Part shown: one piece after another, positions 1-64,000 of the stretch
Numbering within the stretch: the stretch's first letter is position 1
How the letters are laid out: each line of letters begins with the position of its first letter
Assembly: GCA_046329875.1 (NCBI GenBank)
Contig: JAXLTT010000001.1
Coordinates: 205,619-269,618, forward strand
From: Bacteroidales bacterium
GTDB taxonomy: Bacteria; Bacteroidota; Bacteroidia; Bacteroidales; VadinHA17
Direction: 5' to 3'
Length of the DNA: 64,000 nt
Notes under the pieces: model-generated
What the model saw: the letters and a program-made list of their open reading frames with translations, nothing else
Told to the model about the DNA's origin: nothing
Database searches by the model: none
Made by a program: the position numbers and the translations under genes

Positions 1-2019
1 GACGTAAAATGGCTTCCTGCCAAAGATGAATGGCTTGCTTCAAACAGCAAGGATAAAAGGTTCGACATGTTCGCGAATGGCACATTGCTTGACGGGAAAA
101 TTAATCTTTCACCATCTTCACTCAAAGGCTCAGGCGTAATAGATATGGCTGACTCCAGGATTGTATCACGTAAATACACTTTCGGTTCACAAACAATCCA
201 GTCAGATACTTCCGACTACAACCTGAAGGCACTTAACGGAGAAGGCTATGCATTCATTGCGGAGAACGTTAATACAACAATCGACTTCAACCTTCAGAAT
301 TCAAGGTTCAGGCTTAATACAGACTCCTCTGTCGTCAAATTTCCCGAGATCAACTATATATGCAAGATGACCGACTTCACATACAATATGTCGAGCAAGA
401 TTCTAAGCATGGAACAAAGAGGAAAGTCATCTTCAAAACTTTTGCCTGCCGACCAGTTGCTTAAACTTAAGTTTGACAAGCTCGACAAACCCACTTTCTT
501 CTCAACAAATATGCAGAATGACACTGTTTCATTCTCCTCGTGGAAAGGAAGTTACAACCTCAAACAGGAGAGTGTTGTTGCTGAAAACATAAATTACATT
601 CATATTGCTGATGCCCTTATACAGCCGCAAAACGGTACAATCACAATTAATAAAGGTGCCCGGATAAAAGCAATGGACAGTGCAATTGTAGCTGTCAATA
701 ACAGGCACATCCTCCACTCTGCACATATAGCTATCGTTAACAGCAAGCGATATGAAGGAACAGCACTTTACGATTATATGGATGATGAAGGAAAGGTCCA
801 GGTAATAAGCTTCCCGCAGATCAGTGTCGATACAGCAACAACAACAGCTAAAGGATTTATTGGTGTTACCCAGAAATTCATGCTAAGTAATGCATTCTCA
901 TTCAGCGGCGATGTTGCACTCTCTGCAAGGGCAGACAACCTGACGTTTACAGGTGCAGCAGGGATAGTTCATAATTGCGGAATAAAGAGCTTCAACATCA
1001 AGTTCAAATCGTCAGTAAATCCGAAAATGGTAATGATACCTTATGGAGACAAGCCAAGGGACTTTAATGATAACCTTGTATTCTCCGGTTCATTCCTAAA
1101 CATGGATTCAACACATATATACCCTGCTTTCCTGTCAGAACGCAAATCCTGGAGTGACGCCCAGCTGGTTAATGCAACCGGGATGCTGTATTATGAGAAA
1201 GCGACAGGCAGGTATAAGATTGCCAGCCTTGAGAAACTCTCCGATCCTACGCTGCCAGGCAGTTTAATATCCTTTGATAAGAATTTCTGTATAATGTCGG
1301 GTGAAGGGAAACTCAATTTTGGTGCAAACTTCGACCTTTTGAAGATGGGCGCCGCAGGGAAAGTTATCCACGCTATGGATTCAGGGAAAGTTGATATTGA
1401 CGCAATCCTGGCTCTCGATTTCTTCTTTTCAGATGATGCCCTGAAGATGATGAGCGAAGAACTCAGGACCATCCCTACTCTTAAGGCCGTAAACCTGAAC
1501 TCTGATTTTTATAAAAAAGGAATGAAAGACCTTCTCGGGGAAGCTGCAGCAAACCAGATCAATGAGGAAATGGGTCTGTACGGAACGTCAAAATCTCTTC
1601 CGAAAGAATACCAGTACAAGCTTCTGCTGAACGATGTAAAACTTTACTGGAATGAACCTACGGCCTCCTTCAGGTCAAAAGGGAAGATAGGTATTGGCTT
1701 CGTAGGGCAACAGGCAATAAATGTGTATGTTGATGGTTTCGTTGAAATACAGAGAAGAAGATCAGGCGATATGATAGATGTCTATCTTAAAGCTGATGAA
1801 TCAACCTGGTATTATTTCTCATACTTCAAGGGCGTTTTAATGACACAGGCCGGCAATCTCAATTACAATACATTTATTTCCCAGATCAAGGCAAGTGCAA
1901 GGAAACATCCTGATGCATCGGTAAGGGTCCCTTATACATATATGATAGCTGTTGAAGACAGGCTGCCCAGGTTCCTGCAGAGAATGCAGTCTGATAACCC
2001 GGCTGAGGATAACAGGTAA
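1..2019 (+). CDS. C-terminal part of a large hypothetical protein (5' end lies outside the window)
   Basis: Frame 1 is open from base 1, with no stop before the first ATG at 67, through to TAA at 2017-2019. I could not assign it to a family by eye. Confidence 0.75.
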   Translation, partial: DVKWLPAKDEWLASNSKDKRFDMFANGTLLDGKINLSPSSLKGSGVIDMADSRIVSRKYTFGSQTIQSDTSDYNLKALNGEGYAFIAENVNTTIDFNLQNSRFRLNTDSSVVKFPEINYICKMTDFTYNMSSKILSMEQRGKSSSKLLPADQLLKLKFDKLDKPTFFSTNMQNDTVSFSSWKGSYNLKQESVVAENINYIHIADALIQPQNGTITINKGARIKAMDSAIVAVNNRHILHSAHIAIVNSKRYEGTALYDYMDDEGKVQVISFPQISVDTATTTAKGFIGVTQKFMLSNAFSFSGDVALSARADNLTFTGAAGIVHNCGIKSFNIKFKSSVNPKMVMIPYGDKPRDFNDNLVFSGSFLNMDSTHIYPAFLSERKSWSDAQLVNATGMLYYEKATGRYKIASLEKLSDPTLPGSLISFDKNFCIMSGEGKLNFGANFDLLKMGAAGKVIHAMDSGKVDIDAILALDFFFSDDALKMMSEELRTIPTLKAVNLNSDFYKKGMKDLLGEAAANQINEEMGLYGTSKSLPKEYQYKLLLNDVKLYWNEPTASFRSKGKIGIGFVGQQAINVYVDGFVEIQRRRSGDMIDVYLKADESTWYYFSYFKGVLMTQAGNLNYNTFISQIKASARKHPDASVRVPYTYMIAVEDRLPRFLQRMQSDNPAEDNR

Positions 2020-2526
2020 TCAGGCTTCAACCCTGCCTCGCTCGCCAAGCTCAATAAGCTCAAGGCTGTGTATTCCATCTTTATCGATTGTGAACCTGAC
2101 GGCTGTCATTACCTTATGGAACCCTGAATAACCGGCTGCTCCCGGATTTATGTAGAGGAGGTTCATTTTCCTGTCGAAAATGACCCTGGCAATATGGGAA
2201 TGACCGCAGATGAAAATATCCGGCGGGTCAGTGATTAATGCCTGTCTCACATGTGGTTCATAATGACCCGGGTAACCTCCTATATGCCTGATCCATATCT
2301 TTTTCCCTTCAATATCCAGGTGCAGGTCGGCAGGGTACATGCGCCTGAGCTCAGCTCCGTCGATATTTCCATGTACTGCACGCAGTTGTTTATATGATGC
2401 CAGCTTATCGGCGGTGGCGGCATCCCCGATATCTCCGGCATGCCAAATCTCATCCACATCTTTAAAAAACTCCCTGAGCCGGGGATGAATCCAGCCATGT
2501 GTATCCGATAACAGTCCGATCCTCAC
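2020..2526 (-). CDS. Metallophosphoesterase, YfcE/MJ0936-like phosphodiesterase
   Basis: 168 aa with the motifs LSDTHG, AGDIGD, GNIDG and CGHSH, typical of the calcineurin-like phosphoesterase fold. Confidence 0.88.
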   Translation of the reverse strand: MRIGLLSDTHGWIHPRLREFFKDVDEIWHAGDIGDAATADKLASYKQLRAVHGNIDGAELRRMYPADLHLDIEGKKIWIRHIGGYPGHYEPHVRQALITDPPDIFICGHSHIARVIFDRKMNLLYINPGAAGYSGFHKVMTAVRFTIDKDGIHSLELIELGERGRVEA

Positions 2527-2553
2527 TGGTAATATTTTACCGGTAAAAATATC

Positions 2554-2561
2554 TATTTTTG
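2554..2561 (+). promoter_or_regulatory. Putative Bacteroidota -7 promoter box (TAnnTTTG) for rsmE
   Basis: TATTTTTG lies 15 nt upstream of the ATG at 2576, in a divergent intergenic region. Confidence 0.4.
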
Positions 2562-2575
2562 GGAAAACATCTGAA

Positions 2576-3283
2576 ATGCAGGTTTTCTACGCTCCCGGAA
2601 TCACTGGCGACAACTGGATCCTTGATGAGAAGGAGTCGAAGCACCTTATAAGGGTAATGAGGCTTGGGAAAGGTTCGGCTGTTAGGCTCATCGACGGTAA
2701 AGGAAATCTTTATGAAGGAATCATTGATGATCCCGACCAGTCAGGATGCTCAATTAAGGTCATCTCGGTAAAAAATGATTTCGACAAAAGGAACTACAGG
2801 CTGCATATAGCGATATCCCCCCTGAAAAACCCTGAACGCTTTGAATGGTTTACAGAAAAATGCGTTGAGATAGGCATAGATGAGATCACTCCGGTAATAT
2901 GCAGGAATACAGAGAAAGAGAAACTCAAAACTGAAAGGATAAAGAGTATAATTATCTCGGCAATGAAACAATCCCTGAAAACCTGGCTGCCCGTTTTAAA
3001 TGAACCTGTTGCCTTCAGCGAATTCGTTTCAAGTGCACATCAGGGTAAGAAAATGATAGCTCATTGTAATGGCACCCTCAACAGGAAAAAGATAAATGAA
3101 GTCTGCTCTCCCGGCGATGATGTCTTAATAATGATAGGTCCGGAAGGTGATTTTTCCGAAAAGGAGATCAGCCTCGCAGAATCCAAGGGTTTTACAGCTG
3201 TTCACCTTGGAAACAGCAGGTTAAGGACTGAAACAGCAGGAATAGCTGCCTGTCATTCTATATATTTCCTGAACCAGAAATAA
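2576..3283 (+). CDS. rsmE: 16S rRNA (uracil1498-N3)-methyltransferase
   Basis: 235 aa. It has an RsmE-like N-terminus (MQVFYAPGI...KESKHLIRVMRL) and the C-terminal GPEGDFS...E motif. Confidence 0.88.
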   Translation: MQVFYAPGITGDNWILDEKESKHLIRVMRLGKGSAVRLIDGKGNLYEGIIDDPDQSGCSIKVISVKNDFDKRNYRLHIAISPLKNPERFEWFTEKCVEIGIDEITPVICRNTEKEKLKTERIKSIIISAMKQSLKTWLPVLNEPVAFSEFVSSAHQGKKMIAHCNGTLNRKKINEVCSPGDDVLIMIGPEGDFSEKEISLAESKGFTAVHLGNSRLRTETAGIAACHSIYFLNQK

Positions 3284-3291
3284 TTAATCTT

Positions 3292-3489
3292 CTATATCTC
3301 GTTTCTGCTGTAGAGTAAACCTATCAGCCTCTCTCCCATTAAATCGGCAGCAGAGGTGTCTGTCTTACCCAGGAAATTGAGGACATCACTGAATTCTCCG
3401 GCAAAGCCCCAGGCATCATCATAGATGTCTGTTTCATCAGTTTTTATTTCCCCGTATTTAATAAAGCGTGTAGAGGTGTTATTCATAGG
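3292..3489 (-). CDS. Small acidic hypothetical protein downstream of the ECF sigma gene
   Basis: 65 aa from the ATG at 3489 (the track ORF starts at a TTG at 3495). It is co-directional with the sigma gene and 54 nt downstream of it. No TM segment and no recognisable domain. Confidence 0.35.
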   Translation of the reverse strand, partial: PMNNTSTRFIKYGEIKTDETDIYDDAWGFAGEFSDVLNFLGKTDTSAADLMGERLIGLLYSRNEI

Positions 3490-3543
3490 CAACAAAGTTT
3501 GTTACCATGATAACGTGACTGACGCTTTATTATTGCCGGAATG

Positions 3544-4131
3544 CTAATATTTAGTCAGCAGCATCTGCTTTTCTTCCATGATCTTGCGCATATTTATCAG
3601 CGCATATCGCATCCTGCCAAGAGCTGTATTTATACTTACATCGGTTATTTCAGCAATCTCCTTAAAGCTTAAACCCGCATAATGCCTGAGGATCACAACT
3701 TCCTTCTGGTCATCCGGAAGCTGGTTTATAAGCTTCCTGACATCTTTCCTTATCTGAACGGCAACCATTGTATCCTCAACGTTCGCATCAGCAAGCTTGC
3801 GTGAATTGAACAGGTCGGATTCATAATTGTCATTTGAAGTTACATTCAGCTGCTTCAGCCTCCTGAAATGATCGATTATCAGGTTATGAGCAATTCTCAT
3901 TACCCATGAGAGGAATTTACCATTATCGTAATACTTGCCTGCCTTTACAGATTGTATCACTTTTAGGAAAGTATCCTGGAAGATATCCTCCACAAGGGCC
4001 TGGTCGCGTATATAAAGACTTATATACGAATACACTTTATTCTTATGACGGTGGATTATTTCCTCAAAACAGGATTGCTCACCTTTTACGAACCTCTGAA
4101 GCAGTTCATAATCGGAAATTGTCTTGTTCAT
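3544..4131 (-). CDS. RNA polymerase sigma-70 factor, ECF subfamily
   Basis: 195 aa. Region 2 (FLSWVMRIAHNLIIDHFRR) and the region 4 HTH (LSFKEIAEITDVSINTALGRMRYAL) are both present. Confidence 0.9.
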   Translation of the reverse strand: MNKTISDYELLQRFVKGEQSCFEEIIHRHKNKVYSYISLYIRDQALVEDIFQDTFLKVIQSVKAGKYYDNGKFLSWVMRIAHNLIIDHFRRLKQLNVTSNDNYESDLFNSRKLADANVEDTMVAVQIRKDVRKLINQLPDDQKEVVILRHYAGLSFKEIAEITDVSINTALGRMRYALINMRKIMEEKQMLLTKY

Positions 4132-4237
4132 AACTCTCTCTTTTTAAGTGTCAAGAGTAGAGATTTTCAATAGGCAATCCTTTTTTTTGGTTAACGGTTA
4201 ACACAAAGAAAAGAAAAAATATTAATCTGAAAAGTGT

Positions 4238-4245
4238 TACTTTTG
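4238..4245 (+). promoter_or_regulatory. Putative -7 promoter box (TAnnTTTG) for uvrA
   Basis: TACTTTTG lies 57 nt upstream of the ATG at 4302. Confidence 0.35.
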
Positions 4246-4301
4246 AATTTTAACATATTTATTTGACGAAGAGAATAGCAGGCAGGATAAACAAAGGGGT
4301 T

Positions 4302-7085
4302 ATGGAGGGGAGTATAGAAATTAAAGGTGCAAGGGTACATAACCTGAAGAATGTCAGCCTGACAATCCCAAGGAACAAGCTGATTGTAATTACAGGGGTT
4401 TCCGGTTCAGGAAAATCATCACTCGCATTCGATACAATTTACGCCGAAGGGCAGAGAAGGTATGTTGAAAGCCTCTCATCATATGCCAGGCAGTTCCTTG
4501 GCAGGATGAACAAACCGGAGGTCGACTTCATAAATGGTATCCCCCCGGCAATTGCAATCGAACAAAAAGTCAATACAAGGAATCCACGATCAACTGTCGG
4601 TACCACCACGGAGATTTACGACTACCTGAGGTTACTCTATGCCCGCATTGGAAGGACATTCTCGCCTGTATCAGGGAAAGAAGTAAAAAAGCACAGTGTT
4701 GATGATGTAACATTCTACCTTACAACGCTGCCGGAAGAATCGAGGGTAATAATCACAGCACCCGGCAGGATACCTGAGAACATCGACGTTGCTGAATATT
4801 TCGCTTTCCTCTGCAAGGAGGGATTTAACAGGATTGAAAAGGATGGTGAGCTGATAAGAATTGACGAGAAAGAAAACAAAAAGTACGGCAAGCCTGGTGA
4901 AACTGTTAATGTTGTAATTGACAGGCTGGTTATGAATCATAGTGCTGAAAGTATAAGCAGGGCAGCAGATTCGGCCCAGACTGCCCTTCTTACAGGTAAT
5001 GGCATGTGCCAGGTGGTTGTCATGGGCGGAGCAGAACCTCACAGGGAGAATTTCTCAGTCAGGTTCGAGGAGGATGGTATAGAATTTATAGAGCCTTCAG
5101 AACACCTTTTCAGTTTTAACAATCCCCTCGGGGCCTGCCCCCTATGTGAGGGTTATGGCAAGATAATCGGCATCGATGAAAACCTTGTTATTCCAGATCA
5201 GAACCTCTCTGTATACGAGGATGCAATTGTATGCTGGAAGGGCGAGACTATGAAGAAATGGAAAGAGAGGCTTATAACAGGGGCTCCAAACTTTGATTTC
5301 CCCGTTCATAAACCCTACTTCCAGCTTAGCCCCGAGCAGAAAAAGCTGCTATGGACCGGCAACAGGTATTTCTATGGTATAAACAGGTTCTTTGAGCACC
5401 TCGAGGAGAAAAAGTATAAGATCCAGTACAGGGTGCTGTTAAGCAGGTATCGCGGCAAGACTATCTGTCCTGAATGCGGAGGAACACGCCTTAGAAAGGA
5501 AGCAGGTTATGTTACAATTGCTGGAAAGAACATACAGGAGCTTTCCTCAATGCCCGTCAGTACCTGCCTCGGTTTTTTTGAAAACCTGTCGCTCGATGAA
5601 CAGGACCTTAAAATTGCTGACAGGATACTTAAGGAGATTACAATCAGGCTCAGGTTCCTTGTCAGCGTAGGTCTCCCCTACCTTACTCTCGACAGGCTTT
5701 CGGCTTCGCTCTCCGGTGGCGAGTCGCAGAGGATTAACCTGGCCACATCGCTTGGAAGCAATCTTGTTGGTTCAATGTATATTCTTGATGAGCCCAGCAT
5801 CGGGCTCCATCCAAGGGACACAAACCTGCTGATAAATGTGCTTAAGGAACTCAGGGATCTCGGAAATACTGTCCTTGTTGTTGAACATGAAGAGGAGATC
5901 ATAAGGGCTGCAGATGAGATAATCGACATGGGACCGGAGGCAGGCAGGCTTGGTGGCGAAGTTGTTTACCAGGGAGGCCTCGATCTTACGGAATCAAACA
6001 AGAGCCTCACAGCAGGCTACCTTAGCGGCAGGATCAATGTACCTGTTCCGCGCCAGAGAAGGAAATGGAACAGTTATATTGAAGTCAAGGGTGCAAGGGA
6101 GAATAATCTTAAATCGTTCGATGTAAAGTTCCCCCTGCATACACTCACTGCAGTAACTGGTGTCAGCGGATCGGGAAAATCAAGCCTTGTTAACGAAATA
6201 CTATATAAGGCCCTTACAAACAAGATAAACGGTTACAGTTTCAAACCAGGACAATTCAGGGATATTTCAGGCGATATAAGCAGCCTCACCGGTATTGAAA
6301 TGGTTGATCAGAACCCTATTGGGAAATCCACACGTTCAAACCCTGTTACCTACCTAAAGGCATATGACGAGATAAGAAAGCTGTTTGCCGATCAGCAGGC
6401 TTCAGTTCAGAATAATTTTAAAGCTTCCCATTTTTCTTTCAACATAGAAGGGGGCCGATGCGAGGAATGCCAGGGAGAAGGCATAATCAAGGTGGAGATG
6501 CAGTTCATGGCCGATGTTGAGCTGACCTGTGAAAGCTGCAAGGGGATGAGATTCAAGAAGGAGGTCCTGGAGGTAAGGTATCACGGGAAGAATATCTTTG
6601 ATATACTTGAGATGACAATTGACGAGGCAATAGAATTCTTTTCCACAGGTGCAGGAAGAACAGAGAAAAAGATTGCAGAAAAACTGCAGCCTCTTTCGGA
6701 TGTTGGCCTGGGCTATGTGAAGATGGGGCAGTCGTCAAGCACACTCTCCGGTGGTGAGAGCCAGAGGGTCAAACTTGCATACTTCCTGTCGCAGGAAAAG
6801 GGAAGCGGCCATATACTTTTTATTTTCGATGAACCTACAACCGGATTGCATTTCCATGATATCAAGAAGCTTCTTAAGTCGCTTAATGCCCTTATAGATC
6901 ACGGACACTCAGTAGTGCTTATTGAGCATAACCAGGAAGTTATTAAGTGTGCCGACTGGGTTATTGACCTGGGGCCGGAAGGCGGGGAATCCGGCGGGCA
7001 TCTTGTTTTTGAAGGGAAACCCGAGAAGGTAATAGAATGCGCGGAATCACATACCGGGAAATACCTGAGGAGTAAACTGAAATAA
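4302..7085 (+). CDS. uvrA: Excinuclease ABC subunit A
   Basis: Two ABC ATPase modules ([10 protein letters not shown] twice, LSGGE(S)QR twice) and the zinc-finger cysteine pairs. The track ORF starts at a TTG at 4263. The ATG at 4302 ([17 protein letters not shown]) matches the usual UvrA N-terminus. Confidence 0.95.
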
Positions 7086-7086
7086 A

Positions 7087-7114
7087 AAAGGATGCCGTTG
7101 ACCTGGCATCCTTT
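7087..7114. terminator. Bidirectional hairpin terminator between the convergent uvrA and 7134 genes
   Basis: A perfect 10-bp stem AAAGGATGCC / GGCATCCTTT with an 8-nt loop, flanked by A and T runs on both sides. Confidence 0.6.
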
Positions 7115-7133
7115 AAAATAATGACTGTTACGC

Positions 7134-7577
7134 CTATTTCTTCATCTTGAATCCGAACATTATCGATACGCAACCACTTGCAGGCACATCTCCGGGCTTA
7201 TTGAAAGGATTTACCTTAACAACAAGCTTAAGTTGCTTCGATGATTCGAGTTTAAAATCCCACGTTTTGGCGTAGTTATGCTCCTTGTTTGAATAAAGGA
7301 CATTTTTGTTTTCATCAAGAATCTTGAATTCCACCTCAGGAAGCTTACCTTCTCCAACAACAGCCACCCTGTATTCCATGTCGGAATAGAATGTCTTGTA
7401 TAGTTCAGCCTCCTCACCTTCAACCAGTACAGCTGCATGATAGTTTCCATCATGTGTATATGGGGCGAGTACCGGAAGACAATCCTTCTTTGCAAAGGCT
7501 TTGCACTGCGCATTTCCCGAAACTGAGAAAGCGAAGATCAGCAAAACCACGGCTGTTAATAGCTTGATAACTCTCAT
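7134..7577 (-). CDS. Hypothetical secreted protein
   Basis: 147 aa with an N-terminal signal peptide (MRVIKLLTAVVLLIFAFSVSGNAQ). No family assigned. Confidence 0.7.
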   Translation of the reverse strand: MRVIKLLTAVVLLIFAFSVSGNAQCKAFAKKDCLPVLAPYTHDGNYHAAVLVEGEEAELYKTFYSDMEYRVAVVGEGKLPEVEFKILDENKNVLYSNKEHNYAKTWDFKLESSKQLKLVVKVNPFNKPGDVPASGCVSIMFGFKMKK

Positions 7578-7585
7578 AGTGATTA

Positions 7586-8506
7586 CTATTTAACAAAAGT
7601 GTTTCTGATATTGGCAACTGTGGCTGAAAGCTCCTTGAAAACATCAAGTGAAACATCAATTTTTGCCGATGATTTCAGAATTGTGGTATTTGTCGATTTG
7701 TCAAATTCTGGCTTAATCGGTCCCTGTTCAAGTTTCACCTTGTCGAAAACGGTCTTAAGCTGGTTCATCTGAACTATAAGCTCATCTACAGTAGGATGTC
7801 CTTTGTTGCTGTTCAGAAGATTAACAAGTATGTCAATTGACAGTTTCTGATCGACAATTGTGCTTACCAGTTTATTGTCTTTGAATTCCTTAAGGTTAAC
7901 AAGCTGTGTTGAAAGGTAAAGACCTTCGATCCAGCCACCTACGAGAACTATTGCAGCGACAGCCGACTGGTCGTTATCGGCAAGGTATGAATTCGAATTC
8001 AGGAATGTTTCCGAAATGATATCCATTATCGCTTCCTTGTTGTTTATGTTCTCCTCGAGATTCTCGATTGTTTTCTGATCTATGGCATCGAGAATTCCCA
8101 GCCCGTCAGCCATTTTCTTGGCTGCATTCATATAATCAATAATGAGCTGAGTCTGGTCGTACAGACTTGCAAAGCTGAGGTCGCATGTGTAAACGCCAAG
8201 GTTAAGAGCTTCATTCCTTGTAGTTGTATACAGTTTTGCATTGTCAACCGGGTTCAGGAACCTTTTATCAAAAGGAGCGCCTGCCGATTTGATAAGCATT
8301 GCTGATTCAAGCGGAGAAGGAAGAGCCTCAAAGATCTTGTTGGCCTGCTTGATATCCTGCTGAACCCTTTCAATATCCTTTGGAGGTCCGGCTTCAGGTT
8401 CCTTCTTCTGCTCCTTGCTGCCTCCGGATCCACATCCCGGAAGAAGCAGCAGACTAAGCAACATCACTGCTAAAATTCCTTTTCCGATAGTTAAGCTTTT
8501 ATTCAT
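7586..8506 (-). CDS. Hypothetical lipoprotein
   Basis: 306 aa with a signal peptide and lipobox (LLLLPGCGS). It ends 9 nt upstream of the 7134 gene start. Confidence 0.75.
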   Translation of the reverse strand: MNKSLTIGKGILAVMLLSLLLLPGCGSGGSKEQKKEPEAGPPKDIERVQQDIKQANKIFEALPSPLESAMLIKSAGAPFDKRFLNPVDNAKLYTTTRNEALNLGVYTCDLSFASLYDQTQLIIDYMNAAKKMADGLGILDAIDQKTIENLEENINNKEAIMDIISETFLNSNSYLADNDQSAVAAIVLVGGWIEGLYLSTQLVNLKEFKDNKLVSTIVDQKLSIDILVNLLNSNKGHPTVDELIVQMNQLKTVFDKVKLEQGPIKPEFDKSTNTTILKSSAKIDVSLDVFKELSATVANIRNTFVK

Positions 8507-8715
8507 GATTTAAAAATTTAAGTGACTGACTTATTTCACGACTAAATTAACACATTATTTTTATTTTTCAAACGAAGATGAAGTTGATAATATTGGCTTA
8601 AACTGGTAAAAAATATTTATAATCAGCATTTTTCCATATAAAGTCAGGCACCGGAAAAACATAATCTTTCACCAAGTGGATTTCATTTTTAACTTTGCCG
8701 AAAAGAATTTCATTA

Positions 8716-9237
8716 ATGAATCCTCACGAAAAAAGGCTTAAGGAGCTTGAATCCCGGCTAAGGGCTGACAACCCGGTAAAGGTAATTGAAACGATAAAGC
8801 TGCTTCGAAACGAAGAGCCTTTCCATGGTGTAATAAGGCTCCTTGCTGAACTCTATAATGCAACATCAAATATGCAGGTGAAAAGCCAGGTCGCCGAGTT
8901 CATGAACGACATGAAGGAAAAGACACTTGCTGTTGAAGTAGTTACAGAGATAAAAAAGAAATACAAGAACGATACAACAAAGATGCTCGCCTCTTCATGC
9001 TGGCAGTCGGGTATTGATTATGCTCCGTATGCTTCAGAATTCGCACAGGTGTTTGTATCAGGCGACTTTGAAACTGCGATTGAGTGCTTTACAGTTATTG
9101 AGAGCAATATCCACGGTATCGCCAGGAAAACAAAAGATCATATGATTATCCTGCTGAGGGAGAGCGATAACCTTAAGAACTCACAGAAATCAGCCCTTAT
9201 GCAGGAACTCCTTGTCCTGCTTGCGGAAAGGGAATAG
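8716..9237 (+). CDS. Hypothetical protein (helical)
   Basis: The ORF is open from a TTG at 8695 and the first ATG is at 8716 (MNPHEKRLKELE). No family assigned. Confidence 0.6.
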   Translation: MNPHEKRLKELESRLRADNPVKVIETIKLLRNEEPFHGVIRLLAELYNATSNMQVKSQVAEFMNDMKEKTLAVEVVTEIKKKYKNDTTKMLASSCWQSGIDYAPYASEFAQVFVSGDFETAIECFTVIESNIHGIARKTKDHMIILLRESDNLKNSQKSALMQELLVLLAERE

Positions 9238-9241
9238 CATG

Positions 9242-9916
9242 TCACTTATTTAGCCTCTCGCCAAATATCAGGCTGCCAATCCTTACGATTGTCGCTCCTT
9301 CGCTTACAGCTACCAGGTAATCGCCCGACATTCCCATAGATATTTCCCTGAAGTCTCGGGCTTTTACAAGACCGCTTGACTTTATTGTATCGAATAACGA
9401 CCTGAGTTTTTTGAACTCGTCCCTTACAAGATTGTGGTCATCAGTATAGGTAGCCATGCCCATAACCCCGCAAATGCGGACATTCCTCAGTTGCCCGAAC
9501 CCGGCAGAATGAATCATTTCAAGCGCTTCCTGCTCATCGAATCCCGATTTTGTTTCCTCCTTTGCAATATGAAACTGAAGCAGGCAATCTGTTATCCGAT
9601 TTATCCTGGCCGATTCCTTATCAATAACTTCAAGGAGCCTGAAGCTGTCGACAGACTGGATAACCGAAACAAAAGGCAGCAGATGCCTTACCTTGTTAGT
9701 CTGGAGATGACCAATAAAATGCCATTCAATATCAACAGGCAAGGCCTGGCATTTTGATACAAGTTCAGGTACGCGGTTTTCTCCGAATATCCTGTGCCCC
9801 GAATTATATGCGGAAAGTATATCCTCAACAGGTTTTGTCTTGGATACTGCTACAATTTTAACGTTGTCCGGGATTTCTTTCCTGAGAGCTTTTATATTTG
9901 ATTCAATAGCCGTCAT
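9242..9916 (-). CDS. yggS: YggS-family pyridoxal-phosphate homeostasis protein
   Basis: 224 aa with VAVSKTKP (the PLP lysine) and overall YggS/PROSC-like length and motifs. Confidence 0.88.
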   Translation of the reverse strand: MTAIESNIKALRKEIPDNVKIVAVSKTKPVEDILSAYNSGHRIFGENRVPELVSKCQALPVDIEWHFIGHLQTNKVRHLLPFVSVIQSVDSFRLLEVIDKESARINRITDCLLQFHIAKEETKSGFDEQEALEMIHSAGFGQLRNVRICGVMGMATYTDDHNLVRDEFKKLRSLFDTIKSSGLVKARDFREISMGMSGDYLVAVSEGATIVRIGSLIFGERLNK

Positions 9917-10006
9917 AAATTACTTTGGTGTGTAATATTATGAAATACAGTCAAATATCCGGTCAACAGCTTTTCTGATGAAAATTATTACCCTGCCAGT
10001 CTTATA

Positions 10007-11257
10007 TTAATCCAGGAGATGAATTACAAGACCGCTCCTGAGTTTAGGCTCGAACCATGTGGTTTTCGGAGGCATTATATTACCTGTATCCGCAATGTTT
10101 ATCAATTGTTTCATTGAAACAGGATAAAGTGCGAATGCTACCTTCATGTCACCACTGTCGACCCTCTTCTTCAGTTCTTCCAGCCCTCGTATTCCTCCAA
10201 CGAAATCAATTCTTTTCGATCTCCTTAAATCCTGTATATCAAGAACTGGTGACAGTATCTTTTCAGAAAGAATTGTTACATCGAGAACTCCAATAGGGTC
10301 ATTATCATTGTATGTTCCTTCCCTGGCTGTAAGGCTGTACCATTTCCCTTCAAGATACATTGAGAAATTATGAAGCCTGTCTGGCCTGTAGACTTCAGTG
10401 CCTTTATCTTCTATAATAAATGATTTTTCAACCCCTGAAAGAAACTCAGATGCACTAAGACCATTCAGATCCCTGACAGTCCTGTTATAATCCATGATTT
10501 CAAGCTGGTTGTCAGGAAAATGTACTGCAAGGAAGAAATTGTATTCCTCTTTACCTTTATGACCCGGGTTATTATCCCTTTTCTCCTTGCCTACAAGAGC
10601 TGCGGCAGCAGTCCTGTGATGACCGTCAGCAACATATGTATAAGGTACTTTTGTCTCAAAGAGTCTTTCGATCTCCTTTACAGTTGCCCTGTCCTTAACA
10701 ACCCAGAAATGATGTCCGAAGCCGTCTTCAGCGGTGAAGTCATAAACCGGCTTTTCATTTTTAACAATCCTGCTTATTATCGCATCAATCTCATTTACAG
10801 CAGGGTAAGCAAAAAACACAGGTTCAATATTTGCATTGTTTATCCTCACATGTACCATCCTGTCCTGTTCCTTGTCGGGACGTGTAAGTTCATGCTTCTT
10901 AATTACACCATTGAGGTAGTCGTCCACCGAAGCGCAGCCTACAATTCCGTACTGTGTTCTCCCTCCCATTGTCTGGGCATATATGTAGAAATTATTCGTA
11001 CGGTCCTGTTTCAGCCATCCTCTCTCCTGCCACTTATGAAAATTTGTTACTGAAGTAAGGTATACATCATCCGAATGAACATCTGTTCCTTCCGGCAGGT
11101 CTATTTCCGAACGTGTTATATGGAGCAGTGAGCATTCTTTTCCTTTTGCCATCTCAGCCGCTTCAGCGGTGCTCATCACATCATAAGGAAGACATGCAAG
11201 ATCTTTCGCGATCTCCCTTGGGGGGCGCAATCCCTTAAAGGGTTTTACAATTGCCAT
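10007..11257 (-). CDS. DUF1015 domain-containing protein
   Basis: 416 aa. The N-terminus MAIVKPFKGLRP and the motif ADGHHR are characteristic of DUF1015, recognised from memory. Confidence 0.8.
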   Translation of the reverse strand: MAIVKPFKGLRPPREIAKDLACLPYDVMSTAEAAEMAKGKECSLLHITRSEIDLPEGTDVHSDDVYLTSVTNFHKWQERGWLKQDRTNNFYIYAQTMGGRTQYGIVGCASVDDYLNGVIKKHELTRPDKEQDRMVHVRINNANIEPVFFAYPAVNEIDAIISRIVKNEKPVYDFTAEDGFGHHFWVVKDRATVKEIERLFETKVPYTYVADGHHRTAAAALVGKEKRDNNPGHKGKEEYNFFLAVHFPDNQLEIMDYNRTVRDLNGLSASEFLSGVEKSFIIEDKGTEVYRPDRLHNFSMYLEGKWYSLTAREGTYNDNDPIGVLDVTILSEKILSPVLDIQDLRRSKRIDFVGGIRGLEELKKRVDSGDMKVAFALYPVSMKQLINIADTGNIMPPKTTWFEPKLRSGLVIHLLD

Positions 11258-11280
11258 GCTAATAGGTTATTATCAATGAA

Positions 11281-12198
11281 TCAGTTAACCCTGAATTTTT
11301 CGTTTCCGTTTTTAAAATAGTCAATTATCTGGTGAGCAGCAGCTACCGCGGCGTTTACATTGGCTTCCTTGGTCTGTGCCCCCATCTTCTTTGCAGTGAA
11401 GAGGTACCTGTCCTTGTATTTTTCTTCAAATACGGCCTTGCAGTCAGGCTCAATATCAGAAAGGTATTTTATGTCCTGGCGTTCAGCAAATATTCTCAGA
11501 AGCCCTTCCTCGTCAATAACCTCTTTACGTGCAGTATTTACAAGCACTGCGCCGGCCGGCATAAGCTTCATAAGATCGTACCCGATAAGTTTTCTTGTTT
11601 TATCGTTCAGAGGGATATGAATCGATATATACTGGCAGGTTGAATATAGTTCTTCCGGGCTCCTGCAGATCCTCACTGTGGCAGCCTTTATTACAGAATC
11701 CGGGATGAAAGGGTCGTATGTATAATCTTTCATTCCGAATCCCCTTGCAATGCCAGCCATAAAACGCCCGACATTTCCGAAGCCATGAAGGCCGAGTGTT
11801 CTACCCCGCAGTTCAAAACCTGTCTTACCTGTGAATCCCAGCCTGGCACTGTAAAGCATCATCAGGAAAGCCAGTTCGGCAACAGCATTTGAATTCTGCC
11901 CCGGGGTGTTCATTGCAACAATGTTTCTCGCTGTACAGGCTTTAAGGTCAATATTATCGTAACCTGCACCTGCCCTGACAACAATCTTAAGCTTCTTTCC
12001 GGCGTTTATGACATCCGCATTTACGATGTCGCTTCTGACTATCAGTGCATCCGCATCAGAAACGGCGCTGATAAGCTGGCTGATGTCCTTGTAACTTTCA
12101 AGAAGGATCATCTCATGTCCTTCAGCCTCCGCAATCCCGCATATCTGTTTTACAGCTGCAGGTGCAAAAGGCTTTTCAGTTGCGAAAAGGATCTTCAT
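11281..12198 (-). CDS. serA: D-3-phosphoglycerate dehydrogenase / D-2-hydroxyacid dehydrogenase
   Basis: NAD-binding motif GLHGFGNVGRF and the 2-hydroxyacid dehydrogenase fold, immediately downstream of serC. The ATG at 12198 (MKILFATEKP) is preferred over the track's TTG at 12222. Confidence 0.82.
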   Translation of the reverse strand: MKILFATEKPFAPAAVKQICGIAEAEGHEMILLESYKDISQLISAVSDADALIVRSDIVNADVINAGKKLKIVVRAGAGYDNIDLKACTARNIVAMNTPGQNSNAVAELAFLMMLYSARLGFTGKTGFELRGRTLGLHGFGNVGRFMAGIARGFGMKDYTYDPFIPDSVIKAATVRICRSPEELYSTCQYISIHIPLNDKTRKLIGYDLMKLMPAGAVLVNTARKEVIDEEGLLRIFAERQDIKYLSDIEPDCKAVFEEKYKDRYLFTAKKMGAQTKEANVNAAVAAAHQIIDYFKNGNEKFRVN

Positions 12199-12205
12199 CG
12201 CTCTA

Positions 12206-13276
12206 TTATTTCTTTGATTCAAATTCTTTCATAACAGCAACAAGTGCTTCAACACTTTCCTTTGGAAGAGCATTATAAGTTGATGCCCTGAATCCACCTA
12301 CCGACCTGTGTCCCTCAATACCGAGCATACCACGTGATTTGGCAAAATCCGAGAACTCCTTCTCCAGCTCCTTGTATTCAGGTGCCATAACAAAACAGAT
12401 GTTCATAAGTGACCTGTCTTCGGGATCAGCAACAGTGGGAACAAAAAGTTTGTTTCTTTCAATTTCATTATAAAGAATCGCAGCCTTTTCGATGTTTTTC
12501 TTTTGCATCACTTTCACGCCGCCAAGTTCTTTAAGCCATTTAAGTGTCTGGTATGCAGCGAATATTGTGAATACCGGGGGTGTGTTGAACATCGATTCGC
12601 CTTTGATGTGGGTACGGTAATCGAGCATTGTCGGTATTGGTCTCTCAACCTTACCAAGAATGTCTTCCTTAACAATTATAAGTGTCACACCCGCAGGGGC
12701 CAGGTTTTTCTGTGCGCCGGCATATATAAAAGCATATTTTGAAATATCCACAGGGCGGCTGAAAATATCTGAAGACATGTCAGCTACAAGTGGTATGTTA
12801 ACTGAAAGATCGTGCTTCAGCTCTGTGCCATATATTGTATTATTTGTTGTAATATGGAAGTAATCGGCATCAGCGGGAACAGTATAGTTTTTTGGAATAT
12901 AGCTATAGAGCTTGTCTTTTGATGAAGCTACTTCAACGGCGTCGCCATAAAGTTTTGCCTCCTTATGAGCTTTCATTGCCCATTCCCCTGTAACAAGATA
13001 TGCTGATTTTGATTTCATGAGGTTCATCGGCACCATGCCGAACTGAAGGCTTGCTCCGCCTCCGAGGAAAATGACCTGGTAACCGGCAGGTATCTCAAGA
13101 AGTTCCTTAATAAGGCCAATAGTGTCATTCATGCAGGCAACAAACTCCTTGCTCCTGTGCGAGATCTCGAGGATCGAAAGACCGGTGCCGGCAAAGTCCC
13201 TTATTCCCTCAATGCTTTTATCGATAGTGTACTGTGGAAGGATCGAAGGACCGGCGTAGAAATTATGTTTTTTCAT
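12206..13276 (-). CDS. serC: Phosphoserine aminotransferase
   Basis: 356 aa with the N-terminus [14 protein letters not shown] and SerC class-V aminotransferase features. Confidence 0.93.
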
Positions 13277-13354
13277 ATGGTTGATTTTTATGAGTTTAGT
13301 TCAAAATTATTTCAAAATTAAGCAATTAAAACCTTAATAGCCAGAACAGGAGCT

Positions 13355-14086
13355 TCATAAATCGGCTGGTCTTGCTCCCTTAAGCTGGCCGTTTATAAGA
13401 ACGGGTATAATGTCAGTTACATCGCTTGTCATACAGAACTCGATACAATCATCAAGTCCCTTATCACGCAGCCTTGATCTTTGTGCAGCCTTCTGGATAT
13501 ACCCGCAAGGATCACTTTTTGCAAGACTCCAGAGGTCGAGTGATGCATGCACTGAATCACATATTGTGGTAAACATGCCTGACTGCATAAGTTTTGAGGC
13601 GAAAGCACCTGCACACAATGAATCCTCAAGGTTGAATTTGTTCTTCCACCCGGCACAGAACAGCATAACATCATGACCCTGGCCGGCGAGCCAGCCCGAC
13701 AGGGAGGTGATGTTCAGAAATGTACCTATCACTATCTTATGGCAAGAAGAAGCCAGGTTTATTATGCGCGTGCCGTTTGTAGTGGAATAAACGATTGTTT
13801 TCCCCTCAACCTTTTCCCTTGTGAAGTTGAATGGAGAGTTTCCGAAATCGGCGAAGTCAAGTACAAACCCGTCCCGTTCAGCGGCAACCAGGTAGCCCTT
13901 TTTCTTCATTTCGCGAGCTTCTTCAACTTCAGCAACAGGTATTATTGTTTCAGCGCCATTTGCAAAAGCATTGCAGATCGCAGAGCTTGCCCTGAGAACA
14001 TCAATAACTACAACAATTGCATCCCTGTTTTCATGCTGCCCGAATAGAGCCGGTGAAAAACAGACTTCAAGTTTCCTCTCTGACAT
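13355..14086 (-). CDS. 2-phosphosulfolactate phosphatase (ComB) family protein
   Basis: 243 aa with VVIDVLRASS near the N-terminus and ComB-like length. Confidence 0.8.
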   Translation of the reverse strand: MSERKLEVCFSPALFGQHENRDAIVVVIDVLRASSAICNAFANGAETIIPVAEVEEAREMKKKGYLVAAERDGFVLDFADFGNSPFNFTREKVEGKTIVYSTTNGTRIINLASSCHKIVIGTFLNITSLSGWLAGQGHDVMLFCAGWKNKFNLEDSLCAGAFASKLMQSGMFTTICDSVHASLDLWSLAKSDPCGYIQKAAQRSRLRDKGLDDCIEFCMTSDVTDIIPVLINGQLKGARPADL

Positions 14087-14109
14087 CCTTTGTGCTGAAG
14101 ATTTATTTA

Positions 14110-15216
14110 TCAGTTCTCCCTGTAAATAGGAAAGTCGACAACCTTTGCTTTAAGGTCTTTATTCCTTATCCTGATATATATTTCAGAACCGGTTTCCCAG
14201 AAGCCAGGCTTAAGATAGGCCATGCCTATTCCTGCCTTCATCATTGGCGACATTGTACCTGATGTGACTTCCCCGATAACTGAACCTTTGTCATCAACAA
14301 CTTCATAATGCTGCCTGGGTATTCCCCTGTCAATCATCACAAAGCCCCTTAGTTTTCTTGATACCCCTTCTTTCTTCTGGGCAGCAAGTAATGGCTTATC
14401 AATAAAATCTTTCTTATCACTGAATTTGGTTATCCACCCAAGACCAGCCTCGATAGGTGAAGTTGTATCATTTATATCATTTCCATAAAGACAATAGCCC
14501 ATCTCGAGCCTGAGCGTATCCCTTGCACCGAGTCCTATCGGCCTTATTCCGTATTCTTTCCCGGCTTCAAAAACAGCTTTCCAGAGTTTGGGTCCATCCT
14601 CGTTTTTTACATATATCTCACAACCTCCTGATCCTGTATAGCCGGTTGTGGAAAAGATCACATCTTTTATACCGGCAAAATCGATAACCTTAAATGTATA
14701 GTAATCCATGTTTGTGACAAGTTCACCGGTAAGTTTCTGCATAGCTTTCAATGCAAGTGGCCCCTGTATGGCGAGCTGTGCTGTCTGGTCTGAAATATTC
14801 ACGAGATCCTTCCCTGTAACAAGGTTGAACCTTGAAGCATTTGAAACACACCAGTTCCAGTCTTTTTCAATATTTGCAGCGTTAACAACAAGCAGGTATT
14901 TCTCCTGGTTGTACCTGTAAACAAGGAGATCATCAACAATCCCTCCCTTGCCGTTAGGAAAGCATGAATACTGAACTTTCCCGTCGAAAAGGGCAGCAAC
15001 ATCATTTGAAGTCACATACTGGATAAAACTGAAAGCATTGGGCCCGGTAACCATGAATTCACCCATATGGGAAACATCAAACACACCAAGTTTTTCCCTT
15101 ACTGTGACATGTTCTTCATTAATACCACTATATTCAACCGGCATGTTGTAGCCGGCAAACGGGACCATTTTGGCACCCATTTCAATATGGAACTGTGTGA
15201 ATGCTGTATTTTTCAT
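14110..15216 (-). CDS. gcvT: Glycine cleavage system aminomethyltransferase T
   Basis: 368 aa with a GcvT-like sequence throughout ([25 protein letters not shown]). Confidence 0.94.
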
Positions 15217-15315
15217 CGGTACTGTTTTTTTTGAGTGGCTAAATGTAAATATTTTGCAAGATAAAAATCTTGCTAATTGTCATATTTACCTGCAAATCGG
15301 GTATGATATGCCAGG

Positions 15316-16821
15316 TCAGTTCCTGATTACGGAAGAGGTGTCGCTAACGACAAGCGTATCTTTCTTATAGACAATGTCTTTTAGCAACAATGTATCCTGC
15401 CTGAAAAAATCCTGTTTCACTTTTGAGCTGTCTTTGGGAAAAGGCAATTTAGCATTAGTGGAATCCGGTACAGCCGGTGACTGTTTTTTAACCTGTTGCA
15501 GCATTTTACCCTCGTATATATCAAGGCCACCAAACCCTCCGCTCCTTGCTGATGAGAAATAAAACACTCCTTTCTTCACAGGAGATTCAGTATAGAAAAG
15601 CTCATCCCACGCAGTATTTATCGGATAACCTGCATTTACAGCCTTGCTCCATTTACCCTTTCCCTTCCTGACGGAATAAAAAATATCCAGGCCACCCATT
15701 GAATTATGTCCCCTTGAGCTGAACCAAATGGTATCACCTCCCCTCGAGTAGGAGACTGATTCCTCATCGAGCTCAGAGTTAATTGAATCCCCTGCGTTAT
15801 AGGGCTTCATCCATTTATTTCCATTTCTTTCCATGAAATAAATATCTTTTCCTCCAGTTTTACCCCGGTCACTCACATAAGCCAGTTCATTCTCGGCAGG
15901 ACAGATTGCAATTGCTGACTCGGTAGCTTCAGTGTTAAGGGGAAACGGTACCGGTTGCGGTGTTTTCCACTCCCCTTTCTTAAATTCTGAATAAAGTATA
16001 TCCCCATTTCCTTCATAACCGGCATATATATACATTACATTGCCGGTCCTGTCAATCATAAGGGGTGTTTCACAGAATTCAGTAGTAAGGTTTTTTGATA
16101 CCTGGATTGCATTGCTCCATTTTCCGTCGATCAATACTGAAATGAAGATATTCTCATTGTATTTTGAATCCCTGTATGGACTTTCCTCGCCTGGTATAAC
16201 GGAACGTCTTGAAGCGAAATACATTCTTGTCCCGTCGGGTGAAAATGCTGCTGAATAATCGTCGGCTGAGGAATTGATGCTACCTCCTGCGTTCCTTATC
16301 TCAACATTAACTGTATCACGTGTGAGCAACCTTCCCGCGGAACATTGTTTCAGAAGGAGTTTTGCGTATACTATATCAGAGTCTTTCTTTTTTGTCGCAA
16401 GGTTAAGCCAGCTGTTGATCTTTTCTTCAGCTTCAGTATACTTTCTCTTATAAATTAAGGCCTTCCCGGTAAGAAGAAGTATGTCTCCTGCAACATCCTG
16501 CTTCAAACTGAGTGCTGTTATAAAGAAATCAGCCGCTTCTGATGCCCTGTCTGAAAAGAGGGCAGCTACACCCATTTTATAGTTCAATTCTGCATTAAGC
16601 CTGTTGAATGTCCAGGCATACCGGTACTCATCAAGGGCTTTTGAATAGAGCAGACCACCTTTGTCAAAATATGTGTCGCCATCCTTAATATGTTGCCAGG
16701 CAACGTCGAACCCTGGCATACCTGTTTTAAAGTCTTTCCGGCTGATCTCAACCTTTTCCTGACCATGCAGCCAGCTATTCTGCATAAGAATAACTATAAG
16801 CAAAATGTATAGTTTTCTCAT
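15316..16821 (-). CDS. Secreted TPR plus PD40/WD40-like beta-propeller repeat protein
   Basis: 501 aa with a signal peptide, N-terminal TPR-like helices, then TolB-like repeats (YFASRR, IWFSSRG, FYFSSARSGGFGGLDIY). No OmpA domain is visible. Confidence 0.8.
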   Translation of the reverse strand: MRKLYILLIVILMQNSWLHGQEKVEISRKDFKTGMPGFDVAWQHIKDGDTYFDKGGLLYSKALDEYRYAWTFNRLNAELNYKMGVAALFSDRASEAADFFITALSLKQDVAGDILLLTGKALIYKRKYTEAEEKINSWLNLATKKKDSDIVYAKLLLKQCSAGRLLTRDTVNVEIRNAGGSINSSADDYSAAFSPDGTRMYFASRRSVIPGEESPYRDSKYNENIFISVLIDGKWSNAIQVSKNLTTEFCETPLMIDRTGNVMYIYAGYEGNGDILYSEFKKGEWKTPQPVPFPLNTEATESAIAICPAENELAYVSDRGKTGGKDIYFMERNGNKWMKPYNAGDSINSELDEESVSYSRGGDTIWFSSRGHNSMGGLDIFYSVRKGKGKWSKAVNAGYPINTAWDELFYTESPVKKGVFYFSSARSGGFGGLDIYEGKMLQQVKKQSPAVPDSTNAKLPFPKDSSKVKQDFFRQDTLLLKDIVYKKDTLVVSDTSSVIRN

Positions 16822-16942
16822 TTTTTATAGGATTGAAATATAAAGTTAACAATAATTTGGTTCAGGTAAATGCAATCTCAAATCTACCTTTACACTATAA
16901 ACCAAAATCATGAAAAAATGTTATTTTTGTTTCGGGGAATAA

Positions 16943-17317
16943 TTGAAATTAATAATACCAGGCCAGGTGGACTTTAAATTTATAAATCCCACGTATATCG
17001 AATCTGTTTCAGGTGGCGACAGGGAAATCATAAGGGAACTGGTTGATCTTTTTGCTCAACAGGTTGTGGAATTTACTTCAGAAATGAAAGACCTTCACTC
17101 CCGCAAAGATTATTACTCACTGGGTTTGCTGGCGCATAAAGCCAAATCATCTGTTGCCATTATCGGGATGGAGGACTTGGCAAAAATGCTCAAGGTTTTT
17201 GAACTTGATGCCAAGGAATCTAAAAATACCGGGACTTACGAAGGTATGATAAACCGATTCGAGGCAGAGACAAAAACTGCTGTTGAAGAGCTTTACGGAT
17301 ACGTAAATAACCTTTGA
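16943..17317 (+). CDS. Hpt (histidine phosphotransfer) domain protein
   Basis: 124 aa with the Hpt-like motif LLAHKAKSSVAIIGM. The start codon is uncertain, since the track uses a TTG at 16943. Confidence 0.65.
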   Translation: MKLIIPGQVDFKFINPTYIESVSGGDREIIRELVDLFAQQVVEFTSEMKDLHSRKDYYSLGLLAHKAKSSVAIIGMEDLAKMLKVFELDAKESKNTGTYEGMINRFEAETKTAVEELYGYVNNL

Positions 17318-17328
17318 TATCTTGCAGT

Positions 17329-17664
17329 ATGGTGAATATTGAAAAAGTTGGTAATGTGGAGGTTGTTTCATTCACCGTTAACCGGATCAATGCCCTGATT
17401 ACTGACGAAATAAAAGGACAGATATTCAAGCTATTCGAAAAGCCTAATTCAAGGGTGCTTATTGATCTGAAAGGAGTAGAATATATAGACAGTACCGGAT
17501 TCAGCTGCCTCCTGTCGTGCCACAGGGAATCAAAAAATAATTACGGCACCATTAAATTTGCAAGTCCTGAGCCTGCTGTAAGAAATCTTTTTGAAGTGCT
17601 GCGTCTGAATACTGTGTTTGAAATTAGTACAAACACCGATGAAGGTATCAGATCATTCAGGTAA
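17329..17664 (+). CDS. STAS-domain anti-sigma-factor antagonist
   Basis: SpoIIAA-like with VEYIDSTGFSCLL. The ATG at 17329 lies 11 nt after the Hpt stop codon, while the track ORF starts at a TTG at 17314. Confidence 0.82.
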   Translation: MVNIEKVGNVEVVSFTVNRINALITDEIKGQIFKLFEKPNSRVLIDLKGVEYIDSTGFSCLLSCHRESKNNYGTIKFASPEPAVRNLFEVLRLNTVFEISTNTDEGIRSFR

Positions 17665-18263
17665 TGAGCAAAGTAATCTGGAAACCGGGAACTATGATCT
17701 ATCCGCTTCCGGCTGTTATGGTAAGCTGCGGGGGTAAGGAAGAAGAATACAACATTATAACAATATCCTGGACCGGCACGATCTGCACCGATCCGCCAAT
17801 GTGTTACATTTCTGTCAGACCTTCAAGGCATTCATACGATATAATAAAGAGGAACGGAGCATTTGTAATAAACCTGACAACCAAAGAGCTGGCTTATGCC
17901 ACTGACTGGTGCGGGGTAAAAACAGGTGCCAGCCATAACAAGTTCAGGGAAATGAACCTGACCCCTGTACCGGCTACAAAAGTTAACGCCCCCATGATTG
18001 CCGAATCACCTGTAAATATTGAATGTATCGTTAAGGATATAATTGAGCTTGGATCTCATCATATGTTTATATCTGAGGTTGTGGCTGTAAATGCGGAGAG
18101 CGAGTTATTCGACAGTGAGACAGGTCAGTTCAGGTTAATAGACTCGGATCCATTGTGCTATATTCATGGCAAATACTACCTTACCGGTAAGATGACAGGC
18201 AAATTCGGCTATTCCGTTCAAAAGAAAAAAAAGAAAAAGAAGCACCACGACAAAAGCCTTTGA
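17664..18263 (+). CDS. Flavin reductase family protein
   Basis: 199 aa with a flavin-reductase-like N-terminus (MIYPLPAVMVSCG). Its start overlaps the STAS stop (TAATG). It carries a Lys-rich C-terminal tail. Confidence 0.82.
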   Translation: MSKVIWKPGTMIYPLPAVMVSCGGKEEEYNIITISWTGTICTDPPMCYISVRPSRHSYDIIKRNGAFVINLTTKELAYATDWCGVKTGASHNKFREMNLTPVPATKVNAPMIAESPVNIECIVKDIIELGSHHMFISEVVAVNAESELFDSETGQFRLIDSDPLCYIHGKYYLTGKMTGKFGYSVQKKKKKKKHHDKSL

Positions 18264-18435
18264 TCATTATTTAGTTCCTGTCCGTTCCACTTATGATAAC
18301 CTGCTGATAATTGTATATCCACATCATTAGGTTTTTTAGAGTCAAATTATTAATTTCAGCCGGATATTAACTTGGTTATGTGCACCGGGGGTCGGATGTC
18401 ACTGCCTGTTAATTCACCTGCTAAACATTGTATAA

Positions 18436-21081
18436 ATGAGTGAGAAAATTTTAAAAGCCCTGATGCAGCTTTTTGCAATCATTGCCCGTCCTCAGGCCAA
18501 CGATAGTGACAGGCGAGGTGTTGTAGAAGCATTCCTGAGGAGACAGTTGAACGAAGAACTTGTAAAGACCTACCTGGGTTTCTTTGATGAGTTTTATAAT
18601 GAGGCACAGGAAAAACAGAAGAGAAGCACACAGAACAGGCGTACGGCTGCCATATCTGTCAGGGTACTGAAAATATGCAACGACATTAACGACCAGCTTA
18701 CAGCCGACCAGAAGGTGATCGTACTTGTTCAGCTCCTTGAATTCTGCAAATCTGAGAGCAGCGAGGTCAGCGAACTGGAACTCGAATTCATCCAGTCAGT
18801 TTCTGAGTCATTCAATGTCGACCCCGCCGAACATAAGCTTATTAAAAGTTTTATACTGAATCCATTTACCCAGATCCCGGATTCTGCAGGTGTTCTGGTA
18901 ATTGACAACTCCGACCTGCCTGAGAATTTCGAATATAAACACCTTTACAACAGGGATGTCAAGGGTCAGATTTGGGTACTATACGTCCACTCGGCAAGCA
19001 TGTATTTCGTAAGGTTTACGCGTACCGGTGAACTTTATATGAACGGACAGCTGCTGCAGGAAGATAAGGTATACCCGTTCAACCCTGGTTCTTCGCTGAG
19101 GGATCCAAAGTCATCGCCGATTTATTACAGCGATGTTATCACCCAGTTTTTCAAGGAAGAGTTGCTTGCATCAAGGGTTGTATACAAGGTTGATAAGCTC
19201 GAATACCGGTTCAAAAGCGGAAAGATCGGTATCAATACAATGAGCTTCGAGGAGGAATCAGGGAGGATGGTAGGAATAATGGGTGCTTCAGGTGCCGGCA
19301 AATCAACCCTTCTCAGTGTTCTCAACGGTCTTAATACACCATATTCAGGAAGTGTTGCAATCAACGGCATAAGTATCCACAGCGGCAGCGAATCTGTGAA
19401 AGGGCTGATTGGCTATGTTTCACAGGATGACCTGCTTATAGAGGAACTTACTGTATTTGAAAACCTGTATTACAATGCAAAACTCTGCTTCGACAACCTC
19501 AGTGAAGAGGCGATAAAGGAAAGGGTTGATAATACACTTAAGAGCCTTGGCCTCTACGAGATACGCGATATGAAGGTAGGAAGCCCGCTTAACAAAAAGA
19601 TTTCTGGCGGACAACGGAAAAGGCTCAATATCTCCCTTGAACTAATAAGGGAACCATCTATAATGTTCCTCGATGAACCAACATCAGGTTTGTCATCTCG
19701 TGACTCAGAAAACATACTTGACCTCCTGAAGGAACTTGCAAAAAAAGGAAAACTCCTTTTCGTAGTAATACACCAGCCATCATCCGACATCTTCAAGATG
19801 TTTGACAGGCTTATTATTCTCGACACCGGTGGCCATCTTATTTATAATGGCAATCCTATCTTCTCAATAGAATACTTCAAGAAACTCATACATCACGCAA
19901 ACTACAACGAGAGCGAATGCAACGCCTGCGGTAATGTGAACCCTGAACAAATCTTCAACATTGTTGAAGCAAGGGTGCTCGATGAATATGGAAAACCTAC
20001 AAGTACAAGGAAGATATCACCCGCGGAATGGAGTGAGCATTATAAAAAAGAACTTGAAGGTACTTTAAAACCGCTTGAAGAAGGGAAAGGTATACCGGAG
20101 ATCAACTTCAAGACTCCAAACAGGTTCAAGCAGTTCCTTGTATTCACAAAGAGGGACGTTCTCTCAAAACTTTCAGACACACAGTATCTGATTATAACAC
20201 TGCTGGAGGCTCCTGTTCTTGCGTTTTTCCTCGCATTCCTTATAAAGTTCTTTGACAGGAGTGCCGGTGGTCATTATACACTGTCGGACAATGAAAACCT
20301 TCCTGTATATATCTTCATGTCAGTTATAGTTGCCATTTTCATGGGGCTTACTGTTAGCGCGGAGGAGATTATAAAGGACAGGAAGATCCTGAAACGTGAG
20401 ACCTTCCTGAACCTTAGCTGGAACAGCTACCTTATGTCGAAAGTTTCAGTTCAGTTTGTAATCTCGGCAATACAGGCATTTACTTTCGTTATTGTTGGAA
20501 ACTCGCTTACTGAGATCCACGGAATGTGGTTCCAGTACTGGCTTGTACTCTTTTCCTGCTGGGCTTCAGCCAACATGCTCGGGCTTGTGATATCAGACAG
20601 TTTCAAAGCTGTTGTTACCATATATATACTTATACCATTCCTTGTTATTCCGCAGATAATCCTCAGCGGTGTAATGGTAAAATATGAAAAACTCAATCCG
20701 AATTTCACCTCGCCCGTTGCGATACCATTCTATGGAGAGTTCATAACGGCAAGGTGGGGCTATGAAGCGCTGGCTGTAGAACAATATGTAAACAATAAAT
20801 ATGAGAAGCAATTCTATCGTTACGACCAGGCAGCCAGCCAGGCCGATTATTACAAGCAATACTGGTGCACTGATCTGACTTCGAAGCTTGATAACCTTAA
20901 CGGCAACCTTGAAAAGCTTGGAAGCGATGAAGCTCTTAACAATGAGCTCGCTGTTGTGAGTTACGAGATCAACAAATATCTCAGGCCAAAACCCGATTCA
21001 CTTTACCAGTATGCTCCCCGAGCCTTGGCTCCGAAAAGATCAACCCTGAGGTGTAATCAATGCTACAAAGGCTTATCTTGA
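18436..21081 (+). CDS. ABC transporter, fused ATPase and ABC-2 permease with a roughly 270-aa N-terminal extension (3' end disrupted)
   Basis: Walker A GASGAGKST, signature SGGQRKRL and Walker B MFLDEPTSGLS, followed by multiple TM helices. The last roughly 20 codons of the track ORF are out of frame relative to the continuation at 21015-21528. Confidence 0.85.
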   Translation: MSEKILKALMQLFAIIARPQANDSDRRGVVEAFLRRQLNEELVKTYLGFFDEFYNEAQEKQKRSTQNRRTAAISVRVLKICNDINDQLTADQKVIVLVQLLEFCKSESSEVSELELEFIQSVSESFNVDPAEHKLIKSFILNPFTQIPDSAGVLVIDNSDLPENFEYKHLYNRDVKGQIWVLYVHSASMYFVRFTRTGELYMNGQLLQEDKVYPFNPGSSLRDPKSSPIYYSDVITQFFKEELLASRVVYKVDKLEYRFKSGKIGINTMSFEEESGRMVGIMGASGAGKSTLLSVLNGLNTPYSGSVAINGISIHSGSESVKGLIGYVSQDDLLIEELTVFENLYYNAKLCFDNLSEEAIKERVDNTLKSLGLYEIRDMKVGSPLNKKISGGQRKRLNISLELIREPSIMFLDEPTSGLSSRDSENILDLLKELAKKGKLLFVVIHQPSSDIFKMFDRLIILDTGGHLIYNGNPIFSIEYFKKLIHHANYNESECNACGNVNPEQIFNIVEARVLDEYGKPTSTRKISPAEWSEHYKKELEGTLKPLEEGKGIPEINFKTPNRFKQFLVFTKRDVLSKLSDTQYLIITLLEAPVLAFFLAFLIKFFDRSAGGHYTLSDNENLPVYIFMSVIVAIFMGLTVSAEEIIKDRKILKRETFLNLSWNSYLMSKVSVQFVISAIQAFTFVIVGNSLTEIHGMWFQYWLVLFSCWASANMLGLVISDSFKAVVTIYILIPFLVIPQIILSGVMVKYEKLNPNFTSPVAIPFYGEFITARWGYEALAVEQYVNNKYEKQFYRYDQAASQADYYKQYWCTDLTSKLDNLNGNLEKLGSDEALNNELAVVSYEINKYLRPKPDSLYQYAPRALAPKRSTLRCNQCYKGLS

Positions 21082-21528
21082 AAAGGTCAGGAATATAATA
21101 TAAGGGTCTATAACTGGGCAACCACAACAAAAGACAACCTTAAAGAGAAGATGAAGGCTGCCGACAACAGGCTTCATGAATCTCTTTATATGACAATACA
21201 ACGATAAACTTGAGGAATTTGTAAAAAAACAGGAATGAGACAAACAAAATAATAAAACTACAAAGGAAGACTTTACCAGAAATCTGACCCTTGATTTTCA
21301 GAATTTCCCGAGCACGTCTATAAAAAGCTCATTTCTATGCAATTCCAAGAAGCTGATATTCGGTGTACCTGTAGATACACTCGTTGTGAATGTGCTTTGT
21401 ATTAAGGGTAGAAATTAATTATCCTCTTTTACCTTGCCCTTTTATTTGTGCTTCTTAAGAAACTTCTTGATTCATCAGAGAGCCTCATGGGCAAAGCTAG
21501 AAAATCAGACTTGATACATCTAACATAA
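21015..21528 (+). pseudogene. Frame-disrupted 3' end of the ABC gene
   Basis: Peptide continuity is recoverable only by switching frames: EKINPEV / VINATKAYLEKVRNI / RVYNWATTTKDNLKEKMKAADNRLHESLY / KNRNETNKIIKLQ and so on, up to the hairpin at 21538-21567. Confidence 0.7.
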
Positions 21529-21537
21529 GGTATAAAG

Positions 21538-21567
21538 AGAGGCTGCCCTAAAAGATGCAGCTCTTTT
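21538..21567 (+). terminator. Putative intrinsic terminator of the ABC gene
   Basis: Stem AGAG(G)CTGC / GCAGCTCT with a 10-nt loop, followed by TTTT. Confidence 0.45.
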
Positions 21568-21609
21568 ATATTGGAACAAAACTGACTTTGTGTGATTATT
21601 TAATTGAGC

Positions 21610-21980
21610 CTATTCAACGATTTCAATCATCTTGAAAGGGACCCTGATTATAGATTCATAATTCCCACCAGCCTGAGCATATCCTCATGTCATCCTCCTT
21701 GTAATACCAGTTGCTTACCTCAACTTCATTCTTGGCTTGCAGGAATTGTCGAAAGCTTGAATACATCAAGAATACTCGGAAGAACTTGTATTGAAGTACC
21801 AAGCCTTTATATTACGAAAATGGGTAAGAGGACTTCTTTATAGCTGTCGAGCCAGTCAACAAGCGCATATAGAATTTACCGAGTTCTCGGGATTGAACGC
21901 CTTGATCTCAAATAACTTCAATGGCGTCAACTTGATGAAGTCGGAGTCTTAGATGTTCCTTCAATAACGATCGGTTCCAT
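21610..21980 (-). pseudogene. SiaC-like DUF1987 protein, multiply frameshifted
   Basis: The minus-strand segments MEPIVIEGTSKTP, RSIPENSV, FYMRLL, YFNTSSS, EVEVSNWYYKEDDM and VPFKMIEIVE* lie in different frames. The span is 371 nt, which is not a multiple of 3. Confidence 0.72.
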
Positions 21981-22019
21981 AATATTTGTTTTTTGTTTGT
22001 TATTTTGTTTTCTTCGTTT

Positions 22020-22541
22020 ACAAGAATATTCAGGTAGAAAATGAATGCTTACTGTTATATTCTAGAAAATAATCAAGCCTGTTGCCTGTCTTTCTTGCTA
22101 TATCAACAAGGCCAAGTCCCCCACCACCTTCTGGGATATCTTCTTGCGACAAGTATGAACTTATAAAGTTCTTTTATCTCCTCGCACTTCCGTTTATCCT
22201 TTTGATCCTCTCCTCAAGCTTTTCGATGTTTTCAGCTTTTACAAAGTTCCCGGTAATTATCCTGTAGCCGCTTCGTTTTCCTCATAACAAGCACACCGTT
22301 CGCCTTGAGGTCTGATCCTCAATCATCAGGCACTTTGTCGAATAAGGGTAAAGATTCAGGCAGGCTTTCAACAACATTATAGACCTTTTTCCCAGCTTCG
22401 ACTTCGTTGCTTGTTCTGCATCACCATCTTATCCTCGACTGTAATGAGAACATGGTTTATGATTGTCAGAATTCATTACCCGTGATAATATAAGGTCTCC
22501 TTCAGTCTCAGTTTGCAAGGCAATTCTACATTAAAGCTCAT
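22020..22541 (-). pseudogene. SiaB-like (DUF6272 / HATPase-like) protein kinase, multiply frameshifted
   Basis: The minus-strand segments MSFNVELPCKLRLKETLYYHG, KKVYNVVESL, ITGNFVKAENIEKLEERIKRI and DIPEGGGGLGLVDIARKTGNRLDYF lie in different frames. The 3' limit is approximate. Confidence 0.65.
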
Positions 22542-22696
22542 TTAAGCCTTATTTAGAAAGAGGTGACAATTTTTTCTGATAATAAATATAATAAAAATCT
22601 AAAGTAACTAAAATTAAGATAGATTTCATTCTATTTTGATTACGAAAGTCGCCATTTTTTTGATCAACATGACAATATTGATCACGACAAATTTGT

Positions 22697-23829
22697 TTAG
22701 ACGTTAATTCCTGTTTTGTTTCTGCTGCCACTGTACAGATCATAACGGTCAAGCCTGCACCAAGTGCCCTGCTAAAGAGAACGTGCTTTGCAGAGGGTTT
22801 AAGGCCAATGAAGTGTTGATTCCCTGTCAGATGATATAATCCATGCAGTAAATCCTCAAAGCAGTCAGGTATCGTCATCATCGAATACAGGTCATTTGTT
22901 TCACCTTTGTGCAAGTCTCTGCCATATGGCGGTTCATAATAAGCACCTTCTCACAGCAGCAATATGTCCTGAAATCAAATGGGCGCTTGTTTCACAAGGT
23001 CCCCACTCCTGTCGCTTTAAGGTTTACTTTCGTATTGTTTATCGCTTCCTGCGAAGATTCCGAACAAAAAATTGGTCTGCAGTTTCCATGACTGATCCTC
23101 GAATCATATTTCTCCACAATGAGTTCCAGAGCCTCGAATCAAAATCAATCCAGCGGAAGGCAAAATAATTCCTGAATTTACCAGGAGGTGTCCCGGTGGT
23201 CATAAGGGTCATTCTCTAATTGCAATTGTCCCGGATCCGCACATAGATCAGATCAGCGGGCATTTCATATCCCATCCCGACATCCTTATCATCCCGGCAG
23301 CCAGGGCTTCATTAAGCGGGGCAGCAGACTTTAATATCCTGTATCCCCTCATGAAGAGAGGGTCACCTGAAGAATCGAGAGATATAGTAACCGTATTGTG
23401 ACTGATATGGAGGTTTACAATAATATCCGGATTGACTGTATTTACTGATGGCCTCTTTCCTCCCTTCTTCCTGAAATAATCAGCAATTGCGTCTTTCACC
23501 TTAAGTGCCGCAAATCCAGTATGATTGAAAAGATCAGATTTCACAACAGGCACAACTGAAAAGGTCTCGTCAACCTTCATATACCTGTCCCATTTTACCC
23601 TCATTGCCCCGTTGTACAGGTCTTCAACCGACTTTATCCTGAAATTTGAAACTTCGACCAGAAATGAGAGGGCGGTTCGCGACATGTAATTCACAGTATA
23701 AAGCAGTGGCAGCTCACCTTCAAAAATGACAGCCCTGTTGGCAACTGTTACAGAGGAGGCTCCTAATTCCTTCAGTTCAGCTGCAACTGTGTTTTCCAGC
23801 CCGAATAATGTCTTTGCAATAATCTTCAT
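22697..23829 (-). pseudogene. THUMP-domain class I SAM-dependent RNA methyltransferase. The N-terminal 193 codons are intact and the C-terminal part is frameshifted.
   Basis: An intact THUMP part occupies 23248-23829. After that, MCGSGTIAI, MTTGTPPGKFRNYFAFRWIDFDSRLW, YYEPPYGRDL...IGLKPSAKHVLF and RLDRYDLYSGSRNK are spread over different frames with internal stops. Confidence 0.78.
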
Positions 23830-23843
23830 CCTTCAACAACTGA

Positions 23844-23871
23844 CCTTTCGCCTTTTGCCGTTCGCCTTTAC
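23844..23871. repeat. Solo heptamer array (CCTTTCG CCTTTTG CCGTTCG CCTTTAC)
   Basis: Four tandem 7-mers lie in the 38-nt gap between the methyltransferase start and the S41 peptidase stop, running into that stop codon. Confidence 0.7.
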
Positions 23872-25461
23872 TTATTGCCAAGCAGCCTGTTGTATTCATT
23901 TTTATCAGCAAGTACCTTCAGCGCCTTTTCTATTACAGGATCTCCTTCATTAATAATTCTGAAGTACTCGTTAACCTGCCACAGGTTAGATGCCATAATA
24001 GCCTTAAGGAGTTTAAGAATCTCGTCCTTTGATGTCTCAAACTGTTTTTCGTTGAACTTCACACCAGCATCTTCACCTGCTTTGATGAACTGTTTGATTT
24101 CATCCTGTGTGAAAGAAAACTTCGCTTTGTATTCATCGAAACTCTTATATGTTGAAAGGAGACGTTTGCTCCTTTATCTGAATATTCAAGTGTGTATGAG
24201 TTAAATACACTTTTCCTTATAAGATTGCCATAATAATCAGTATAGAATGATGTATCTGTTTGGCATGAAAACATCTGGTAATAAGACCACCTCCACCGTA
24301 TACCTTACGCTTATTGGCAAGGGTATTATACTTCAATAATCCGAAATGGATGCTGTCAGTAAACTGGGTCTCCTCGTCGGAGAACCTCTTGTAATAGTTT
24401 TCCATGTATTTTGCATAGCCATCCTTATACGGGCTCTGAATTGACCTTCCTGTTGGTGTGTAATAACGTGCAATCGTAAGTCGTATCTGGGAGCCGTCGG
24501 TAAGTGAATAACCATTCTGGACAAGTCCTTTGCCAAATGTACGTCTTCCCACAAGGACACCCCTATCCCAGTCCTGCATGGCACCTGCAAGTATTTCGCT
24601 TGCTGAAGCTGATCCTTCATCAACGAGAAGCACAAGCCTTGCTTTAGTGAGAATTCCCTTCCCTGTGGAGCGATACTCCTCCCTCGGGATACTGCGGCCT
24701 TTCATATAAACAACGAGCTTCTGCCCATCCAGAAACTGGTTTGCTATAGCCACGGCTGCAAGCATATAACCTCCGGGATTTCCCCTGAGGTCGATAATTA
24801 TATTCTTCAGAGGTGAGCCTTCAAATTTGCGGAGACCGTCAAAGAATTCCTGTTCTGTGGTGGCGGCAAATTTATTCAGCTTTATGTATCCTGTTTCGGG
24901 GGTGAGCATATAGGCTGCATCAAGACTGAAAATGGGAATTTTGTCCCTTGTGATTGTATAGACCTGTACATCCCTGGCACCATCTCTCAGAATACCTACA
25001 TCAACCTTTGTACCTTTAGGTCCCATCAGGCGCTGCCTTACCCCTGCTGTCGAAATCTTGATTCCTGCCACCTTCTCGCTGTTTATTGTAACGATCCTGT
25101 CACCGGCTTTCAGCCCTATCTTTTCTGATGGCCCGTTTTTCAAAGGCTCAATAACTATAACTGTATCGTGAAGTATATTGAACTGTATCCCTATGCCTTC
25201 AAAATTTCCGGCAAGAGGTTCATTCATCTCTTTCACATCTTTGGCTGAAATGTATGATGAATGCGGGTCCAGAGAATGGAGTATATCAACAATGGTTTTC
25301 TCTGTTATTGCATTCATGTCAGTGGAATCGACATAAAAGGCGTCTATGAGGCCAAGCATTTTACCAATCTTGAAAGTGTTTTCACTCAGAACCTGTCCGT
25401 TGAGTGATACAGAAAGCATTACGGATAAAGCCGTAATAACCAGAAGCAATTTTCTTTTCAT
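23868..25461 (-). pseudogene. S41 family C-terminal processing peptidase (PDZ-containing), apparently frameshifted near the 3' end
   Basis: The track splits it into three ORFs (24217-25461, 24059-24274, 23868-24062). Reading VYGGGGLI / PDVFMP / DTSFYTDYYGNLIRK...EYSDK / RSKRLLSTYKSFDEYKAKFSFTQDEIKQFIKAGEDAGVKFNEKQ needs at least three frame changes between about 24150 and 24295. Catalytic-region motif GSASASE is present. Confidence 0.8.
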
Positions 25462-25514
25462 GTTTTAAAAGTCTTTATAAAGAAACACACCGGATACTGT
25501 AATGTTTATTTTTC

Positions 25515-27044
25515 CTACTCCCATTCTATTGTTGACGGGGGTTTGGAACTTATGTCGTATACGACCCTGTTTATACCTTTAACGCGGTTTATTATTTCGT
25601 TTGAAATCTGTCCGAGGAATTCATACGGAAGATGTGACCAGTCGGCTGTCATGCCGTCGGTTGAGCCAACGGCCCTCAGGACAACGGCATTTTCATAAGT
25701 TCTTTCGTCACCCATAACGCCAACTGACCGGACAGGCAGAAGAATCACACCTGCCTGCCATACCTTGTCGTACAGGCCATGTTTTTTAAGACCTTCTATA
25801 AAGATCTCGTCAGCTTCTTTAAGTATCCTTAGTTTCTCCCTTGTAATATCACCTAAAAGTCTTATTGCCAGTCCTGGCCCGGGGAAAGGGTGCCTCTTAA
25901 TAATGAAGTCGGGCATATTTAGGGCCTCTCCCACTTTCCTGACTTCATCCTTGAACAGAAGCCTCAGTGGTTCCACAACTTTGAGGTGCATTTTTTCAGG
26001 CAGTCCGCCTACATTATGGTGAGATTTTATTGTTGCTGAAGGGCCTTTTACAGACACAGATTCTATAACATCGGGATAAATTGTTCCCTGTGCAAGCCAT
26101 TTCACATCTGATACTTTATGAGCTTCCTCATCGAATACTTCTATGAAGACCCTGCCAATTATCTTTCTTTTTTTCTCAGGATCACTTACTCCTTCCAGCT
26201 GATCAAGGAACCTGTCGCTTGCATCCACGCCGATAACGTTGAAACCGAGTCCCCTGTATGAATCGAGTACTCTTGTAAACTCATCTTTCCTTAGTAAGCC
26301 GTTGTCGACAAAAATGCAGGTAAGGTTATTCCCAATAGCTTTGGTAAGGAGGGCTGCTGCGACTGATGAATCAACGCCTCCTGAAAGTCCCAGTATTACC
26401 TTGTCGTTTCCAAGTTTTTCCCGAAGTTCATGGACTGTGGATTCAACAAAAGAACCAGGTGTCCAGTCGCCTTTGCAGCCACAGACACCAAGAACGAAAT
26501 TGGAAAGGATCTGTTTTCCTTCAGTTGTATGATATACTTCAGGGTGGAACTGGATACCCCATGTTTGTTCCCCATCAATATGATAGGCACCGATCCTGAC
26601 ATCGGCAGTGGAGCCTATTATTTTATACCCCGACGGGATCCTGGCAATAGTATCGCCATGTGACATCCAGACCTGTGTTCCCTTCATAACATTCTTAAAC
26701 AGGGGGTCACTATTGTCTACAAAGACCATGTTTGCCCTGCCATATTCCCTTGTAGCCGAAGGAAGGACTTCTCCACCGAAATTATGTGCCAGGTGCTGGG
26801 CACCGTAACATACTCCCAGCAGTGGAAGAGCGCCTTTTATGTTATCAAGATCTGGAAAAGGGGCATTCTTATCGCGGACTGATGCAGGGCTTCCTGAAAG
26901 GATAACACCTTTAACATCCTCACCCGGGCGGGGAAAATGATTAAAGGGGTGTATCTCGCAATAAACATTCAGTTCCCTTACCCTTCTTGCTATAAGCTGG
27001 GTATACTGGGAACCAAAATCAAGGATCAGAATTTTTTCCTGCAC
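25515..27044 (-). CDS. guaA: Glutamine-hydrolysing GMP synthase
   Basis: 509 aa with a GATase domain (GVCYGAQ), the ATP-PPase motif SGGVDSSV, and the C-terminus PPSTIEWE. Confidence 0.95.
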
Positions 27045-27088
27045 GGCCTGGAGTTTATAATTATAAGATGAGCAAAGATAACCAGATT

Positions 27089-28015
27089 TCAGAAAGGTTC
27101 TATACTGCCGGCATCATATGATCTCCCATCCTCAGCGGCCCATGTTTCAGGGAAGATGGCCCTTGCTTCTTCAAGCAGTTCGTCAGTGTCGTTATACCTG
27201 GCTGAGAAATGGCCAATAATAAGCCTCCTCACACCTGCTTCTTTTGCAACAGTTGCAGCATCGGCTGTTGTTGAATGGCCTGTCATTGCCGCAAGTTCCG
27301 ATTTGTCCTTTCCGAAGGTGGCTTCATGGTAAAGAAGGCTTGCCCCTTTAATGAAAGATGGCAGCCGTTTGAAGTACCGTGTATCCGAGCAGTAAGCAAA
27401 AGAAAGGGGTTCAGGTGGATCAGTAGTAATCTCGCTGTTTGTTATAACACTCCCGTCTTCAAGAACAAAATCAGCCCCTTTCTTTATTGACGGTATCCTT
27501 GAAACAGGAATAGAGTATTTTGTTATGGCTTCCCTTTTAATATTCCTGTCATAAGGTTTTTCAGTGAAAAGAAAGCCAAAGGAAGGAACCCGGTGGACCA
27601 ACGGAAAGGCTGTAACAGTTAAATACTTTGTATCAAGAATTTTAACAGGGTCGTTACCTTTCAGGGGGATAAAATCAATCTCAAAGCTCAGCCGTATATC
27701 GAAATCGGCAAGGTGCGCCGTAAGCATCGCCCCGTAGTTTTCCGGAGCGTATATATGCAGTGGTGCAACGCGCCCCATGAGGCTGAAGGTTGAGAGGAGG
27801 CCATAGAGTCCAAATACATGGTCGCCATGAAGGTGACTTATGAAAATGTGATTGATCCTGGAAAACCGGATGTGGTATTTCCTTAGTTGCAGTTGGGTGC
27901 CTTCTCCGCAGTCTATCAAAAAAAACCGCTCATGCACATTAAGTACATGAGCGGAAGGGTTTCTTTCTGAAGTTGGCAATGCAGAACTGCTACCAAGGAT
28001 AGTCAGATTCATCAT
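27089..28015 (-). CDS. rnz: Ribonuclease Z (MBL fold)
   Basis: 308 aa with the HLHGDH motif and RNase Z length and layout. Confidence 0.88.
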
Positions 28016-28037
28016 CTGAGATCTGCAGAGCTGACTT

Positions 28038-28376
28038 CTATGATATCATCTTCTCAGCTTCAGAAACGGTACCTGTAATTGTAAGTACCGTATCGAGCTG
28101 TGAGATAGTAATCAGTCGCTCAACGGCTTCATTCAGTCCGCAAAGGACAAATGTACCACCGGCGTTTTTGCAAAGCCTGTTCGCTACAAGAATAGCGCTC
28201 AGACCTGAAGAGTCGCAATATTGGCACTTGGCAAGATCGAGAATTATATTTTTCTCTCCTTTGCCTGATACCAGTACCAGTTCAGATTTAAGTGCGGGAG
28301 CTATGTGAGTATCAAGCTTTTCCGACTGAATCTGGATCAGAGTACTGTTGTTCCGGCTCTCAATATTGAAATCCAT
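28038..28376 (-). CDS. STAS-domain anti-sigma-factor antagonist
   Basis: 112 aa, SpoIIAA-like, with YCDSSGLSAIL. Confidence 0.82.
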   Translation of the reverse strand: MDFNIESRNNSTLIQIQSEKLDTHIAPALKSELVLVSGKGEKNIILDLAKCQYCDSSGLSAILVANRLCKNAGGTFVLCGLNEAVERLITISQLDTVLTITGTVSEAEKMIS

Positions 28377-28413
28377 AAGGTTTGATTTTAAACCTTAAAT
28401 TTAGCAAATTTTT

Positions 28414-30414
28414 CTATTTCTTGGAAGATTTGTTCTGTTTTTCTTCCATTTCCTCTTTCAGTGCAGCAAGGTCAGTTATATCGCCAAGTGTAGTCTTTTC
28501 GATATTGGATTTAACCTTTTTAGCAGCCTTCTTGACGGTTTCAGTCTCGGTTTTCTTAACTGCAGCCTCAACAGCTCTCTTCTCATCTTCGAAAATACGG
28601 CTGTGTGAAACGATTATCTTCTTGGCTGATTTGTTGAATTCGATAACCTTGAACATGAGTTTCTCGTCAACTTTCGACATGCTTCCGTCTTCTTTCACAA
28701 GGTGTTTTGGAGTAGCAAAACCTTCAACACCGTAAGGAAGGGCAACTATTGCACCTTTTTCAAAGAGTTCAACTACTGTACCTTCATGAACTGAGTCGAT
28801 AGTGAAGATATTCTCGAATACATCCCATGGGTTCTCTTCGAGCTGCTTGTGACCAAGGCTGAGTCTCCTGTTTTCTTTATCTATTTCGAGGACAACAACT
28901 TCGATCTCTGCATCAATAGCTGTGAATTCAGCCGGGTGCTTGATTTTCCTTGTCCATGAAAGGTCTGAGATGTGGATAAGACCATCAACGCCTTCCTCGA
29001 TTTCAACAAAAACACCGAAGTTGGTGAAGTTGCGGACTTTTGCAGTGTGCCTGCTGCCTACTGCATACCTCTCTTCAATATTCTGCCATGGATCGGGCTT
29101 AAGCTGCTTGATGCCAAGTGACATTTTCCTTTCGGTACGGTCGAGTGTAAGAACAACTGCTTCAACCTCGTCACCAACCTTCATGAACTCCTGTGCGCTG
29201 CGGAGATGCTGTGACCATGACATTTCAGAAACATGGATAAGACCTTCAACACCGGTAGCTATTTCAACGAATGCACCGTAATCGGCCATCACAACAACCT
29301 TGCCTTTAACTTTATCACCAACCTTGAGGTTAGGATCTACTGAATCCCAAGGATGTGGGGTAAGCTGCTTGAGACCAAGGGCGATTCTCTTCTTGTCATC
29401 ATCAAAGTCGAGGATAACAACATTGAGTTTCTGGTCAAGCTGAACGATCTCTTCGGGATGGTTAACCCTGCCCCATGAGAGGTCTGTAATATGTATAAGC
29501 CCGTCAACACCGCCGAGGTCAATGAATACACCGTATGATGTAATGTTCTTGACAGTTCCTTCAAGAACCTGGCCTTTTTCAAGTTTGGCGATGATCTCTT
29601 TCTTCTGCTGTTCGAGTTCAGCTTCAATAAGGGCTTTATGTGAAACAACCACGTTCTTGAATTCCTGGTTGATCTTGACAACCTTGAATTCCATGGTCTT
29701 GTTAACAAAAATATCGTAATCACGTATTGGTTTGACGTCGATCTGTGAACCCGGGAGGAATGCTTCGATACCAAAGACATCCACAATCATACCGCCTTTT
29801 GTACGGCACTTGATGTAACCGGTGATGATCTCGTCATTTTCAAGGGCTGAATTAACCCTGTCCCATGAATTAAGAGCGCGGGCTTTCTTGTGTGAAAGAA
29901 CGAGCTGTCCTTTCTTGTCTTCCTGGCTCTCAACATATACTTCAACTGTATCCCCAACCTTAAGTCCGGGGTTGTACCTGAATTCGTTCAGGCTCACTAC
30001 ACCTTCAGATTTGTAACCGATGTTAATAACAACTTCGCGGTTTGTCATCTGGATAACAGTACCCTTGACAACCTCATCAACTGCTATTGTTGAAAGTGTT
30101 TTGTCGTACATTGCCTCATACTCGGTGTATTTAGGCGAGTTACGGAGCTCTTCGCTCTCAAATGCATCCCAGTCAAACTGTTCGTTTGAAACGTGGTGTT
30201 TTTCTTCTGTTTCAGGGGTTTCGGTTTCGTGATGAGCAGCTTTTCTAACTTTCTTCACTTCACCTTCAGCAGCAAATTCTGCTTCGTTCTCAACCTCACC
30301 TGCATTTGTATCTGCAGCGGTTTTTGTTTTTACGGTTTTCTTTACGCTCTTGTCGGCGTTTTCGTTTTTCTCGACCTTTTCAGCTTTGGCCGGTTTTCCT
30401 TTGTTTTCAGTCAT
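28414..30414 (-). CDS. rpsA: 30S ribosomal protein S1 with Lys/Glu-rich terminal extensions
   Basis: 666 aa with six S1 repeats (recurring GLIHISD/GLIHVSE motifs). The first roughly 80 aa and the last roughly 50 aa are low-complexity. Confidence 0.93.
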   Translation of the reverse strand: MTENKGKPAKAEKVEKNENADKSVKKTVKTKTAADTNAGEVENEAEFAAEGEVKKVRKAAHHETETPETEEKHHVSNEQFDWDAFESEELRNSPKYTEYEAMYDKTLSTIAVDEVVKGTVIQMTNREVVINIGYKSEGVVSLNEFRYNPGLKVGDTVEVYVESQEDKKGQLVLSHKKARALNSWDRVNSALENDEIITGYIKCRTKGGMIVDVFGIEAFLPGSQIDVKPIRDYDIFVNKTMEFKVVKINQEFKNVVVSHKALIEAELEQQKKEIIAKLEKGQVLEGTVKNITSYGVFIDLGGVDGLIHITDLSWGRVNHPEEIVQLDQKLNVVILDFDDDKKRIALGLKQLTPHPWDSVDPNLKVGDKVKGKVVVMADYGAFVEIATGVEGLIHVSEMSWSQHLRSAQEFMKVGDEVEAVVLTLDRTERKMSLGIKQLKPDPWQNIEERYAVGSRHTAKVRNFTNFGVFVEIEEGVDGLIHISDLSWTRKIKHPAEFTAIDAEIEVVVLEIDKENRRLSLGHKQLEENPWDVFENIFTIDSVHEGTVVELFEKGAIVALPYGVEGFATPKHLVKEDGSMSKVDEKLMFKVIEFNKSAKKIIVSHSRIFEDEKRAVEAAVKKTETETVKKAAKKVKSNIEKTTLGDITDLAALKEEMEEKQNKSSKK

Positions 30415-30477
30415 GATGTTAAATTAAACTTCTAAAAATTAATAAGTTAGACATTATTTTGAACAAAATTCGGATTG

Positions 30478-30485
30478 CAAAGATA
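30478..30485 (-). promoter_or_regulatory. Putative -7 promoter box (TAnnTTTG) for rpsA
   Basis: The minus strand reads TATCTTTG about 64 nt upstream of the rpsA ATG. Confidence 0.4.
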
Positions 30486-30536
30486 ACTTTTTATTTTGAA
30501 TATAAATGGAATACGAGACTTATTTTCACCATGTTA

Positions 30537-30635
30537 GTCGTGCCGGTCGTGCCGGTCGTGCCAGTCGTGCCAGTCGTGCCAGTCGTGCCGGTCGTGCCAG
30601 TCATGCCAGTCGTGCCAGTCGTGCAGGTCCTGCCA
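30537..30635. repeat. Tandem 9-bp array (GTCGTGCCR, 11 units): left arm of four-helix-bundle cassette 1
   Basis: Counted directly as 11 contiguous 9-mers with a few substitutions (GTCATGCCA, GTCGTGCAG, GTCCTGCCA). Confidence 0.9.
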
Positions 30636-30698
30636 GTTATGAATTGGTTTAATCGAGGCAGATATCGTAACTTTATAAATTAATTAACTCGTGCTAAA

Positions 30699-31091
30699 AT
30701 GGGAACAATTAAGAATTTTGAAGAACTGGCTGTCTGGATTATGGCCAGGGAGATCGCGAATGATATCTACTCAGATCTAAAGAATTGCAGAGATTTTGGA
30801 TTCAGAGATCAGATCACAAGAGCTGGTATTTCGATAATGAATAATATCAGCGAGGGTTTTGGTCGCAATAGCGATACGGAGTTCAGACACTTTCTCAATA
30901 TTTCCAAAGGCTCTGCAACAGAAGTTAAGAGTATGTACTACATTGCTGAAGACCAGGAATATGTCAGTCATGAGACGTCACAGAAAATGCGTGATAAACT
31001 GCAAAGGCTTATTAACAGTCTCGGAACCTTTATGAAGTACCTTAATTCCTCACGACCAGCCCGACCTGCCCGACCTGCAAGACCTGCATGA
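30699..31091 (+). CDS. Four-helix-bundle protein (23S rRNA intervening-sequence protein / Avd-like family)
   Basis: 130 aa with QITRAGISIMNNISEGFGR...FRHFLNISKGSATEV, typical of this family. The C-terminal SRPARPARPARPA is encoded by the right repeat arm. Confidence 0.85.
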   Translation: MGTIKNFEELAVWIMAREIANDIYSDLKNCRDFGFRDQITRAGISIMNNISEGFGRNSDTEFRHFLNISKGSATEVKSMYYIAEDQEYVSHETSQKMRDKLQRLINSLGTFMKYLNSSRPARPARPARPA

Positions 31092-31137
31092 CCCGCAAGA
31101 CCGGCACGACCTGCAAGACCTGCAACACCTGCACGAC
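31053..31137. repeat. Tandem 9-bp array (CGACCTGCA-like, about 9.4 units): right arm, inverted relative to 30537-30635
   Basis: The reverse complement of the unit, once rotated, reads GTCGTGCAG against GTCGTGCCA in the left arm, so 7 of 9 positions per unit are complementary. It overlaps the last 39 nt of the CDS. Confidence 0.88.
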
Positions 31138-31168
31138 TTTTTCCATTTTCATTATTGCCACGTTATAT

Positions 31169-31176
31169 TATCTTTG
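31169..31176 (+). promoter_or_regulatory. Putative -7 promoter box (TAnnTTTG) for ugd
   Basis: TATCTTTG lies 35 nt upstream of the ATG at 31211. Confidence 0.4.
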
Positions 31177-31210
31177 CAGAAACAGCAACTTTTAATACAA
31201 AAATTCCCAG

Positions 31211-32524
31211 ATGAAGATCGCAGTAGTAGGCACAGGTTATGTAGGACTGGTGACAGGAACCTGCTTCTCAGAGACAGGTGTAACGGTTACCTGTGTCGAC
31301 GTCGATAAAGACAAAGTCAGACAGCTTAAAGAGGGGTCTGTTCCCATATATGACCCGGGGCTTGAAGTTATGATGAGAAGGAACATGGAAAAAGGAAGGC
31401 TCCTGTTCACAACAAGTATAAGCGAAGGTATTGAAGGGGCTGAAGCTATTTTCATAGCTGTAGGAACACCTCCGGGAGAAGACGGAAGTGCTGACCTTCA
31501 GCATGTGCTGCAGGTTGCAAAGGAAATCGGCCGGGTAATTACAGGCTACATAGTTGTTGTTATAAAGAGCACTGTCCCTGTGGGAACCTCAAGGAAAGTT
31601 GAAGAGGTAATAAGGAAGGAACTCTCGGCAAGGAATGCAAACATCAGCTTCGACATGGCTTCCAATCCTGAATTCCTTAAAGAAGGATCTGCTGTTGAGG
31701 ACTTCCTGAAGCCTGAAAGGATAGTAATCGGCACTTCAACAGAAGAGGCTGCCTCAATAATGAAGAAACTGTACCAGCCATTTCTGCTGAATAATCACCC
31801 TATCCTGTTTATGGATATTGCCTCATCGGAGATAACCAAATATGCTGCCAATGCGATGCTTGCAACAAGGATCAGTTTCATGAACGAGATCGCTAACCTC
31901 TGTGAGATTCTGGGTGCAGATGTTACACAGGTGCGAAGGGGAATAGGCAGTGACTCAAGAATCGGTAATAAATTTCTTTATGCAGGTACAGGTTACGGCG
32001 GATCATGCTTCCCGAAGGATGTGAAAGCCCTTATAAAAACTGCAAAGGATAATAAGTATGAACTGAAGGTTGTAACTGCTGTTGAAAAGGCAAATGAATA
32101 CCAGAAAGAGGTCCTTTTCAGAAAAATCGAAAAACATTTCGGCAGTCTTAAAGGAATATCTATCTGTATCTGGGGATTGGCATTCAAGCCTCAGACTGAT
32201 GATATAAGGGAAGCATCTTCAATCATCCTGATAAGCATGCTTCTTGAAAAAGGGGCCAGGGTAAAAGCCTATGATCCTGCAGCTGTGAATGAGGCCCGGA
32301 AACTCCTGGGTAACAGGGTTGAGTTTGCTGCCGGACAGTACGAGGCCGCTGAAAGTGCCGATGCAATTGCACTTATGACCGAATGGCCTGAATTCAGGAT
32401 TCCTGATTTTAACAAACTGTCGGAAACAATGAAGCAAAAAGTTGTCTTTGACGGGAGGAATATTTACGACCCGGCAGAAGTAAGGAAAGCCGGATTTACC
32501 TATTACGGAATTGGAAGAAAATAA
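31211..32524 (+). CDS. ugd: UDP-glucose 6-dehydrogenase
   Basis: 437 aa with MKIAVVGTGYVGLV and the catalytic GGSCFPKD motif. Confidence 0.92.
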   Translation: MKIAVVGTGYVGLVTGTCFSETGVTVTCVDVDKDKVRQLKEGSVPIYDPGLEVMMRRNMEKGRLLFTTSISEGIEGAEAIFIAVGTPPGEDGSADLQHVLQVAKEIGRVITGYIVVVIKSTVPVGTSRKVEEVIRKELSARNANISFDMASNPEFLKEGSAVEDFLKPERIVIGTSTEEAASIMKKLYQPFLLNNHPILFMDIASSEITKYAANAMLATRISFMNEIANLCEILGADVTQVRRGIGSDSRIGNKFLYAGTGYGGSCFPKDVKALIKTAKDNKYELKVVTAVEKANEYQKEVLFRKIEKHFGSLKGISICIWGLAFKPQTDDIREASSIILISMLLEKGARVKAYDPAAVNEARKLLGNRVEFAAGQYEAAESADAIALMTEWPEFRIPDFNKLSETMKQKVVFDGRNIYDPAEVRKAGFTYYGIGRK

Positions 32525-32600
32525 GCAGTCGTACCTTATCAGAATCACCCTGATCGCACGATTGAATGATTGCATAATTGCACGATAAAAGAAAACAGAC

Positions 32601-33491
32601 ATGAAAGGTATTATTCTGGCAGGGGGGGCAGGAACAAGACTGCATCCGATAACTAGTTCGATTTCGAAACAGATGCTCCCTGTTTATGACAAACCCATGA
32701 TCTATTACCCTCTTTCGGTATTAATGCTTGCAGGTATCAGGGATATTCTTATAATTTCGACACCACGCGATCTTCCCGGATTCAGGAGCCTTCTGGGAGA
32801 TGGTAAATCACTGGGCATGAAATTCTCTTACATTGAACAGCCTTCACCCGATGGGCTTGCACAGGCATTCATTCTTGGAGAGAACTTCATCGGGAAAGAT
32901 CCTGTTTGCATGATCCTCGGAGACAATATTTTCTATGGTCATGGATTTGGCCAGGTACTACTTGAAACAGCCAGGCTTACCCATGGTGCCTGTATCTTCG
33001 GTTATTATGTTAATGACCCTGAGAGATACGGTGTTGTTGAATTTGATTCATCGAAAAAACCTGTATCGATTGAAGAAAAACCTTCAAACCCGAAGTCAAA
33101 CTATGCAGTTACAGGTCTTTACTTCTACGACAATTCAGTTGTTGCAAAAGCCAAATCACTTAAACCCTCAGCAAGGGGTGAACTGGAGATAACCGACCTG
33201 AACAGACTCTACCTGAAGGAGAGATCGCTTGAGGTAAGGATGATGGGCCGCGGCATGGCATGGCTGGATACCGGGACTTACGAAAGCCTCCTGCAGGCTG
33301 CCAACTTCATAGCCACACTCGAGCAAAGACAGGGTCTTAAAGCATCATGTATAGAGGAGATAGCCTATAAAAGGGGGTTTATTACTAGGGAGCAACTGAT
33401 AGCTGTTGCTACACCTGTGAAGAACAGCCAGTATGGAAAATACCTACTGAGAATTGCAAATGAAGAGATCAATGTTTTTGATACAAAATAA
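32601..33491 (+). CDS. rfbA: Glucose-1-phosphate thymidylyltransferase
   Basis: 296 aa with [14 protein letters not shown] and RfbA-like sequence throughout. Confidence 0.94.
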
Positions 33492-33502
33492 TCCCGGCCG
33501 GA

Positions 33503-34051
33503 ATGAAAATTACTGAAACAGGTTTCCAGGGTCTTTTGATATTTGAACCGGTTGTCTTTGAGGATAACAGGGGTTATTTTATGGAAAGTTTTAATAAAGA
33601 GATTTTAAGGAAAGCAGGAATTGCTTTTGAACCTGTACAGGATAATGAATCAAGTTCGGTGAAAGGTGTAATCAGGGGCTTGCATTACCAGCTGCGACCA
33701 TTCGAACAGGCAAAACTTATAAGAGTAATAGAGGGTAAGATACTTGATGTGGTGCTGGACCTGAGGAGAACATCAAAGACCTACGGAAAATGGTTCAGTG
33801 CAGAACTGTCGGCTGAATCAAGAAAACAACTCTTTATCCCTAGGGGATTTGCCCACGGATTCTCGGTACTTAGCAAAACGGCAGTTATTCAATATAAATG
33901 CGATAACTATTATAAACCTGCATTTGAAAGGGGTATAGCCCTTAATGATCCTTCTCTTGGGATTGACTGGAAGACAGATATGTCTAAGGCAATTATCAGC
34001 GAGAAGGATTCAAAAAGTCCGTACTTCAGGGATGCGGAAAACAACTTCTGA
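33503..34051 (+). CDS. rfbC: dTDP-4-dehydrorhamnose 3,5-epimerase
   Basis: 182 aa with FEDNRGYF and RGLHYQ motifs. Confidence 0.93.
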   Translation: MKITETGFQGLLIFEPVVFEDNRGYFMESFNKEILRKAGIAFEPVQDNESSSVKGVIRGLHYQLRPFEQAKLIRVIEGKILDVVLDLRRTSKTYGKWFSAELSAESRKQLFIPRGFAHGFSVLSKTAVIQYKCDNYYKPAFERGIALNDPSLGIDWKTDMSKAIISEKDSKSPYFRDAENNF

Positions 34052-34062
34052 AACTAAAGCAA

Positions 34063-34932
34063 ATGGCTCTGATACTAGTAACAGGTGCAATGGGTCAGCT
34101 CGGAAATGAGCTGAAGATTTCATCGAAGAAATATTTCGGCAATGATTTTATATTCACCGATTTTGATACTCTTGACATCACCGACGGTGAAGCACTTATG
34201 CAATTCATTGCAAAAAGGAAACCAGGATGGATAATCAACTGCGCTGCTTTCACCTCTGTTGATAAGGCTGAGGAAGAACAGGAAAAAGCGCATATGATTA
34301 ACGCCCTGGGAGTCAAAAACATAGTGTCAGTCATAAGGGATTCACCCTGCAGGCTGATCCATATTTCGACCGACTACGTCTTCGATGGCCGGTCAGAGAC
34401 ACCTTACAGGGAATCGGACCCGGTAAACCCTGAAACAGTATACGGTCATACAAAACTTGAGGGTGAAAAATATGCACTTCTCCACCCCCATTCACTTGTT
34501 ATAAGAACTTCGTGGCTCTATTCTCTGTATGGGCACAATTTTGTAAAGACAATACTGAGGCTCGCTGAAGACGAAAATCCTCTCAGGGTTGTTAACGACC
34601 AGGTAGGATCACCAACATGGGCCGCTGATCTTGCCGATGCAATCCTTGAGATAATCTCGGGCGTCAATAATCACCAGATTGCTTTCAATGCAGGCATATA
34701 TAATTATTCAAACGAGGGAACATGCAGCTGGTATGAATTTGCACTCGCCATACTTGAGGAGGCAGGTATATCAAAAGAAGTAATTCCGATCACCACACCT
34801 GAATTTCCCCTCCCGGCAAAAAGACCACAATATTCAGTTCTCAACAAATCTAAAATCACTGAGAATTACAGGCTTGCAATCCCTCACTGGAGAACCAGCC
34901 TGTCAAAATGTATTAAACTAATGAATAAATAA
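34063..34932 (+). CDS. rfbD: dTDP-4-dehydrorhamnose reductase
   Basis: 289 aa with VTGAMGQLG, STDYVFDG and YGHTK. Confidence 0.92.
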   Translation: MALILVTGAMGQLGNELKISSKKYFGNDFIFTDFDTLDITDGEALMQFIAKRKPGWIINCAAFTSVDKAEEEQEKAHMINALGVKNIVSVIRDSPCRLIHISTDYVFDGRSETPYRESDPVNPETVYGHTKLEGEKYALLHPHSLVIRTSWLYSLYGHNFVKTILRLAEDENPLRVVNDQVGSPTWAADLADAILEIISGVNNHQIAFNAGIYNYSNEGTCSWYEFALAILEEAGISKEVIPITTPEFPLPAKRPQYSVLNKSKITENYRLAIPHWRTSLSKCIKLMNK

Positions 34933-35054
34933 ATTTGCTATCAAATTAATCCATACCCCTTTCCCGTTTCCCCCAAGGGGGAAAGGCCTGGTTATCAACC
35001 GTAACCACCTGGGGAAGGCAGTAAGGGGCTAAAATGTAAAATAAAAACAGAAGT

Positions 35055-36788
35055 ATGATATCAATTGCAGAAATCAGGAGCAGGGCCGAATCATGGCTTG
35101 GAAATGAGTTCAACGAGGAAACCAGGAAAGAGGTTCGCGAAATGCTTGAAGGCGATGAAAAGAAGCTTGTTGATGCATTCTACCAGGACCTTGAGTTTGG
35201 AACCGGTGGTCTTCGCGGTATAATGGGAGCAGGTACCAACAGGATGAATATCTACACCCTCGGTATGGCAACCCAGGGCCTTGCCAATTACCTGATAAAG
35301 CAGCTCGGCAACTCCGGGATCAGTGTTGCAATAGCACACGACTGCAGGAATAACAGCAGGTCATTCGCCGAAACCACAGCAGATATTTTTTCAGCAAATG
35401 GTTTCGATGTTTATCTTTTCGAATCTCTCCGCCCGACACCTGAACTGTCATTTGCCATCCGTCATTTTAATTGCCAGAGCGGTGTGGTTATTACAGCATC
35501 TCATAACCCGAAGGAATATAACGGATACAAAGCCTATTGGAACGATGGCGGACAGGTTGTTCCTCCCCACGATGACGGTATTATTGATGAAGTAAGAAAA
35601 ATAAAATCTGTAAGCGAGATAAAATTCAACGCAAGGAAAGAAAAGATTAAAATCATCGGAAAGGAAACTGATGAGCTTTTCCTTGCGGAGGTACTTAAGA
35701 TGAGCCACAACCCGGGACTTATCAAGAAACACAGTAACATAGGAATTGTATATACACCTATCCATGGTTCAGGAGTGACACTAATCCCTCCTGTTCTTAA
35801 AATGATGGGCTTTAAAAACATTATAAATGTACCTGAGCAGGATGTAACAGACGGGAATTTTCCTACTGTTAAATCACCTAACCCTGAAGAACCCGGAGCA
35901 CTGATGATGGCAATCGAAAAGGCAAAAGCTACCGGCGCCGATCTTGTAATGGCCTCAGATCCTGATGCTGACAGGCTTGGAATAGCTGTAAAAAACGACA
36001 GGAATGAATTCATACTGCTGAACGGGAACCAGACAGGTGCCATCCTGACCTGGTATATACTGTCACAGTACAGGGCCAAGAACCTCTTTAAAGGAAACGA
36101 GTTTATTATAAATACTATAGTAACATCTGAGATCTTTAACCGGATAGCTGAAGCGCACAATGTTAAATGCTATAGTGTTCTTACAGGTTTCAAGTATTTC
36201 GCCGAACTGATCAGGAGCACGGAAGGTAAGCAGAAATACATAGGTGGTGGTGAAGAAAGTTACGGTTACCTGCCCGGCGATTATGTAAGGGACAAAGATG
36301 CTGTCGGTTCGTGTGCCCTTGTTGCCGAAGCTGCAGTATGGGCCCGCGAAAACGGGATGTCGCTTTACCAGCTCCTTGTCGACATTGCAGTTAAATACGG
36401 ATTGTACAGGGAAAGGCTTGTGAATATTGTGAGGAAAGGAAAAGAGGGTGCTGATGAAATAAAGGCAATGATGGTAGGTTATCGCAAAAATCCGCCTGTT
36501 TCAATAAATGGCAGCAGGGTTGTACGAATCTGTGATTATGATTCACTTACCGAGACAGACCTCGTTAAGGGTACTAAAACAAAAATAGATCTTGTTAAAT
36601 CGGATGTTCTGCAGTTCTTCCTGGAAGACGGGTCAAAAATATCTGTGAGGCCATCAGGAACCGAACCCAAGATCAAGTTCTATTTCAGTGTAAACACAAA
36701 ACTGAAATCAGCTGCTGAGTATGACAGTGCTGAAAAGGCTCTTGATCAGAGGATTGACGGTATTATAAAGGATATGAAATTAACTTAG
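35055..36788 (+). CDS. Phospho-sugar mutase (phosphoglucomutase/phosphomannomutase family)
   Basis: 577 aa with the active-site motif TASHNPKEYNGYK. Confidence 0.9.
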   Translation: MISIAEIRSRAESWLGNEFNEETRKEVREMLEGDEKKLVDAFYQDLEFGTGGLRGIMGAGTNRMNIYTLGMATQGLANYLIKQLGNSGISVAIAHDCRNNSRSFAETTADIFSANGFDVYLFESLRPTPELSFAIRHFNCQSGVVITASHNPKEYNGYKAYWNDGGQVVPPHDDGIIDEVRKIKSVSEIKFNARKEKIKIIGKETDELFLAEVLKMSHNPGLIKKHSNIGIVYTPIHGSGVTLIPPVLKMMGFKNIINVPEQDVTDGNFPTVKSPNPEEPGALMMAIEKAKATGADLVMASDPDADRLGIAVKNDRNEFILLNGNQTGAILTWYILSQYRAKNLFKGNEFIINTIVTSEIFNRIAEAHNVKCYSVLTGFKYFAELIRSTEGKQKYIGGGEESYGYLPGDYVRDKDAVGSCALVAEAAVWARENGMSLYQLLVDIAVKYGLYRERLVNIVRKGKEGADEIKAMMVGYRKNPPVSINGSRVVRICDYDSLTETDLVKGTKTKIDLVKSDVLQFFLEDGSKISVRPSGTEPKIKFYFSVNTKLKSAAEYDSAEKALDQRIDGIIKDMKLT

Positions 36789-36800
36789 AAAGTTAATCTC

Positions 36801-36932
36801 ACCACCTCCCTCCCGGCTATGCCGGGAGTACTCCTCCTCTTCAGAGGAGGAGAAACTAATGATATATTTAATTGCTAATTTCCCCTCCTTTCCAAGGAGG
36901 GGTGTCTCCGCCAGCGGCGGAGACGGGGTGGT
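36801..36932. repeat. Cluster of four perfect GC-rich hairpins filling a convergent intergenic gap
   Basis: CTCCCGGC-tat-GCCGGGAG (36810-36828), CTCCTCCTC-ttca-GAGGAGGAG (36831-36852), CCCCTCCTT-tcc-AAGGAGGGG (36882-36902) and GTCTCCGCC-agc-GGCGGAGAC (36904-36924). The outer pair ACCACC / GGTGGT sits at 36801-36806 and 36927-36932. Confidence 0.85.
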
Positions 36933-37349
36933 TTACTCCCCTATAATTTTAACGAGAACGCGTTTTCTCCTTTTACCGTCAAATTCACCATAGAAGATCT
37001 GTTCCCATGGTCCGAAATCGAGGCGGCCATTAGTAACAGCTACAACAACTTCCCTTCCCATAAGTGTTCTTTTAATATGGGCGTCGGCGTTGTCCTCGTA
37101 GCCATTATGCTGGTATTGGCTGTAAGGTTTCTCGGGAGCAAGCTTCTCGAGCCAAACTTCAAAATCGTGGTGCAGCCCTGCCTCATCATCATTAATAAAG
37201 ACAGAAGCACTTATATGCATCGCATTTACAAGGGCCATTCCTTCCTTAATACCGCTGTCAGCCAGGCATTTTTCAACCTGGCCGGTGATGTTTATGAAAG
37301 CCCTCCTTGTGGGCACTTCAAACCAGAGTTCCTTACGATATGATTTCAT
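36933..37349 (-). CDS. yjbQ: YjbQ/UPF0047 family protein (secondary thiamine-phosphate synthase)
   Basis: 138 aa with [21 protein letters not shown] and the family's usual length. Confidence 0.85.
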
Positions 37350-37368
37350 AACCAGATATTTAATCTAT

Positions 37369-38160
37369 CTATTTACCTGCGCCAAAAAGTTCCTTATGCA
37401 GGTTATCAAGTACCTCAAGACTTACTTCATCCGACTTAGGATCATCGGTACCATCATACTCGAATGGATCATCCATATCCTTAATCAGGAAAAGTATTGA
37501 GAAGATTACAAAAGCAAAGATACTTACAATGATCAATCCGCCCCACCATGGTTCAACCTTCAGGAGACAATATACCACGAGGAAGATTGCTGAAATCGCC
37601 TGGATACTTACAAAAACAGATGGAACAAAATCAGTTGATTTAATTACACTGATCCTGTTGACATTTTTCTTAAGGCTTGCAAGTTCCACCTTGATCCTGC
37701 TTATATAATTAACAACTGCTCCTTCTTTGCCAAGCTCAACAATGTCCTCTGATATTGAATCGAATAGCTTCTGCATCTTATCGTTATTCTTAATAAAGAA
37801 ATCGTCTTTAAGAACAGGGACGAAGGTCCGTAGCTTGTCCATCAGATTATCGGCTGATTTCAGTCCTGATACCTTTCTTATAAAGTCAGTCTCCTGCCAG
37901 ATTGCAAAAAGTGATGCCGCCATTTCATTCGGGATCTTCTCACTCTCCTTATAATCGGTGACAACCCCAGCTAGCAGGAAACCAAGAAGAAAAATAATGC
38001 CTGTAAGGATGCTGGGAAAAAAGGCTGACATCTCCTTCGGGATAAGTTCCCAGCCAAGAAAGTGTATGCCTGTTTTAAGAAGTGCTATCACTGCTATCAC
38101 CGGCAATACTGAAAACATAAGATGATACCTGCTTTTACTGATTTTCTTAAATAGACTCAT
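37369..38160 (-). CDS. Integral membrane protein (family uncertain, DUF4239- or bestrophin-like layout)
   Basis: 263 aa with two N-terminal and two C-terminal hydrophobic helices around a helical soluble segment. Confidence 0.65.
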   Translation of the reverse strand: MSLFKKISKSRYHLMFSVLPVIAVIALLKTGIHFLGWELIPKEMSAFFPSILTGIIFLLGFLLAGVVTDYKESEKIPNEMAASLFAIWQETDFIRKVSGLKSADNLMDKLRTFVPVLKDDFFIKNNDKMQKLFDSISEDIVELGKEGAVVNYISRIKVELASLKKNVNRISVIKSTDFVPSVFVSIQAISAIFLVVYCLLKVEPWWGGLIIVSIFAFVIFSILFLIKDMDDPFEYDGTDDPKSDEVSLEVLDNLHKELFGAGK

Positions 38161-38267
38161 TTTTACTCTTATTAAAGTTGTTTTTCAGGGCGCAAAAATA
38201 AAAAAATGCCCGAAATATACCATTTGATAACGAAGCAGGCTAAGTAAAAATATAGGTGAATGCCGGG

Positions 38268-39689
38268 CTAGTCTTCTTCGAAGAACTCATTTCTGAAATT
38301 CACAAGGTAGAGCCTGCTGCTGGCCCTTGTAAGTGCCGTGTAAAGCCATCTCAGGTAGTCAATTGTAACTTCCTGGCTGTTGAACATACCCTGGTCAACA
38401 AAGACCCTCTCCCACTGTCCTCCCTGTGCCTTGTGACAGGTAACTGCATATGAAAATTTGATCTGCAGTGCATTGAAATAGGGATCACTTTTTACAGCAT
38501 CAAACTGCTTTCTCTTCGTCTTTAAATTCGAATAATCAGCGAGCACATTATTAAACAGCTCTCTCTGTCTTTCGGCGGGAAGAGACGGAGTATCAAGATG
38601 CAGTACATCAAGCAGCACCTTTGATTCAACTTCATAGTTGTAATCTCCAAACCTGAGAAGCATTTCGGCGAAACGGAAACCATAGCGTTCCTCGTATTTC
38701 CTTATTCTCCTGATCTCTGCGATATCGCCGTTTGCAATGAAACCAGGTCCCTGCTCATCATTCTCAGTAAGGGAGTAGTTATTCTTCACAACCATCACAA
38801 GGTCGCCGGCACTGATTTCCTCTTCCCTGAAGAATATCCTGTTCCGGATTCCCTGGTTAAAACGGTTCGCCTGCTTGTTTGAGTTTACTACTATTATTGT
38901 ACCGTCGACGCCGCAGGTTGAGTATGACGATGATATTTCTTCAATAATATCTTCTCCGCCAATCCTTATTATGTCCTTAAATTCATTTATTGAGATCCTT
39001 GGCTTTGAGAGATCGCCGTCAGCCACCTGCTGCCTTATTGAAGTAGCATTCATCAAAATACCGGAGTCCATGCTCTGCCTGACTACTTCCCTCAGTTCAG
39101 CTGTAATAATTCCGAACCCGTACTCGCCCAGCATTGCCGGGTCGAGTGCAGGGCTAAGCATTGAGCCTACAGGCGGAAGCTGTGCAGTGTCACCGACTAT
39201 TATCAGTTTACATCCTGTCCCGGAATAAATATATTCTACAAGGTCGTCAAGAAGCTTACCGCTTCCGAACAATGATACTTCACTTACACTGTTTGAAACC
39301 ATCGAGGCTTCATCAACAATAAAATATGTCTCTTTAAGCAGGTTCCTGTCGAGGATAAAGCTACCCATGCCGTCCTTAACCGATTTCTGCCTGTATATCT
39401 TTTTGTGAATTGTAAATGCCTGCTTGCCTGTAAAACCTGACAGAACCTTTGCAGCTCTTCCCGTAGGTGCCAGAAGAACTGATTTCATCCTGAGGCTGTC
39501 TAGTGTTTTTACCACAGAACTAATCAGGGTTGTTTTCCCTGTACCGGCATAACCTGTAAGGAGGAATATCACATCGTTTGTATTCTCACAGATAAAGGAC
39601 GACAGTTTCTTCATTGCATCTGACTGGTCATCAGTCGGAGCAATGCCAAGGTTTTTGACCATATTGTTGAAAATAAGCGTCTCCCTCAT
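38268..39689 (-). CDS. SF1 ATP-dependent DNA helicase, RecD/Pif1-like
   Basis: 473 aa with Walker A GYAGTGKTT, DEASMV, and the C-terminal HKAQGGQWERVFV (UvrD_C_2-like). Confidence 0.85.
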   Translation of the reverse strand: MRETLIFNNMVKNLGIAPTDDQSDAMKKLSSFICENTNDVIFLLTGYAGTGKTTLISSVVKTLDSLRMKSVLLAPTGRAAKVLSGFTGKQAFTIHKKIYRQKSVKDGMGSFILDRNLLKETYFIVDEASMVSNSVSEVSLFGSGKLLDDLVEYIYSGTGCKLIIVGDTAQLPPVGSMLSPALDPAMLGEYGFGIITAELREVVRQSMDSGILMNATSIRQQVADGDLSKPRISINEFKDIIRIGGEDIIEEISSSYSTCGVDGTIIVVNSNKQANRFNQGIRNRIFFREEEISAGDLVMVVKNNYSLTENDEQGPGFIANGDIAEIRRIRKYEERYGFRFAEMLLRFGDYNYEVESKVLLDVLHLDTPSLPAERQRELFNNVLADYSNLKTKRKQFDAVKSDPYFNALQIKFSYAVTCHKAQGGQWERVFVDQGMFNSQEVTIDYLRWLYTALTRASSRLYLVNFRNEFFEED

Positions 39690-39738
39690 CTTTATCCGCT
39701 ATAATCGTTCCTGTTGTAAACATAAGCAATCTTTGACT

Positions 39739-39746
39739 TATATTTG
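39739..39746 (+). promoter_or_regulatory. Putative -7 promoter box (TAnnTTTG) for the DUF3822 gene
   Basis: TATATTTG lies 19 nt upstream of the ATG at 39765. Confidence 0.4.
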
Positions 39747-39764
39747 TATAAATAGTAGCGGGGC

Positions 39765-40607
39765 ATGCCTTTGAAAGAACTGTTCGACGAGACACTTGAT
39801 ATAAACGCAACTCAGAACTACGAACTGACTGTTGAGATGGAAGCTCATTCGCTTTCATTCTGTATTCTTGATGGGATCCGCAACAAATTCATAATGTTCA
39901 GGTCATATGTGCCTGACAACCACAAGAAATTCACACCCGATCAGCTGCGTGAAATAATGTATAAGGATGATTTCCTTGGAAAAAGTTACAGGGCTATAAG
40001 GGCAATTCTCCCGTCTTCCAGGTTCACAATGATACCAACAGCCCTGTATGATCCGGGGAAAAAGGAAGAATATTTTGGATACAACCACCCTGCTGAGGAG
40101 AGCAGCATAATTCTTACAGACAGGCTTTCGGATCCTGACTCATGGCTTCTGTTCTCGGTATTCAGGCCATTCTCTGAAATAATATCAGAGAAATGGTCAC
40201 TTGTTGTTCCCCAGCATCACCTTAGACCGCTGTTTTGCCAGGTTAACCAGGAAAGAAAACATTACAGCGGGTTTTATATTCATGCACATATTGAGCCTGA
40301 TTTTTTCAATCTATTAATTTTTGGTGAAAATACACTGCTGCTTGCCAACAGCTACCAGTACAGGAATGCAACAGACATTATGTATCATATCCTGAACGCG
40401 TTCCGTATTATTGGCATAAAGCAGGAAGAGACTATCGTTCTCAGCGGGCATACAGACAGGTTTGATGATCTCTCCTCGAACCTTATGATGTATATAAGGA
40501 ATGTTAAGTTCATTAATTTCTCTGGCAGCCAGACATTCAGTTATGTTTTCAACGACATACCTGTTCACAGGTATATTAACCTATTTTCAGCAGGAAATTG
40601 CGAATAA
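39765..40607 (+). CDS. DUF3822 family protein
   Basis: 280 aa. The assignment rests on sequence gestalt and its conserved position upstream of rsmD in Bacteroidota, recalled from memory. Confidence 0.7.
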   Translation: MPLKELFDETLDINATQNYELTVEMEAHSLSFCILDGIRNKFIMFRSYVPDNHKKFTPDQLREIMYKDDFLGKSYRAIRAILPSSRFTMIPTALYDPGKKEEYFGYNHPAEESSIILTDRLSDPDSWLLFSVFRPFSEIISEKWSLVVPQHHLRPLFCQVNQERKHYSGFYIHAHIEPDFFNLLIFGENTLLLANSYQYRNATDIMYHILNAFRIIGIKQEETIVLSGHTDRFDDLSSNLMMYIRNVKFINFSGSQTFSYVFNDIPVHRYINLFSAGNCE

Positions 40608-41128
40608 TAAGCGGTAAATACAGGGGCAAACAAATAAACCCTCCGGCTGGCTTCAGTGCAAGGCCAACAACAGATTTCGCCAGGGAGAGTCTCTTTAATA
40701 TCCTTGTGAACCGTGTTGACTTCGAGGCTATTTCGGTACTGGATCTCTTTTCGGGAACAGGGAGTATAAGTTATGAGTTTGCTTCAAGGGGAAGCACCGA
40801 CATACACCTTGTTGAACAGGATCCGAGAAACATAAAGTTTATAAGGAAGATGATTTCCGAAATGAAGCTTGAAGGTGTCAAAGCCCTTCACATTGATACT
40901 AAGTCCTTCCTCAAAACATGCACTTATAAATATGACCTTGTTTTTGCAGATCCACCTTATGATCTGTCATGGCTAAATGAAATACCCGGACTTGTAATAG
41001 ATGCCGGGATATTAAAAGAAGAAGGTATTTTTATCCTCGAACATCCGAGAGACTATTCTTTCAGATCCCATCCTTCATTCTTTGAACACAGGAATTACGG
41101 ATCTGTGAACTTCAGTTTTTTCAGATAA
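40598..41128 (+). CDS. rsmD: 16S rRNA (guanine966-N2)-methyltransferase
   Basis: 176 aa with MRIISGKYRGK, RPTTD, DLFSGTGS and ADPPY. Confidence 0.9.
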   Translation: MRIISGKYRGKQINPPAGFSARPTTDFARESLFNILVNRVDFEAISVLDLFSGTGSISYEFASRGSTDIHLVEQDPRNIKFIRKMISEMKLEGVKALHIDTKSFLKTCTYKYDLVFADPPYDLSWLNEIPGLVIDAGILKEEGIFILEHPRDYSFRSHPSFFEHRNYGSVNFSFFR

Positions 41129-41365
41129 AATATATCTGATTCAGAATCATTTTCCTAAATTTGGTAAACCGGTAAACTGAAGTTCTTTATGAAGAAGGAC
41201 ATCTTTATACTTGAGTTTATAAAAAGTTTCCCTTTCAAAGCCCTGATCCTGCTTGTTCTTTTTATTGTACTGGGTGTAACAGTATCTAAATGCAGGGAAA
41301 AGAAGGTTCAGATGAAAGAAGATGTTCTTTATATACATCCGAAACCTAAGCTTTGAGCTCTCCTG

Positions 41366-43384
41366 TTATTCTTTCACAAGTTTCCTTACAAATGTACCTC
41401 CTAAGGTTGTTATTTTCATATAATAGATGCCTGGTTTGAGGTCGCCTGCAGGCACGCTGCTTATAGTTGTGTTAGGTGCTGCAGTTCTTATAAGTACACC
41501 GGTAACATTGTAAAGTTCGATCCTTAGTTGAGGTTCCTTTGACCTCACAGTCACATTTTCACCAGCAGGCACCGGGTATATTGATATCCCTCCCTCATCC
41601 GGCAATTCGGGTGTGGATACTACCGAGTTGTAAGTTGCTGTCCAGTTTACAGGCTCATTATTATCAAGTGCCAGGTCATTCAGCTCCAGGAAGGCACCAT
41701 TACCGTCGGCATCAGGCCATGGCAGTGTATCTGAATACTTTACATAATCAACAATATCTCCGAATGGGCTTGCCAGTTCAAGTTTCTCTCCCCCGTTTGA
41801 AAGACTACGTGTGAATTCGCCTGATGGATTTGTGCCATATTTCTGCTTAAATGCGAGGGCATTGCTTGCAAGTATTTTTGTACCGTGCGGACCAACAACA
41901 GAGTAAGGAGGGAAAACATAGGTAAAACCTGTACCTGCGAAGTAGTATCCTGAAAGATTAATGATCTTATCGCTATTGTTTGTTATTTCAAGAAACTCAT
42001 AGTCTTTGGGATTAGGGAAGGCAGGCAGTGAATCGGGATGGTACATGATCTTTGAAATAACCAGGTTCGGGTTTTCAAGGGCCGGGCATCCGCCACTTAC
42101 CGCCATATTCACATTCATCCATGATATCCTGTTGTTTATCCAGGATTTCATGTCAGATATGCCACTGGCCATGTCAGCGCCGTTGCCCCACAGAAAATTA
42201 TTCCTATCAGTTGCCTCAGTGATAAGGATTGCTGTATTGTCAATAAGACTGAAAACAGAGTCGGCAGACAATACACCTCCTGGACCAATAAGCTCATTCC
42301 ATCTTCTTATAAAAGCACATCTGAATGGTTTGCTGTCGAAAAGGTCGGTCCAGAATTTTGGCCCCTGGTTATCACCGTTCTTAAATTGCCAGACACTGGC
42401 CCAGCTCCTGTCGAAGTTCCATAAGAAAAGGTCGTTTCCGAATGTAAGGTCACTGTCCCATATTGGTCCTGCCCTCAGTTTCCCGCTCCTGTCTTTATGA
42501 AAATATGTGCTTATCTGGTAGTTATCTGCATTTGATGAGAACTCTGTTATAATCATATAATCAATGAACGACCTGACATCGATTACAGAAGGGTAACCAG
42601 TCTCAACCGAGTAATCCCTGTTCGCTGTGGTTTCCACCAGGTCAAAAAACTGGTTACGGATATAGTTTTGTTGCTGGGGGATAATATCTTCAAGAGCAGG
42701 GTCGACATTCACAAATGGAACACTTTGACCATTCATGTAACTATCAAGTATGAACACTGCTGCCCCCCTGTCAGCTTTCATTATGTACCCCCCGGTTAGG
42801 TTAGGCATAAAGAAATCGGATTTTGAAAGGTTTGCAATATTCACCCGTTCACCTCCCCTTTTTACTTTTTCCTGGAGAAGATAAAGTCCGGTGTAAGTAC
42901 CATTCAGAATAAGTTCACAATAAGCTGTACGCGAAGCATACTCGCCTATCTTTCGTGAAAGGTTATAGCAGAGATAGTCGCGTATCATGAGAGGATCCCA
43001 TCCCATTCCGTTCAACACCCAGTCATTATCTTTTGGAAAGCCAAGCAGTTTTACATTATCTTCTGCCGTGTCGCCTGGATGGAACGTGGAAAAACCATAT
43101 TGCTTTTTATTCAAAACCTGTGAACTGGAGCCTCTCAATTCGATTGCAATCCTCCCGTTATAATCGAGATATGCAAGACTGTCGGCGTCTGTCAGGTAAT
43201 TCCTTTTTCCTTCTCCCCTGTTAATGATCTTCATATTGGCAAAAATCCTTGGCTGGTCGAGAACCGGCATGCCACCGTCAGTATTGATTATGACAATTGG
43301 CAGGTTGCTGCTTGTTAAAGCCTGAGAAAATGTATTAATACAGATCAGCAGTGCAAAGGCAGATAAGAGAGATATTTGTTTCAT
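41366..43384 (-). CDS. CotH kinase family protein with a lamin-tail-like domain and a T9SS C-terminal sorting domain
   Basis: The likely start is MKQISLLSAF (a signal peptide) at 43384. A CotH-like core is followed by an LTD-like segment (EFLEITNNSDKIINLSGY) and a C-terminal ISIYPVPAGENVTV...GIYYMKITT... sorting-domain pattern. Confidence 0.82.
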   Translation of the reverse strand: MKQISLLSAFALLICINTFSQALTSSNLPIVIINTDGGMPVLDQPRIFANMKIINRGEGKRNYLTDADSLAYLDYNGRIAIELRGSSSQVLNKKQYGFSTFHPGDTAEDNVKLLGFPKDNDWVLNGMGWDPLMIRDYLCYNLSRKIGEYASRTAYCELILNGTYTGLYLLQEKVKRGGERVNIANLSKSDFFMPNLTGGYIMKADRGAAVFILDSYMNGQSVPFVNVDPALEDIIPQQQNYIRNQFFDLVETTANRDYSVETGYPSVIDVRSFIDYMIITEFSSNADNYQISTYFHKDRSGKLRAGPIWDSDLTFGNDLFLWNFDRSWASVWQFKNGDNQGPKFWTDLFDSKPFRCAFIRRWNELIGPGGVLSADSVFSLIDNTAILITEATDRNNFLWGNGADMASGISDMKSWINNRISWMNVNMAVSGGCPALENPNLVISKIMYHPDSLPAFPNPKDYEFLEITNNSDKIINLSGYYFAGTGFTYVFPPYSVVGPHGTKILASNALAFKQKYGTNPSGEFTRSLSNGGEKLELASPFGDIVDYVKYSDTLPWPDADGNGAFLELNDLALDNNEPVNWTATYNSVVSTPELPDEGGISIYPVPAGENVTVRSKEPQLRIELYNVTGVLIRTAAPNTTISSVPAGDLKPGIYYMKITTLGGTFVRKLVKE

Positions 43385-43446
43385 TGGGGAATCCGAAAGA
43401 TGCAAAAATAGGAAGATTACTGTAACGTGCTGCAACTAAAAACATG

Positions 43447-44997
43447 TTATTGCTTTTCTCTTGTTGAAGGATTTACAATCACTTCGTCACACATTATCTT
43501 CATGCCTGCTGAGTTTATACAGTAAACCCTTATATATCTAGATCTTATCGTTATCGGACCTGAATAAGCAAGGTCGATCCAGCAATCGTAGCGGTCGGGC
43601 AAATAATTATCCATTCTGACAGTTACAGGAGAGGTGAAATTCTGCCCGTCAGCTGAAAATGAGAATTCGACAGTCGATGGGAAAGCTATTGAATGTTTCC
43701 TGTATGTAAGGAATCTTGTGGCTACAGAACGGATATCAACCTCTTTCTTCATATCAACAACAAAGATCATGTCACCTTTTTCATTTATTACCCAGTTTTT
43801 ATCAGATGTGCTTTCCACACCGAATTTCCCATCTGTAAGCAATCCGGCGCCTGTTGATGCAGACTCCCTGCCTGTAAATGTTACAGTCATACCTTTTGCT
43901 TCATTGGAAAGAAGGTTCAGAAATGTAGCTTCAAGGATACTCCAACGGCCTTTGCCGGATAACCAGTCCATATAATCCTTCCACGCAGTTCTTGAAAGTT
44001 CCGGTTCACCTATCGGGAAAGCTGATCCGGGCTTGTCGAATATTCCGCAGATCGCAAAGCTGGATACCTCATCGACCTTAGCGGCAGAGGCTCCGCAGAT
44101 TTGTGACAGATACCTTGGGAACGGGGCAGGGATAAGTGCTGATGGCCTGGTATTGAGCCCTTTTTCCCATGTAAATGCCTCGTTATTTGACCAGAATGCA
44201 ATGCCTGTCTTGTCATGCACTTCTCTCAACTTCATGAAGTTTTCCTTAAGGTGTGGAATCGGCATATCCTCTACAACGCATCCTATCTCGTCCTGGTAAG
44301 CTATAATATCAACTTTAAGTTTTGCAATCTGTTCTGCGAACCTGCCATCATCAAATTTTGCCATCCTTAATCCGTATGGTGATATCATTACTTTTGCACC
44401 GGGAGTGAGTTTCCTTGCTTCTGAAGCCAGTTCATTTGCGGCATTAACAGCCCTTTCAGAGAGGAAGGGCCCTACAACATCCTCGCATGGCAGGTACCAG
44501 CCATAGAATGATTTATGTTTCGAATACAGACCAGCAGTTTCCTTCATTATTTTAAGCTGCACTGAACGGATTTCAGGGAGTGCAGGATTGTCGTCCTGGT
44601 CTTTGGCCCAGCCGGAGCTCATGAATACCTTCATCCCAAGCTCATCTGCGCTCTTCATTATGACATCCACAGGGCTTGGTATTCCATCCTTGTATGCATG
44701 GGGCATGAAGTTTGAATTATAGAAAGATCTGCCGTTGTTCGCAACATACATAAGGATCACATATTTTATCCCGAATTCATTGAGTTCAGACATCTTGGTC
44801 TTCCAGAGCTCAGGATTTGTCATGTCTGTTCCGAAGGGATTCATGTATTTATTTCTCTCGTCCTGGTATTCGAAATTTATCCAGGTAGCCCTTACTGGAT
44901 TAGCCAGGGGTTGTGAGGACAGAGAGGCGGGATGAAGAAGCAATGAGGAGCACAGGGTAAAACCTGTTAATAGTGTGGATACTGATATTCTTTTCAT
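43447..44997 (-). CDS. DUF4434-like (glycoside-hydrolase-like TIM barrel) protein with a C-terminal discoidin/F5-8 type C-like domain
   Basis: The start is set at the ATG at 44997 (MKRISVSTLLTGF, a signal peptide). The track ORF continues upstream only because it reads antisense through tRNA-Asp. Confidence 0.78.
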   Translation of the reverse strand: MKRISVSTLLTGFTLCSSLLLHPASLSSQPLANPVRATWINFEYQDERNKYMNPFGTDMTNPELWKTKMSELNEFGIKYVILMYVANNGRSFYNSNFMPHAYKDGIPSPVDVIMKSADELGMKVFMSSGWAKDQDDNPALPEIRSVQLKIMKETAGLYSKHKSFYGWYLPCEDVVGPFLSERAVNAANELASEARKLTPGAKVMISPYGLRMAKFDDGRFAEQIAKLKVDIIAYQDEIGCVVEDMPIPHLKENFMKLREVHDKTGIAFWSNNEAFTWEKGLNTRPSALIPAPFPRYLSQICGASAAKVDEVSSFAICGIFDKPGSAFPIGEPELSRTAWKDYMDWLSGKGRWSILEATFLNLLSNEAKGMTVTFTGRESASTGAGLLTDGKFGVESTSDKNWVINEKGDMIFVVDMKKEVDIRSVATRFLTYRKHSIAFPSTVEFSFSADGQNFTSPVTVRMDNYLPDRYDCWIDLAYSGPITIRSRYIRVYCINSAGMKIMCDEVIVNPSTREKQ

Positions 44998-45165
44998 TTT
45001 ATAAAACGGGTCGTTTGACGAATGATTTAAAGATATAAAATCCGGCATATAGAAGGTCAAGGCAGAATAAATATAGTCTGAAGAGTTATAGGCTGCCCGA
45101 TAAATTTTGGACGATTTATTTTGGATAAAGAAAATTTCGATTAATTTTGCATCGCATTTAAAAAT

Positions 45166-45239
45166 GGTGCGGTAGTTCAGTTGGTTAGAATATCGGCCTG
45201 TCACGCCGGGGGTCGCGGGTTCGAGTCCCGTCCGCACCG
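45166..45239 (+). tRNA. tRNA-Asp (GTC)
   Basis: A manual cloverleaf fits: acceptor GGTGCGG/CCGCACC, anticodon stem TCGGC/GCCGG, loop CTGTCAC, and T arm GCGGG-TTCGAGT-CCCGT. 74 nt in total. Confidence 0.93.
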
Positions 45240-45612
45240 CAAGAGATGCAAAAACCCGAAGAGAGACTTTCGGCTTTTTATTTCCGACCTGCCAAGCTTG
45301 CTTTCATAAAGTGATAGCGAAAATAAAACCTCTTTGACGGCGAAGGTTAAGGGTTTTGCATCTCTTGCAGGGTAACCCGTGGATGAAGTGGTCCGTCCGC
45401 CATTGAAACGAGATGGCTATTCGTTGTTTTTTGGATGCCATTCTGAAAAAAGTATTTCATTGATACACTGAGAATCCTGTCTTTCAGATCATCCATTATA
45501 AAATTTTTAAAGGAGTATTTGCATGTAAACATATGGAAATTTTGAGTATCATCAAAATTTCCGGTATTAATTATTTATTCTCTAATTTTTAATTATCAAA
45601 AACTGAGATGAA

Positions 45613-45647
45613 CAAAAAAAATAAACCCCGGTATATAACCAGGGTTT
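45613..45647 (-). terminator. Intrinsic terminator downstream of the 45674 gene
   Basis: The minus strand reads AAACCCTGG-ttatata-CCGGGGTTT followed by T8. Confidence 0.65.
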
Positions 45648-45673
45648 AACAGTCTTTTCAGGCAGATTGTATA

Positions 45674-46774
45674 TCAGATCAGTATCTGCCTTGCATAAGC
45701 AACACACTTCCCGACCTCTTTAACCGAGTCGGACCATTTGGCAACAGGGTATTCAAGCTCAATATCAGCATACTTTGGCCATCCCTCCTCTTTTGAGTGT
45801 TCTTTCAGCAGGAGCAAAACCTTTGCAAGCGGAGTTTCACCCTGGCCCCATACCTGGTTCTCGTTTGGTGGAGTTGTTTTAGGACCTGTTTTATCTTTAA
45901 TATGTAAGGTATATATGCGCTCGTGGTATTTCTTAATGAAATCAGCCGGGTTAAGTCCGGTCGAACCGAAATAATGACCGCAATCAAAGTTGAGCATTAT
46001 CGATTTGGAAACTGCAAGTATCTCATCGACATTAAACTTAGGATCGGCAAACTGAAAATGATTATGCATTACTGCATACATCCCGTGTTTTTCTGCAAAT
46101 GGAGCAAGTTTTTTTGCAGTATCAAGACCCGATTCATCAGTAATTCCTTTTGCCCCGAGAGCTTTGGCGACCTTGAAAGCATAGTCTATCTCACCGTCAG
46201 ATAAAGAGGAAGGCTGCATTTTGGCTATGTGTATTTCAACACCGGCATCGTTGTACATCTTCCTCAACTCTTCAAATTTTGTCATAGGTACTGAAAGTCT
46301 CCATTTTACCTGTTCATCAGTTGTTCCTATCACGTATGACACGATCATGGGCCAGACATTTTTTTCTACTGTCTTCTTAAAATCCTCAAGTGTCATTTTG
46401 TACTGCTTAGTCAAACCGTCAGCTCGTGCCTGCTGGGCTTCGTTCAGTTTTTCGGGTAATTCGGTTGGTGTCGGTGGCAAGCCTGCATAGGCTTCAACTA
46501 CATCACCCATTAATTCTATTGAACTGATTCCTGCATCCTTGCAATACTGGAGCACCTGTTCAGCCCCGGAAGGCTGATCGCGCCAGCTGTAAGTGATTGC
46601 TCCGATCTGTACACCGCTGAATTTTGAACCGAAGCTTGCCTTTGATACCTTTTCCTCGCCAGCAGGTGAAGCACATGAAGCAACTGGAAGTACTACAATT
46701 GCAGCAGCAGCTGCAGTGGATGTTCCAATGAATTTTCTTCTTGAGAGTGATCCCTGGCTATTATCTTCTTTCAT
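45674..46774 (-). CDS. Tat-exported sugar phosphate isomerase/epimerase (xylose-isomerase-like TIM barrel)
   Basis: 366 aa with the twin-arginine motif SRRKFIG, a lipobox-like VASC, and a TIM-barrel AP-endonuclease-2-like body. Confidence 0.82.
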   Translation of the reverse strand: MKEDNSQGSLSRRKFIGTSTAAAAAIVVLPVASCASPAGEEKVSKASFGSKFSGVQIGAITYSWRDQPSGAEQVLQYCKDAGISSIELMGDVVEAYAGLPPTPTELPEKLNEAQQARADGLTKQYKMTLEDFKKTVEKNVWPMIVSYVIGTTDEQVKWRLSVPMTKFEELRKMYNDAGVEIHIAKMQPSSLSDGEIDYAFKVAKALGAKGITDESGLDTAKKLAPFAEKHGMYAVMHNHFQFADPKFNVDEILAVSKSIMLNFDCGHYFGSTGLNPADFIKKYHERIYTLHIKDKTGPKTTPPNENQVWGQGETPLAKVLLLLKEHSKEEGWPKYADIELEYPVAKWSDSVKEVGKCVAYARQILI

Positions 46775-46812
46775 TTCAGTTGATTTTTAAATTAGTTTAT
46801 GATTGTTAAGTT

Positions 46813-48288
46813 TTATAAAGTCCATCCTTTCCTGTATTCATAATGGAACAGGTTGTCTGCCTCAGGGGCATTTTTTATCTTCATATTCGCAGCGTCATAT
46901 TCCAGGGTCTTGTCATTGCCCTGAAGCTTCACTGCAATATTTGTAAGCAACATTGTCTCTGCAACTTTGGCAGATATAGAGAAGTCATTATGAGACTTCT
47001 TACCGGCTTTTATTGCATCAATCCAGTCCTTATAGTTATTTTCGGTCCGCTCAATCCATTTAGAAGGGGCCTTAAATCCTGAATCTGCAGGGACAAGTTC
47101 CGGCATAGCGCCATGGGTGTTGTGCATTATTATCCCTTTATCTCCGATATAGGTAACTGCCTGCAGTGCTCTTTTATCTTCAAGTGCAGAAGGTCTGAAA
47201 GGTTTCATCCCTCCGTCAACCCAGGTCAGTTTGACCGGTGGCATATAACCAACGCCCTGGGTGAAGCGTTCCGGGAAATAATACTCGACAGTCTGGGCAA
47301 GAGGATAATAGTCGTCGGAATAAGCTGTAGAGGTAGCCTGAATTTTTCCTGGAAGACCCAGGTTAAGCGCCCACATTGCAGCGTCGAGTATGTGAGCTCC
47401 CATATCACCCATCAGACCTGTACCATAATCCCATAGTCCTCTCCATACAAAATGACATACTTCAGGATTAAAAGCCTTTTCCGGAGCCGGACCGAGCCAC
47501 AGATCCCAGTTAAGGTTTTTAGGAACCGTAACACCGGCCGGGCGTTTCAGGTATCCCTGTGGCCACATGGCAGGATCAGTATAGCAATGAACCTCCCGCA
47601 CATTACCGATTACGCCTGATTGTATCCATTCAACTGTGAGCCTGGTTCCTTCAAGGGCATGTCCCTGGTTACCCATCTGTGAAATAATATCATATTCCTT
47701 CGCAAGTTCTGCCAGTTTACGACACTCGTATACTGTCTTTGCAAGAGGCTTCTGAAGATAAACGTGTTTTTTCTGTCGTATAAATGCTGCAGCTATAGGT
47801 GCATGATTATGATCGGGAGTTGCGATAACTACACCGTCAATTAATTTTTCATTCTCAAGCATCACCCTCCAGTCCTCATACCTTTTTGCCTTAGGATATG
47901 CTGCGAAGACAGGTGATGCATAATCCTTGTCAACATCACACAAAGCATAGATATTTGCATGCTTGTATTCTTTTGGGAGGCCGAGTCTCGCAGCTTCCAT
48001 TTTCTCCCATATGGGTGCCATTGAAACATATTCCTGTGCTGATTTTGGAAGTGTAGCCAGGAACTCGTGGCTCAGGGGCTTCATAGGGACATCGGGTGTT
48101 GCAATCTGCGCAATGTCACTGCGTCCCTGGTTTGATATACCAATACAGGCAATATTAGGCAGGTCACTTGGCAATGTTTTCCCTTTCCCGGGAATTACGC
48201 TTGAAGGTACAATGCTGAAAGCGGCTATTGCAGTACCTGTGGTACCTATGAACTTCCGCCTGGAAAATTGCTTTTGATTTTGTGTCAT
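46813..48288 (-). CDS. Tat-exported Gfo/Idh/MocA family oxidoreductase
   Basis: 491 aa with SRRKFIG, a Rossmann N-terminal domain (IACIGISNQG) and typical Gfo/Idh/MocA architecture. Confidence 0.85.
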   Translation of the reverse strand: MTQNQKQFSRRKFIGTTGTAIAAFSIVPSSVIPGKGKTLPSDLPNIACIGISNQGRSDIAQIATPDVPMKPLSHEFLATLPKSAQEYVSMAPIWEKMEAARLGLPKEYKHANIYALCDVDKDYASPVFAAYPKAKRYEDWRVMLENEKLIDGVVIATPDHNHAPIAAAFIRQKKHVYLQKPLAKTVYECRKLAELAKEYDIISQMGNQGHALEGTRLTVEWIQSGVIGNVREVHCYTDPAMWPQGYLKRPAGVTVPKNLNWDLWLGPAPEKAFNPEVCHFVWRGLWDYGTGLMGDMGAHILDAAMWALNLGLPGKIQATSTAYSDDYYPLAQTVEYYFPERFTQGVGYMPPVKLTWVDGGMKPFRPSALEDKRALQAVTYIGDKGIIMHNTHGAMPELVPADSGFKAPSKWIERTENNYKDWIDAIKAGKKSHNDFSISAKVAETMLLTNIAVKLQGNDKTLEYDAANMKIKNAPEADNLFHYEYRKGWTL

Positions 48289-48423
48289 TTCGATTTAATT
48301 AAGGGGTGAATCAGGTTGGTTTTTAAGGTCGGATAGATATTAAGTTTAAAGTCGATGCCAGTAAGCAGACTTATAAATTTAAACAAATTAAGTCATCAGT
48401 CACAGGTGAAAGAAAAGTCTTTT

Positions 48424-48431
48424 TAACTTTG
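48424..48431 (+). promoter_or_regulatory. Putative -7 promoter box (TAnnTTTG)
   Basis: TAACTTTG lies 20 nt upstream of the ATG at 48451. Confidence 0.4.
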
Positions 48432-48450
48432 GTAGACAAATCCTGACAAT

Positions 48451-49005
48451 ATGAAAAAAGCAATCATTACCCTTTTCCTTACCGGAATTATTTCGGTCAA
48501 CCTTTTGTCACAGGGTATCCCTGCCGGGGATAATGCCTTACTTGATAATCTTGTAAAATCGCGTTTCTCTATTAAGAAAGAGCTAATAAGCTCCGACACG
48601 CTGAAGAAGGTAATTACAGGGAACCTATACCTGGTTAAGGCAGAATATGCGGATCAAAACTCGACAGGAGCGTTGTTTGAAAACAGGTTTGTAATTAAGG
48701 ATGGAAAGTTACTTGAGCCTGAAGACCTTAGCACAGACAAGAAACTCGAGGTTTTGTTTTCAGTTGTTAAGAAGGAATTCACAATAAAGACTGAGACCGA
48801 TGCAAAGATCTTTGAAAAAGTAATTGATGCATTTTATCCACTTGGCTGGAGCAATGAAAAATACAGGCAGCATCTCAAAAAAGATGGCAAGTGGTATTTT
48901 GTACGCGGTGAATTCTTCGATAACAAGGAAGCTGTGATTGTCACACTCGACGCAACCCAGAGAATTACTGACATCAGCTTCTCACTCGAAGCTATCAAAA
49001 AGTAA
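48451..49005 (+). CDS. Hypothetical secreted protein
   Basis: 184 aa with a signal peptide. No family assigned. Confidence 0.6.
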   Translation: MKKAIITLFLTGIISVNLLSQGIPAGDNALLDNLVKSRFSIKKELISSDTLKKVITGNLYLVKAEYADQNSTGALFENRFVIKDGKLLEPEDLSTDKKLEVLFSVVKKEFTIKTETDAKIFEKVIDAFYPLGWSNEKYRQHLKKDGKWYFVRGEFFDNKEAVIVTLDATQRITDISFSLEAIKK

Positions 49006-49026
49006 GAGTAGAACTGAAGATTCTTC

Positions 49027-49875
49027 TTACCTGCAGGCAGACACTCCCTTGAAGTAGCCTATTGATTCTGCTATACCGGCAAGCGGATCGTCCATATCCT
49101 TCTCGAATTCAAGGCTGCACATACCTGCGTAACCTACCTTTTTAAGGGCTGAAACAAAAGCAGGAATATCAATTATCCCTCTTCCCATTTCTATTGTCTT
49201 ACCTTCTTTAGCAGCAGCAGTAACATCTTTAATATGAACATCGTATATCCTTGGATAGTATTTCATAAAGTCCGCAACAGGGTCGTGACCGGCACGGGTT
49301 GTATGACCGATATCCATACATATGCCAATACCCTTATCAAGATCTTTTATCTTTTCCCAGATATCTGTTGCTGTAATAAAAGCCTGGTTGTCGGGCCCGT
49401 GATTATGAATCGCTACCCTGATACCGGTTTCCTTAACTTTCTTTTCAACAATCGGGAGAAGCTCAGGGGATGGCGAGCCGACAATCATACCTATTCCTGC
49501 AGTCTTAACGTAATTAAAGGCCCTGAGTACCTCTGATTCCTTAGACATTGTTATAACTCCTGCCGCGTAAACATTAATCCCGGCCTGCCTGAAACTGCCC
49601 ATTACATTTTTGATTGTTTCTTCATCACTGTCGAGTGACAGGAAATTGTCTTTAAGTGACATGTTTTTAACATTCACCCTGTTCATGATCTCTATGGCCT
49701 TATCGAAAGTCAGCTTAAAGAAAGAATATCCGGCCATGCCTATATTATATTGCTGTTTCTCTTCATTGCTTTTTTCACTGTTCCGGCTGCATGCCATCTG
49801 AAATGGCAAAGAAGAAGCCCCGGCAGCAACAGCCCCTGCTCCTGCCAGTTTAAGAAAATCACGCCTGTTTTTCAT
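49027..49875 (-). CDS. Tat-exported sugar phosphate isomerase/epimerase (xylose-isomerase-like TIM barrel)
   Basis: 282 aa with NRRDFLKLAGAG, a lipobox-like MACS, and a TIM-barrel body. Confidence 0.82.
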   Translation of the reverse strand: MKNRRDFLKLAGAGAVAAGASSLPFQMACSRNSEKSNEEKQQYNIGMAGYSFFKLTFDKAIEIMNRVNVKNMSLKDNFLSLDSDEETIKNVMGSFRQAGINVYAAGVITMSKESEVLRAFNYVKTAGIGMIVGSPSPELLPIVEKKVKETGIRVAIHNHGPDNQAFITATDIWEKIKDLDKGIGICMDIGHTTRAGHDPVADFMKYYPRIYDVHIKDVTAAAKEGKTIEMGRGIIDIPAFVSALKKVGYAGMCSLEFEKDMDDPLAGIAESIGYFKGVSACR

Positions 49876-49942
49876 ATTTCGCTAATATTCTGTTCAAACA
49901 CTCTGTTATCTTTCAGCTCAACCATGAATAAGGAAATTCGAA

Positions 49943-49984
49943 CCTTTCGCCTTCTGCCTTCCGCCTTCCGCCTTCTACCTTACT
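49943..49984. repeat. Solo heptamer array (CCTTYYG-like, 6 units)
   Basis: CCTTTCG CCTTCTG CCTTCCG CCTTCCG CCTTCTA CCTTACT. It overlaps the stop codon of the 49980-51905 gene. Confidence 0.8.
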
Positions 49985-51905
49985 TTACAACCAGCTTGTT
50001 ATCTATCAGCCTTTCATTATAGGTCTGCATAACGGCTTTGAGTTTCTGTTCCATTTTTGCCTGCAGCTCAGGTACCTTTCCGATAAGGTTATTTGTAAGG
50101 AACCTGTCCTTCTTCAGGTTGAAAATAGCAAGGGATTTGTTATCCATCACTTCGAGAATGTGATCTTCCATAAACAGGTAATAGTTGCTCCCGAAGGTAT
50201 TGAAACCGAATGTTTCCTTTGACTCATCAAGGAGGTTGTTTCCGAAAGCGATGAATTCACCATCCCAGTTGAGATAGCTTAAAACAGTAGGCATTATATC
50301 TATCTGCTGGGCAATTTTTTTGCTGTAGCCTTTCAGATCGCTGTTGTGCTGGTAAAAAAGGATAGGTATGCTGAATTGTCCGTATGCGTTCTGGAATTCC
50401 CTGTGGAACTTCTCGTTTGTATGATCGGCCGTGATTACAAAAAGTGTGCTGTCAAACCATGGCATCTTCTGAGCCTCTTTAAAGAATTCCATGAGTGCAT
50501 GATCGCTGTATGCAATTGTCTGGCAGATAGGGATTGGTCCCTTGGGGAACTTTCCTTCATACTGTGCCGGTACCTTGAATGGATGATGTGATGAAAGGGT
50601 GAAAACTGAGGCCATGAATGGTCTCGGGAATTCATTCAGCTTCTTTGCGAAGAACTGCAGGAATGGCTCGTCCCATAAGCCCCATACCCCGTCAAAATCA
50701 TTTCCATCGGGGTATTCGTCCTTCCCGATATAGCTGTCAAAACCGGCCATTTTCGAAAATGAATCGAAGCCCATTGAACCATTTGGCGCACCATGAAAGA
50801 AAGCTGAATAATAGCCTTTCCTTTTCAAAAGTGCAGGGAGACCGTTTATTTCATCATTTGCATAATGTGAGATTATATACGGTGTTTCGAGAGATGGCAT
50901 TGATGCAAGAATGGAGGGCATTGCATCAATCGATTTGTTACCGTTTGCAAGGCTTATATCGAAGGTTAGTCCCTCGGCAAACAGTGAATCAAGGAAAGGT
51001 GTGTAGCCCTTGTAAGTGCCATTATCAAGATCCTTATTGAAAAACCCAGTGTACTCTTTTGAAAAACTCTCAAGAATAAGCACCACAACATTCAGTTTCT
51101 TGAACAGCTTTTCGGGCTTATATGAATAATGCGGGTCATAAATTTCCCTTAGTTGGCTGTCATCGAAATAATTGTATTTGACCAGGTTCTTCTTTCCCCA
51201 GGTACGCAGAATACTGAAAGGAGTGTTCAGCACTATCGGTACATATCTCGGGTTGTCGACATACCTTGCTGCATTGCTTATAGTTATGGGTCTCGTAGAG
51301 TGCCTGTAACCACCCCTTGCTGCCCCTATACAGAGGAAGAGGATAAGCGGCAGAAAGAGGAAATTCACACCAAAATACCCAATACGTTTACTTACAACAG
51401 GCTTAACAGGTTTAATCCTGTTATATAAAACAACCATAAGTACAATAAGAAACAGGGTTATAAGTGTTGCAGGCCAGTAATCTATAAGAAAGCGGAAAAA
51501 CAGTTTGCCGTTATTCTCCTCGTTGGCGAAGGTTCCGAAAACATCTGATGTTGCCCTTTTTGTAAGGAACCTGAAGTATACATAATCGGCACCGTTCATA
51601 CATATCATAATACCTGTGAAGATGAAATATATATACTTCATAATCCCCTCGTATATCCGAGAATACCGGAAGTCAAAAGGAAGTAATTCAAGTATTATAA
51701 AGAGTGAATTGAAATAAACAACTGCTGCAAGGTCAAATACAATTCCTCCTCTTAAGGCATGCAAGAGCTGGACAAACCTGATGTCGGGAAACATCATGTG
51801 ATTGAACAGATAAAACCCGATACGCGAGAGAGTGAGAAGAAACAGTGCCAGCAGCACCCTGTAAATGAATACTATAATAATATTCCTTGAAAAAAGCCAT
51901 TTCAT
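49980..51905 (-). CDS. LTA synthase / sulfatase-family membrane protein (phosphoglycerol-transferase-like)
   Basis: 641 aa with five or so N-terminal TM helices and an alkaline-phosphatase-superfamily domain. Confidence 0.82.
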   Translation of the reverse strand: MKWLFSRNIIIVFIYRVLLALFLLTLSRIGFYLFNHMMFPDIRFVQLLHALRGGIVFDLAAVVYFNSLFIILELLPFDFRYSRIYEGIMKYIYFIFTGIMICMNGADYVYFRFLTKRATSDVFGTFANEENNGKLFFRFLIDYWPATLITLFLIVLMVVLYNRIKPVKPVVSKRIGYFGVNFLFLPLILFLCIGAARGGYRHSTRPITISNAARYVDNPRYVPIVLNTPFSILRTWGKKNLVKYNYFDDSQLREIYDPHYSYKPEKLFKKLNVVVLILESFSKEYTGFFNKDLDNGTYKGYTPFLDSLFAEGLTFDISLANGNKSIDAMPSILASMPSLETPYIISHYANDEINGLPALLKRKGYYSAFFHGAPNGSMGFDSFSKMAGFDSYIGKDEYPDGNDFDGVWGLWDEPFLQFFAKKLNEFPRPFMASVFTLSSHHPFKVPAQYEGKFPKGPIPICQTIAYSDHALMEFFKEAQKMPWFDSTLFVITADHTNEKFHREFQNAYGQFSIPILFYQHNSDLKGYSKKIAQQIDIMPTVLSYLNWDGEFIAFGNNLLDESKETFGFNTFGSNYYLFMEDHILEVMDNKSLAIFNLKKDRFLTNNLIGKVPELQAKMEQKLKAVMQTYNERLIDNKLVVK

Positions 51906-52033
51906 GATCGTGAAGATAGCTTTTTTTGGCTACCTTTAAATAGACTGTGAAAGGATTTGTCGGTTCAGTTTGTTACAGAATCAATTATACAGCATTGTTA
52001 AATCACTGGTTGCCCGTTTTGCCATGTGACTGA

Positions 52034-52096
52034 CCAGGCGGAAGCATGGAAAAACCAGTGGTTTTTCCATGCAAGGTAAAAGTAAAAAGTAAAAAG
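52034..52096. repeat. 63-bp direct repeat, copy 1 (contains the 27-nt palindrome 52045-52071 and the purine heptamer arm)
   Basis: Identical to 52513-52575 except for one base at the palindrome centre (AGT versus ACT). Confidence 0.9.
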
Positions 52097-52103
52097 GAAA
52101 AAG
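52073..52103. repeat. Left arm of four-helix-bundle cassette 2 (purine-rich heptamers)
   Basis: AAGGTAAAAGTAAAAAGTAAAAAGGAAAAAG pairs at 26 of 31 positions with 52469-52499 by manual alignment. It ends 9 nt before the ATG. Confidence 0.85.
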
Positions 52104-52112
52104 TATTGAAAG

Positions 52113-52466
52113 ATGAAAGACAATGATCTTAAAGAGAGGCTTTTTCATTTTGCAACAGGAGTTTTAAAGTTGCTTGGAGAGATCAAAGGTGGCAAAGAAA
52201 TTGATGTGGTTAAATACCAATTATCAAAATCAGCCACATCTGCTGGTGCAAATTATGAAGAAGCTCAAGGTTCTGTGTCAAAAGCTGAATTCATCAGTAA
52301 AGTCAGCATATCGTTAAAGGAGATGAGGGAATCGCATTACTGGCTAAGAATCATAAAAGATTTGAACAAAACTGTGGAGAAAACTGAAAAGATGTTAAAC
52401 GAAAGTGAGGAATTAGGTAAAATATTAGCATCTATTTTAATAAAAGCACGATCAAACCCTTCCTGA
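52113..52466 (+). CDS. Four-helix-bundle protein (23S rRNA intervening-sequence protein / Avd-like family)
   Basis: 117 aa with QLSKSATSAGANYEEAQ...SKAEFISKVSISLKEMRESHYWLRII, typical of the family. Confidence 0.85.
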   Translation: MKDNDLKERLFHFATGVLKLLGEIKGGKEIDVVKYQLSKSATSAGANYEEAQGSVSKAEFISKVSISLKEMRESHYWLRIIKDLNKTVEKTEKMLNESEELGKILASILIKARSNPS

Positions 52467-52468
52467 CA

Positions 52469-52499
52469 CTTTTGCCTTTTACCTTTTACCTTTTACCTT
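52469..52499. repeat. Right arm of four-helix-bundle cassette 2 (CCTTTTA heptamers)
   Basis: CTTTTGCCTTTTACCTTTTACCTTTTACCTT starts 2 nt after the stop codon. Confidence 0.85.
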
Positions 52500-52512
52500 A
52501 CCACGAAGTGGT

Positions 52513-52575
52513 CCAGGCGGAAGCATGGAAAAACCACTGGTTTTTCCATGCAAGGTAAAAGTAAAAAGTAAAAAG
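52513..52575. repeat. 63-bp direct repeat, copy 2
   Basis: See copy 1. A third, degenerate copy lacking the palindrome lies at about 52623-52682. Confidence 0.9.
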
Positions 52576-52593
52576 AGGGCCGAGCGTTAATAA

Positions 52594-52613
52594 ACAGCCC
52601 GATGGGCTGTTTT
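52594..52613 (+). terminator. Putative intrinsic terminator after cassette 2
   Basis: ACAGCCC-gat-GGGCTGT followed by TTT. Confidence 0.55.
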
Positions 52614-52710
52614 AGTGAGGAGCCAGGCTGCAGGGAGGGCCAGAGCAAGGTAAAAGTTAAAAGGTTAATGTAAAAAGTAAGGAACTTATTACTTACTTTT
52701 AGGCACTGGA

Positions 52711-54045
52711 ATGAAAAAGATACTTATTACGGCACTCCTTGTACTTGCTGCAACCTGCGGCTGTAAAAAATACTATCCGACAAACCTCAATTATCCTGTC
52801 CCCGACTGGACTGAAGCGACTCACAGTAATTCAGTGGATCCAAACTACGACGTTGTTTTTGAGGAAGGTGTTGTTCACCGGGTTGACATGAAAATATCCC
52901 AGGCCGACTGGACAACAATGCAGAATGATCTTAAGGCAAATATAAAACCCGGACAGCCGATCAGTGAAAGCTGGGATCCGGTGACAGTACCATGCTCTTT
53001 TTTTTACAACGGTAAGGAATGGTACAAAGTGGGTGTCAGGTACAAGGGGAACTCAAGCCTTAAAGTATGCGTTTCAGGTAATATTAAGAAATACTCATTT
53101 AAGCTGGAGTTTGATCACTTTGAGGATCAGTGGGCATCAATTAAAAACCAGCGCTTCTACGGTTTTAAAGAACTGAACCTTACAAACGGTTTCAGTGATA
53201 ACAGCCTTATGAGAGAAAAGACAGGCGCAGATCTTTTCAGGGAATTCGGAGTAAAAGCACCAAGAGCAGTATTCTGCGAAGTATGGGTTGACTGTGGTAC
53301 TGGTCCATCCTATTTCGGCCTGTATACACTCGAAGAGATTGTCGAAGATGCGGTTATCAAAACCCAGTTCACCGATGGCGGAAATCTATATAAACCTGAA
53401 GGGCTTGCTGCTTCATTCGCGAACGGGACTTTTAATACGAGCCAGTTGTACAAACAGACAAACGATGACGGGGACTATTCTGATATAAGGAACCTGTACG
53501 ATATAATCAACAGCGGTGCAAGAGTCACAAACTACAGCAACTGGAAAACTGCACTTGAAAACAGTTTCAATGTGAATGCATTTCTTAAATGGCTGGCTGC
53601 CAATACTGTTATGCAAAACTGGGATACCTATGGTAAACAAACGCATAATTACTACCTGTATAATAACCCGGCAGATTCAAAGCTTACCTGGATACCATGG
53701 GATAACAATGAATGCCTGTCCACAGGAAAAAACGGAGGAGCTCTTGGTCTCTCGCTTGATATGGTCGGACCTGGCTGGCCGCTTATAAGATATATACTCG
53801 ACGATCCTGACTATTATTCTGCTTACAAAACTTATGTTTCCCAGTTTGCTACTACAGTATTTTCAATAGCTTCATTCCAGGCAAGGGTTGAGGCCCAGGC
53901 CGACCTAATCCGCTCAAAAGTAAATGCTGAAATTACCGGATATACCTTTCTTAAGACAAAGGATGATTTTGCTATTGCAACAGACCAGCTTAAACAGCAT
54001 GTTCAGAACAGAGCAGATTCTGTGTTTACTTTCTTGGCAAAATGA
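52711..54045 (+). CDS. CotH kinase family lipoprotein
   Basis: 444 aa with a lipoprotein signal (LAATCGC) and a CotH-like core (YHNYYLYNNP, WIPWDNN). Confidence 0.8.
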   Translation: MKKILITALLVLAATCGCKKYYPTNLNYPVPDWTEATHSNSVDPNYDVVFEEGVVHRVDMKISQADWTTMQNDLKANIKPGQPISESWDPVTVPCSFFYNGKEWYKVGVRYKGNSSLKVCVSGNIKKYSFKLEFDHFEDQWASIKNQRFYGFKELNLTNGFSDNSLMREKTGADLFREFGVKAPRAVFCEVWVDCGTGPSYFGLYTLEEIVEDAVIKTQFTDGGNLYKPEGLAASFANGTFNTSQLYKQTNDDGDYSDIRNLYDIINSGARVTNYSNWKTALENSFNVNAFLKWLAANTVMQNWDTYGKQTHNYYLYNNPADSKLTWIPWDNNECLSTGKNGGALGLSLDMVGPGWPLIRYILDDPDYYSAYKTYVSQFATTVFSIASFQARVEAQADLIRSKVNAEITGYTFLKTKDDFAIATDQLKQHVQNRADSVFTFLAK

Positions 54046-54443
54046 ACTACATTTGCACAATGCAGGCAGGCAGAAAATATATAAGGTCATTCAGTATACC
54101 AGCAATTCTTATTGTACTTTCACTGGCTTTCGCACTTCTTGCAAAGCCTGCCGAAAGAAGCAAGTCTGCTTTACCGGCTGCGACTGAAACCCGCCTTTCT
54201 GCCGAAAGCCCGGGTTTACTCGCCCCTGTTACAAGCTGCATAATATCGTCAACCGAGATTAATGGAAAAGATAGCTTTGGATTATTTCCTGTACACATAG
54301 CTGTGATCCATCATGAAAGGATTGTCGTTTTAAAAACACTTTTGCTTGAAAAAAACTACAGGGAGAAAGTAAAGGGCCTGCAACCAGGGCTGTTAAGAAC
54401 TATCCGTCTTTTGAATTCCGACGACCTGCCTGATTTAAGTTAA
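54042..54443 (+). CDS. Hypothetical membrane-anchored protein
   Basis: 133 aa. Its start overlaps the CotH stop (ATGA). One hydrophobic helix, and no family assigned. Confidence 0.4.
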   Translation: MNYICTMQAGRKYIRSFSIPAILIVLSLAFALLAKPAERSKSALPAATETRLSAESPGLLAPVTSCIISSTEINGKDSFGLFPVHIAVIHHERIVVLKTLLLEKNYREKVKGLQPGLLRTIRLLNSDDLPDLS

Positions 54444-54496
54444 TACTTCCGGCGCCTGCAAACAGGCAAAACAGTATTAACTTAATAATCAATAAT

Positions 54497-55111
54497 ATGA
54501 AAACAATATTCAGATCTTTATTTTTACTATTAATCATAACTGTATTAGTATCATCCACCACTGGCAGCGGGGTAATCAGGTTAAAGGCATCAGGAAGCAA
54601 TCTGACCGAACAAAGCCTCCAGAAATCCACAGCTATAGTGCTTAAAAGGCTGCACTATGTAAATATTGAAGCAAAAGCCGCAGCTGACATAGCTTCAGGC
54701 CAGATTACAATAGAATACGAGGGAACAATGGATTTTAAGAGTATTGATAAGCTTCTTACCTCCCGTGGTGATTTTGGTTTCTTCGCTGAGAAAAACGGCA
54801 GGGATCAAAGGTTTCTTGGTAAGGAAGACATACAGTCCGCAACTTCGAAAACTGAGAAATCAGGAAACTCCAGCATTCTCATAACATTCACAAAAGACTC
54901 CGCTCCGAAATGGGCAAGTGCCACAAAAGAAAACATAGGGAAGTCAATAAAGATTATGCTTGACGGAAAGGTTTACTATGATCCTGTTGTAAGACAGCCT
55001 ATAGAAAACGGGCAGTGTGAAATGACAGGTAATTTCTCACGCGAGGAAGCTGATATTTTCCTTGCCCTTCTTAATACTGAAACACTTCCAGTGAATCTTA
55101 CATTAAAGTAA
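54497..55111 (+). CDS. Hypothetical secreted protein
   Basis: 204 aa with a signal peptide. No family assigned. Confidence 0.6.
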   Translation: MKTIFRSLFLLLIITVLVSSTTGSGVIRLKASGSNLTEQSLQKSTAIVLKRLHYVNIEAKAAADIASGQITIEYEGTMDFKSIDKLLTSRGDFGFFAEKNGRDQRFLGKEDIQSATSKTEKSGNSSILITFTKDSAPKWASATKENIGKSIKIMLDGKVYYDPVVRQPIENGQCEMTGNFSREEADIFLALLNTETLPVNLTLK

Positions 55112-55324
55112 GCATGTGAGCAAAGGAGGTTGCTCAAAGGCAGTGATTTATAAAAGTTCTAATTTTAAAGCCTTGTGCAACCTCTCCTTATTCTTCGTTA
55201 TAATCCTACAAAATATTTAAACTTCGGACCATTATTTTGTTTGACCAGGATAACAATTGGCCGGGTTTTTGTTATAAAAATCCGGGATCTCAATAAACAC
55301 AAACCTGCTTAATCCCTTTTTACA

Positions 55325-56419
55325 ATGAAAAAATTCAATCTGATCCTGACTGCAATTTCAGCAGTTCTTATCCTTATCATGGGCTGCAGAAAGACGCCCG
55401 ATTTTACAATGCAAGACTTAACTTTTTCAATTCCTGAGAACAGCATCAGTGGAACTATTCTTGGTAAAATCAGTACTGATTACCTGCCAAATGACGCAGT
55501 TACCGATTTTACGATCCTCAGCGGAAACACCAACGATGCATTCAGGATAGATTCAGCAGGCAATGTAATTGTAAGCAATAGCCTCGCCCTTGACTATGAG
55601 AGCATAACCAGATTTACTTTGCCAGTTAAAGCCATAACACAAACTGGTAAGAGTGCAACTTTCACCCTGACTGTTAATGTAAGCGACGTTGTTCCTCCTT
55701 CCAACGGGTTGATATTGTATCTGCCATTTGATGGAAACCTTACAGACTACAGCGATTCAAGCAATAACGGAATCGATTTTGGCAGCAGCGGCTACGGAGC
55801 AGGTAAATGGGGACAGGCAATGATATTTGACGGAAAGAACGATTATGTAATGTTAAATCATACCCTGCCTTCTTCTGCCGGGCTTAGCTTTTCATTCTGG
55901 ATAAAATCAGAGGGTGCCAACGGAAGTGAAAACAATGGTGCAATAATCTCCAAGTACAGTATGAGTGGTTATGGCAGGAACATACTAATAGGATCATTCG
56001 GGAGCGGAACAGCTAATACTGATAACAGGCTCTGGGTTTCGTTCTACCCATATGGCAATTCATCAGCTGAACATGATATGACGAAATCCTATCTCACTGT
56101 GGAAGAACTTTCGGTTTACCCGAATGTAAATCTCTGGACAATCACTAATCCGACAAGGCTGACACTTTCGACATGGACACATTGTATAGTAAACATGACA
56201 AACACTTCACTTGAGATTTACCTGGACGGGGTTCTTTGTACTAAGAAAACAAGGGAGTATTCTTCTTATAACAATACATTAGAATCAACCTTTATTGGTA
56301 ATAACCTGTGGGGAGGTGATGGGACAAACAATCATTTTCATGGCATGCTGGATGAACTGAGGGTATACAACCGAAGCCTTTCGGCAGAAGAGATTAAAAC
56401 CTTGTACACAGAAAAATAA
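55325..56419 (+). CDS. Lipoprotein with a cadherin-like domain and a LamG / concanavalin-A-like lectin domain
   Basis: 364 aa with the lipobox IMGC, a cadherin-like segment (FSIPENSISGTILGKI...FRIDSAGNVIV) and a Laminin_G_3-like end (LDELRVYNRSLSAEEIKTLY). Confidence 0.78.
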   Translation: MKKFNLILTAISAVLILIMGCRKTPDFTMQDLTFSIPENSISGTILGKISTDYLPNDAVTDFTILSGNTNDAFRIDSAGNVIVSNSLALDYESITRFTLPVKAITQTGKSATFTLTVNVSDVVPPSNGLILYLPFDGNLTDYSDSSNNGIDFGSSGYGAGKWGQAMIFDGKNDYVMLNHTLPSSAGLSFSFWIKSEGANGSENNGAIISKYSMSGYGRNILIGSFGSGTANTDNRLWVSFYPYGNSSAEHDMTKSYLTVEELSVYPNVNLWTITNPTRLTLSTWTHCIVNMTNTSLEIYLDGVLCTKKTREYSSYNNTLESTFIGNNLWGGDGTNNHFHGMLDELRVYNRSLSAEEIKTLYTEK

Positions 56420-56452
56420 TATCATTTTAATAACATTAAATCATTCTGTTTT

Positions 56453-57673
56453 ATGCGTCGCACTTTTATCCTACTGTTTTTACAATTTTTACTTATTTCA
56501 TCATTAAACAGCCAGCCATCTGTAACCTGGGCAAAGCAATACAGTTTTCCTGGTGAAGAGTACGTTATGAATCATATTCTTTTGAAAAATGGAGAATTAT
56601 GTATTGCTGGTAAAACCAGCGGTGATGTTGCAGGAATTAACGCAGGCAAAAATGACGGCTTTCTCATCAAGCTGAATGTCAATGGTGAAATTGTCTGGAA
56701 GAAACAGTTTGGATCAGAGAAGGATGAAGATATTCTATGGAGCACAATTGACCCTGATGGAAATATACTTATAACAGGATCCACAACCGGAAGCCTCGCA
56801 GGTAATAACGCCGGAAAGGAAGATATTTTCGTAGTGAAATATAATAACGATGGTGACCTGGTCTGGAAAAAGCAGTATGGGTCAGACAGTACTGATATTG
56901 CAAGAGGGATATGCACGGATAAAAAAGGTAATATTTACCTCGCCGGAACAACAACCGGGCTTCTTGGTAAAAAAGCAAATGGGAAATCCGATTGTTTCGT
57001 TATTGGCCTTGATTCGAGGGGAAACAAACTATTTGTTACACAGTTCGGGACAACCGAGGATGATGGTTCCGTTTCTGTAATCAGCTCCGGAAGAAAGATA
57101 TACACTTCAGGAACCACGTTCGGAAAGCTTGGGGATAACAACCATGGATTTATCGACTTGTTTCTGGCCTGTCTTGATGAAAATGGAACAATAATTAAAA
57201 TTACCCAGGAAGGCAGTGAAGGTTTTGACATGCCAATGGACCTGGCAGCTGATAATATGGGAAATTTCTATGTTTGCGGTTCAACTTCCGGAAACCTCGG
57301 AGGCAATCAGGCAGGTGAAGGGGATTGCTTCCTCCTTAAGTTTGATGAGAATGGCAAAAAAACCTGGGCTGATCAATGGGGTACAGCATCTCATGACGGG
57401 GCAAGATGCATATCTTTTTCAAAGAACGGCGAGATACTTGTGAGTGGACTAGTACATCTTCCACCCGCTGATGCATTTATAAGGTGCTACGGAAAAAACA
57501 TGGAACACAAATGGGAAAAATCAATCATTGGAAATAATAATGACCTTAATGCCTCAGGCAAATCGGTATCTTCCGGAAGTGATGGAAGTGTAGTTCATGT
57601 TGGTCTTACATCTTCGTCACTCTATGGTAAGCTTAATGGAGTATCTGATTTCTATGTAATAAAACTGAAATAA
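56453..57673 (+). CDS. SBBP-repeat beta-propeller protein (secreted)
   Basis: 406 aa with a signal peptide and recurring G.T.G.L.G...G..D.F..K......W..Q.G repeats. Confidence 0.78.
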   Translation: MRRTFILLFLQFLLISSLNSQPSVTWAKQYSFPGEEYVMNHILLKNGELCIAGKTSGDVAGINAGKNDGFLIKLNVNGEIVWKKQFGSEKDEDILWSTIDPDGNILITGSTTGSLAGNNAGKEDIFVVKYNNDGDLVWKKQYGSDSTDIARGICTDKKGNIYLAGTTTGLLGKKANGKSDCFVIGLDSRGNKLFVTQFGTTEDDGSVSVISSGRKIYTSGTTFGKLGDNNHGFIDLFLACLDENGTIIKITQEGSEGFDMPMDLAADNMGNFYVCGSTSGNLGGNQAGEGDCFLLKFDENGKKTWADQWGTASHDGARCISFSKNGEILVSGLVHLPPADAFIRCYGKNMEHKWEKSIIGNNNDLNASGKSVSSGSDGSVVHVGLTSSSLYGKLNGVSDFYVIKLK

Positions 57674-57684
57674 AACCAGCATTC

Positions 57685-57972
57685 ATGAAATATTATTTTG
57701 TTACCCAGATAAGGATCGACGATAATAAAGAATATGAGAAATACCTTGAAGGTTTCGACAGTGCCTTTGAAGGGCATAATGGCAGGTTCCTTGCAATAGA
57801 CGAAAACCCGGAGGTACTTGAAGGAAAATGGGATTACACAAAATCAGTGATAATTTCATTCAATTCAAAAAAAGAGTTCGAATCGTGGTACTATTCAGAT
57901 GATTATCAGAAGATTCTGAAGCACAGGCTGAAAGCAGCAAAATGTGATACCTTGCTTGTAAAGGGTCTTTAA
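57685..57972 (+). CDS. DUF1330 domain-containing protein
   Basis: 95 aa. The length and the Y..Y......F...GG/GRFLA pattern fit DUF1330, recalled from memory. Confidence 0.65.
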   Translation: MKYYFVTQIRIDDNKEYEKYLEGFDSAFEGHNGRFLAIDENPEVLEGKWDYTKSVIISFNSKKEFESWYYSDDYQKILKHRLKAAKCDTLLVKGL

Positions 57973-58051
57973 ACAGACTTTTTCTCTATTTACTGGTCTT
58001 CCTTTGATATTTTATATTAATTTCGGGTTTATTGGGGTTTAAAGGGACAAA

Positions 58052-58375
58052 ATGAATATAAAATATAAGAAAAGTCTTGCCATCACAGGCATAGTGATAG
58101 GATTTGTACCAATCCTGTATTACATACTATGGATATACATCTCCGGTAATAATTCCGATCATACTGAAAGTGTCGTCCAGTTCACAAAATTCCTGCCTCA
58201 GCTTTTCCAGGATATGAGGGTTGCGACCATCCTTTTCATAGTTCTCTGCCTAATGTCAATTTCCCTTACAGTATCAGGACTTAAGCTGCCAAACAGGATA
58301 TTCAGATTCAGTTGCCTTGTAATGATAACCACATGCAGCGCACTAATGGTTCTTCTTGCTTTTTCTCTTCTATAG
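58052..58375 (+). CDS. Hypothetical small membrane protein
   Basis: 107 aa with three hydrophobic helices. Confidence 0.5.
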   Translation: MNIKYKKSLAITGIVIGFVPILYYILWIYISGNNSDHTESVVQFTKFLPQLFQDMRVATILFIVLCLMSISLTVSGLKLPNRIFRFSCLVMITTCSALMVLLAFSLL

Positions 58376-58494
58376 GAAATTCCTAAGCCTCTGTCACTTT
58401 TTCCATGAGGAGGGACTTGTATTTAACTCCCCTTTAATCTAACTTTGAAACAGGTACTGCGTTCCTGGTTGTAAAACTTATCATCCTTTGACAC

Positions 58495-59913
58495 ATGAAA
58501 AGGTTGATCTTTATATTCCTGTCAGCCTCCTTCTGTCTGGCAGCTAATTCACAGAGCCCATACGGCAACCCTGTCTCGCAACTTACTATTACTTACAATA
58601 CGTTTGGTGATTCAACAATTACACAAAGGGAATCATTGAGCTATGACGAGGAGGGCAACCTGAAATCAAATGTAGCATATGTCTGGAATGCAGCTGATAA
58701 AAAGTGGATCGGCTCATCAAGGTATGAAAGTCAGAAGGATCAATCGAAAAATGAAACAACATCCATTCAATATTACTGGGACAATGACAGCAGTATATGG
58801 GTAGCATCTTCAAAATCAATCACAAAGGTAAACGCTGCAGGTAAGACGCTCTCATATTCTTACTGGTACTGGGACAGGCCAAATCGTCAATGGTATGGTT
58901 CTAACAGGAGTGATTTTGTGTGGAACCAGGGTGGTAAATTAGAAATGCAAACGTACTCGAGCTGGTCATTTGAAAGTAAAGGCTTTGTCCCGTATTACAG
59001 GGTCTCATTCCTATATGACAAGGACTGGAACGAAATACTGAACATGTCATACACTTACACCAAATCCTCCGGCTGGAACCTCACAGGAAAAACTGTTTCA
59101 ACTTATACAAGCAGGAAAATTCAGAACATAACAGTTTACAGTTACCTGGCTCAATATGACAGTTTCGCAGTATATTCAGTACAATACTTCAATTATGACC
59201 TGGCAGGCAGGCTGCTGACTTCACAGAACCTCCAGGGACTAGGCTATTATGGACCCGGCATCTACTCTAATAAATCAGATATGATTTATGATAGCCATGG
59301 TAATTTAAAAGAACAGGCTAACTACAGCTATAGCACTGATAGTCTGAAATACCTGAAAAATGACAGATCAGTCCAGGTAATTAATGATAAAGGTCTGACA
59401 ACATACTACGCATATTATTATGGCTATAATCTTCCTGACTGGTGGCTTGCTTATGAATCCGAAATCACACTGGGAACTGATGGAAAACCGATTCAGAGCA
59501 TGTGGAAAAGTTATGAATGGGGAACCTCAAATATTCAGTATAATTCCCGTGAAGATATGTTCTATGATAAAAACGGGAACAAAACAGAATCTGTTTACTG
59601 GACAAAAAGTTACAATGATGAAGTCTGGTTTAAAAGCAACAGGATATTATATGAGTTTGAATACAGGGTGACCGACGTTTACCTGCCTGAGATTACTGTC
59701 TTTCCAAATCCATTTTCAGATGTCCTTTATATCGGTCTGCCAGAAGATATAAACCAGGTTACCAGGGATATTTACGACATGAACGGGAAAAAGGTCTATA
59801 CGTCTTCCTCTGAATCAGCAAACCTGTCTGCTTTACCCAGGGGAATATACTGGCTGGTGGTTAAAGATAAAAACGGCGCCACATTAAAAAGGACAAAAAT
59901 CGTTAAGATATGA
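58495..59913 (+). CDS. Secreted repeat protein with a T9SS C-terminal sorting domain
   Basis: 472 aa with a signal peptide, YD-like repeats (YDEEGNLKS, YDSHGNLKE, YDKNGNKTE), and a C-terminal VFPNPFSD...GIYWLVVKD...KIVKI. Confidence 0.82.
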   Translation: MKRLIFIFLSASFCLAANSQSPYGNPVSQLTITYNTFGDSTITQRESLSYDEEGNLKSNVAYVWNAADKKWIGSSRYESQKDQSKNETTSIQYYWDNDSSIWVASSKSITKVNAAGKTLSYSYWYWDRPNRQWYGSNRSDFVWNQGGKLEMQTYSSWSFESKGFVPYYRVSFLYDKDWNEILNMSYTYTKSSGWNLTGKTVSTYTSRKIQNITVYSYLAQYDSFAVYSVQYFNYDLAGRLLTSQNLQGLGYYGPGIYSNKSDMIYDSHGNLKEQANYSYSTDSLKYLKNDRSVQVINDKGLTTYYAYYYGYNLPDWWLAYESEITLGTDGKPIQSMWKSYEWGTSNIQYNSREDMFYDKNGNKTESVYWTKSYNDEVWFKSNRILYEFEYRVTDVYLPEITVFPNPFSDVLYIGLPEDINQVTRDIYDMNGKKVYTSSSESANLSALPRGIYWLVVKDKNGATLKRTKIVKI

Positions 59914-59982
59914 GAAACAGGAAGAAAATTCCTGGCCTGTATTATCTGAATGGGAACTGACATATCGAGAAAAACCTGAACA

Positions 59983-60387
59983 ATGAATACAAACGATGTA
60001 CTGACAAAAACCGGAAATGTCATAAGGAAAATCTGCCTGAAACTCGAGTTGCTCTTCCTGGCAGTGCTTATAGCTTCCCTTATTCTCGAATTAATCGGGA
60101 TCAGGAATTCGGGCATGATAGCCATAATATGTTATGTATCTGTGGCATTGATCTATTTTCTAAGTGCATTTTCTGACAATTACGAGAATGACCCGGAAGC
60201 CATCGACAGGTTTTTCATAAAGCTATTCGAATTGTCAAGTTCGGTTACCTGCCTTGGCATCCTTTTCCGGCTTCATAACTGGCCAAATAATATAAGTTTC
60301 TTGCCAATCGGGATTATTTCACTTTATAGTCAGTGCCAGCCTGAGATACTTGTAGCGAAACAGGGATACAGTCGGCACAACCGATGA
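59983..60387 (+). CDS. Hypothetical membrane protein
   Basis: 134 aa with three to four hydrophobic helices. The C-terminal roughly 25 aa look atypical. Confidence 0.45.
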   Translation: MNTNDVLTKTGNVIRKICLKLELLFLAVLIASLILELIGIRNSGMIAIICYVSVALIYFLSAFSDNYENDPEAIDRFFIKLFELSSSVTCLGILFRLHNWPNNISFLPIGIISLYSQCQPEILVAKQGYSRHNR

Positions 60388-61154
60388 GAATAATATGATA
60401 TACAGAACTATTGCCCTCCTTGACTCACACGGCAGATTCTATTTCTTCAACGCTCGCGTTAGCTAACTTCAGGAACTCATTTATAAACGATCTTCAAAAG
60501 CTAAATTTTCAATGGATACAAATCTTATTGCCTTTAGTAAATAAAAATCTGAAAAACAGAAACAAATGAACTTACCTCTCAGGAAACTTGAAATGAGGAT
60601 CATTACAATACCTAAAACAGCCAGGACAGGAATGCCAGGATGATACCGGGCACCTGATAGATTCTTAAGTGTCAAACAATATACACAGGGTTGTACACCT
60701 TCAATACCGTGAATCGCCGGTGGATTTTCCCACCATGCGACCCTTTGGTATTAACGACAGGTGGATTGCCATTCAAACTACAAGGAAGAAGACTGGCAGG
60801 AAATGATCTCCCTCTGAAAAGCCTGAACCTTCATCTGCGTATGTTATAAGGAGCATTGATGAGTTGCCTGAAAGGAATGGATAGCCGGACCGGGAAGACG
60901 GATTACACTTGAAAAGATGATAAATGATTACATGCCTCATTTCAGGCTTCATATCGGCGAGATAATTGATCTTACAACGTTTAAGCAAAATCGCCAAAAG
61001 AATAAGACTGGAAAAACAATTCAAACAATTAATTAAACAATGAAGAGAAAAAGCCTCTATATCCTTACATTGTTTTCGTTACAGATTTCAAAACAGCCAG
61101 GAGTTTGATCTGAATCCGGAAAAATTTAAAACTCTCCCGGGTGATACAAGTACT

Positions 61155-63014
61155 ATGTATTATAAAGAAGTATGGCTGGTCTCGAAGGACATTAACAGAA
61201 ATGATGCAGGCGGCTTTGCAAGGCGGGCTTATGATAAAGCAAGAAAAGGTCTGTACATCGAAGCCCTGTCTGACATTGACAGGTCTGTAGCAATAGATTC
61301 CACTAACGCGATTCTCCACTCACTAAGAGGATATATATTCTTAAGGATGAGGTCTTTCGATAATGCGATAGCCAGCTTCAGAAAAGCAACAAGTCTGAAT
61401 GACACAAGCTGCTATACTTATTATTATGAAGCTGCAGCATTTATCGAACTACGTATGATTAAGGAAGCTGACTCACTGCTCACCAGGTCAATCTTAATCG
61501 ACAATAAGTTTGCCGACGGGTATTTTTTGCTGGGAAATCTATATTTCTCAACCATGAACCCAGATAAGGCAGAAATCAATTATAAAAAGACCACGGATCT
61601 AGATCCGCACTTTGCGCCGGCATATTTCAATCTTGCATTGATACATATAAGAAAAGATCCACAGAAATCACTAAAATACCTCTCAGATTGCATTAAGGAA
61701 GATCCGGGCTTCATGCAGGCTTACCTGTTGAGGGCATCTATATACATCAGCCAGGGTAAAAATAATATAGGACTTGAAAATTTAGAAAAAGCCATTGAGC
61801 TGGCACCTGACAATCTCCAGTTAAAAATATTCAAAACGCTTTCACTTATTCATATATCAAAATTTGATGAAGCTTACAGAAATACGCTGGAGGCGTTTGA
61901 CCTGTCAAGGGACAGGACAAAACTTGCTTCATTCATAAATAGAAACTCCAATGACCGCCTTAACATTTTTCTTCTCCAGATAGAGGCTATGCATCAGTTT
62001 GAGAACAGGTTAACCCCTTCAATGAAGAGAGAACTCCTCTTTGCAATAGGAAGCTACGGAGTTAGCGGTTTCTTTCCTGTCAACTCAATGGATCACCTTC
62101 TGAACTCTCAGGATATCCGTGGGCTTGTTTATTATATTCTTGGATCCCAGTCTGAATCAGTTTTTTCAATGGATGATGCGCAGCAGTATTATTCACTTGC
62201 CCTGCAGCAAAAAGAGTTTCCTTTTGATGTATATTTCAGGTTGGCAAAAAGTTACTTCAATAATGGTAAATACTATTATGCAGGCAAGAACCTCGAAGTA
62301 TATATGAACAAAGAAAATGACAATAGAGAGGCCTACCTCATAAGAGGTAAACTGAATGTAAGAGCTATTAAGTACCTCGACGCAATTGCAGATTTCTCAA
62401 AATGTATAGCACTGGATTCTTCACGTGTTGAACCCTTTTACCTCAGGGCCGATTGCTACTGGCAACTTGAGAAGTACGACAAAGCAGTTTCCGACCTTAA
62501 TTATATCCTGCTTAATGATCCCTTCAATATGGAATCAATTTGCCTTTTAGCAGACTGCCGATTCCAGAGCGGCGATACAACGGCCGCATACAGGATTCTG
62601 AATGAAAGTGCCGGAAAATATGGAAGGCTCAATGAAAAGGGTAATTTGCTGCGTGGTACAATCAACCTTTGCTACAAGAACTATGACTTCGCAATAAGGG
62701 ATTTCAACAACATCCTGAAGTTTAACAGTTATAACGCCGAGGCTTTTGTATACAGGGGACTTGCTTATTATTGCAAAGAACATTTTGAAGAAGCAATAGC
62801 AGATTTCACATCAGCAATCAGGCTCGACAGCAAAAACATAACAGCACTATATACAAGAGGTATGGCCTATATCAAGACAAACAAACCAGGCGAAGCTTAT
62901 AAAGATCTCAGGGATGCTGAGAGTCTTGGTCATCCTCTTGCAAAAAGAGCCATACTAATATATTTGCGCTCGTATGTTGGCAGTAAGGAGCAGTCCGACC
63001 CCGTCAAAAACTGA
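61155..63014 (+). CDS. TPR-repeat protein (the 5' end may start at 61040 in another frame)
   Basis: 619 aa with many TPR units. The same frame is open upstream to a stop at 61041-61043. A signal-peptide-like ORF (MKRKSLYILTLFSLQISKQ) starts at 61040 in a neighbouring frame. Confidence 0.8.
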   Translation: MYYKEVWLVSKDINRNDAGGFARRAYDKARKGLYIEALSDIDRSVAIDSTNAILHSLRGYIFLRMRSFDNAIASFRKATSLNDTSCYTYYYEAAAFIELRMIKEADSLLTRSILIDNKFADGYFLLGNLYFSTMNPDKAEINYKKTTDLDPHFAPAYFNLALIHIRKDPQKSLKYLSDCIKEDPGFMQAYLLRASIYISQGKNNIGLENLEKAIELAPDNLQLKIFKTLSLIHISKFDEAYRNTLEAFDLSRDRTKLASFINRNSNDRLNIFLLQIEAMHQFENRLTPSMKRELLFAIGSYGVSGFFPVNSMDHLLNSQDIRGLVYYILGSQSESVFSMDDAQQYYSLALQQKEFPFDVYFRLAKSYFNNGKYYYAGKNLEVYMNKENDNREAYLIRGKLNVRAIKYLDAIADFSKCIALDSSRVEPFYLRADCYWQLEKYDKAVSDLNYILLNDPFNMESICLLADCRFQSGDTTAAYRILNESAGKYGRLNEKGNLLRGTINLCYKNYDFAIRDFNNILKFNSYNAEAFVYRGLAYYCKEHFEEAIADFTSAIRLDSKNITALYTRGMAYIKTNKPGEAYKDLRDAESLGHPLAKRAILIYLRSYVGSKEQSDPVKN

Positions 63015-63190
63015 TCCTCCGCATAGATAAGCTGAAACTACTTATATAGCTTAATAAATTAAAAAAGTGTTCAAATGTTCTTCGTGTAACCTTTGTGCCT
63101 CTGTTCCTTTGTGGCAGTTCATTTTGCCGCTAAGACTCCAAGACACCAGAACCCACAAAGGCTCCCAAAAATCATCTGGAATAGATCATT

Positions 63191-64000
63191 TTACCTGCAC
63201 CGGTAATTGTACTGTGTTGTTGTAGTACAACCATCGCAAGAGCTTGAGGTAAAATCCTCAACTATTACATCTCCGTCCGAATTATATGTATATGTATAGT
63301 CGTTTATCCAGCTCGAGCCACCGGAGGCAAAGACGATCTTTGAGGGTAGCTTCCTTGTTGTGGGAAACAGGAACTGGTAGCTGCCCATAAACTTATCCAT
63401 TGCAGTGAACTTGGCTATATGGAATGATGTATTGGTTATTGAAGTGTTTGAATATGTAATGTCCATGCTGAAATTTATACTCCCATTGGGATTGTAATTT
63501 CTGAATGTTTTAAGATTCTGATTATCATCGTACTGGTAAGTGGAAAAGTTAAGCATTGCGGCAGAACCCTTCTGAAGGTTGTTTGCATCCCATGTGGTAT
63601 CACTTGAAATATACCCATTGTTGTCCAGCACATAACTCCTGGTATTGTTTAATACATAGCCATTAGCGGAGCTTGTGAATAGTCTTTGCTTTACCCTGGA
63701 ATTAACCGTGTAATCGAAGGCAAGTGAATCCCACACCCCTGTTTCAAGATGAAGGTTTACAGACGACAGGTAACCATTTATATTATAAAAAAGGTCATAC
63801 TGGTTAAGTGTAAGGATATTCGCTGAATCGGAATAATCAGATATTCCTATGAGCATCTTTCCCGGGGAATAGGTCATCACAATCTTTCGCTCATTTCTTA
63901 TAACTGATGTAATAAGGCAGGTCTGCGTGTTGTTTGCATCCTTGAAGCAAGTTGGGAATAAAATTGCTATTGCTATAATGATTATCGTAAGCCTGATTGA
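63191..64000 (-). CDS. Hypothetical lipoprotein with YD-like repeats (5' end outside the window)
   Basis: The minus-strand frame stays open to base 64000 and encodes ...IRLTIIIIAIAILFPTCFKD, which is a signal peptide with a lipobox. The track's GTG start at 63880 is therefore internal. Confidence 0.7.
   Translation of the reverse strand, partial: SIRLTIIIIAIAILFPTCFKDANNTQTCLITSVIRNERKIVMTYSPGKMLIGISDYSDSANILTLNQYDLFYNINGYLSSVNLHLETGVWDSLAFDYTVNSRVKQRLFTSSANGYVLNNTRSYVLDNNGYISSDTTWDANNLQKGSAAMLNFSTYQYDDNQNLKTFRNYNPNGSINFSMDITYSNTSITNTSFHIAKFTAMDKFMGSYQFLFPTTRKLPSKIVFASGGSSWINDYTYTYNSDGDVIVEDFTSSSCDGCTTTTQYNYRCR

Follow-up and report, generated by a model that had tools for sequence, protein, structure and literature searches.

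The window analysed here, the whole 64,000-nucleotide stretch of Bacteroidales DNA, carries between rpsA and ugd a copy of a widespread and conserved cassette in which a gene of the PF05635 family lies in the loop of a long hairpin. This copy is probably, and we say so with measured confidence, a non-rRNA member of the same kind of element as the intervening sequences (IVSs) of bacterial rRNA, with arms that act by pairing. The model holds that the hairpin arms, with the gene in the loop between them, consist of a 7-9-nt tandem repeat that is specific to each locus and runs in inverted orientation on the two sides, and that they would work through their mutual pairing and not through a sequence of their own. 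Any RNA spanning the first cassette of the window would contain an imperfect duplex, about 85 bp long, between the arms; in rRNA-borne copies RNase III cuts structures of this type, by which the cassette is removed or insulated from host transcripts. At the DNA level the arms would slip, with a change in copy number, and recombine by inversion and gene conversion, and in this way would stay alike. The first cassette and its borders comprise the following features.

30478..30485, - strand: putative -7 box of rpsA, perfect, TATCTTTG, the gene reading away from the cassette (sequence reading)
30499..30511, + strand: outer complementary segment AATATAAATGGAA at the base of the predicted stem (inverted-repeat pair I24, MFE fold)
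30536..30637, + strand: left arm, 11.3 copies of the 9-bp unit GTCGTGCCR (period 9, 88% matches, consensus AGTCGTGCC; Tandem Repeats Finder (TRF), pattern search against shuffles)
30668..30675, + strand: -7-box-like motif TAACTTTA between the left arm and the start codon (comparison of homologous gaps)
30686..30698, + strand: conserved leader AACTCGTGCTAAA directly 5' of the ATG (comparison of homologues)
30699..31091, + strand: PF05635/TIGR02436 four-helix-bundle gene, 130 aa (Pfam, NCBIfam)
31051..31137, + strand: right arm, a 9-bp unit repeated 9.7 times, inverted and complementary to the left arm (period 9, 82% matches, consensus CACGACCTG; TRF, folds)
31141..31153, + strand: partner of the outer segment, TTCCATTTTCATT (inverted-repeat search, MFE fold)
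31169..31176, + strand: putative -7 box of ugd, perfect, TATCTTTG, downstream of the right arm (sequence reading)

The two arms (30536-30623 and 31051-31138) are inverted relative to each other and 74% complementary over 88 nt, confirming the preliminary description of inverted 9-bp arrays that enclose an ORF and agreeing with its count of seven complementary positions of nine per unit. The two-unit pattern GTCGTGCCRGTCGTGCC, with up to three mismatches allowed, occurs 12 times in the window against 0.06 expected in shuffled sequence, and all occurrences fall inside the two arrays around the first PF05635 gene (10 on the + strand in the left array, 2 on the - strand in the right). The arrays pair around the ORF, as had been anticipated, in the MFE fold of 30500-31170 (-210.5 kcal/mol, z -3.5), and arms joined by a GAAA loop without the gene reach -106.9 kcal/mol compared with -68.4 for shuffles (z -8.6). 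The outer pair, 85% complementary over 13 nt, is also paired in the MFE fold; as a stem base it is weak and could be a product of chance. The ORF starts 61 nt past the left array, its last 41 nt lie within the right array, and 46 nt of array remain after the stop codon. The flanking genes, rpsA (28414-30414, - strand) and ugd (31211-32524, + strand), are as first described, and the gene families within approximately 4 kb are STAS, S1, UDPG dehydrogenase, RfbA, RfbC, RmlD and PGM. The location outside rRNA likewise stands: a single tRNA is the sole Rfam match in the window, which leaves no rRNA there and nothing from Rfam at the locus itself. Terminator prediction gave no intrinsic terminator in the interval from the PF05635 gene to ugd.

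The 130-aa protein belongs to the IVS-protein/four-helix-bundle family, as had been proposed, on the strength of its matches to PF05635 (E 1.8e-30, 105.7 bits, cutoff 33.8) and TIGR02436 (E 6.6e-30, 103.5 bits, cutoff 24), both well above cutoff. Among solved structures, phmmer matched residues 8-113 to XCC0516 (PDB 2GSC, E 2.5e-9) and returned 2RLD at E 0.005. The bAvd model PF22296 had no match to the protein, and a tblastn search with the protein against phage genomes found nothing. Its homologues have a median length of 119 aa, and residues ~120-130, the (ARP)n tail, are translated right-arm repeats. In 79 of the 83 Bacteroidales loci the gene stops before the array, at its edge or no more than 2 nt into it, and the tail is accordingly not a designed feature, having arisen where translation accidentally reads on into the right arm; the (VVP)n ORF at 30459-30683, nearly all left array, is likewise a by-product of the arrays, and that both stem from the arrays had been recognized at the outset. 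Within groups of loci at orthologous sites dN/dS is 0.06-0.09 at dS 1.5-2.1, and by these substitution rates the PF05635 gene is functional, old at its orthologous sites and under purifying selection (dN/dS ~0.07).

A second cassette of the same design lies further along the window.

52078..52105, + strand: left arm, four copies of the 7-mer AAAAGTA (TRF, sequence)
52113..52466, + strand: divergent PF05635 gene, 117 aa (Pfam E 1.3e-15, 58 bits)
52469..52499, + strand: right arm, 4.4 copies of the 7-mer CTTTTAC, beginning 2 nt past the stop codon (TRF, inverted-pair survey)

These two genes are the only PF05635 ORFs that a local HMM scan found in the window, and their proteins are 19% identical in alignment. 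Hairpin arms are the standard packaging of the PF05635 family across several phyla, rRNA copies included. Both arms are present at 77 of the 83 Bacteroidales homologue loci, their periods being equal in 69/69 of the Bacteroidales loci with at least three copies on each side, and arms also flank the gene in 7/7 plasmid loci from Bacteroidota, Cyanobacteriota and Alphaproteobacteria. Metagenomic genes were picked by a degenerate DNA pattern for the motif IPANIAEG, and complementary same-period arrays surround 55-56 of these 88 genes (~63%), with units that differ between loci, compared with 0 of 311 control ORFs; by the criteria used, an array pair was not seen in about one third of the 88. A survey of 526 kb yielded 92 inverted array pairs, and those with loops of 300-600 bp enclose PF05635 ORFs of several divergent subfamilies. 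The preliminary description took the first cassette for a possible orphan, however sites outside rRNA are the norm (all 83 Bacteroidales loci and six of the seven plasmid loci), and one PF05635 copy lies between cas6 and cas4. Unit sequences differ from locus to locus (GTCGTGCC, AAAAGTA, GGGAAAA, GGTGACA, TCAGGAG, CAGGTTA and others), and the idea of a common sequence motif in the arms was rejected, as only the W1-like group shares GTCnTGC and the other units are unrelated. Our literature search, in which coverage of subscription journals and of database family comments was limited and a prior mention is therefore possible, found partial observations only and no paper that describes inverted tandem arrays on either side of PF05635 genes.

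This architecture is shared by rRNA IVSs with ORFs, and the window cassette is for that reason read as a non-rRNA member of their kind. Both in the rRNA IVSs of Leptospira and Coxiella and in the window, terminal inverted repeats pair into a stem with a PF05635-family ORF in its loop. One of the plasmid loci, L085 from Azospirillum, lies within LSU rRNA and has heptamer-array arms (GAGGACG/GTCTTCT). In the S23p IVS of Coxiella burnetii the 5' arm region holds, depending on the strain, three to four tandem heptamers (GACAGAT), and experiments located an RNase III cut in the stem at the first heptamer; cleavage by this enzyme has also been demonstrated for the IVSs of Leptospira and Salmonella (PMC4990558). 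The stem-plus-ORF geometry that had been likened to rRNA IVSs is thus indeed common to both, and arms of short tandem repeats, which lie outside the classical IVS definition, occur in the window (9-mers), in the L085 rRNA copy and in Coxiella. Unlike these IVSs, the window cassette is located outside 23S rRNA, between rpsA and ugd, and has a promoter-like box inside its arms, which measure approximately 90-100 nt and consist of 9-mers, in contrast to a 28-bp stem in the rRNA case. For Coxiella the ORF has been reported as decaying and untranslated, whereas the window-type cassette is kept at orthologous sites under purifying selection. Pairing of the arms in RNA and cleavage by RNase III at non-rRNA loci would follow by analogy, and processing of the window cassette by this enzyme is hypothetical.

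The Bacteroidetes -7 box has the consensus TAnnTTTG. The form TAnnTTT[AG] was found in 47 of 80 homologous arm-to-ATG gaps compared with 18% of shuffles, its end lying a median of 27 nt from the ATG (IQR 26-30.5), and TAACTTTA is by this recurrence the probable own promoter of the PF05635 gene, which in this Bacteroidales subfamily seems to have been gained inside the arms. Most of the 80 homologue loci retain the leader AAA[TC]CGTGCTAAAATG regardless of arm unit. With the promoter-like box placed between the arms, an mRNA started from it would not include the left arm. Both rpsA and ugd are transcribed away from the cassette, each with a perfect putative -7 box outside the arms; the region of the rpsA box is kept in relatives, and the ugd box is kept in L096, L097, L098, L101 and L102. 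This local context argues against a routine two-arm transcript at the rpsA-ugd locus, and since the cassette appears wedged between the divergent promoters of these genes, the full RNA stem is probably formed there only rarely. Dependence of the cassettes on host read-through was also considered and was rejected for this Bacteroidales subfamily, in which orientation relative to neighbouring genes is random. Only 3-34 nt separate the upstream arm from the start codon in the second cassette of the window and in the plasmid loci of cyanobacteria, which would leave little or no room for a promoter, and in Riemerella and Azospirillum this distance is 20-32 nt or more.

In 49 of 54 loci outside the W1 group (p 4e-10), the coding strand of the upstream arm is rich in purines, and this polarity would fit a role of the sense strand. 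Selection for a sense-strand RNA stem through G-U wobble asymmetry was examined and rejected, being negative in the Bacteroidales set, in strand-specific folds and in the diverse metagenomic set. Arm mismatches compatible with G-U pairing show no sense-strand excess either in the Bacteroidales set (106 on the + strand vs 187 on the - strand) or in the metagenomic set (69 vs 81), and W1 arms fold better as antisense RNA (-120 vs -97 kcal/mol). The missing asymmetry in both data sets favours an alternative that we regard as possible and hold as a minority view, namely that the arms matter at the DNA level only, as slippage-prone recombining repeats that flip the gene and stay alike by conversion or template switching, with the RNA stem being incidental at non-rRNA loci. 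On this alternative the cassette may occasionally serve as an orientation switch, or its arms may fold into hairpins or cruciforms in the DNA. The random orientation of the cassettes and the promoter-like box inside the arms are also in keeping with a DNA-only explanation, which, however, leaves unexplained the purine-rich polarity of the upstream arm, the specificity for PF05635 genes (0/311 controls) and the upkeep of the arms inside rRNA, where stem cleavage by RNase III has been demonstrated (PMC4990558).

Comparison of loci shows that the two arms of a locus co-evolve. Complementarity of the consensus units is 0.856 within loci compared with 0.741 for permuted locus pairs, and at orthologous sites both arms change together, in period (9 to 8) and in unit (GTCTTGCG, GTCTGCTG, GTCTTCTG; TTGCR to TGAAG). 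Copy numbers are uncorrelated between the two sides (rho 0.15). Gene conversion between the arms, with no selection on structure, could be what keeps them complementary. Unit number varies within the species, with 9, 10 or 11 left-arm copies among six assemblies, and the right arm is where three short-read contigs from this species end. The variation in copy number would be expected on a DNA-only explanation, as would the orientation changes: the cassette of L062 is inverted relative to both flanks in comparison with L018, L023, L039, L047 and L048, as is that of L025 in comparison with L034 and L038, and at the rpsA-ugd site L098 carries a flipped gene remnant on the strand opposite to the window cassette. 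Three orthologous sites thus carry the cassette in opposite orientations in different species, and cassettes have, judging by these comparisons, inverted between their arms. Solo hairpins that persist without a gene also favour the DNA-only explanation. Against it, the orientation is identical in all six assemblies of the window's species, no recombinase gene lies within approximately 4 kb of the first cassette, and arms that are 74-85% identical in blocks of 7-9 bp are poor substrates for homologous recombination.

The rpsA-ugd site differs among relatives, some of which have gene-less (solo) hairpins, one a flipped remnant and one no arrays at all. This turnover suits the earlier suggestion that the cassette is mobile, and an explanation in which the cassette or hairpin is or once was mobile, with the arrays as terminal inverted repeats or insertion footprints and the rRNA, cas and intergenic copies inserted by machinery acting in trans, is unlikely in our view. 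It would account for the many copies per genome at unrelated sites, including those within 23S rRNA and between cas6 and cas4, and would fit the view of the IVS as a selfish, horizontally acquired element (PMC4990558) and the IS110 and IS481 elements found at paired octamer arrays in Geobacter (PMC2700814 supplement). The suggestion of mobility does not sit well, however, with the retention of orthologous sites at dS 1.5-2.1 under strong purifying selection. No transposase or recombinase ORF is found in or beside the cassette, and no target-site duplication or direct repeat is visible at the borders 30536 and 31137 (ending in CCATGTTA on the left and beginning with TTTTTCCA on the right). Arms differ between paralogous copies and between the window's two cassettes (9-mer and 7-mer units), and with differing arm sequences within one genome no single end-binding enzyme fits. 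The first cassette accordingly does not qualify as a transposable element or MITE.

The arrays might also be iterons bound by the encoded protein for autoregulation or packaging, or by a nucleoid protein of the host (IHF or HU, for example), which we hold to be very unlikely. The tandem, periodic structure and the resemblance of the conserved leader TCGTGC to the commonest unit GTCGTGC speak for protein binding, and Avd-type relatives are reported to bind nucleic acids. The Geobacter genome paper also reads such pairs as sites of global regulators (PMC2700814). However, units are essentially unrelated between loci, and even among orthologues they change although the protein does not; the leader motif is retained with any arm unit, and it is equality of period and complementarity, not a motif, that is conserved. 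As for the possibility that two simple repeats came together by chance or that the assembly is at fault, tandem arrays are mishandled by short-read assemblers and several contigs do break at the right arm, however the arrangement is repeated in six independent same-species assemblies, in finished plasmids and in ~130 further loci, with shuffle and control-ORF rates near zero. We give this explanation practically no credence, as replication across assemblies and taxa refutes it.

The reading of the first cassette as an IVS-type hairpin that acts by pairing also invites comparison with other known systems. The Avd proteins of diversity-generating retroelements (DGRs) belong to a homologous family of small four-helix-bundle folds, and DGR Avd genes are not known to us to lie between inverted tandem arrays. 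Near DGR reverse transcriptases no Pfam is commoner than PF05635, and the structure 2GSC can be aligned with that of Avd, 4DWL (PMC10053308). Unlike a DGR, the window cassette has no reverse transcriptase and no apparent template or variable repeat within approximately 4 kb. The RNase III stems of rRNA operons and phage T7 early mRNA likewise bracket a unit to be released with a long-range duplex; the window duplex differs in being built of tandem repeats with periodic mismatches, private to each locus, and its processing is hypothetical. Integron attC sites and REP/BIME palindromes are similarly imperfect inverted repeats in which pairing and not sequence is conserved, and the invertible promoters of Bacteroides have inverted repeats that bracket a flippable segment. 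The first cassette shares with invertons its flanking inverted repeats. In contrast to all of these, it has no integrase, RAYT or invertase nearby, its arms are tandem arrays, and it encloses a complete gene of one particular family.

Short tandem repeats of 7-8 nt have been described in Xanthomonas (GGGAATC pairs), Nostoc (GGGGAYT) and Geobacter metallireducens (octamer and heptamer pairs); they occur in 3-30 copies, are mostly intergenic, often as convergent pairs on opposite strands, and were read as G-quadruplex formers or IHF/HU sites, with no link to PF05635 genes (PMC4692102, PMC2700814). Many of these arrays are single or gene-less, unlike the window cassette. A GGGAATC x 4 array lies over the annotated start of XCC0516, the PF05635 protein solved as 2GSC, and the Nostoc and Anabaena cassettes found here use heptamers of this type. 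The cyanobacterial heptamers of these cassettes are presumably the STRR of Mazel et al. 1990. Should the rule prove general, it would provide an origin for many of the paired heptamer and octamer arrays in bacterial genomes, and it would explain what ORF-bearing rRNA IVSs are and why they are stemmed, as well as why PF05635 genes appear in rRNA, cas operons and polysaccharide loci. Where PF05635 seems associated with CRISPR or other systems, the cause may simply be insertion of a cassette. The model offered is of a sequence-independent hairpin bracketing a gene, in which RNase III would be the enzyme to suspect of processing, and cultured carriers of such cassettes include Riemerella, Nostoc and Xanthomonas. 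A bolder extension, which we put forward tentatively and consider rather doubtful, is that PF05635 genes with private inverted arrays form a single phylum-spanning gene-in-a-hairpin class taking in ORF-bearing rRNA IVSs, many paired 7-8-nt arrays of cyanobacteria, Xanthomonas and Geobacter, and the gene-less hairpins that remain at cassette sites, in which the arms would be actively regenerated by slippage and inter-arm copying, possibly with the Avd-like protein working on the hairpin that encodes it, and would allow sequence-independent self-excision or insulation in any transcript, from 23S rRNA to cas operons.

For annotation, tails of the (ARP)n type and ORFs of the (VVP)n type are artefacts, and the arrays break short-read assemblies. 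A GIY-YIG gene between the arms in L049 was considered as alternative cargo and rejected, as it is a nested 305-bp insertion into the PF05635 gene, with its own 14-bp inverted repeats.

The PF05635/TIGR02436 gene between rpsA and ugd exemplifies, outside rRNA, a conserved architecture in which a PF05635 gene occupies the loop of a tandem-repeat hairpin. The arrays of this first cassette (W1), resolved with Tandem Repeats Finder, and the associated features are as follows.

Features of the first cassette (window coordinates)
30478-30485, minus strand: perfect TATCTTTG box for rpsA, outside the arms and directed away from the cassette
30536-30637: left array, 9 bp x 11.3 copies, consensus AGTCGTGCC
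30699-31091: PF05635/TIGR02436 ORF, 130 aa, scoring far above the curated cutoffs of both models
31051-31137: right array, 9 bp x 9.7 copies, consensus CACGACCTG
31169-31176: perfect TATCTTTG box for ugd, outside the arms and directed away from the cassette

The preliminary description had placed inverted 9-bp arrays around a four-helix-bundle gene away from any rRNA, and this was borne out: within the 64-kb window a two-unit pattern (up to 3 mismatches) has 12 matches, confined to these arrays and on opposite strands, compared with 0.06 in shuffles, and across 88 nt the arms (30536-30623 and 31051-31138) show 74% complementarity. The encoded protein is similar to 2GSC, a four-helix bundle of solved structure (E 2.5e-9); the neighbours are rpsA (upstream, minus strand) and ugd (downstream, plus strand), and no rRNA was found within the 64-kb window. 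The long stem expected to enclose the ORF is formed by the paired arrays in the minimum-free-energy fold of 30500-31170, and when only the arms are folded, linked through a tetraloop, the energy is -106.9 kcal/mol versus -68.4 in shuffles (z -8.6). The (VVP)n ORF, described as spurious, is an in-frame reading of the left array, and the (ARP)n tail, rightly traced to the right array, is a lineage-specific read-through; homologues have a median length of 119 aa, in most loci the array begins 0-12 nt after the stop codon, and an overlap of ORF and array exceeding 10 nt is seen in only 4/83 loci.

The arrangement is no isolated case. Scanning one genome per species gave 80 homologue loci, all but one titled Bacteroidales/Bacteroidota; adding a contig of the same species and both window cassettes gives a set of 83. 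The proposed search of relatives for the gene with and without arms found tandem arrays upstream in 82 loci, downstream in 78 and on both sides in 77, most loci coming from metagenome-assembled genomes (MAGs), in which tandem arrays are error-prone. Both arms have the same period in all 69 loci with at least three copies per side (8/8 in 41, 9/9 in 25 and 7/7 in 3), a count that includes orthologous, hence non-independent, loci. Consensus units reach a complementarity of 0.856 within loci, versus 0.741 when locus pairs are permuted and 0.556 when units are shuffled; copy numbers of left and right arms are uncorrelated (rho 0.15). A survey of all short-period arrays in the sequences of this set (303 arrays in 526 kb) yielded 92 inverted pairs, 69 of them spaced 300-600 bp. 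The extra flank pairs surround more PF05635 ORFs of other subfamilies, each with its own units, and about 10 back-to-back pairs have loops of 6-80 nt and no gene. The window itself holds a second cassette, and a local HMM scan found no further PF05635 ORFs there.

Features of the second cassette (window coordinates)
52078-52105: left array, 7-mer AAAAGTA
52113-52466: second PF05635 gene, very divergent, 19% identical to the first
52469-52499: right array, 7-mer CTTTTAC, inverted relative to the left array

A sample chosen independently of arms was obtained by scanning metagenome contigs for the back-translated motif IPANIAEG, for which 120/120 matches were PF05635-like. Complementary equal-period arrays (51 heptamers, 4 octamers) flank 55-56 of the 88 genes with enough flank (~63%), a lower bound since arms of mixed period or containing indels escape the array criteria. 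Their units are diverse, with few recurring between loci, and within a locus are often perfectly complementary. Size-matched control ORFs had array pairs in 0/311 cases in the same contigs and 0/26 in the window; the 5/126 positives in Bacteroidales flanks would fit the extra cassettes in those flanks. Searching finished plasmids with tblastn returned 15 records, and all seven examined for arms carry inverted heptamer arrays around an annotated four-helix-bundle gene.

Arms of plasmid loci (units of the two arms)
L082, Riemerella anatipestifer: GGTTTAA / TAAACCT
L083, Nostoc sp. ATCC 53789: GGGAAAA / CCCTTTT
L084, Geminocystis sp.: AAAAGGG / CTTTTCC
L085, Azospirillum lipoferum: GAGGACG / GTCTTCT
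L086, Anabaena sp. 90, between cas6 and cas4: about 39 GGTGACA / CTGTCAC
L087 and L088, Nostoc punctiforme, two plasmids: TCAGGAG / CTGACTC

BLAST of flanks identified about 10 groups of Bacteroidales loci with both flanks in common at 72-90% identity, which are orthologous sites in different genomes. Gene dN/dS of 0.06-0.09 at dS 1.5-2.1 within these groups shows that the cassette has long been in place under purifying selection. Period and unit change together on both arms: group B comprises two genomes with 9-mers and four with 8-mers on both arms, group G carries GTCTTGCG, GTCTGCTG or GTCTTCTG, each with its match on the opposite arm of its own locus, and in group D both arms have gone from GTCTTGCR to GTCTGAAG. 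The arms conserve their equality of period and their complementarity to each other, and sequence is not conserved, which speaks against a sequence-specific binding protein or transposase common to the loci and for function or maintenance through arms that pair with or copy each other. A purely DNA-level role of the arms, in which they slip, recombine with each other to cause inversion, and undergo gene conversion, is the main rival to a role in RNA and accounts for this concerted evolution. It also accounts for cassette inversions, which were found relative to both flanks at two orthologous sites (L062 versus five genomes; L025 versus L034 and L038); the restriction to PF05635 genes is left unexplained by it. 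As proposed, unit number was compared across six assemblies of the window's species, in which Ugd is identical and flanks are near-identical: the left arm has 9, 10 or 11 units, counts that may include short-read assembly error, and the right arm shows unit-level substitutions. The arrays are unstable on short time scales, judged from these short-read assemblies. The rpsA-ugd site also differs among relatives.

The rpsA-ugd site in relatives
L096, 3468-3528: Ugd 80% identical to the window; gene-less 8-mer hairpin at the same position, GTCTTGCG... / ...GACCGCAG (-40.7 kcal/mol, z -6.0)
L098, 1166-1418: Ugd 77% identical; C-terminal half of a PF05635 gene on the opposite strand, enclosed by 9-mer arms
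L101, 340-540: Ugd 81% identical; arrays absent, other GC-rich hairpins present
L102, 1347-1430: Ugd 77% identical; another solo inverted 8-mer hairpin, gene-less

Although Ugd in these four loci is only 77-81% identical, the ~110 nt upstream of rpsA (window 30415-30535; TAAAAATTAATAAGTTAGACATTATTTTG...TTGCAAAGATA...) are near-unchanged and probably represent the rpsA promoter and autoregulatory leader.

For such arms, experiments support a single activity, which is the cutting of the RNA stem by RNase III in rRNA copies. For the Coxiella intervening sequence (IVS), an S23p ORF, a terminal stem and variable tandem heptamers have already been reported: its 28-bp terminal stem is cut inside by RNase III, 3-4 heptamers GACAGAT, in strain-dependent number, precede the S23p start, and the 5′ cut coincides with the first heptamer repeat (PMC4990558). 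The Azospirillum plasmid locus sits within a large-subunit rRNA gene (Rfam), putatively in the helix-45 region. Several phyla are thus represented among carriers of the architecture, as are true rRNA intervening sequences. RNase III cleavage of the arm stem would most likely be the ancestral and general mechanism, and the arms may thereby make the cassette separable from any transcript around it. In agreement with a sense-transcript role, and unexplained by a DNA-level role, the upstream arm is purine-rich on the coding strand in 49/54 loci outside the W1-like subfamily (p 4e-10). In metagenome loci L103-L222, G/purine-richness is 0.66 for the upstream and 0.36 for the other arm, with units often AGG/GGAG-like. 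From the end of the upstream arm to the start codon there are 3-34 nt in the second window cassette and the cyanobacterial plasmid loci; in Riemerella and Azospirillum the distance is 20-32 nt or more. The W1-like group has no such polarity (0.47 vs 0.55), having instead a larger gap (median ~50 nt to the ATG) with two conserved elements, a leader AAA[TC]CGTGCTAAAATG and a putative promoter box. This box, TAnnTTT[AG], resembles the consensus of the Bacteroidetes -7 promoter element, occurs in 47/80 W1-like gaps compared with 18% of shuffles, and ends upstream of the ATG at a median distance of 27 nt; if it acts as a -7 element, the gene's own mRNA would be without the left arm. No excess of G-U-compatible mismatches was found on the sense strand (106 vs 187, Bacteroidales set; 69 vs 81, diverse set), a missing wobble signal for which the DNA-level role accounts, and antisense RNA of the W1 arms folds better than sense. 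Cassette orientation is random relative to neighbours (upstream 32 plus, 28 minus; downstream 25 plus, 39 minus), which lie a median of 52 nt upstream and 24 nt downstream of the arrays, and no terminator was predicted at the first cassette locus. We infer both the promoter and RNase III roles, and the latter is uncertain at rpsA-ugd because of the inner promoter-like box, the diverging neighbours, the lack of G-U excess and the random orientation.

In the part of the literature that was searched, no statement was found of a general rule that PF05635 genes lie between inverted tandem arrays; its elements are published separately. Convergent GGGAATC pairs in Xanthomonas were interpreted as G-quadruplex formers, and the supplement of that study lists an array covering the start of XCC0516, which is the 2GSC protein (PMC4692102). 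Paired octamer and heptamer "global regulator sites", many adjoining IS110 or IS481, were reported in Geobacter metallireducens (PMC2700814), and PF05635 has been described as Avd-like (PMC10053308) and CRISPR-linked (PMC10910872). The host operon of the Anabaena sp. 90 locus (L086 629-1471, plasmid pANA02) is type I-D CRISPR-cas, with the GGTGACA array upstream of the gene, a placement that may account for the CRISPR-associated score given to PF05635 in large surveys.

Three contigs of the window's species break within the right arm (the contig starts of short-read L092, L094 and L095), and many homologues were found on very short contigs of ~1 kb. The arrays appear to break assemblies, so that these cassettes would be undercounted in MAGs. 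A direct duplication of ~60 nt flanks the second cassette (52036-52095 and 52514-52576), and in each copy a left-type AAAAGTA array comes after a perfect hairpin, CATGGAAAAACCAGTGGTTTTTCCATG; given additional left-type arrays at 52557-52575 and 52647-52677, the region downstream resembles a stack of arm remnants. Single heptamer arrays at 49943-49981 (CCTTCCG x 4.7) and 23844-23869 (CCTTTCG x 3.7) have neither an inverted partner nearby nor a PF05635 gene. Nested or stacked arms occur in homologue loci L014 (834-938 and 2838-2968) and L016 (2785-2944), where a left-type array directly precedes a right-type array of another unit upstream of the gene, suggesting repeated arm formation or decay at one site. 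In L049, a 305-bp mini-element (912-1217) encoding a 106-aa GIY-YIG protein (PF01541, E 3.4e-17) and delimited by a 14-bp perfect inverted repeat (TGCCCTGTGAAATA / TATTTCACAGGGCA) interrupts the conserved AEG motif of a PF05635 gene, whose orthologue in L051 is intact.

Follow-up and report, generated by a model that had tools for sequence, protein, structure and literature searches.

Related systems described so far

Intervening sequences (IVSs) that carry an ORF within 23S rRNA genes have been known for about 30 years. To our knowledge, neither the function of the IVS protein nor the origin of the IVSs has been explained so far. The rRNA IVSs of Leptospira, Coxiella burnetii, Xanthomonas, Brucella and Azospirillum lipoferum AZO_p2 have several traits in common with the cassette described here: the protein family PF05635/TIGR02436, the succession of purine-rich tandem heptamers just upstream of the ATG, ORF and complementary arm, and termini able to form a stem of ~30 bp. 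The IVS of Coxiella has 3–4 tandem heptamers just upstream of the ATG and a 28-bp terminal stem, in which RNase III cleaves at the first heptamer (PMC4990558). The rRNA IVSs are located in the 23S rRNA gene (helix 9, 25 or 45), whereas our cassette lies between a sulfatase gene and a CotH gene in the window (the whole stretch of 64,000 nucleotides analysed) and, unlike the IVSs, has its own conserved leader motif.

The Avd protein of diversity-generating retroelements (DGRs; PDB 4DWL, 8UB7) has the same superfamily four-helix-bundle fold as the cassette protein, with ~17–20% identity in the structural alignment. As a pentamer, it contacts RNA through each of its five protomers. Flanking heptamer arrays, which the cassette has, were not reported for avd genes. 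The TRAP protein with its GAG/UAG arrays provides an analogy only: it is a ring oligomer which binds one core per subunit with variable spacers, but its fold is unrelated, it consists of 11 subunits and its spacers are 2–3 nt long.

Short tandem heptamers are also known without such a gene. The TAACTGA repeats of Beggiatoaceae, Cyanobacteria and some Bacteroidetes occur in 2–6 copies in intergenic regions near start codons; they are gained or lost between close relatives and break assemblies (PMC4679880). Their unit differs in sequence from the AAG-N4 unit of the cassette, so that only the general phenomenon is common to both. In Geobacter metallireducens, 8 inverted pairs of "five tandem heptanucleotide repeats" were described as class-3 sites (PMC2700814); the members of a pair are ~100 bp apart with no ORF between them, and the unit sequence is unlike that of the cassette. 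S23 or four-helix-bundle genes are not mentioned in the searched text and supplements of these two papers (PMC4679880, PMC2700814). The RAYT genes with REP/REPIN sequences represent another small gene bracketed by inverted short repeats which are also scattered singly or in pairs between genes. However, RAYT is a Y1 (IS200/IS605-like) transposase combined with REP hairpins, whereas the cassette combines a PF05635 gene with tandem heptamer arrays, and REP hairpins are dispersed, whereas no dispersed copies of the cassette palindrome were detected in the window or in a metagenome scan.

Organization of the locus

The cassette is situated in the divergent spacer between the sulfatase and CotH genes (neighbours assigned by Pfam) and comprises the following features, all on the + strand:

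52024..52045, +, leader motif ATGTGACTGACCAGGCGGAAGC, conserved 5' of the left arm in other cassettes
52038-52045, +, GC-GGAA-GC (GNRA) mini-hairpin inside the leader motif
52044..52072, +, palindrome P1, GCATGGAAAAACC-AGT-GGTTTTTCCATGC, found by repeat search
52073..52103, +, left arm A1, five AAG cores with 7-nt spacing (AAGgtaaAAGtaaaAAGtaaaAAGgaaaAAG)
52113-52466, +, four-helix-bundle gene, 117 aa, PF05635/TIGR02436
52469..52499, +, right arm A', five CTT cores with 7-nt spacing, inverted complement of A1
52500..52512, +, small hairpin ACCAC-GAA-GTGGT, separating A' from the repeat copy that follows
52513..52575, +, 63-nt unit, copy 2, with part of the leader, palindrome P2 and array A2
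52523-52551, +, palindrome P2 with the loop ACT, within the second 63-nt copy
52552-52575, +, array A2, four AAG cores, within the second 63-nt copy
52576..52644, +, unique spacer, forming with A2 the 95-bp segment missing in strain L087
52593-52611, +, GC-rich hairpin AACAGCCC-GAT-GGGCTGTT inside the unique spacer
52645..52684, +, array A3, the third, with five core positions; the CotH ATG follows 34 nt downstream
52689..52700, +, short anti-arm TTACTTACTTTT, pairing with the end of A3 (52673-52684; 92% complementary)

Every element described in the first-pass annotation was recovered where it had been placed or a few bases away. The inverted arms, for which 26 complementary positions out of 31 had been counted by hand, proved to be complementary at 27 of 32 nt (84%; 52073-52104 against 52468-52499), with five cores each at 7-nt spacing. 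Gaps of 9 and 2 nt separate the left arm from the ATG and the stop codon from the right arm, respectively. A search for four AAAGN3 units with at most 1 mismatch gave 7 matches in the window and 0 in 100 shuffles. The 63-bp direct repeat (52034-52096 and 52513-52575) is identical at 62 of 63 positions, the loop centre being the only difference, as had been noticed. The palindrome, previously delimited as 27 nt (52045-52071), is real and extends over 29 nt (52044-52072). Both P1 and P2 have 29 nt and stems of 13–14 bp, and they differ solely in the centre base (G or C). The presence of the hairpin in both orientations, proposed on this basis, could not be upheld: a single loop-centre base differs, and the loops AGT, GGT and ACT were all found at the same locus in other strains, which indicates loop polymorphism rather than inversion. 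A third, degenerate copy of the repeat had also been proposed. Its arm part is present (52645-52684, 80% identity over 40 nt), but the similarity of the preceding sequence to the leader was not significant, since 598 of 2000 shuffles scored as well. In the window, one core of A3 is degenerate (ATG at 52668), whereas A3 in strains L085 and L087 has all five AAG cores. Pairing of the anti-arm TTACTTACTTTT is predicted in the fold of L087.

The repeats in 51900-52800 consist of the heptamer arrays and the 63-nt unit only. The P1/P2 sequence, with up to 3 mismatches allowed, occurs just twice in the window, and the leader/palindrome junction GGCGGAAGCATGKAAAAACC gave 4 matches in the JGI metagenomes, all unrelated and devoid of the palindrome. 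The absence of true junction copies from these metagenomes and from the window argues against a common dispersed REP-type element, a case that the first-pass annotation had considered. Since P1 sits in the leader motif at the place where other cassettes have GCATGCCC or GCATGGCC, it is, judged from this position, a lineage-specific expansion of the conserved motif; a degenerate P1 copy was found in L001.

No terminator was found in the region by a terminator scan; the hairpin 52593-52611 failed because just four T follow its stem. Promoter-like matches in a sigma-70 scan, which does not model Bacteroidota promoters, did not exceed those in shuffled sequences. The Rfam scan of the whole window at gathering thresholds yielded one tRNA only and no rRNA, and E-value scans of the region and seven related loci gave weak miRNA, leader and sRNA look-alikes far below the cutoffs. 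The leader motif ATGTGACTGACCAGGCGGAAGC matched no Rfam family.

The encoded protein

The 117-aa four-helix-bundle gene is a member of the 23S rRNA intervening-sequence protein family PF05635/TIGR02436. In profile searches, its product scored 58 bits with Pfam PF05635 (cutoff 33.8) and 76.2 bits with TIGR02436 (cutoff 24), which confirms the ORF and its earlier assignment to the four-helix-bundle proteins. Precomputed PF05635 matches were available for 1145 homologues. The AF2 model (pLDDT 92.8) consists of four helices (3-23, 28-52, 57-84 and 88-114), and its top structural matches by Foldseek were 2RLD (TM 0.79–0.87), 2GSC (TM 0.80–0.83) and Avd. The similarity to 2RLD was also detected by phmmer (E = 6e-17). 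The model has the four-helix-bundle fold of 2RLD (BT_0352) and 2GSC (XCC0516). The entries 2RLD, 2GSC and 4DWL contain five chains each, and XCC0516 was described as a homopentamer (PMC4990558). As these three entries are five-chained and XCC0516 and Avd are published pentamers, we infer that the 117-aa protein may form a homopentameric ring as well. The net charge of the family proteins is low (median only ~+4). PADLOC and PHROGs gave only marginal, uninformative matches.

Comparison of the gene with an 88%-aa-identical copy in L001 gave a dN/dS of 0.10, a value indicating purifying selection on the cassette protein, whereas the ORF of the Coxiella IVS is decaying. The first-pass annotation had not noticed that both the gene family and the layout are those of 23S rRNA intervening sequences.

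Alleles of the locus in related strains

A comparison of the region upstream of CotH in relatives, as had been recommended, showed that the cassette is present in some strains and missing from L085, L086 and L087. Strains L085 and L086 lack exactly one 479-bp repeat period including the gene, and they have a single copy of the 63-nt unit. In strain L087, another 95 bp with a 13-nt direct repeat at their ends are missing as well. The flanks of the strains lacking 479 bp or 479+95 bp are 96.6–98.6% identical. A more distant syntenic relative has no module whatever. At this locus, strains of a single species are polymorphic for the cassette, the indel breakpoints being in directly repeated leader-array modules. 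The duplicated left end, formerly taken for an insertion or duplication scar, does mark the indel boundary. Filled and empty alleles are both present; since the 63-nt flanking direct repeat is a part of the cassette leader, deletion by recombination between the repeats explains the alleles as well as insertion would. The 63-nt repeats were also considered as a classical target-site duplication or an inversion switch; both seem less likely than tandem leader-array modules.

The copy in L001 is located beside a different gene, and the two loci have no more in common than the stretch which starts with the leader and ends with A'. Identity of leader plus arm between the L001 copy and this cassette is 87.6%, whereas synonymous sites differ at 41%. 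There is no downstream leader copy in L001.

Further cassettes and arrays in the window and in other genomes

Other array-bearing sites were recognized in the window:

30536..31137, +, cassette 1, inverted nonamer arms around a TIGR02436 ORF
30699-31091, +, ORF of cassette 1, 130 aa, TIGR02436 (103 bits)
49944..49981, -, solo array of the GAAGGCG type with six AAGG cores, lying between the stop codon of the sulfatase gene and the next gene on the minus strand
23845..23869, -, solo array AAAGGCGAACGGCAAAAGGCGAAAG, ~15 nt upstream of the ATG (23829) of the ORF 23248-23829

Cassette 1 comprises ~11 nonamers AGTCGTGCC, the ORF and ~10 inverted nonamers overlapping the ORF end. Its arms (88 nt) are 74% complementary and form a duplex of -102.9 kcal/mol. 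The solo array 49944..49981 is situated 69 nt before the ATG of the next minus-strand gene; it is kept in L085 and missing from the more distant syntenic L101.

Our census covered 94 homologous genes representing 80 species-level loci from other species. Both arms with at least 4 AAG cores were found at 51 of the 94 genes and one such arm at 22. Upstream of the gene, the purine-rich strand was the sense strand in 70 cases and antisense in 7; downstream, it was antisense in 67 and sense in 7. An AAG-N4 array upstream with its complement downstream is, by these counts, a signature of the family. Chains of AAG cores at exact 7-nt spacing in 530 kb numbered 51 with 3 cores, 51 with 4, 106 with 5, 17 with 6 and 10 with 7, and spacings of 5, 6, 8 and 9 nt gave almost no chains of at least 4 cores. 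Five cores were the mode in the 5' arms (36/70), the 3' arms (43/67) and the solo arrays (34/71) alike; solo arrays accounted for 71 of the 222 arrays. The AAG core is invariant and the spacer variable among arrays, and the core type (AAG or AAT) co-varies with the protein clade.

The layout of arm, ORF and inverted arm common to cassette 1 and this cassette is thus a real and recurrent architecture, as had been suggested. The accompanying proposal that the requirement is structural rather than sequence-specific does not agree with the AAG core, strict 7-nt phase and modal number of five of the subfamily arms in many species. It is also countered by the link between protein clade and core type and by the weak locus-specificity of the variable positions (see below).

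In 15 distinct cassettes of other genomes, the leader motif immediately precedes the left arm on its 5' side and has the sense orientation, and compensatory AC..GT stems were observed in the leader mini-hairpin of L049 and L035. Leader, array, gene and second array are conserved together as one unit across the Bacteroidota/Ignavibacteriota group, and this unit is found in unrelated genomic contexts. Analogous arms surround the cyanobacterial and Riemerella plasmid copies. Arm pairs devoid of an ORF were found at five loci; they parallel the ORF-less rRNA IVSs.

Pairing of arms and palindromes

The predicted A1:A' duplex (-22.7 kcal/mol) is considerably more stable than those with shuffled right arms (-10.1 +/- 2.6 kcal/mol). 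The values for A':A3 and A':A2 were -24.1 and -18.0 kcal/mol, respectively. The RNA hairpin of P1 alone reached -18.1 kcal/mol, and the pairing of P1 with P2, which is perfect owing to the one-base difference, -51.4 kcal/mol. Folding of the whole region, as had been proposed, gave -200 kcal/mol (z = -10.5), and both P1:P2 and A1:A' were paired in the minimum-energy structure.

Arm complementarity was higher within a locus than between loci (p = 9e-10; p = 4e-4 at variable positions). At the variable positions, it amounted to 0.667 within the same locus, 0.545 between loci and 0.604 in the mirror control and appears only weakly locus-specific. Since the value of 0.667 barely exceeds that of the mirror-order control, the arms look conserved as arrays rather than as base pairs. 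The wobble-bias strand test on arm mismatches revealed no G.U-compatible excess in the sense RNA (37 vs 42; 11 vs 15), and this mismatch pattern does not support selection on RNA pairing.

Possible roles of the cassette

We consider the chances about even that the cassette is a free-standing unit of the IVS type whose arms pair in RNA and form an RNase III substrate. It would be a non-ribosomal copy of an ORF-containing 23S rRNA IVS, composed of a conserved leader, five purine-rich heptamers, the PF05635 gene and five complementary heptamers. By homology with the rRNA IVSs, the two arms would pair in the transcript and, in this allele, P1 would pair with P2, which would give a long duplex enclosing the ORF. 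Cleavage of this duplex by RNase III would then part the cassette RNA from the flanking transcripts. The extra direct copies (the 63-nt unit and then A3) would represent tandem leader-array modules made, and resolvable, by recombination or slippage between arrays. Several findings speak against the pairing: the solo arrays (71/222) are unable to pair and have the modal count of five too, the pairing of A' with A3 (-24.1 kcal/mol) is no weaker than that with A1, and each palindrome would fold locally in the course of transcription before its partner is made.

The arrays may also be putative binding sites of the encoded protein, a pentameric ring reading five AAG cores, one per protomer, in a way comparable to TRAP with its GAG repeats; we hold this only tentatively, and it is compatible with arm pairing. 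By binding to the purine-rich array of the 5' leader, as RNA or single-stranded DNA, the protein would regulate its own cassette, and solo arrays before host genes would be targets in trans. This possibility is suggested by the agreement between the five-core count and the homopentameric homologue structures, the closest solved homologues 2RLD and 2GSC being five-chained. The core-chain lengths in 530 kb peak at five and do so only at 7-nt spacing, the mode of five holds for 5' arms, 3' arms and solo arrays separately, the core is invariant while the spacer varies, and the arms lack wobble bias. Moreover, five Avd protomers contact one RNA element in the DGR ribonucleoprotein, with flipped-out bases held in inter-protomer crevices (bioRxiv 10.1101/2023.10.23.563531), and the inverted five-heptamer pairs of G. 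metallireducens were once proposed as regulator sites (PMC2700814). The co-variation of clade and core (AAG or AAT) points in the same direction, although it is also expected from co-inheritance. On the other hand, an RNA strand bound through its purine-rich array would leave the pyrimidine-rich arm unbound, nonamers number ~10–11 in cassette 1, the Coxiella, Nostoc and Riemerella copies have 3–7 units, and the median net charge of the proteins is only ~+4.

It is unlikely that the arms delimit, at the DNA level, a mobile element (comparable to terminal or subterminal repeats or to an attachment site) which would move between pre-existing arrays, e.g. in the form of a circle that recombination inside the arrays excises and integrates. 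The breakpoints of the presence/absence alleles inside directly repeated array modules are consistent with such mobility, but deletions between direct repeats explain all three alleles equally well, and a 63-bp flanking repeat is unlike a normal target duplication. A related cassette does occur in another genomic context (L001), but it has no downstream leader copy; near-identical copies at different sites were not seen, the closest being 86.6% identical at the nucleotide level. Tandem cassettes, the clustering of arrays in the same spacers, ORF-less arm pairs resembling non-autonomous derivatives and the many carrier contigs of ~1 kb, as expected of assembly breaks at repeats, would also fit, as would older proposals of IVSs as transposition remnants or mobile elements (PMC4990558). 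However, the cassette contains no recombinase or transposase gene.

The flipped-loop idea of the first-pass annotation, in which the palindrome pair is an invertible hairpin switch, seems very improbable. The two 29-nt palindromes are indeed exact reverse complements (P1:P2 -51.4 kcal/mol), but both copies have their flanks in the same, direct orientation, and they differ in one base only, located where constraint is lowest, in the 3-nt loop. The AGT, GGT and ACT loops at the same locus in other strains and the degenerate version in L001 also contradict it. Finally, functionless repeats arising by chance or slippage, or a stray DGR accessory (avd) gene, can practically be dismissed: the arrays are AT-rich simple sequence and the heptamer copy number varies among Coxiella strains (PMC4990558), but there were zero matches in shuffles, the counts peak sharply at five with no decay, orientation is biased (70:7 and 67:7), conservation is higher in the leader and arm than at synonymous sites, and the neighbours are sulfatase and CotH genes, with no reverse transcriptase among them and no template/variable repeat pair in 51900-52800.

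Implications

We found no description of free-standing heptamer-armed PF05635 cassettes in the literature searched, which mostly did not include subscription papers and thus leaves novelty unproven. The results place the IVS-type unit outside rRNA at hundreds of intergenic sites in several phyla. The phased array with its mode of five, purifying selection and presence/absence alleles make the question of the IVS protein testable; the array count of five makes the pentameric protein a candidate reader, the alleles are natural controls, and the cassette lies immediately in front of a host gene, in its 5' region. A much broader view, that PF05635 pentamers and five-unit heptamer arrays constitute a widespread reader/array system with clade-specific cores (AAG, AAT, GGGAAAA, GAGGACG and so on), is rather doubtful at present. 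If it were true, cassettes would bring such arrays with them, spread to them or home into them, host 5' leaders such as that of CotH would be under the control of cassette proteins, and the intergenic heptamers of Bacteroidota, Cyanobacteria, Beggiatoaceae and Geobacter would be, together with the rRNA IVSs, facets of one system.

Enigmatic heptamer repeats, reported now and then from intergenic regions, might be explained by such cassettes. Genome annotations should assign arrays of this kind to four-helix-bundle cassettes instead of dismissing them as noise, CRISPR-like repeats or assembly artefacts. The 23S rRNA gene of Azospirillum lipoferum AZO_p2 contains an unannotated PF05635 ORF which is flanked by heptamer arms of the GAGGACG type; in our reading of this IVS sequence, 3 of the 4 arm mismatches are G.U in the rRNA sense.

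Inverted heptamer arms around the four-helix-bundle gene

In the window, part of a Bacteroidales metagenome-assembled genome, the 117-aa four-helix-bundle ORF lies between a sulfatase gene and a CotH gene:

49980-51905, minus strand, sulfatase gene, one flank of the ORF
52024-52045, leader start ATGTGACTGACCAGGCGGAAGC, first 22 nt, part of a conserved motif
52113-52466, four-helix-bundle ORF (117 aa), PF05635 and TIGR02436 matches
52711-54045, plus strand, CotH gene, the other flank
30699-31091, gene of cassette 1, PF05635/TIGR02436, second family gene of the window

The encoded protein scored 58 bits against PF05635 (23S rRNA-intervening sequence protein family; cutoff 33.8) and 76 bits against TIGR02436 (cutoff 24), and the NCBI entry identical to it is named "four helix bundle protein". 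The inverted arms, the direct repeat, the pair of palindromes and the degenerate third arm copy described in the first-pass annotation were all recovered: 52073-52104 (left arm, A1) and 52468-52499 (right arm, A′) are complementary at 27 of 32 positions, the 63-nt unit occurs at 52034-52096 and 52513-52575 with an identity of 62/63, the two palindromes of 29 nt each (P1 and P2) differ solely in the centre base, and the third array (A3) is located at 52645-52684. Each arm of the gene contains five AAG (or CTT) cores spaced by exactly 7 nt, and the four-unit form of this pattern had seven matches in the window vs none in 100 shuffles. The last part of A3 pairs with a short anti-arm, TTACTTACTTTT, just ahead of the CotH ATG (52673-52700), which gives the CotH leader a miniature hairpin of arm and anti-arm.

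Heptamer arrays in the PF05635 family

One genome per species was scanned, which provided 556 confirmed relatives. The best 80 loci (protein identity to the query 49-64%; Bacteroidota, Ignavibacteriota, Chlorobiota, Calditrichota and others) were analysed, with gene starts set by homology and arrays counted within 3 kb of family genes. Among the genes with sufficient flanks at these best 80 loci, an AAG array of at least four cores was present on both sides in 51/94 and on one side in 22/94. The purine-rich strand was the sense strand in the upstream arrays (70 vs 7) and the antisense strand in the downstream ones (67 vs 7) of the same best 80 loci. The arm–ORF–inverted-arm layout is a property of the PF05635 gene family. 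Outside the group analysed, Nostoc and Geminocystis plasmid copies have the same plan with GGGAAAA/CCCTTTT-type units, and a Riemerella plasmid copy has it with an AAGGTTT unit.

Over 530 kb, AAG cores spaced by exactly 7 nt formed chains of three (51), four (51), five (106), six (17) or seven (10), and almost none were found there at 5-, 6-, 8- or 9-nt spacing. Five is the modal number of cores whether an array is an upstream arm, a downstream arm or solo; variation falls on the four spacer positions and leaves the AAG core unchanged. Solo arrays make up one third of all and keep the five-core count, a share that holds near family genes and is no genome-wide estimate because the 80 loci were selected for similarity to one protein and arrays were counted within 3 kb of family genes. 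A minority of cassettes have other cores, e.g. AAT, and their proteins are mutual nearest relatives. The count of five is strong in the AAG subfamily and not universal: cassette 1 contains 10-11 nonamers, and the arrays of other clades consist of 3-7 units. Cassette 1 (30536-31137) indeed shares the layout, as had been proposed, with nonamers as units: its gene is flanked by ~11 and ~10 inverted nonamers of the AGTCGTGCC type (88 nt, 74% complementarity), and its ORF extends into the right array, ending with ...RPARPARPA.

Inverted array pairs with no ORF and 17-33 nt between the arms were seen at L007:2774-2839, L024:4644-4731, L064:2754-2839, L065:608-708 and L078:1953-2017; similar to them are the rRNA intervening sequences (IVSs) that have no ORF and, in Geobacter metallireducens, the paired five-heptamer sites. 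A further 117-aa protein of the family, whose gene has the leader motif and an AAGACCA-type arm (L098:1-720), is encoded in a relative upstream of an M16 peptidase-CotH operon, and its downstream array is very long (~16-17 CTTGGGT/CTTTGAT units). Tandem family genes occur within a few kb in L013 (three copies in 3.6 kb), L026, L066 and L068. The small size of many contigs with family genes (only 0.5-1.5 kb) suggests that the cassettes break short-read assemblies.

Leader motif and palindrome

In 15 distinct cassettes, the conserved motif ATGKGACTGACGGGGC-GNRA-GC immediately precedes the left arm on its 5′ side. It contains a GC-GNRA-GC mini-hairpin, with compensatory AC..GT stems in two loci, and had no match in Rfam. 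Its sites at other loci are L005:40, L006:694, L007:2899 and 3719, L011:2909, L019:2915, L029:1710, L035:2917, L049:834, L058:2843, L073:2911, L080:2905 and L098:80; that of L029 has no array behind it. The motif may mark the 5′ end of a transcript or serve as a recognition site.

In the window, this motif is expanded internally by the palindrome, at the position where other cassettes have GCATGCCC or GCATGGCC. The "flipped loop" claimed for it was not borne out: P1 and P2 differ at one base of a three-base loop, and both flanks are direct repeats. The loop reads AGT, GGT or ACT across three alleles, and the difference is a loop polymorphism, not an inversion. Owing to the G/C difference, a P1:P2 duplex is perfect (−51.4 kcal/mol vs 2 × −18.1 for the local hairpins); each local hairpin would form ahead of its partner's transcription. 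The dispersed REP-type repeat considered earlier as counter-evidence was found neither in JGI metagenomes nor in the window, and the leader–palindrome junction had no true copies in those metagenomes or in the rest of the window.

The cassette as a unit and its strain alleles

In other assemblies, a copy with 88% protein identity adjoins a different gene, Fib_succ_major. Homology to it begins ~20 nt before the 63-nt unit and breaks off after the final base of the right arm. The two copies show a dN/dS of 0.10 at a dS of 0.6, and leader plus arm (89 nt) are 87.6% identical, a conservation far above that of synonymous sites.

Three sister strains (L085-L087; CotH 98% and flanking DNA 96.6-98.6% identical) carry two shorter alleles of the sulfatase–CotH spacer. 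L085 and L086 are without exactly one 479-bp repeat period, gene included, and keep a single 63-nt unit. L087 is without this period and the next 95 bp, a segment with the 13-nt direct repeat GCAAGGTAAAAGT at its ends, and has the leader, the palindrome and a five-core array 34 nt before the CotH start. Judged by their sequences, the three alleles differ by insertion or deletion events between direct repeats. A more distant relative with shared gene order has a 218-bp spacer and no module, which makes gain of the module in the window's lineage probable; the alternative reading of the same spacer is a later loss in that outgroup.

Comparison with known systems

Already known are the PF05635 protein family, Avd, and rRNA IVSs that combine heptamers with a terminal stem. 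The Coxiella IVS has 3-4 tandem GACAGAT heptamers right before the ATG of its S23p ORF, in a copy number differing between strains, and a 28-bp terminal stem with an RNase III cut at the first heptamer (PMC4990558). On the Azospirillum lipoferum 4B plasmid AZO_p2 (NC_016586.1, ~14340-14810), a PF05635-like ORF between GAGGACG-type heptamer arms lies within a 23S rRNA gene, with flanks that read as helix-45 region sequence; this element follows the family layout and is a bona fide IVS, unannotated in its record. The window cassette lies between sulfatase and CotH genes and so lacks the placement in an rRNA gene that defines an IVS, and the reverse transcriptase and template repeat of a DGR are both missing. 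It is therefore classed as a variant of known elements and not as an IVS or DGR itself.

Heptamer repeats between genes are on record for Beggiatoaceae, Cyanobacteria and a few Bacteroidetes (PMC4679880), and for G. metallireducens "five tandem heptanucleotide repeats" that occur as inverted pairs (PMC2700814). The portions of text and supplements searched for these two papers do not mention the PF05635 family, and the open-access literature searched held no description of free-standing PF05635 cassettes with inverted five-unit arrays.

Proposed arm pairing and its alternative

By homology with rRNA IVSs, a two-step model appears the most economical: A1 and A′ would pair within the transcript, and RNase III would cleave the arm duplex, freeing the ORF-containing RNA from the flanking transcripts. 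The model is supported by the architecture common to the cassette and rRNA IVSs, the A1:A′ duplex energy (−22.7 kcal/mol vs −10.1 ± 2.6 for shuffles), the global fold (z = −10.5) and an arm complementarity higher within than between loci. A′ pairs equally well with A3 before CotH (−24.1 kcal/mol), and the cassette could thereby influence CotH expression in the window allele.

Three results weaken this model: wobble-compatible mismatches showed no excess on the sense strand (37 vs 42; 11 vs 15), complementarity at spacer positions (0.667) was little above that of a mirror-order control (0.604), and the solo third of the arrays near family genes still has five cores. Such a combination of conserved core, constant phase and constant number of five would be expected if protein bound the array at several sites. 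2RLD and 2GSC, the nearest homologues with solved structures, have five chains in their crystals, as does the related Avd. XCC0516 was described as a pentamer (PMC4990558), and so was Avd, all five protomers of which touch one RNA element in the DGR ribonucleoprotein (bioRxiv 10.1101/2023.10.23.563531). Reading of the five cores by the encoded protein as a pentamer is therefore kept as a second model, possible if rather doubtful, and compatible with arm pairing.

Other features of the window

49944-49981, minus strand, solo purine-rich heptamer array, GAAGGCG type, 69 nt upstream of a gene start
23845-23869, minus strand, solo purine-rich heptamer array, AAAGGCG type, ~15 nt upstream of a gene start
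23867-23996, minus strand, 43-aa ORF MASNLWQVNEYFRIINEGDPVIEKALKVLADKNEYNRLLGNK (manual reading), ending within the preceding array
45166-45239, plus strand, single tRNA gene, the only hit of the window to pass Rfam gathering thresholds

Both solo arrays are in sense orientation and distant from the four-helix-bundle genes; that at 49944-49981 is kept in strain L085 and missing in the distant syntenic relative L101.
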